Virus record (IMG/VR): IMGVR_UViG_2698536505_000003
DNA length: 5,062 bases
Reading direction: 5' to 3' (one strand)
Origin: a virus
Lineage: Duplodnaviria > Heunggongvirae > Uroviricota > Caudoviricetes
Shown one piece after another: positions 1 to 5,062 of this stretch. Both the position numbers and the translations under genes were made by a program. How positions within the stretch are numbered: position 1 is the first letter of the stretch; each line of letters starts with the position of its first letter. Below the pieces are notes generated by a model. That model saw only the letters and a program-made list of their open reading frames with translations, ran no database searches and had not been told where the DNA came from.

Positions 1-101
1 AAATATCTTTCCCCCTCCGGCGTGCTTACCACGAAGCCGCACGACTCCGCTGGCGCACATCGCCGGGCGTGCGCCAGAATCGCTGATTCTGTCTGTGTCA
101 T
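1..101 (-). CDS. K: Minor tail (tail-tip assembly) protein K, N-terminal 33 codons only; the gene continues beyond the left edge of the window
   Basis: Reverse complement from the ATG at 101..99 translates to MTQTESAILAHARRCAPAESCGFVVSTPEGERY, which I recognise as the N-terminus of lambda gpK. It lies 5 bp downstream of the L stop, in the lambda gene order H-M-L-K. Too short to appear in the ORF track. Confidence 0.8.
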   Translation of the reverse strand, partial: MTQTESAILAHARRCAPAESCGFVVSTPEGERY

Positions 102-106
102 GGGAT

Positions 107-805
107 TTACTGCGAAAGTTTGTTAATGGAAAGGAAGCCGCCAAAGTTGCCGACGTTATTGCGGAACTTACAACCGCTCAGGCATTTGCTGCATTTATCC
201 TTCGTGATATCGGACGTTGGCTGGTCATATTCATCCGCGACAGCCGGACCGCTATAACCGCACTCGTCACCGCGATAGGTCCAGGTGCAGGTGTTGGCCA
301 GCATGATACGTCCCGGAAAAACAGCGCCATCCGTTTCCGTCGGCGTGGACAGTACAAAGGAGGCACTCACCGCGCTCAGTTCGCTGCACTGCTCAATGCG
401 CCAGCGGCTGATCACCTCCTGCTCCGGATCGGCATAACTGTTTCCGTTGACGAAGTTCACCGCATCCAGAAAACGGGCGTAAACCTTACGCCGGACCACC
501 GTTCCGCCGACCAGACTCTGCATATCTTCCGCCATCCCGGTGACCATACCGTACAGGTTAGAAACCGTCAGCGTGGGGCGCGTACTGGTGCCTTTGCCAT
601 TCAGTTCAAAACCGCTCCCCTGAATGGGATACGGCTGATACTGTCGCCCCTGCCAGGTGACCGGCTCACCTTTTTCGTTCTGCTCATTACAGAAAAAATA
701 ACGTTCTCCACCGACCTCTGTCAGGTCGATTTCCCAGAGCACCACGCTGGCCGACTGCTCCGCACGGGTGCATTCATTCAGTGTTTCCTGCCGGATATCC
801 TGCAT
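107..805 (-). CDS. L: Minor tail protein L (tail-tip complex), intact, 232 aa
   Basis: ORF track 107..805 (-), 232 aa, MQDIRQETLNECTRAEQ...FLSINKLSQ, matching lambda gpL in length and sequence as I recall it. The start ATG shares one nucleotide with the M stop (TGATG on the minus strand). The C-terminal half carries the Cys cluster (C173, C182, C205, C208, C212). Confidence 0.9.
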   Translation of the reverse strand: MQDIRQETLNECTRAEQSASVVLWEIDLTEVGGERYFFCNEQNEKGEPVTWQGRQYQPYPIQGSGFELNGKGTSTRPTLTVSNLYGMVTGMAEDMQSLVGGTVVRRKVYARFLDAVNFVNGNSYADPEQEVISRWRIEQCSELSAVSASFVLSTPTETDGAVFPGRIMLANTCTWTYRGDECGYSGPAVADEYDQPTSDITKDKCSKCLSGCKFRNNVGNFGGFLSINKLSQ

Positions 806-1134
806 CAGTTCACCACCTGTTCAAACTCTGCGCTGAACTCAACACGCAGCATACTGACCCGCGACGACCATTTTGCGCAGGTCACCTTTATCTGCCGCCA
901 CTCATAAGGCGGCGTCCACAGAAAGGATTTCCAGCCCCCGTGCTCTTCCAGAAACGACTCCAGTACCGTGGCCTCCTCACGGGGGACAGAAAGCGTCACG
1001 CTGTACGTTTTCAGGTTGGCATTCAGCCCGGCAGGCGCTCGCTGAGAATAGCCATCACCAAAGCGCACCTTTCTTACAGAAGGGACCGAAGCCACATCCA
1101 TACCGGGTTTCACTTTCCAGCGGAAGGTCTTCAT
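805..1134 (-). CDS. M: Minor tail protein M, intact, 109 aa (copy proximal to the intact L)
   Basis: ORF track 805..1134 (-), MKTFRWKVKPGMDVASVPSV...EFSAEFEQVVN, matching lambda gpM in length and sequence as recalled. Its start overlaps the stop of the upstream H-derived frame (ATGA). Confidence 0.9.
   Translation of the reverse strand: MKTFRWKVKPGMDVASVPSVRKVRFGDGYSQRAPAGLNANLKTYSVTLSVPREEATVLESFLEEHGGWKSFLWTPPYEWRQIKVTCAKWSSRVSMLRVEFSAEFEQVVN
811..818 (-). promoter_or_regulatory. Shine-Dalgarno-like site for L (AGGTGGTG on the minus strand, 5 nt before the ATG)
   Basis: Reverse complement of 806..820 is ACAGGTGGTGAACTG followed by ATG at 805..803. The same motif recurs at 3314..3321 before the truncated L copy. 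Confidence 0.5.
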
Positions 1135-1808
1135 CGTCCACCTCCGGAGAACAGGCCACCATCACGCATCTGTGTCTGAATTTCATCACGGGCACCCTTG
1201 CGGGCCATGTCATACACCGCCTTCAGAGCAGCCGGACCTATCTGCCCGTTCGTGCCGTCGTTGTTAATCACCACATGGTTATTCTGCTCAAACGTCCCGG
1301 ACGCCTGCGACCGGCTGTCTGCCATGCTGCCCGGTGTACCGACATAACCGCCGGTGGCATAGCCGCGCATCAGCCGGTAAAGATTCCCCACGCCAATCCG
1401 GCTGGTTGCCTCCTTCGTGAAGACAAACTCACCACGGTGAACAATCCCCGCTGGCTCATATTTGCCGCCGGTTCCCGTAAATCCTCCGGTTGCAAAATGG
1501 AATTTCGCCGCAGCGGCCTGAATGGCTGTACCGCCTGACGCGGATGCTCCACCACTGGCAGCACCGCCAATGGCGCTGCCGATACTCCCGACAATCCCCA
1601 CCATTGCCTGCTTAAGCAGAATTTCTGTCATCATGGACAGCACGGAACGGGTGAAGCTGCGCCAGTTCTGCTCACTGCCGGTCAGCATCGCCGCCATATT
1701 TTGTGCAATACCATCAAAGGTCTGCGTGGCTGCACTTTTAACCTGCGACATACTGTCCGTGGCGCTCTCTTCCCACTCACTCCAGCCGGACTTCAGGCCT
1801 GCCATCCA
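1131..1808 (-). pseudogene. H: Orphan 3' fragment of tape-measure gene H (last 225 codons plus stop), duplicated copy without its own N-terminus
   Basis: The H frame WMAGLKSGWSEWEES...RDGGLFSGGGR* runs from the junction at 1809|1810 to the stop at 1131..1133. The ORF track extends it to 1862 only by reading out of frame across M-derived sequence (GTG start, MAADKGDLRKMVVAGQYV). Carries the variant Gly-rich patch GGAASGG. Confidence 0.75.
1141..1145 (-). promoter_or_regulatory. Shine-Dalgarno for M (GGAGG, 6-nt spacer), embedded in the 3' end of the H frame
   Basis: Reverse complement of 1131..1145 is GGAGGTGGACGATGA. Identical sites lie at 2102..2106 and 3644..3648 before the other M copies. 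Confidence 0.55.
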
Positions 1809-2095
1809 GACATACTGACCCGCGACGACCATTTTGCGCAGGTCACCTTTATCTGCCGCCACTCATAAGGCGGCGTCCACAGAAAGGATTTCCAGCCCCC
1901 GTGCTCTTCCAGAAACGACTCCAGTACCGTGGCCTCCTCACGGGGGACAGAAAGCGTCACGCTGTACGTTTTCAGGTTGGCATTCAGCCCGGCAGGCGCT
2001 CGCTGAGAATAGCCATCACCAAAGCGCACCTTTCTTACAGAAGGGACCGAAGCCACATCCATACCGGGTTTCACTTTCCAGCGGAAGGTCTTCAT
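1793..2095 (-). pseudogene. M: Duplicated M copy with replaced C-terminus: M residues 1-95 fused to SGWQA* (loses the last 14 aa of gpM)
   Basis: ORF track 1793..2095 (-), 100 aa. Identical to M through ...KWSSRVSM (codon 95 at 1811..1813), then crosses the junction at 1809|1810 into H-derived DNA out of frame. Confidence 0.8.
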
Positions 2096-2938
2096 CGTCC
2101 ACCTCCGGAGAACAGGCCACCATCACGCATCTGTGTCTGAATTTCATCACGGGCACCCTTGCGGGCCATGTCATACACCGCCTTCAGAGCAGCCGGACCT
2201 ATCTGCCCGTTCGTGCCGTCGTTGTTAATCACCACATGGTTATTCTGCTCAAACGTCCCGGACGCCTGCGACCGGCTGTCTGCCATGCTGCCCGGTGTAC
2301 CGACATAACCGCCGGTGGCATAGCCGCGCATCAGCCGGTAAAGATTCCCCACGCCAATCCGGCTGGTTGCCTCCTTCGTGAAGACAAACTCACCACGGTG
2401 AACAATCCCCGCTGGCTCATATTTGCCGCCGGTTCCCGTAAATCCTCCGGTTGCAAAATGGAATTTCGCCGCAGCGGCCTGAATGGCTGTACCGCCTGAC
2501 GCGGATGCGCCGCCACCAACAGCCCCGCCAATGGCGCTGCCGATACTCCCGACAATCCCCACCATTGCCTGCTTAAGCAGAATTTCTGTCATCATGGACA
2601 GCACGGAACGGGTGAAGCTGCGCCAGTTCTGCTCACTGCCGGTCAGCATCGCCGCCATATTTTGTGCAATACCATCAAAGGTCTGCGTGGCTGCACTTTT
2701 AACCTGCGACATACTGTCCGTGGCGCTCTCTTCCCACTCACTCCAGCCGGACTTCAGGCCTGCCATCCAGCTCCCGCGAAGCTGGTCTTCAGCCGCCCAG
2801 GTCTTTTTCTGCTCTGACATGACGTTATTCAGCGCCAGCGGATTATCGCCATACTGTTCCTTCAGGCGCTGTTCCGTGGCTTCCCGTTCTGCCTGCCGGT
2901 CAGTCAGCCCCCGGCTTTTCGCATCAATGGCGGCCCAT
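1810..2938. repeat. Inserted duplicate segment, 1129 bp, colinear with 3352..4480 (offset 1542); its first 961 bp are also copy 2 of the 961-bp unit
   Basis: Bounded by the two junctions (1809|1810 and 2936..2938). I found 3 mismatches to 3352..4480, at 2662, 2701 and 2771. Confidence 0.85.
2092..2937 (-). pseudogene. H: Orphan 3' fragment of tape-measure gene H (last 281 codons plus stop), second duplicated copy
   Basis: The H frame WAAIDAKSRGLTDRQ...GGLFSGGGR* runs from junction codon 2935..2937 to the stop at 2092..2094. The ORF track shows the part from internal Met 2820 (242 aa). No SD precedes that Met, and the upstream truncated-L frame terminates at 2904 in a different frame. Confidence 0.75.
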
Positions 2939-3308
2939 AACTGTTTCCGTTGACGAAGTTCACCGCATCCAGAAAACGGGCGTAAACCTTACGCCGGACC
3001 ACCGTTCCGCCGACCAGACTCTGCATATCTTCCGCCATCCCGGTGACCATACCGTACAGGTTAGAAACCGTCAGCGTGGGGCGCGTACTGGTGCCTTTGC
3101 CATTCAGTTCAAAACCGCTCCCCTGAATGGGATACGGCTGATACTGTCGCCCCTGCCAGGTGACCGGCTCACCTTTTTCGTTCTGCTCATTACAGAAAAA
3201 ATAACGTTCTCCACCGACCTCTGTCAGGTCGATTTCCCAGAGCACCACGCTGGCCGACTGCTCCGCACGGGTGCATTCATTCAGTGTTTCCTGCCGGATA
3301 TCCTGCAT
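2904..3308 (-). pseudogene. L: Truncated duplicate of L: residues 1-124 followed by 10 aa (GPPLMRKAGG) read out of frame from H-derived DNA
   Basis: ORF track 2904..3308 (-), 134 aa. Identical to intact L through ...NFVNGNSY, then diverges at the junction 2936..2938. Lacks the whole C-terminal Cys-rich half of gpL. Confidence 0.8.
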
Positions 3309-4480
3309 CAGTTCACCACCTGTTCAAACTCTGCGCTGAACTCAACACGCAACATACTGACCCGCGACGACCATTTTGCGCAGGTCACCTTTATCTGCCG
3401 CCACTCATAAGGCGGCGTCCACAGAAAGGATTTCCAGCCCCCGTGCTCTTCCAGAAACGACTCCAGTACCGTGGCCTCCTCACGGGGGACAGAAAGCGTC
3501 ACGCTGTACGTTTTCAGGTTGGCATTCAGCCCGGCAGGCGCTCGCTGAGAATAGCCATCACCAAAGCGCACCTTTCTTACAGAAGGGACCGAAGCCACAT
3601 CCATACCGGGTTTCACTTTCCAGCGGAAGGTCTTCATCGTCCACCTCCGGAGAACAGGCCACCATCACGCATCTGTGTCTGAATTTCATCACGGGCACCC
3701 TTGCGGGCCATGTCATACACCGCCTTCAGAGCAGCCGGACCTATCTGCCCGTTCGTGCCGTCGTTGTTAATCACCACATGGTTATTCTGCTCAAACGTCC
3801 CGGACGCCTGCGACCGGCTGTCTGCCATGCTGCCCGGTGTACCGACATAACCGCCGGTGGCATAGCCGCGCATCAGCCGGTAAAGATTCCCCACGCCAAT
3901 CCGGCTGGTTGCCTCCTTCGTGAAGACAAACTCACCACGGTGAACAATCCCCGCTGGCTCATATTTGCCGCCGGTTCCCGTAAATCCTCCGGTTGCAAAA
4001 TGGAATTTCGCCGCAGCGGCCTGAATGGCTGTACCGCCTGACGCGGATGCGCCGCCACCAACAGCCCCGCCAATGGCGCTGCCGATACTCCCGACAATCC
4101 CCACCATTGCCTGCTTAAGCAGAATTTCTGTCATCATGGACAGCACGGAACGGGTGAAGCTGCGCCAGTTCTGCTCACTGCCGGTCAGCATCGCCGCCAT
4201 ATTCTGTGCAATACCATCAAAGGTCTGCGTGGCTGCACTTTTTACCTGCGACATACTGTCCGTGGCGCTCTCTTCCCACTCACTCCAGCCGGACTTCAGG
4301 CCTGCCATCCAGTTCCCGCGAAGCTGGTCTTCAGCCGCCCAGGTCTTTTTCTGCTCTGACATGACGTTATTCAGCGCCAGCGGATTATCGCCATACTGTT
4401 CCTTCAGGCGCTGTTCCGTGGCTTCCCGTTCTGCCTGCCGGTCAGTCAGCCCCCGGCTTTTCGCATCAATGGCGGCCCAT
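2939..4480. repeat. Distal copy of a 1542-bp tandem duplication (3' half of L through the H 3' region); 2939..4312 is colinear with 436..1809 (offset 2503)
   Basis: The L, M and H translations are identical between the two blocks except at the variant positions. At least 9 mismatches found between 436..1809 and 2939..4312. Confidence 0.85.
3308..3637 (-). CDS. M: Minor tail protein M, intact, 109 aa (copy directly downstream of the full-length H)
   Basis: ORF track 3308..3637 (-), protein identical to the 805..1134 copy. One synonymous difference (3352 a vs 849 g). ATGA overlap with the H stop, and GGAGG at 3644..3648. Confidence 0.9.
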   Translation of the reverse strand: MKTFRWKVKPGMDVASVPSVRKVRFGDGYSQRAPAGLNANLKTYSVTLSVPREEATVLESFLEEHGGWKSFLWTPPYEWRQIKVTCAKWSSRVSMLRVEFSAEFEQVVN

Positions 4481-5062
4481 TTTGCCCGTTGCTGCTGTGC
4501 GAATTTATCCGCCTGCTGCGCCAGCGCGTTCAGGCGCTCCTGATACGTAACCTTGTCGCCAAGTGCAGCCAGCTGGCGTTTGTACTCCAGCGTCTCATCT
4601 TTATGCGCCAGCAGGGATTTCTCCTGTGCAGACAGCTGGCGACGTTGCGCCGCCTCCTCCAGTACCGCGAACTGACTCTCCGCCTTCCACAAATCCCGGC
4701 GCTGCTGGCTGATTTTCTCATTCGCTCCGGCATGCTTCTCCAGCGTCCGGAGTTCTGCCTGAAGCGTCAGCAGGGCAGCATGAGCACTGTCTTCCTGACG
4801 ATCGCCCGCAGACACCTTCACGCCGGACTGTTTCGGCTTTTTCAGCGTCGCTTCATAATCCTTTTTCGCCGCCGCCATCAGCGTGTTGTAATCCGCCTGC
4901 AGGATTTTCCCGTCTTTCAGTGCCTTGTTCAGTTCTTCCTGACGGGCGGTATATTTCTCCAGCGGCGTCTGCAGCCGTTCGTAAGCCTTCTGCGCCTCTT
5001 CGGTATATTTCAGCCGTGACGCTTCGGTATCGCTCTGCTGCTGCGCATTTTTGTCCTGTTGA
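3634..5062 (-). CDS. H: Tail tape-measure protein H, C-terminal 475 codons; the frame is open to the right edge, so the N-terminus lies outside the window
   Basis: ORF track 3634..4878 (414 aa from an internal Met). My hand translation of 4879..5061 continues the same frame without a stop (...RLQTPLEKYTARQEELNKALKDGKILQADYNTLMAAAKKDYEAT...). Q/A/E/K/R-rich coiled-coil-like region, then a Gly-rich segment and the C-terminus GGLFSGGGR, as in lambda gpH. Confidence 0.9.
   Translation of the reverse strand, partial: QQDKNAQQQSDTEASRLKYTEEAQKAYERLQTPLEKYTARQEELNKALKDGKILQADYNTLMAAAKKDYEATLKKPKQSGVKVSAGDRQEDSAHAALLTLQAELRTLEKHAGANEKISQQRRDLWKAESQFAVLEEAAQRRQLSAQEKSLLAHKDETLEYKRQLAALGDKVTYQERLNALAQQADKFAQQQRAKWAAIDAKSRGLTDRQAEREATEQRLKEQYGDNPLALNNVMSEQKKTWAAEDQLRGNWMAGLKSGWSEWEESATDSMSQVKSAATQTFDGIAQNMAAMLTGSEQNWRSFTRSVLSMMTEILLKQAMVGIVGSIGSAIGGAVGGGASASGGTAIQAAAAKFHFATGGFTGTGGKYEPAGIVHRGEFVFTKEATSRIGVGNLYRLMRGYATGGYVGTPGSMADSRSQASGTFEQNNHVVINNDGTNGQIGPAALKAVYDMARKGARDEIQTQMRDGGLFSGGGR

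Follow-up and report, generated by a model that had tools for sequence, protein, structure and literature searches.

Apparent nested duplications in a lambda-like tail module are most likely a false joining of three natural haplotypes

The window analysed here, a stretch of DNA of 5,062 nucleotides, carries the lambda tail module H-M-L-K, with gene identity, order and strand all matching lambda, and repeats parts of it. This raises the question of whether a rearrangement expanded the tail module of one phage, which was the headline of an earlier note on this DNA, or whether the repeats were created in assembly from several near-identical lambdoid prophages, which was its fallback. Taken at face value, the sequence would suggest that the best-studied phage tail operon had been expanded in an unusual way, and it would contribute false extra fragments of L, M and H. 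Demonstrating an artefact prevents a false claim of gene gain.

The single-copy equivalent of the window is the reverse strand of lambda NC_001416 11675..14233 (2,559 nt), to which it shows 99.7% nucleotide identity; the reverse complement of this interval defines the ancestral positions 1..2559 ("anc") used below. In lambda, the tail-tip module H-M-L-K as a whole occupies NC_001416 10542..14875. By lambda mapping, window positions 1..1809 correspond to anc 1..1809, 1810..2938 to anc 849..1977 and 2939..5062 to anc 436..2559. Self-comparison yielded exact matches at offsets of 961 (850-1547/1811-2508 and 1564-1809/2525-2770) and 2503 (433-1809/2936-4312), and a match with 3 mismatches at an offset of 1542 (1810-2938/3352-4480). 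The repeats are direct, head-to-tail and collinear with lambda, and their units are drawn from a contiguous ancestral stretch. The nested geometry described earlier, with a 961-nt unit inside the first copy of a 1,542-nt unit, is correct to the base in both the self-comparison and the lambda mapping. The window contains the following genes and fragments:

1..101, minus strand: 5′ end of gene K (C40 peptidase, long annotation), from the K CDS position in B19374 and Z1323HEC0108
107..805, minus strand: intact L, 232 aa (ORF and lambda L annotation)
805..1134, minus strand: intact M, 109 aa (ORF and lambda annotation)
1131..1809, minus strand: H 3′ fragment of 679 nt in segment A (lambda mapping)
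1793..2095, minus strand: M′, a chimeric ORF of 100 aa consisting of M codons 1-95 and 5 out-of-frame codons from H (ORF list)
2092..2938, minus strand: H 3′ fragment of about 847 nt in segment B (ORF list and lambda mapping)
2904..3308, minus strand: L′, a chimeric ORF of 134 aa consisting of L codons 1-124 and 10 out-of-frame codons from H (ORF list)
3308..3637, minus strand: second intact copy of M, 109 aa (ORF list)
3634..5062, minus strand: H, 3′ 1,429 nt of 2,562, running off the window end (ORF list and lambda annotation)

All genes are read from the minus strand, so what is duplicated of L is the 5′ end (codons 1-124) and not the 3′ half, as had been stated, while the duplication of "most of M" can be specified as codons 1-95. 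Likewise, the H gene starting at 3634 had been called full-length, but only the 3′ part listed above lies in the window. An intact M, an intact L and the start of K do keep their order, with K represented by its first 101 nt only. Both junctions between the repeated parts are out of frame with H. Expansion of an internal tape-measure repeat was considered and rejected on this account and because the repeat units also take in M and part of L.

At ten sites (anc 849, 1548, 1551, 1556, 1557, 1558, 1563, 1701, 1740 and 1810) the three segments of the window disagree. With alleles given at anc positions, the segments are:

1..1809: segment A, anc 1..1809 (lambda 14233..12425); haplotype 434A, 849G, variant cluster 1548-1563, 1701T, 1740A
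1810..2936: segment B, anc 849..1975; haplotype 849A, reference cluster, 1701T, 1740A, 1810C
2937..5062: segment C, anc 434..2559; haplotype 434A, 849A, 1701C, 1740T, 1810T, 1976A, 2220C, 2321C

Both alleles of all ten between-copy sites are present in natural single-copy E. coli prophages, and all differences from lambda (18/18) are natural alleles. Along its 1,127 nt, segment B matches the single-copy prophage of E. coli B19374 at 100.0% identity. The closest natural match of segment A is Z1323HEC0108 and that of segment C is 2018-01-1CC and others, each at 99.9% with 2 mismatches. Because the best-matching genome differs from segment to segment and the between-copy differences are natural alleles, the window combines three haplotypes and does not represent one sequence that mutated after copying. 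No exact match to segment A or C was found among 5,426 complete E. coli genomes. These two segments are themselves haplotype chimeras whose switch points fall only in SNP-free stretches of at least 243 nt, as expected from lost short-read phasing. E. coli genomes are often multi-copy for lambdoid tail modules, with a median of 2 places per genome and a maximum of 13 or 14. A search for one genome with several different haplotypes of the module gave no direct example, and no complete genome with all three came up, which counts against an artefact of this kind; in ET220, two module copies lie 46 kb apart and are identical to each other.

The positions at which the segments begin and end are equally telling. 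Of the six boundaries, two are the ends of the window and four are the two sides of each junction; all six coincide with sites that vary among four natural references (anc 0, 1810, 849, 1976, 434 and 2560). Segment A starts directly after polymorphic anc 0 and stops directly before polymorphic anc 1810, segment B stops directly before polymorphic anc 1976 and segment C directly before polymorphic anc 2560. For six of six the analytic p is 2.6e-13, rising to 1.9e-10 when ±1 nt is tolerated; if only the four internal coordinates are counted (4/4 on SNP sites), p = 1.2e-9, and none of 2,000,000 random boundary sets reached five or more hits. In a biological duplication, breakpoints would be expected to be independent of population polymorphism, whereas in this SNP-site test they were not. 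Moreover, for k = 21 to 243, all k-mers of the window except those spanning a junction are present in three natural haplotypes, X, Y and Z. In the de Bruijn graph of X, Y and Z, the window's first k-mer corresponds to a merge vertex and its last to a fork vertex, and each junction runs from a fork through a single 'A' to a merge, with this 'A' natural at both the departure and the arrival site. The junctions are:

1810: junction 1, a single 'A' between the fork vertex (k-mer ending at 1809) and the merge vertex (k-mer starting at 1811)
2936..2938: junction 2, 'CAT' common to anc 1975-1977 (1976A allele) and anc 433-435 (434A allele)

Junction 1 is without microhomology, and its 'A' occurs naturally at anc 849 (B19374, Z1323HEC0108) as well as at anc 1810 (strain 2013C-4974). 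Junction 2 has a 3-nt microhomology, the middle 'A' (2937) lying between the fork and merge vertices; this base, too, is natural both ways, as 1976A in 2018-01-1CC and as 434A in B19374 and 2018-01-1CC. There are no Ns at the joins, only a single base between vertices. Several differences from lambda lie at junction coordinates, and junction-associated mutagenesis was considered for them; it was discarded since natural single-copy genomes carry the same alleles. Microhomology such as the 'CAT' of junction 2 is also typical of real illegitimate recombination and is a point against an artefact.

A single-copy H-M-L-K order in relatives, for which the earlier note had suggested a check, was confirmed: the best hits in phages, E. 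coli genomes and plasmids all collapse the query to three pieces covering about 2,559 nt. All best-matching records carry one copy of the module; records with a match numbered 205 for phages, 4,405 for E. coli and 59 for plasmids. A megablast search with the whole window found no one-piece match in 50,697 phage records or in the complete E. coli genomes, nor did a junction-spanning query in 72,556 plasmids. Neither junction 60-mer was covered by any of the 5,426 complete E. coli genomes. The exact junction 31/32-mers were absent from viral, genome and metagenome contig collections, and the search of viral contigs was also negative when repeated with the junction base wild-carded. Exact look-up of the L′ and M′ proteins in an index of 153 billion gene positions was negative, and a search of the open-access literature on lambda tandem duplications returned nothing specific.

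Judged from sequence comparison, the window is therefore best read, with a probability of roughly 85%, as a mis-assembled contig in which at least three lambda-like haplotypes form a false "heterotype" duplication, rather than as a biological rearrangement. The three haplotypes, the position of breakpoints and ends on SNP sites and the absence of the junctions elsewhere do not support the headline of a rearrangement that expands one phage's tail module, and the evidence favours the fallback, in which several near-identical lambdoid prophages gave rise to an assembly artefact, as the most likely origin. At least three near-identical haplotypes of the K-L-M-H region would have been present in the sample, whether in one genome with several prophages or in several strains. 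An exact-match assembler of the de Bruijn type would break these into pieces ending wherever the haplotypes differ, and three overlapping pieces (anc 1..1809, 849..1975 and 434..2559) could then have been written head to tail with their overlaps unmerged. Equivalently, the path would have jumped twice from a fork vertex to a wrong merge vertex via the single allele base 'A'. It counts against the artefact reading that no edge leads from anc 1809 to anc 849, or from anc 1975 to anc 434, in a plain de Bruijn graph. The reading therefore requires one more faulty step, for which negative-gap scaffolding, path spelling, gap filling and bubble handling are candidates. The haplotypes, the SNP-site boundaries, the decomposition of the graph and the lack of the junctions in other sequences are direct observations; which kind of software was used and where it failed are inferred. 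A phage or prophage molecule of such a structure need not exist. More generally, a duplication is probably a graph mis-join if its copies differ only by population alleles, its breakpoints and contig ends lie on those sites and its non-junction k-mers derive from few natural haplotypes. This diagnostic requires no reads and could be reused on suspicious repeats in prophage-rich or strain-mixed assemblies.

Several features of the window would nevertheless suit a real event. Nested tandem duplications in a single lambda-like prophage, caused by slippage or illegitimate recombination and followed by diversification of the copies through gene conversion with other lambdoid prophages, would fit the clean head-to-tail geometry, the 3-nt microhomology at junction 2 and the intact M, L and K start that remain in order, and tandem duplications of lambda DNA are classical. 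We consider this very unlikely, since all ten between-copy differences are pre-existing natural alleles with no private mutations, the model offers no reason for breakpoints and window ends to lie on SNP sites (p about 1e-10), junction 1 lacks microhomology and the structure is missing from every collection searched. In addition, 2,503 extra nucleotides would bring a lambda genome to about 51.0 kb, which puts it at the upper limit for packaging of about 105%. The three natural haplotypes in one molecule would be accounted for directly by unequal (illegitimate) crossovers between three different lambda-like prophages or phages, co-resident or co-infecting, with one parent per segment, and many E. 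coli genomes do hold several lambdoid tail modules. However, two independent illegitimate events would be needed within the same 2.5 kb, the exact position of breakpoints and window ends on SNP sites would stay unexplained and 0/5,426 genomes contain a related structure, which leaves this scenario with a very small chance of being correct. The corresponding picture of a real lambda-like prophage, with a nested duplication built by two illegitimate crossovers between three near-identical, co-resident prophages and a genome at the lambda packaging limit, is quite unlikely; if real, such a prophage would carry a truncated L, a truncated M and two 3′ fragments of H, flanked by a complete H on one side and a complete M-L-K set on the other. 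A topologically equivalent route, three tandem prophages with two near-genome-length deletions, would explain the haplotypes and was rejected because two deletions would have to end in the same 2.5 kb and the SNP-site breakpoints would again be unexplained.

The sequence could also have a computational origin other than a read assembler, such as a walk through a variation or pangenome graph with confused single-base allele nodes, faulty consensus or patching, or a simulated or generated sequence. Each junction is one 'A' that is legitimate at both sites, as would result from an allele-node collision, and every non-junction k-mer is natural. On the other hand, the window ends exactly at fork and merge vertices typical of assembler contigs, and we regard such an origin as unlikely. 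No sequence feature separates it from a false heterotype duplication made by an assembler, and the feature is not real under either. Chimeras from PCR, MDA or long reads were rejected on two grounds: template switching does not favour polymorphic sites, and the ends of the contig, too, are on SNP sites.

Tandem duplications of phage lambda DNA are a classical subject, reportedly described by Bellett, Busse and Baldwin in 1971 and by Emmons and co-workers in 1975. The window resembles these in its head-to-tail repeats of about a kilobase or more with little or no bounding homology. In contrast, the classical duplications lie within one genome and their new copies are identical, whereas here three natural haplotypes are combined and the breakpoints lie on population SNPs. 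Microhomology-mediated template switching and replication slippage share with the window the 3 nt common to the parental sites at junction 2, but junction 1 has no microhomology, and neither process predicts breakpoints at SNP sites or copies of different haplotypes.

False duplications that place haplotype variants side by side are a documented class of assembly error (Ko et al. 2022, Genome Biol 23:205, PMC9516828, which cites Kelley and Salzberg 2010), recognised there by a lower read depth of each copy and by read pairs that are discordant across the join. As in the false heterotype duplications of that study, near-identical variants of a locus are kept as separate adjacent pieces, the copies have variant-specific k-mers and truncated false gene copies result. 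In the window, the copies carry haplotype-specific variants known as separate single-copy sequences, and the joins and contig ends coincide with fork and merge vertices of the three-haplotype graph. Here these features take the form of three haplotypes, the chimeric L′ and M′ ORFs and joins at graph nodes. While the published cases concern diploid vertebrates, whose two alleles are retained as copies that a gap usually separates, the window joins bacterial paralogous prophage or strain variants gaplessly, with a single base between them.

Self-comparison of the window revealed three long families of direct repeats, with exact self-matches at offsets of 961, 1542 and 2503, and no inverted repeats. 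Phage lambda is 99.7% identical to the whole window, and in all top phage and E. coli records the 5,062 nt align as three pieces that share a stretch of only about 2,559 nt; in lambda this is the reverse strand of NC_001416 11675..14233 (numbered here as ancestral positions 1..2559). Mapping on lambda confirmed the repeat geometry of the earlier note, which had read the window as ancestral 1..1809, 849..1977 and 436..2559.

Segments of the window by alignment to lambda
1..1809, segment A, ancestral 1..1809
1810..2938, segment B, ancestral 849..1977
2939..5062, segment C, ancestral 436..2559

Gene content of the window
1..101, minus strand, start of K
107..805, minus strand, L
805..1134, minus strand, M
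1131..1809, minus strand, H 3′ fragment
1793..2095, minus strand, truncated M′ (M codons 1-95 followed by 5 codons out of frame)
2092..2938, minus strand, H 3′ fragment
2904..3308, minus strand, truncated L′ (L codons 1-124 followed by 10 codons out of frame)
3308..3637, minus strand, second intact M
3′ 1,429 nt of H, minus strand, gene continuing past the window end

Two details of the earlier description need correction: the duplicated part of L, called its 3′ half, is its 5′ end, as the genes lie on the minus strand, and H, called full-length, is represented only by its 3′ portion.

Lambda and the window differ at 18 positions, and the three segments disagree among themselves at 10 ancestral sites. 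Searched alone against complete E. coli genomes, segment A best matched strain Z1323HEC0108 (99.9%), segment B strain B19374 (100.0% over 1,127 nt) and segment C strain 2018-01-1CC and others (99.9%). When the window was tabulated against lambda and the single-copy prophages of these three strains, natural alleles accounted for every window variant: B19374 carries 434A, 849A, 1701T, 1740A, 1810C, 2220C and 2321C, Z1323HEC0108 a six-SNP cluster at 1548-1563, and 2018-01-1CC 1976A. Since mutation after a duplication would not recreate known polymorphisms at all five independent loci, we infer that the segments are not copies of one another but stem from different lambda-like lineages. Haplotypes are also mixed within segments A and within C, and among 5,426 genomes none matches either segment exactly, the best matches having two mismatches. 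The switch points inside A and C fall only within SNP-free stretches of at least 243 nt, and the natural phase is kept between SNPs up to 166 nt apart, a pattern that loss of short-read phasing would be expected to leave.

All six boundaries of the segments and the window coincide with polymorphic sites, though only 22 such sites occur in 2,761 compared positions. Segment A ends at 1809, adjoining position 1810 in H. Three bases occur naturally at this site: T (lambda and 2018-01-1CC), C (B19374 and Z1323HEC0108) and A (2013C-4974, NZ_CP027587.1). Segment B starts on the G/A polymorphism at 849 and ends at 1975, next to a G/A polymorphism at 1976, while segment C starts on the one at 434. Likewise, the window begins directly after a G/A polymorphism at position 0 and ends directly before a G/C polymorphism at 2560. 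The analytic p value is 2.6e-13 for the six boundaries (1.9e-10 with a tolerance of ±1 nt) and 1.2e-9 for the four internal coordinates alone; none of 2,000,000 random boundary sets reached five or more hits. None of the recombination or replication mechanisms known to us would put breakpoints at population SNPs. In exact-match assembly graphs such breaks do arise, since a node ends wherever haplotypes diverge.

Apart from those spanning a junction, all window k-mers with k from 21 to 243 occur in at least one of the 2018-01-1CC, B19374 and Z1323HEC0108 haplotypes. De Bruijn graphs were built from these haplotypes with k set to 31, 55 or 127. In each of them the window opens on a merge vertex, whose predecessors are A and G, and closes on a fork vertex with the successors C and G. 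At junction 1 (A/B), the k-mer that ends at 1809 forks into C and T when k is 31 or 55 and has the single successor C at k = 127; the window path continues with 'A' into a merge vertex starting at 1811, with A and G as predecessors. The k-mer that ends at 2936, at junction 2 (B/C), forks into A and G, and the path runs through 'A' to a merge vertex starting at 2938 (predecessors A/G). Each single 'A' is a natural allele of both the departure and the arrival site (1810A and 849A; 1976A and 434A).

The 31/32-mers spanning the junctions were absent from viral, genome and metagenome contig collections and, with the junction base wild-carded, from viral contigs. Moreover, none of 5,426 complete E. 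coli genomes covered at least 80% of either 60-nt junction query, no phage, E. coli genome or plasmid matched the window structure in one piece, and the chimeric L′ and M′ proteins were not found in the gene-position index.

Several lambda-like records show peculiarities of their own. Three PLSDB plasmid entries, NZ_CP082339.1 (Salmonella enterica, 48,502 bp), NZ_CP104294.1 (Stenotrophomonas maltophilia, 48,499 bp) and NZ_CP068597.1 (Paenibacillus sonchi, 48,499 bp), and the phage entry MW057783.1 ('Campylobacter phage CJLB-4', 48,361 bp) are of lambda length and show 99.6-99.7% identity to the lambda tail region; they give the impression of lambda DNA from controls or spike-ins that entered assemblies, not of true host replicons. 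E. coli ET220 (NZ_CP100981.1) carries two K-L-M-H copies about 46 kb apart (3141800-3145100 and 3188300-3191600), identical over about 2.6 kb save for a one-base homopolymer indel; the annotation gives a frameshifted K in one copy and a frameshifted H in the second. Two near-identical prophages may lie in tandem here, or a whole prophage may be duplicated in a long-read assembly that contains homopolymer errors. In the otherwise near-identical prophage of E. coli 14EC007 (NZ_CP024131.1 3105290-3109698), the tape-measure gene H is annotated as 5′-truncated next to an IS1A transposase gene, a genuine insertion-sequence disruption of the same tail module. Left of the window, at ancestral position about -33 (lambda about 14266), the lambda reference is one base shorter than the E. 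coli prophages (AAATAGCCTCC versus AAATACGCCTCC; loci L001, L003 and L005). This indel fits the differing annotations of K, which has 600 nt in lambda (14276..14875); in the prophages its homologue, a C40 peptidase gene of 744 nt, starts at window position 101.

Based on the three haplotypes, the boundaries on SNP sites, the decomposition into forks and merges, and the absence from public data, we regard the window as a false duplication made by assembly (probability roughly 0.85), the alternative that the earlier note had raised beside a biological rearrangement; the latter is not supported by the natural haplotypes, the SNP-site boundaries and the missing junctions. The mosaic copies would be explained by a genuine nested duplication with subsequent gene conversion, and the different haplotypes by real illegitimate crossovers among three co-resident prophages. 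However, neither accounts for all six boundaries coinciding with SNP sites, and both would have to form junction 1 without any microhomology; we consider each very improbable. A real structure would imply expression of truncated L′ and M′ from the late operon and a lambda genome enlarged to about 51.0 kb, which is at the packaging limit of roughly 105%. Slightly less improbable, though still unlikely, is a computational origin outside an assembler, such as a variation-graph walk confusing single-base allele nodes, or a generated sequence; by sequence alone it is inseparable from an assembly artefact, and it too would mean that the feature is not real.

Under the favoured assembly origin, the sample would have contained three or more lambda-like haplotypes, and the contig spelled from its assembly graph would make two illegitimate jumps, which amounts to joining three overlapping pieces without merging their overlaps. 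Neither jump corresponds to an edge in a plain de Bruijn graph, so a fault in scaffolding, path-spelling, gap-filling or bubble-handling must be assumed; both the type of software and the failing step are inferred. In vertebrate assemblies, 'false heterotype duplications' place variant copies of one locus side by side and create false gene fragments (PMC9516828), and the window would represent their bacterial, multi-prophage or multi-strain counterpart.

Follow-up and report, generated by a model that had tools for sequence, protein, structure and literature searches.

The 5,062-bp stretch of DNA analysed here (the window) consists of one lambda-type L-M-H tail-gene locus of 2,559 bp, represented by three overlapping pieces. 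It is probably a false duplication that arose when haplotype contigs bounded by SNPs and drawn from at least three alleles were strung together. The apparent repeat copies are most likely three natural versions of one such locus that were placed head to tail by assembly, and we consider it probable that the window is a complete contig without real duplication. A sequence-only reading of the same DNA had seen in the differences among the copies a conflict with the order of duplication, and had proposed repeated gene conversion, an older duplication with patchy homogenisation, or an assembly chimera of several prophage alleles. This mosaic interpretation is partly supported by our analysis. The chimera alternative fits best, as the variants are standing alleles and the piece ends lie on SNPs, whereas the older duplication with homogenisation is contradicted.

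Results

Three overlapping pieces of one tail-gene locus

The length of the window equals that of the single-copy locus plus 1,542 and 961 bp, which are the offsets of the repeats, and the pieces are in direct, head-to-tail orientation with two non-homologous junctions between them (Table 1). Positions in the 2,559-bp single-copy locus are given as u coordinates. From piece to piece, the rightward reach along the locus grows (1809 < 1975 < 2559). The window is 99.7% identical to positions 11675-14233 of phage lambda (J02459), where genes H, M and L are annotated, and it has the gene order, the overlapping stop and start codons and the Pfam families (PF09718, PF05939, PF05100) of a lambda-type H-M-L tail module. 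All ORFs with Pfam matches in the window encode tail proteins. Tandem Repeats Finder reported no repeats in the window because the repeat periods exceed 500.

Table 1. Features of the window. Positions are window coordinates unless marked u.
Feature	Position	Strand	Description
Piece 1	1..1809		u1-1809; L, M and C-terminal part of H; allele type 434A, 849G, variant patch, 1701T, 1740A
Piece 2	1810..2935		u849/850 to u1974 (u1975 with the shared C)
Piece 3	2936..5062		u433-2559 (or u434/435-2559); allele type 849A, reference patch, 1701C, 1740T, 1810T, 1976A, 2220C, 2321C
Junction A	1809..1810		H u1809 joined to M u849; blunt, microhomology absent; GGCCTGCCATCCAGACATACTGACCCGCGACG
Junction B	2936..2938		H joined to L via 3-nt overlap CAT; CAATGGCGGCCCATAACTGTTTCCGTTGACG
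SNPs at piece termini			u0 (A/G), u1810 (C/T), u849 (G/A), u1976 (G/A), u434 (G/A/T), u2560 (G/C)
L, intact	107..805	-	232 aa, Phage_tail_L
M copy 1, intact	805..1134	-	109 aa, Phage_min_tail
H C-terminal fragment	1131..1809	-	residue 628 to stop; without its own start codon
Variant patch	1548..1563		six substitutions (1548, 1551, 1556, 1557, 1558, 1563); H 712-713 Ala-Ser instead of Val-Gly
Truncated M' across junction A	1793..2095	-	95 aa of M plus 5 out-of-frame residues
H C-terminal fragment	2092..2935	-	about residue 573 to stop; internal ATG at 2820 gives a 242-aa ORF
Truncated L' across junction B	2904..3308	-	124 aa of L plus 10 out-of-frame residues
M copy 3, intact	3308..3637	-	
H (tape measure) C-terminal part	3634..5062	-	continues past the window end

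Of the three H copies, two are fragments truncated at the N terminus, and the fusions at junctions A and B are both out of frame. The argument that mostly synonymous changes show the intact frames to have been preserved therefore fails, and synonymy would be no proof of frame preservation here because selection had already filtered the alleles in the donor phages. The accompanying count of four synonymous sites out of five was also imprecise: the changes at 849, 1701 and 1740 are indeed synonymous, whereas that at 1810 is nonsynonymous and the patch carries Ala712Val and Ser713Gly. The 242-aa ORF in the second H fragment also occurs in other contigs, where it is an artefact of draft contigs beginning within H.

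Differences between copies are standing natural alleles

Over the common 961 bp, copies 1 and 2 differ at 7 positions, copies 2 and 3 at 2, and copies 1 and 3 at 9; the copies differ at 10 positions in all. The bases reported previously are correct at 1701/2662/4204 (T/T/C), at 1740/2701/4243 (A/A/T) and at 2771/4313 (C/T, RGSW versus RGNW), the last giving Ser or Asn at H residue 628. The bases at 849/1810/3352 (G/A/A) are likewise as described, although their treatment as an ordinary repeat position does not stand, as 1810 is the junction base itself. Copy 1 is unique at the H patch, as had been noted, and copies 2 and 3 are identical there, with the lambda-type state at the equivalent positions 2509-2524 and 4051-4066. 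The patch changes (T/G, A/G, T/C, G/A, G/A, A/C) comprise three synonymous Gly changes in addition to the two amino acid replacements. No strict phylogenetic incompatibility follows from these sites, contrary to the proposed conflict with the duplication order: a comparison of only three copies makes each variable site a singleton, and no state is private to copy 2. The event count is 2 for copy 1 versus 1-2 for copy 3, and the apparent conflict arises only against an assumed duplication order and clock.

Every difference between copies is a standing allele in natural lambda-like prophages, and there are no private substitutions across the 5,062 bp. Piece 2 matches the prophage allele of E. 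coli B19374 throughout (100% identity, 0 mismatches), the segment 849-1809 shows 100% identity with E. coli TB354, and the allele nearest to piece 3 is that of 2018-01-1CC. Neither piece 1 nor piece 3 was found intact in any database allele, with best matches of 2 mismatches each; an origin by assembly would then require each of them to be a rare haplotype or to carry phasing switch errors. A set of 20 natural alleles suffices to reconstruct pieces 1, 2 and 3 with 1, 0 and 2 switches, respectively, and leaves 0 private bases. The variant patch is itself natural, being present in 5 complete E. coli genomes and 35 IMG/VR contigs. Its 16 nt are native to an H lineage that is about 5% divergent, and they lie here in a lambda-like background. 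The block from 1564 to 4203 is entirely of B19374 type, with copy 1 differing only at the left and copy 3 only at the right. The differences form two tracts made of standing alleles, a pattern that fits conversion and three separate alleles equally well. Matching places number a median of 2 and a maximum of 13 per E. coli genome, indicating that multiple alleles in one sample are normal.

Piece ends coincide with SNP sites

All six piece termini (the two ends of the window and the two sides of each junction) directly adjoin natural SNP positions. Piece 1 begins just after SNP u0 and stops just before SNP u1810, and piece 3 stops just before SNP u2560. The joint probability of six termini at SNPs depends on the panel: it is ~1e-11 for the 11 closest natural alleles, ~1e-7 for a set of 23 and ~7e-5 when all 52 loci are included. 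For the four junction sides alone it is ~7e-8 in the close panel. In a control comparison, draft contigs of this locus from NCBI likewise stop immediately before SNPs, three of them (L013, L014 and L016) ending at u1861, which adjoins SNP 1862, and another (L017) at u1877, which adjoins SNP 1878. The pieces have the marks of a chimera, in that they overlap in u coordinates, carry distinct natural alleles and terminate at variant sites. A tandem duplication formed in vivo would place its junctions independently of population variant sites or assembly forks, and this is not what we observe.

The junction bases lie on SNPs in both registers. Read in the register of piece 1, base 1810 falls on SNP u1810, and read in that of piece 2 it falls on SNP u849. 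Base 2937, the middle of the CAT overlap, falls on SNP u1976 of H in one register and on SNP u434 of L in the other. Both bases are A and both are also legitimate natural alleles, so that the junction bases alone do not reveal a filler base. The direct orientation of the three pieces and the 0-3-nt junctions are equally expected of a real tandem duplication.

The junctions are absent from the collections searched

Neither junction A nor junction B was present in 5,426 complete E. coli genomes (junction BLAST), in phage and plasmid records queried with the whole window, or in pattern scans of GTDB representatives, IMG/VR and JGI metagenomes. The exact products of the junction ORFs had no match in an index of 153 billion genes, and a search of 5.8 billion proteins with the L' fusion returned no 134-aa relative. 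The sole full-coverage match to that fusion (P0012) was rejected because it is simply L with a frameshift. The literature was also searched for tandem duplications affecting tail or tape-measure genes of lambda, with no relevant result.

Discussion

Our results suggest a route by which the window could have been assembled. The sample would have held at least three near-identical lambda-like alleles, either in a polylysogenic E. coli or in a mixture of strains or phages. Graph-based assembly may have broken the locus at variant sites that acted as forks, and a later joining step, such as scaffolding or greedy extension, would then have added each next piece whole, without overlapping it. Such an extra step must be assumed because standard de Bruijn contigs cannot hold non-overlapping joins. 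We infer this assembly mechanism, and with it that the junctions lack read support, whereas the anatomy of the window, its natural alleles without private substitutions, the termini at SNPs and the absence of the junctions from the collections searched are observed. The copy differences would then be true allele differences between separate loci or genomes, and the reticulate pattern would stem from population-level homologous recombination among lambdoid phages and not from gene conversion inside an array.

The foremost competitor, which we regard as unlikely, is that a B19374-like prophage underwent real, nested tandem duplication. Illegitimate recombination would have formed a 1,542-bp unit and then a 961-bp unit inside its first copy, and homologous recombination with other lambdoid alleles would later have exchanged the outer portions of copy 1 (849-1563) and copy 3 (u1701-1976). 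Tandem repeats of 1-1.5 kb are lost far faster than ectopic conversion happens, which counts against such a history. Head-to-tail direct repeats with a novel junction, as expected of tandem duplication in vivo, are present in the window, and the junction microhomology of 0-3 nt is in keeping with this origin. Flank replacement also predicts that copy 1 differs only at the left and copy 3 only at the right, the B19374-type centre (1564-4203) and the lack of a private state in copy 2 speak for this history as well, and Red/Rad52-like recombination readily yields lambdoid mosaics of this kind (PMC2327257, PMC3945230). However, a nested duplication gives no reason for junction sides and contig ends to lie exactly on natural SNPs, and it must reconcile zero private substitutions with time enough for two ectopic exchanges. 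Its junctions were, in addition, found nowhere else in the collections searched. The same coincidence with SNPs bears on the gene conversion that had been proposed previously. Conversion with outside homologues fits the allele evidence but leaves the junctions sitting on SNPs unexplained, whereas conversion between the copies would homogenise them, and they differ.

Far less probable is a single replication episode in vivo with two backward template switches (MMBIR-like), in which three co-resident alleles of lambdoid prophages were copied in turn and a mismatch at the nascent end set off each switch. The pieces correspond to contiguous stretches of different natural alleles, the donor ends stop just before SNPs, and polylysogeny is common, all of which agree with template switching. 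Mismatch-triggered dissociation would explain the donor ends, but not the acceptor SNP sites u849 and u434 or the contig ends; moreover, no earlier case was retrieved, and the window alone carries the junctions. We give a similarly slight chance to the broader possibility of a real in vivo array, made by serial template switching or by mis-joined stalled recombination intermediates between three such co-resident alleles, in which mismatches set both the donor and the acceptor breakpoints.

With all variants being standing alleles and none private, sequencing error, new mutation and an old homogenised duplication are ruled out. That the differences are consensus errors or mutations that followed duplication is next to inconceivable, since, few as they are, all 10 positions show states of independent natural genomes, including the six-substitution patch. 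DGR-type mutagenesis was rejected, as the substitutions are not A-specific, the repeats span 1-1.5 kb and there is no reverse transcriptase; Chi-stimulated exchange was set aside for want of a Chi site on either strand, and inversion or shufflon systems because the window has no inverted repeats.

The false duplication that we favour resembles false haplotypic duplication in genome assemblies, in which overlapping pieces each carry a different allele, have their breaks at variant sites and follow one another in a single orientation with no true overlap at the joins. Such duplication is usually described for diploid eukaryote assemblies, whereas the 'haplotypes' here would be lambdoid prophages or strains in a bacterial sample. 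Phage lambda is also subject to spontaneous tandem duplications, which arise by illegitimate recombination. The window shares with these its direct, kilobase-scale repeats and novel junctions with little or no homology. However, spontaneous duplications begin with identical copies and have junctions independent of SNPs, in contrast to the three natural alleles and SNP-bounded junction sides seen here. Lambdoid genome mosaicism, which arises by homologous and homeologous recombination of the Red/Rad52-like type (PMC2327257, PMC3945230), explains why alleles of the locus show every SNP combination, together with a patch from the ~5% divergent H lineage. This mosaicism acts between separate phages, and the three pieces of the window need no such exchange among themselves.

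Were the duplication real, it would be a short-lived nested structure with no obvious function, holding one intact H, two M, one L and out-of-frame fragments. If the template-switch explanation were true, the window would directly record illegitimate joining set off by mismatches in the course of inter-prophage recombination. As a probable false duplication, the window illustrates that near-identical tail genes of lambdoid prophages are a classic assembly trap, and that such contigs risk being misread as tandem duplication, gene conversion or tape-measure evolution. Asking whether junctions and contig ends lie on population SNPs, and whether all variants are standing and none private, provides a reusable check that separates false from real duplications and requires no reads.

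Results

The window carries a lambda-type tail-gene region in reverse complement; its minus strand encodes L, M and the C-terminal portion of H, the tape-measure gene. When the window is compared with itself, three almost identical stretches emerge, offset by 961 and 1,542 bp, and in all public matches 2,559 bp of subject span the full 5,062-bp query (e.g. lambda J02459 11675-14233). It follows that a single-copy locus (u1-2559) is present here in three pieces, which carry copies 1, 2 and 3, and the lengths add up (2,559 + 961 + 1,542 = 5,062).

Pieces, junctions and differences between copies (u, single-copy locus coordinate)
Feature	Window	Locus	Overlap or bases	Coding effect
Piece 1	1-1809	u1-1809
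Piece 2	1810-2935	u849-1974 (end about u1974-1975)
Piece 3	2936-5062	u433-2559
Junction A	1809/1810	H u1809 to M u849	no microhomology	out of frame
Junction B	2936-2938	H to L	CAT, 3-nt overlap	out of frame
Variant 849	849/1810/3352	u849	G/A/A	synonymous in M (CTG/TTG)
Patch	1548, 1551, 1556-1558, 1563		six substitutions, private to copy 1	three synonymous Gly changes, Ala712Val, Ser713Gly
Variant 1701	1701/2662/4204	u1701	T/T/C	synonymous in H
Variant 1740	1740/2701/4243	u1740	A/A/T	synonymous in H
Variant 1810	2771/4313	u1810	C/T	non-synonymous, H residue 628 Ser/Asn

The fusions leave a truncated L (L', 124 + 10 aa) across junction B, a truncated M (M', 95 + 5 aa) across junction A, and two H fragments without N-termini. 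The junction-B trinucleotide is CAT at each of its three instances (window 434, 2937 and 4479); reference lambda has CGT at both u434 (L) and u1976 (H). At u1976 the A allele is uncommon, being carried by 1 of the 43 panel loci, yet it is present in at least eight complete genomes.

Searches for junctions A and B returned 0 records covering ≥80% of either query among 5,426 complete E. coli genomes, and neither was found in 50,697 phage and 72,556 plasmid records or in GTDB representative genomes, IMG/VR and JGI metagenomes. The junction ORFs had no match in the exact-protein index, and no relative of the 134-aa L' was found in the protein database. In P0001, a 208-aa E. coli protein from a draft contig, L residues 1-146 are followed by a gpG-like (PF06894) tail, a further unusual join in the lambda tail module and possibly another assembly chimera. 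The searches also returned ~48.5-kb records near-identical to lambda that are labelled as plasmids from Salmonella enterica, Stenotrophomonas maltophilia and Paenibacillus sonchi (hits H142, H143, H145), and a ~48.5-kb record essentially identical to lambda, "Campylobacter phage CJLB-4" (H44), all of which are probably lambda control-DNA contamination.

The bases quoted in the sequence-only reading were all correct when the window was re-read, and its count of four synonymous sites in five holds only approximately, given the replacements at u1810 and in the patch. Copy 2 has no private state, differing from copy 1 in one tract (849-1563) and from copy 3 in one tract (u1701-1976). The variant states are standing alleles found in nature. 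The E. coli B19374 prophage allele matches piece 2 at 100% identity, and E. coli TB354 matches window 849-1809 at 100%. At 1701, 1740 and 1810, T-A-C marks the B19374 type and C-T-T that of lambda; natural variation also includes 849 G/A, 434 G/A/T and 1976 G/A, and five complete genomes and 35 IMG/VR contigs carry the patch allele. Pieces 1 and 3 have no intact match among database alleles (two mismatches at best), and exact copying of pieces 1, 2 and 3 from a panel of 20 natural alleles takes 1, 0 and 2 switches with 0 private bases. In a leave-one-out control, natural alleles needed 1-3 switches or had private sites. Because the copies can be reproduced from natural alleles without a private base, sequencing error and post-duplication mutation are excluded as sources of the differences, as is the older, patchily homogenised duplication that had been proposed. 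The supposed conflict with the duplication order is likewise weakened by these natural states, and three copies can give singleton patterns only. Most likely, the copies differ as real alleles differ.

The decisive feature for a false duplication is the SNP position of every piece end. Directly before the window start lies natural SNP u0, where B19374 has A and lambda G, and directly after the window end lies natural SNP u2560 (G/C). Piece 1 ends directly before SNP u1810 and piece 2, at u1975, before SNP u1976; base 1810 is SNP u849 in the piece 2 register, and base 2937 is SNP u434 in that of piece 3. The chance of all six termini falling on SNPs varies with the allele panel, from about 1e-11 when the panel is limited to the 11 closest natural alleles, which have 41 SNPs in 3,361 bp, through about 1e-7 with 23 alleles to about 7e-5 with all 52 loci, 5%-divergent lineages included. 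Ends flush with variant sites are a product of graph-based assembly at forks. Illegitimate recombination in vivo would not be expected to follow population SNP positions on both donor and acceptor sides. As a positive control, three NCBI draft contigs of the L-M-H locus end at u1861 beside SNP 1862, and one at u1877 beside SNP 1878.

In many draft E. coli assemblies, contigs break within H at u1859-1891 (NCBI draft contigs L011-L017). On such contigs, gene callers start at an internal ATG and predict a spurious protein of 242 aa, "tape measure C-terminal", which appears in 55 blocks of the collection.

Discussion

We consider it likely that the window, a whole contig, consists of SNP-bounded haplotype paths of at least three lambda-like alleles laid head to tail, a false duplication. 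An assembly chimera of several prophage alleles, already suggested from sequence alone, is thus the reading we favour: all six termini lie on SNPs, the alleles are natural throughout, and the junctions were found nowhere else in the collections searched. A scaffolder or extender would have appended whole overlapping haplotype contigs, each reaching further right, and the right-hand reach of the pieces increases in this expected order (1809 < 1975 < 2559). The median number of matching places per E. coli genome is 2 and the maximum 13, and such polylysogeny makes samples with several lambda-like alleles normal. The reticulate pattern of the copies parallels the recombination that lambdoid phages undergo at the population level (PMC2327257, PMC3945230).

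The allele layout is also well matched by a real nested duplication of a B19374-like prophage locus with two later homologous exchanges at the outer flanks; the block in the centre, 1564-4203, is purely B19374 type. We nevertheless regard it as unlikely, since it leaves the SNP coincidence of the piece ends unexplained and an unstable array would have to persist through two ectopic exchanges and acquire no private mutation. One in vivo episode in which mismatches triggered template switching among three prophages is very improbable.

The patch is native to an H lineage that diverges by about 5%, and most patch-bearing IMG/VR contigs carry it within that lineage. Copy 1 is without the flanking markers of that lineage (u1428T, u1485C, u1491C), so the patch is a short-tract import already present in natural lambda-like alleles. 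In a few such alleles it stands as an isolated 16-nt island without the three markers. H residues 712-713 are Ala-Ser versus Val-Gly over window 1548-1563 (patch also in L018-L052). TB354 has two different prophages (L053, NZ_AP038814 3031246-3037446; and L003), each with the rare patch allele and 849G. An IS66-family element truncates one of these prophages just past L, and the H of that prophage diverges sharply after u1749, a natural mosaic boundary. In E. coli 14EC007 (L005), the patch-allele prophage has its tape-measure gene broken by IS1A from u2496 onward; the gene is annotated as a pseudogene.

Follow-up and report, generated by a model that had tools for sequence, protein, structure and literature searches.

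A blunt H–M junction in a lambda-type tail region and its probable origin in the assembly of co-occurring prophage haplotypes

Introduction

Was the join between tail genes H and M at window position 1809/1810 (J1) made in a phage genome, or was it made when the sequence was assembled? The window is the whole stretch of DNA that was analysed (5062 nt). At J1 a copy of M runs into H-derived DNA and ends prematurely, and the original prediction, made from the window's letters, implied a physical recombination junction truncating M. In the lambda tail, H is the tape measure, M the distal tail protein and L the hub protein; in the solved structure all 109 residues of gpM are ordered, as a beta-sandwich that forms a hexameric ring between the tube and the tip (PMC10721106). 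The layout of the window, the position of each junction relative to natural variation and the occurrence of the junctions elsewhere were analysed, and the possible origins of J1 were then weighed.

Results

Layout of the window

The window was projected on lambda J02459 and corresponded to the reverse strand of lambda 14233..11675 at 99.7% identity. It contained tail genes L and M and the 3' part of H, all on the minus strand. Its order was not collinear with lambda and was resolved into three overlapping pieces, A, B and C (Table 1), which are joined at J1 and J2 so as to mimic tandem duplications nested one inside the other (unit lengths, 961 and 1542 nt). The arrangement is a head-to-tail direct repeat with novel end-to-start junctions, the layout of a tandem duplication. 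Plus-strand ORFs of the window gave no Pfam match, and no Rfam families were found in the window.

For comparison with natural sequences, two haplotypes were used, namely X, the prophage of E. coli Z1323HEC0108 (NZ_CP148374.1), and Y, the prophage of E. coli 2018-01-1CC (NZ_AP021892.1), which were chosen after the fact as the nearest public neighbours of pieces A and C, respectively. X had 2 differences from piece A and Y had 2 differences from piece C; lambda had 9 (A) and 5 (C). X and Y differed from each other at 16/2561 positions (lambda 11674 to 14234).

Table 1. Pieces, junctions, genes and ORFs of the window.
Feature	Window	Strand	Lambda	Description
Window start	1		14233	adjoins polymorphic site 14234 (C/T)
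Piece A	1-1809		14233-12425	L, M, last 226 codons of H
Gene L	107..805	-	13429-14127	piece A; tail tip/hub protein, intact, 232 aa; Pfam PF05100, profile 1-206 of 206
Gene M	805..1134	-		piece A; distal tail protein, intact, 109 aa; Pfam PF05939, profile 1-108 of 108
H 3' fragment	1131..1809	-	12425-13103	piece A; third base of codon 628 to stop
M' ORF	1793..2095	-		100 aa; M-derived DNA 1810-2095; Pfam PF05939, profile 1-95 of 108
J1	1809..1810	.	12425 / 13385	lambda 12425 abutted to lambda 13385
Piece B	1810-2938		13385-12257	M from codon 96 backwards, last 282 codons of H
Second H 3' fragment	2092..2938	-	12257-13103	piece B; X/Y mosaic
L' ORF	2904..3308	-		gpL residues 1-124 followed by GPPLMRKAGG and stop; Pfam PF05100, profile 1-99 of 206
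J2	2936..2938	.	12259/12257 and 13800/13798	H abutted to L; ambiguous cat overlap
Piece C	2936-5062		13801-11675	L codons 1-124, M, H from codon 379
Gene M	3308..3637	-		piece C; intact; X allele at 3352
Gene H	3634..5062	-	11675 to stop	piece C; from third base of codon 378; runs off window end
Window end	5062		11675	one base from polymorphic site 11674 (C/G)

The intact gpM was 100% identical to PDB 8IYK chain M, and gene M of piece A carried the Y/lambda allele at lambda 13385 (849 G). A single-sequence AlphaFold model of gpM, aimed at the role of residues 96-109, reached a pLDDT of 39, and the solved structure was used instead. For H, Pfam PF09718 was matched on ORF 1131-1862, and the Tape_meas_lam_C domain was present in all three copies. 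In the H fragment of piece A, X alleles were present at 1701 and 1740, and the 6-base patch at 1548-1563 was likewise of the X type. The fragment of piece B carried the Y patch, X alleles at 2662, 2701 and 2771 and a Y allele at 2937; its ORF 2092-2820 (242 aa) begins at an internal in-frame Met of H.

Junction J1 and the M' ORF

Each statement of the original prediction about the sequence at J1 was confirmed. The nine bases gccatccag at 1801-1809 had been assigned to H, and the interval 1564-1809 was 100% identical to 2525-2770 (246 bases left of the join) and identical to 4067-4312 except at 1701 and 1740. The DNA from 1810 onward had been assigned to M; 1810-2938 was aligned with 3352-4480 over 1129 nt with three mismatches (2662, 2701 and 2771), all distant from J1, with 852 identical bases right of the join. 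Because hundreds of identical bases flank it, the junction is not a chance resemblance. Base 1810 is A, as at 3352 and not as at 849 (G, the lambda reference allele). The join is also blunt, as had been proposed: 1809 is g against a in M (3351 and 848), and 1810 is a against t (4313) or c (2771) in H. A placement with cag microhomology was considered and rejected; it requires the G allele of M and an additional a, and the blunt reading with the A allele is simpler. The sequence spanning J1 is ...GCCATCCAGACATACTG..., and the break falls between base 3 of H codon 628 and base 1 of M codon 96.

On the minus strand, the M' ORF consists of gpM residues 1-95 followed by SGWQA and a stop, in agreement with the predicted fusion, with the tail read out of frame from H-derived DNA. 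Read across J1 it is ...SRVSM-SGWQA-stop; the ORF ends ...KWSSRVSMSGWQA and lacks LRVEFSAEFEQVVN. It does not contain a complete beta-sandwich domain, as its profile match stops at position 95 and those of the intact M copies extend to 108. The exact M' fusion product was found in no gene on record.

Both flanks of J1 were found to be naturally variable. Lambda 13385 is a common natural polymorphism, and the a at 1810 is its X-haplotype allele; lambda 12424, the H base expected next after 1809, is a natural polymorphism as well. The left piece thus stops one base before polymorphic 12424 and the right piece begins on polymorphic 13385. Site 12424, adjoining the H side of J1, differs between the window's own copies (2771 C, 4313 T) and is a common non-synonymous polymorphism of gpH, N628S (40 G versus 38 A among 78 haplotypes plus lambda). 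Of the original prediction, the geometry (an H 3' region bluntly joined to M codon 96, giving M(1-95)::SGWQA) and the agreement of 1810 with the distal M copy were retained; the implied physical recombination junction truncating M was not, because the breakpoints sit on natural polymorphisms.

Junction J2 and the L' ORF

The middle base of the J2 overlap corresponds to lambda 12258 in one parent and to 13800 in the other, and both of these sites are polymorphic. When the junction is read as 2936/2937, the left piece stops just before polymorphic 12258 and the right piece begins on polymorphic 13800. The exact L' fusion product, like that of M', was found in no gene on record. A MutH-type break at GATC was considered for the junctions and rejected: such a site lies 3 nt from the L side of J2, and the other three breakpoint ends have no GATC.

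Segment boundaries and polymorphic sites

All six segment boundaries fall on X/Y differences, at lambda 14234 (C/T), 12424 (A/G) with 13385 (C/T), 12258 (C/T) with 13800 (C/T/A), and 11674 (C/G), so that the block boundaries coincide with haplotype differences as the branch points of a graph misjoin do. With 16 such sites in 2561 positions, the chance of this coincidence is ~6e-14 for the six boundaries and 1.5e-9 for the four internal ends. The after-the-fact choice of X and Y cannot explain the X/Y differences at 14234, at 11674 or at the J2 sites. When differences among the window's own copies were used instead, independently of X and Y, both flanks of J1 again fell on such sites (p = 4e-5). 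Among 78 natural haplotypes, 5 of the 6 boundary sites reached a minor allele frequency of 5% or more, as do 4.2% of all positions. The remaining site is also polymorphic, at a lower frequency, and the bases beside the boundary sites are invariant or nearly so; the chance of this pattern is ~1e-7.

The boundaries are also asymmetric. In window orientation, left pieces end before a variable base and right pieces start on one, and the window itself is bordered at each end by a variable base that lies immediately outside it. The left-before, right-on pattern is the look of trimmed assembly-graph edges. A start at lambda 14233 fits a contig end at a graph fork, and a graph-based assembly most likely produced the window as one complete contig. 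As a control, 19 contigs of real draft assemblies that end in this region were inspected, and 4/19 had a common polymorphic site as the first outside base where ~0.8 would be expected (p=0.0075). Assemblers therefore do break in this region at such sites.

Allele mosaic of the three pieces

Every base of the window (5062/5062) was accounted for by X or Y, leaving zero private bases. Relative to lambda, 14 positions of the window are variant, and the allele at each of them also occurs naturally, in prophages of E. coli or in lambdoid phages. Copies A, B and C differ from one another solely at sites where X and Y differ; that is, they carry alternative alleles, as the copies of a false duplication do. 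In window order and by X/Y sites, piece A is Y, Y, X-patch, X, X; piece B is X, Y-patch, X, X, X, Y; and piece C is Y, X, Y-patch, Y, Y, Y, Y, X, Y. The allele combination of piece B was not found among the 68 natural haplotypes covering all eight typed sites. It links rare 12533A to the wild-type patch and to rare 12258T, and in nature 12533A occurs only with the X patch. Unphased switching between bubbles of an assembly graph is expected to produce such linkage of rare alleles, never linked in these 68 haplotypes.

The 16-nt patch at 1548-1563 (compared with 2509-2524 and 4051-4066) has six substitutions and is confined to piece A. It changes a Gly/Ala-rich stretch of gpH from GGAVGGGASASGG to GGAASGGASASGG. 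The six substitutions are not new mutations, because the Z1323HEC0108 prophage and phage ev099 share the patch as a natural allele. Two other sources of the variant bases were considered, namely point mutations from break-induced replication near the breakpoints and sequencing errors, polishing errors or bisulfite-type changes. Both were rejected, because the bases in question are also present in the parental copies and are all natural alleles.

The H-M-L region was found in a median of 2-3 places per carrying E. coli genome (maximum 14), so co-resident haplotypes are normal. In E. coli ET220 (NZ_CP100981.1), two H-M-L copies lie ~46 kb apart (at ~3142605 and 3188662). These two places best match different window pieces (A and C), and near-identical lambdoid haplotypes are thus present in one genome.

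Searches for the junctions

Neither J1 nor J2 was found in 5426 complete E. coli genomes or in 50,697 phage records, and J1 was not found in 72,556 plasmid records. Searches of IMG/VR, JGI metagenomes and GTDB species genomes returned no exact 39-40-mer across either junction.

The 242-aa H fragment of piece B was on record only where draft contigs break inside H or where H is split. Many draft E. coli assemblies break inside H, with contig ends at lambda 12343-12423 (L011-L013, L054 and L086). The draft breaks fall just upstream of the internal in-frame Met, and for this reason the 242-aa C-terminal fragment of gpH is listed as a gene product in 55 gene-position index blocks. In two NCBI drafts (L008 8177-10001 and L009 8169-10729), H is represented by products of 596 aa and 242 aa or by an uncalled gap, which suggests frameshifts or assembly problems in the same gene. 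The lambda region was further encountered in MW057783.1 ("Campylobacter phage CJLB-4"), which matched the whole window at 99.7%, and in NZ_CP082339.1 and NZ_CP104294.1 ("plasmids" of ~48.5 kb from Salmonella enterica and Stenotrophomonas maltophilia), which matched a short query spanning J1. These three records are probably lambda DNA carried over into those projects.

Discussion

Taken together, these observations indicate, with a probability of roughly 85%, that J1 is an assembly artefact, a false haplotype duplication arising from mixed, near-identical lambda-type prophages or phages. Breakpoints that lie only on differences between co-assembled haplotypes point to a product of the assembly graph and not to illegitimate recombination. 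A de Bruijn graph assembler writes out a path by taking the first edge in full and appending every subsequent edge with its k-base overlap removed. Each edge terminates at the k-mer that precedes the next variable base. An edge trimmed of its k-base overlap therefore has the variable base as its first letter, and a contig that starts from the first shared k-mer past a bubble has its first letter directly after the variable base.

On this basis, the sample would have contained at least two near-identical lambda-type haplotypes, one X-like and one Y-like, and each X/Y difference would have formed a bubble in the graph. Such bubbles would be expected at lambda 14234, 13800, 13385, 12671-12686, 12533/12494, 12424, 12258, 12014, 11722 and 11674. 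The contig would be a walk along the chain of bubbles, legitimate in its first part, that twice left at a fork and re-entered upstream at an allele-specific edge of another bubble, exiting before lambda 12424 to enter at 13385 (X edge) and exiting before 12258 to enter at 13800 (Y edge). Two non-adjacent edges would each time have been concatenated as if adjacent, a step suggested by what is known of de Bruijn graph assemblers. The same 1-1.5 kb would thereby have been written three times, with the alternative alleles between 13385 and 12424 used in turn. M::SGWQA, the truncated L and the H-fragment ORFs are probably by-products of such a walk that do not exist in the DNA. Two points count against an artefact. 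In a strict de Bruijn graph no junction can arise unless k-mers span it, so that a further error, in scaffolding, gap closing or path writing, must be assumed. There are also zero Ns at J1 and J2, whereas gaps often lie between the copies of a false duplication on a scaffold (PMC9516828).

The window can also be read as a real nested tandem duplication, in which illegitimate recombination or template switching first repeated a 1542-nt unit (lambda 12257-13798, J2, 3-nt microhomology) and then a 961-nt unit (lambda 12425-13385, J1, blunt) inside the first copy. Two nested head-to-tail duplications would give exactly this layout, and the phage could stay viable, since H and L would each remain in one intact copy and M in two. 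Phage lambda and E. coli are known to undergo spontaneous tandem duplication at junctions where homology is short or absent. We nevertheless regard this origin as unlikely. Fresh copies should be identical, whereas these differ only by pre-existing natural alleles of two haplotypes, and, with no private mutations, they do not have the form of copies drawn from a single parent. A duplication also offers no reason for four breakpoint ends to lie on X/Y differences (1.5e-9), and neither junction occurs in any public genome searched. The addition of 2503 nt to the 48.5-kb lambda genome would further give ~51 kb, which is roughly the upper packaging limit. A variant in which the nested duplication is real, with breakage provoked at heteroduplex mismatches between co-resident lambdoid prophages and followed by homology-independent end joining, would tie the breakpoints to the haplotype differences; we consider it highly improbable.

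An in-vitro chimera, produced by library ligation, by template switching during amplification or by a chimeric long read carried into the contig, is likewise highly improbable. Blunt, homology-free joins are typical of ligation chimeras, and the structure is private to the window sequence, but chimeric breakpoints should be random with respect to polymorphic sites and would leave the boundary coincidence unexplained. Such an origin would also need two chimeric joins of like orientation in a single 5-kb contig, neither of them removed at consensus, which is unlikely. The least credible origin is a laboratory lambda derivative with an engineered or selected duplication in the tail region. The 99.7% identity of the window to lambda is what such a derivative would show, but where the window departs from lambda it carries alleles of wild E. 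coli prophages and not of laboratory lambda. Only 2 differences separate each of pieces A and C from those prophages, against 9 (A) and 5 (C) from lambda, and J1 was in no phage or vector record searched.

If the contig were taken at face value, the record of lambdoid tail modules would gain several false entries: the M::SGWQA truncation, a truncated L, two fragments of the tape measure and a complex duplication. As an assembly artefact, J1 is most likely of low biological interest. The lesson is that rearrangements in multi-prophage E. coli can be judged, from sequence alone, by whether their breakpoints and contig ends lie on differences between co-occurring haplotypes. Were J1 and J2 real, mismatch-directed breakpoints would be an unusual recombination signature, and the heteroduplex variant above would amount to a mismatch-directed route to illegitimate recombination in E. 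coli. M' would then lack the last 14 residues of the beta-sandwich, and L' would lack its C-terminal half, including the iron-binding domain that this half of gpL contains (PMC10721106). Two C-terminal H fragments might be made, one from the ATG at 2820-2818 and one from the in-frame ATG at 1806-1804, which precedes the stop codon of M' by 9 nt. M', L' and the H fragments would be non-functional or interfering by-products beside the intact H, M and L, and neither M' nor L' is expected to be functional even in that case.

Comparison with known systems

The intact copies of H, M and L in the window are lambda-type tail genes, with Pfam PF05939, PF05100 and PF09718 all matched. Compared with lambda gpM, M' is without profile positions 96-108 of the beta-sandwich domain; compared with lambda gpL, L' is without the C-terminal half. 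The window resembles spontaneous tandem duplications of lambda and E. coli in its head-to-tail repeat, its novel junctions and their 0-3 nt of homology. Unlike those duplications, its copies were not identical at birth, its breakpoints are tied to haplotype differences, and it is known here from its sequence only.

The preferred reading, an assembly artefact, belongs to a documented class of error in which an assembly places alleles next to each other so that they pass for paralogues (Ko et al. 2022, PMC9516828). As in the false heterotype duplications described there (PMC9516828), the copies in the window carry alternative alleles, spurious and truncated genes are created, and exposure needs read depth and spanning reads. 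The window differs from them in that the sources would be near-identical co-resident or co-sampled prophages and not diploid alleles, and in that its copies are abutted without gap Ns and are themselves X/Y mosaics. Finally, like the contig breaks that de Bruijn assembly of E. coli produces at repeat and strain forks, the ends of the window lie beside common polymorphic sites, as do those of the real drafts in this region; unlike ordinary assemblers, which stop at forks, the path written in the window continues into a non-adjacent edge.

Follow-up and report, generated by a model that had tools for sequence, protein, structure and literature searches.

The six-base patch that sets one of three copies of a phage tail-gene fragment apart from the other two is ordinary natural allelic variation, of a kind already known, and the apparent triplication in which it stands is probably an artefact of assembly or scaffolding that displays natural alleles side by side, as judged from comparison of the sequence with natural prophages. 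We analysed the whole stretch of 5062 nt, referred to here as the window. Two explanations of the patch had been offered in the original prediction: recombination or gene conversion with a diverged H allele, and a mixture of alleles in the assembly. The second appears favoured by the haplotypes of the three copies and by the position of the joints beside SNPs.

Layout of the window and extent of the patch

The window is phage-lambda H-M-L tail DNA on the minus strand, with 99.7% identity to positions 11675-14233 of J02459, and is made up of three overlapping blocks collinear with that interval, so that a stretch of ~1 kb is repeated three times in direct orientation at offsets of 961 and 2503. 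Block 1 (1..1809, minus strand; lambda 14233-12425) contains the L-K spacer, L (107-805), M (805-1134) and the 3' end of H (1131-1809), all on the minus strand. At a single base, an A on the plus strand at 1810 (joint b), H at lambda 12425 meets M at lambda 13384, and block 2 (1811..2936, minus strand; lambda 13384-12259) follows with M codons 1-95 and the 3' third of H. A second single A on the same strand, at 2937 (joint a), is where H at lambda 12259 meets L at lambda 13799; block 3 (2938..5062, minus strand; lambda 13799-11675) then contains the 5' half of L, M (3308-3637, minus strand) and more than half of H (3634-5062, minus strand), which runs from codon ~378 to its stop and leaves the window. 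The gene order, H followed by M (PF05939, Phage_min_tail) and L (PF05100, Phage_tail_L), is that of lambda. PF09718 (Tape_meas_lam_C) was matched with 77.6 bits for copy 3 and 76.9 bits for the chimeric ORF of copy 1, both above the Pfam gathering cut-off of 23 bits.

Microhomology is absent from joint b and possible at joint a, over 3 nt (CAT). Past the joints, the truncated L and M enter H out of frame and meet stops after 10 and 5 codons respectively, leaving a 134-amino-acid out-of-frame chimera of L at joint a (2904-3308) and a 100-amino-acid out-of-frame chimera of M at joint b (1793-2095). Neither chimeric protein was found on record when looked up. The joints themselves gained no support from other genomes: the 42-mers across joint a and joint b had no match in 5426 complete E. 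coli genomes, and a 34-mer (joint a) and a 32-mer (joint b) had none in the genome, viral or metagenome contig collections. Likewise, the 5-kb layout is present in no plasmid or complete genome, and the plasmid collection holds single-copy versions only.

Ungapped comparison of the copies at the two offsets placed the mismatches of copy 1 against both copies 2 and 3 at 1548, 1551, 1556, 1557, 1558 and 1563, exactly the six positions within 16 bp named in the original prediction, and no others lie in the interior of the patch. Outside the patch copies 1 and 2 are identical across their 960 common bases (850-1809 compared with 1811-2770). The expectation that the differences would be confined to the patch thus held for copy 2, but not for copy 3, which differs from copy 1 at three further sites (849/3352, 1701/4204 and 1740/4243). 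Copies 2 and 3 differ from each other at 2662/4204, 2701/4243 and 2771/4313. Two of these sites are synonymous SNPs, lambda 12533A and 12494T, found at 1701 and 1740 in copy 1 and at 2662 and 2701 in copy 2, and not in copy 3 (4204 and 4243). This SNP pair shows copy 2 to be a haplotype of its own and a duplicate of neither copy 1 nor copy 3.

In copy 1 (1548..1563, minus strand) codons 710-715 of gpH read GGT GCT GCC AGT GGT GGA, within GGAASGG (allele X); in copy 2 (2509..2524, minus strand) and copy 3 (4051..4066, minus strand) they read GGG GCT GTT GGT GGC GGC, within GGAVGGG (the lambda allele). Codon reading bore out the two residue changes and three synonymous changes previously claimed, which are V712A (2 nt) and G713S (1 nt), together with synonymous glycine changes at G710, G714 and G715. 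On the coding strand the substitutions are G>T, T>C, T>C, G>A, C>T and C>A. Under uniform mutation, the chance that six of six differences fall inside 16 of 960 nt is ~8e-9, and such clustering of six within 16 nt was produced in 0 of 2,000,000 simulated runs.

The earlier judgement that this is not random point mutation was right, and the patch is a second, pre-existing H allele, the 40-mer of which is present in 264 E. coli genomes. The clustering of six changes within 16 nt is also what a de novo mutation cluster, a base-calling error or targeted hypermutation by a diversity-generating retroelement would give, and to this origin we attach practically no probability. The exact allele in 264 complete genomes, and the exact 679-nt haplotype in five, rule out sequencing error, de novo clustered mutation and hypermutation of the retroelement type; moreover, none of the six coding-strand changes is at an adenine, and neither a reverse transcriptase ORF nor a template repeat was found within the window.

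The patch allele and its haplotypes in natural prophages

The lambda allele of the patch, searched as a 40-mer, was present in 2791 of the 5426 complete E. coli genomes, and the exact 40-mer of allele X in the tape-measure genes of 264; in the phage collection the sole match to the latter was ev099, at 97.5%. The whole 679-nt H fragment of copy 1, with the patch and the two synonymous SNPs that flank it, has matches of 100% identity in prophages of five genomes. Thus the patch came with its haplotype, and since the exact haplotype exists elsewhere no event in situ is needed to account for it. The proposal that a patch event took place at this locus between repeat copies is not supported by this result. 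One of the five genomes, E. coli 14EC007 (L002, 6421-7118), carries an IS1A insertion that truncates H, and its H is a pseudogene without the N-terminus.

Eighty IMG/VR loci and four E. coli prophages, 84 natural loci in all, were aligned, and at least 10 alleles of the 18-nt patch window were seen, with the lambda allele in the majority and X in nine loci. Others carry the first one, four or five of the six changes, encode GGAAGGG, GGATGGG or GGVVGGG, or have a 12-nt in-frame deletion; the last is found in L076 (IMGVR_UViG_2778260991_000002), where four codons within gpH 709-713 are lost and IGGGASA is left. By its number of haplotypes the patch window lies in the top ~1% of 18-nt windows, but it is not unique, and the patch belongs among the more variable short segments of lambda-like tape-measure genes. 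In two IMG/VR loci (L055 and L075, ~5271-6709) an additional ~1.4 kb separates L from K, around lambda 14127, and in another locus (L034, ~2792-2868) two HSPs share 26 nt of lambda sequence near 11726-11751, which suggests a small in-gene duplication in H.

The PF09718 match covers gpH 627-701 and the patch starts eight residues beyond it, at gpH 710-715, in a glycine-rich stretch of ~690-817 that is unseen by cryo-EM and includes the unmapped cleavage site from gpH to gpH*/gpHC (PMC12617516). A weakly predicted membrane helix at gpH 691-712 overlaps this stretch (PMC12617516). We considered whether the patch could be tied to ManYZ dependence or to SNIPE defence and rejected the idea, as the published host-range and defence-related positions of gpH lie at ~300-400, e.g. 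A304V (bioRxiv 10.1101/2025.11.03.685801), not at 710-715. As natural alleles include the four-codon in-frame deletion, the sequences suggest relaxed or weak constraint at the patch rather than a known functional switch. Residues 710-715 of gpH tolerate substitutions and a four-codon deletion, in the region of the gpH to gpH* cleavage.

Allele X is found in backgrounds near lambda as well as in an H lineage that is ~96% identical (L074, L075 and L078), in which the flanks of X are also diverged. Two natural haplotypes permit a closer look at how it reached the former. Over 2.5 kb, haplotype Q (strain B19374) and haplotype R (strain Z1323HEC0108) differ by the patch and two SNPs only. At 102 sites Q is distinguished from L078, and R equals L078 at six consecutive ones, those of the patch, and reverts to the Q type at lambda 12587 and 12692, which bound the tract. 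The variant bases are therefore those of a diverged homologue, as seen in L074, L075 and L078 and in the 264 genomes, and the run of consecutive informative sites with reverting flanks is a property of natural haplotype R, not of the window in particular. On this comparison the patch in nature is a recombination tract of 16-104 nt, transferred from the ~96%-identical lineage into a lambda-near background. The tract event is older than the present sequence and not specific to it. The suggestion of a patch templated by a diverged H allele is thus upheld as population history, through the six of 102 sites, but not as an event at this locus. An intragenomic template, by quasi-repeat or quasi-palindrome switching, was considered and rejected: no 11-mer or longer word of X occurs elsewhere in lambda on either strand.

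The lambda allele of the patch also contains, at 2512-2519 and 4054-4061 of the window (lambda 12675-12682), the octamer GTTGGTGG, a 7/8 match to the Chi octamer GCTGGTGG, and T>C at lambda 12676 alone would make it a Chi. In allele X this stretch reads GCCAGTGG, a 6/8 match to Chi.

Each variant between the three copies is a natural allele, and together the variants define three haplotypes. The H part of copy 1 is haplotype R (patch X, 12494T and 12533A), and its M/L part is like that of haplotype P (strain 2018-01-1CC), with 13385C and 13800T. Copy 2 is haplotype Q, with the lambda patch, 12424G, 12494T and 12533A, and matches the E. coli B19374 prophage at 100% identity. The H part of copy 3 is P-like (12258T, 12424A, 12494A, 12533G and the lambda patch), but it is joined to 13385T. 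For block 1, as for block 3, the best natural match has ~2 mismatches by bit score and none reaches 100%. Natural phase is kept among SNPs 39-244 nt apart and is lost over a SNP-free stretch of 699 nt (12686-13385). The allele 12258T was present in 23 of the 5426 genomes. In E. coli ET220 (NZ_CP100981.1) lambda-like H-M-L DNA is found at ~3142604-3144728 and ~3188662-3191220, ~46 kb apart, and the rare 12258T is found at two places of this record; the pair may be a tandem double lysogen.

The 192 nt between 12494 and 12686 show three combinations, so that at least three distinct H alleles must have been present in the sample. In the complete E. coli collection the rare P allele (23 genomes) and the exact R haplotype (five genomes) were never found in one genome, so a mixed sample may be involved; nor was a genome with P, Q and R together identified there. 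The local blocks match different natural prophages, which is not what copies of one ancestor would show. The 'near-identical kilobase repeats' of the original prediction are not supported as real repeats, given three distinct haplotypes with ends and joints beside polymorphic sites. Several lambda-like H copies in one genome are common, with a median of 2 and up to 9-14 places per genome, and strain 120899 has both patch alleles, its lambda-allele copy being 79% identical overall.

Block ends, joints and the origin of the array

All six block termini adjoin sites that are polymorphic among the natural loci, at lambda 11674, 12258, 12424, 13385, 13800 and 14234, as expected if the blocks end where alleles differ. 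The end of the window at lambda 11675 is beside 11674 (C36/G24), and its start at lambda 14233 is beside 14234 (C20/T43). The sides of joint a are beside 12258 (C82/T2) and 13800 (C58/T11/A1), and those of joint b beside 12424 (A28/G56) and 13385 (C40/T42). With polymorphic positions making up 12% of sites at a minor count of at least 2, and 5% at a minor count of at least 10, the joint probability of six SNP-adjacent termini is ~3e-6 to 4e-8. Two of these sites are non-synonymous and adjoin joints: R573W in copy 3 (window 4479, lambda 12258; 23 of 5426 genomes) and N628S in copy 2 (window 2771, lambda 12424), the latter being the majority allele in the 84 loci. We also considered that the SNPs beside the breakpoints could be polishing bleed-through of junction reads, and discarded this because all of the alleles, including 12258T, occur naturally.

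Both ends of the window lie one base from common dimorphic sites, which suggests that its 5062 nt make up a complete contig or scaffold and not an excerpt. Because its ends can only be record boundaries, the internal joints, which share their property, are most simply explained by the same process. The joint bases are letters equal to the natural alleles 13385T and 13800T, not N; each could be the SNP base, a gap that was filled or an N that was recoded. Single N characters do occur at 6904 and 6968 of another locus (L067), inside J and without a coordinate jump; these probably represent consensus ambiguity at collapsed prophage SNPs.

An alternative is that the array is real, a defective lambda-like prophage with two nested partial duplications (H3'-M-L5' and H3'-M5') formed by illegitimate recombination and later diverged, and that conversion with other lambda-like prophages put GGAASGG into copy 1, as the first of the two earlier explanations had it. 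We regard this as unlikely. It can draw on the possible microhomology of 3 nt at joint a, on joint bases that both equal natural alleles, on the several lambda-like H copies that are common within one genome, on the co-residence of both patch alleles in strain 120899 and on the natural occurrence of short conversion tracts at the patch site. However, it leaves unexplained why four junction sides and both window ends are adjacent to SNPs, and at least four separate conversions would be required to turn one ancestor into three haplotypes. In addition, the junctions were found nowhere else in the collections searched, and the truncated genes, being out of frame, are without evident function.

The array could also have arisen in the cell in one step, if three co-resident prophages recombined or replication switched template among them, with switches aborting where a heteroduplex met a mismatch. 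A biological cause would thereby be given for breakpoints beside haplotype-distinguishing sites, and, if it were true, SNP-adjacent breakpoints would be a signature of heteroduplex rejection coupled to illegitimate joining. We consider this highly improbable, since the window's own ends are equally SNP-adjacent yet can only be record boundaries, and since the SNPs are on both the leaving and the landing sides, which a mismatch-aborted switch does not predict. Such an array is also without precedent in the collections searched.

The chaining of natural alleles by assembly or scaffolding, the reading we prefer, would proceed as follows. In nature a tract of 16-104 nt brought GGAASGG into a lambda-near background and gave haplotype R, which circulates unchanged in E. 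coli prophages. A sample with at least three lambda-like H alleles, from co-resident prophages or mixed strains, may then have been assembled by a program that broke its contigs where the H alleles differ. Three overlapping allele-contigs would have been chained head to tail and joined each time through one base, which would be the SNP base or would stand for a one-base gap that was filled or recoded. The locus itself would have undergone no duplication, gene conversion or mutation. Along the window strand the block ends move further downstream from one block to the next, and we infer that this is the order in which a paired-end scaffolder would place overlapping allele-contigs with negative gap estimates. 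Because each block includes sites that vary among the blocks, the blocks are not plain de Bruijn unitigs, and the assembler models considered (a simple unitig, a trimmed-edge and a reference-ordered concatenation model) each fit only part of the pattern. Among the IMG/VR draft contigs, 22 of 80 end in the H-K region, only some of them directly beside a common SNP; that the region breaks assemblies is thus supportive and not decisive.

The practical meaning is a caution. When several lambdoid phages share a cell or a sample, their near-identical tail genes can be strung into a 'segmental triplication' that is false, and allelic differences between prophages then mimic post-duplication gene conversion or clustered mutation. 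Asking whether block ends and joints adjoin population polymorphisms is a cheap diagnostic that requires the sequence only.

Comparison with known systems

With respect to lambda gpH itself, the three copies share 99.7% identity with lambda H, and the PF09718 domain is recognised; copy 1 carries V712A and G713S and three synonymous changes. The window resembles a tandem segmental duplication with later gene conversion in having overlapping, collinear, direct copies and a clustered difference. In contrast with such a duplication, its copies are unequal in extent and belong to three haplotypes, its breakpoints are sited at SNPs and its junctions are unique to the record.

Pervasive mosaicism has reportedly been described for lambdoid phages in HK97/HK022 comparisons. 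The natural patch is like it in that a tract of 16-104 nt from a ~96% lineage lies in an otherwise identical background, and the intermediate alleles would fit exchange points within the patch. It is unlike it in that the tract is very short and lies within one gene.

An independent precedent for the joints was found in another IMG/VR scaffold, L038 (IMGVR_UViG_2671180724_000001), which runs from lambda 9024 to 13589, has one N (position 4577) and then continues with an H copy from lambda 10813. This second H copy is 84% identical, and lambda position 13590 is polymorphic. As at the joints of the window, a block, here V-to-L, ends by a polymorphic site, a placeholder base follows and H restarts upstream. 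The two records differ in that L038 has an N and an 84% copy, whereas the window has an A at both joints and copies that are >99% identical.
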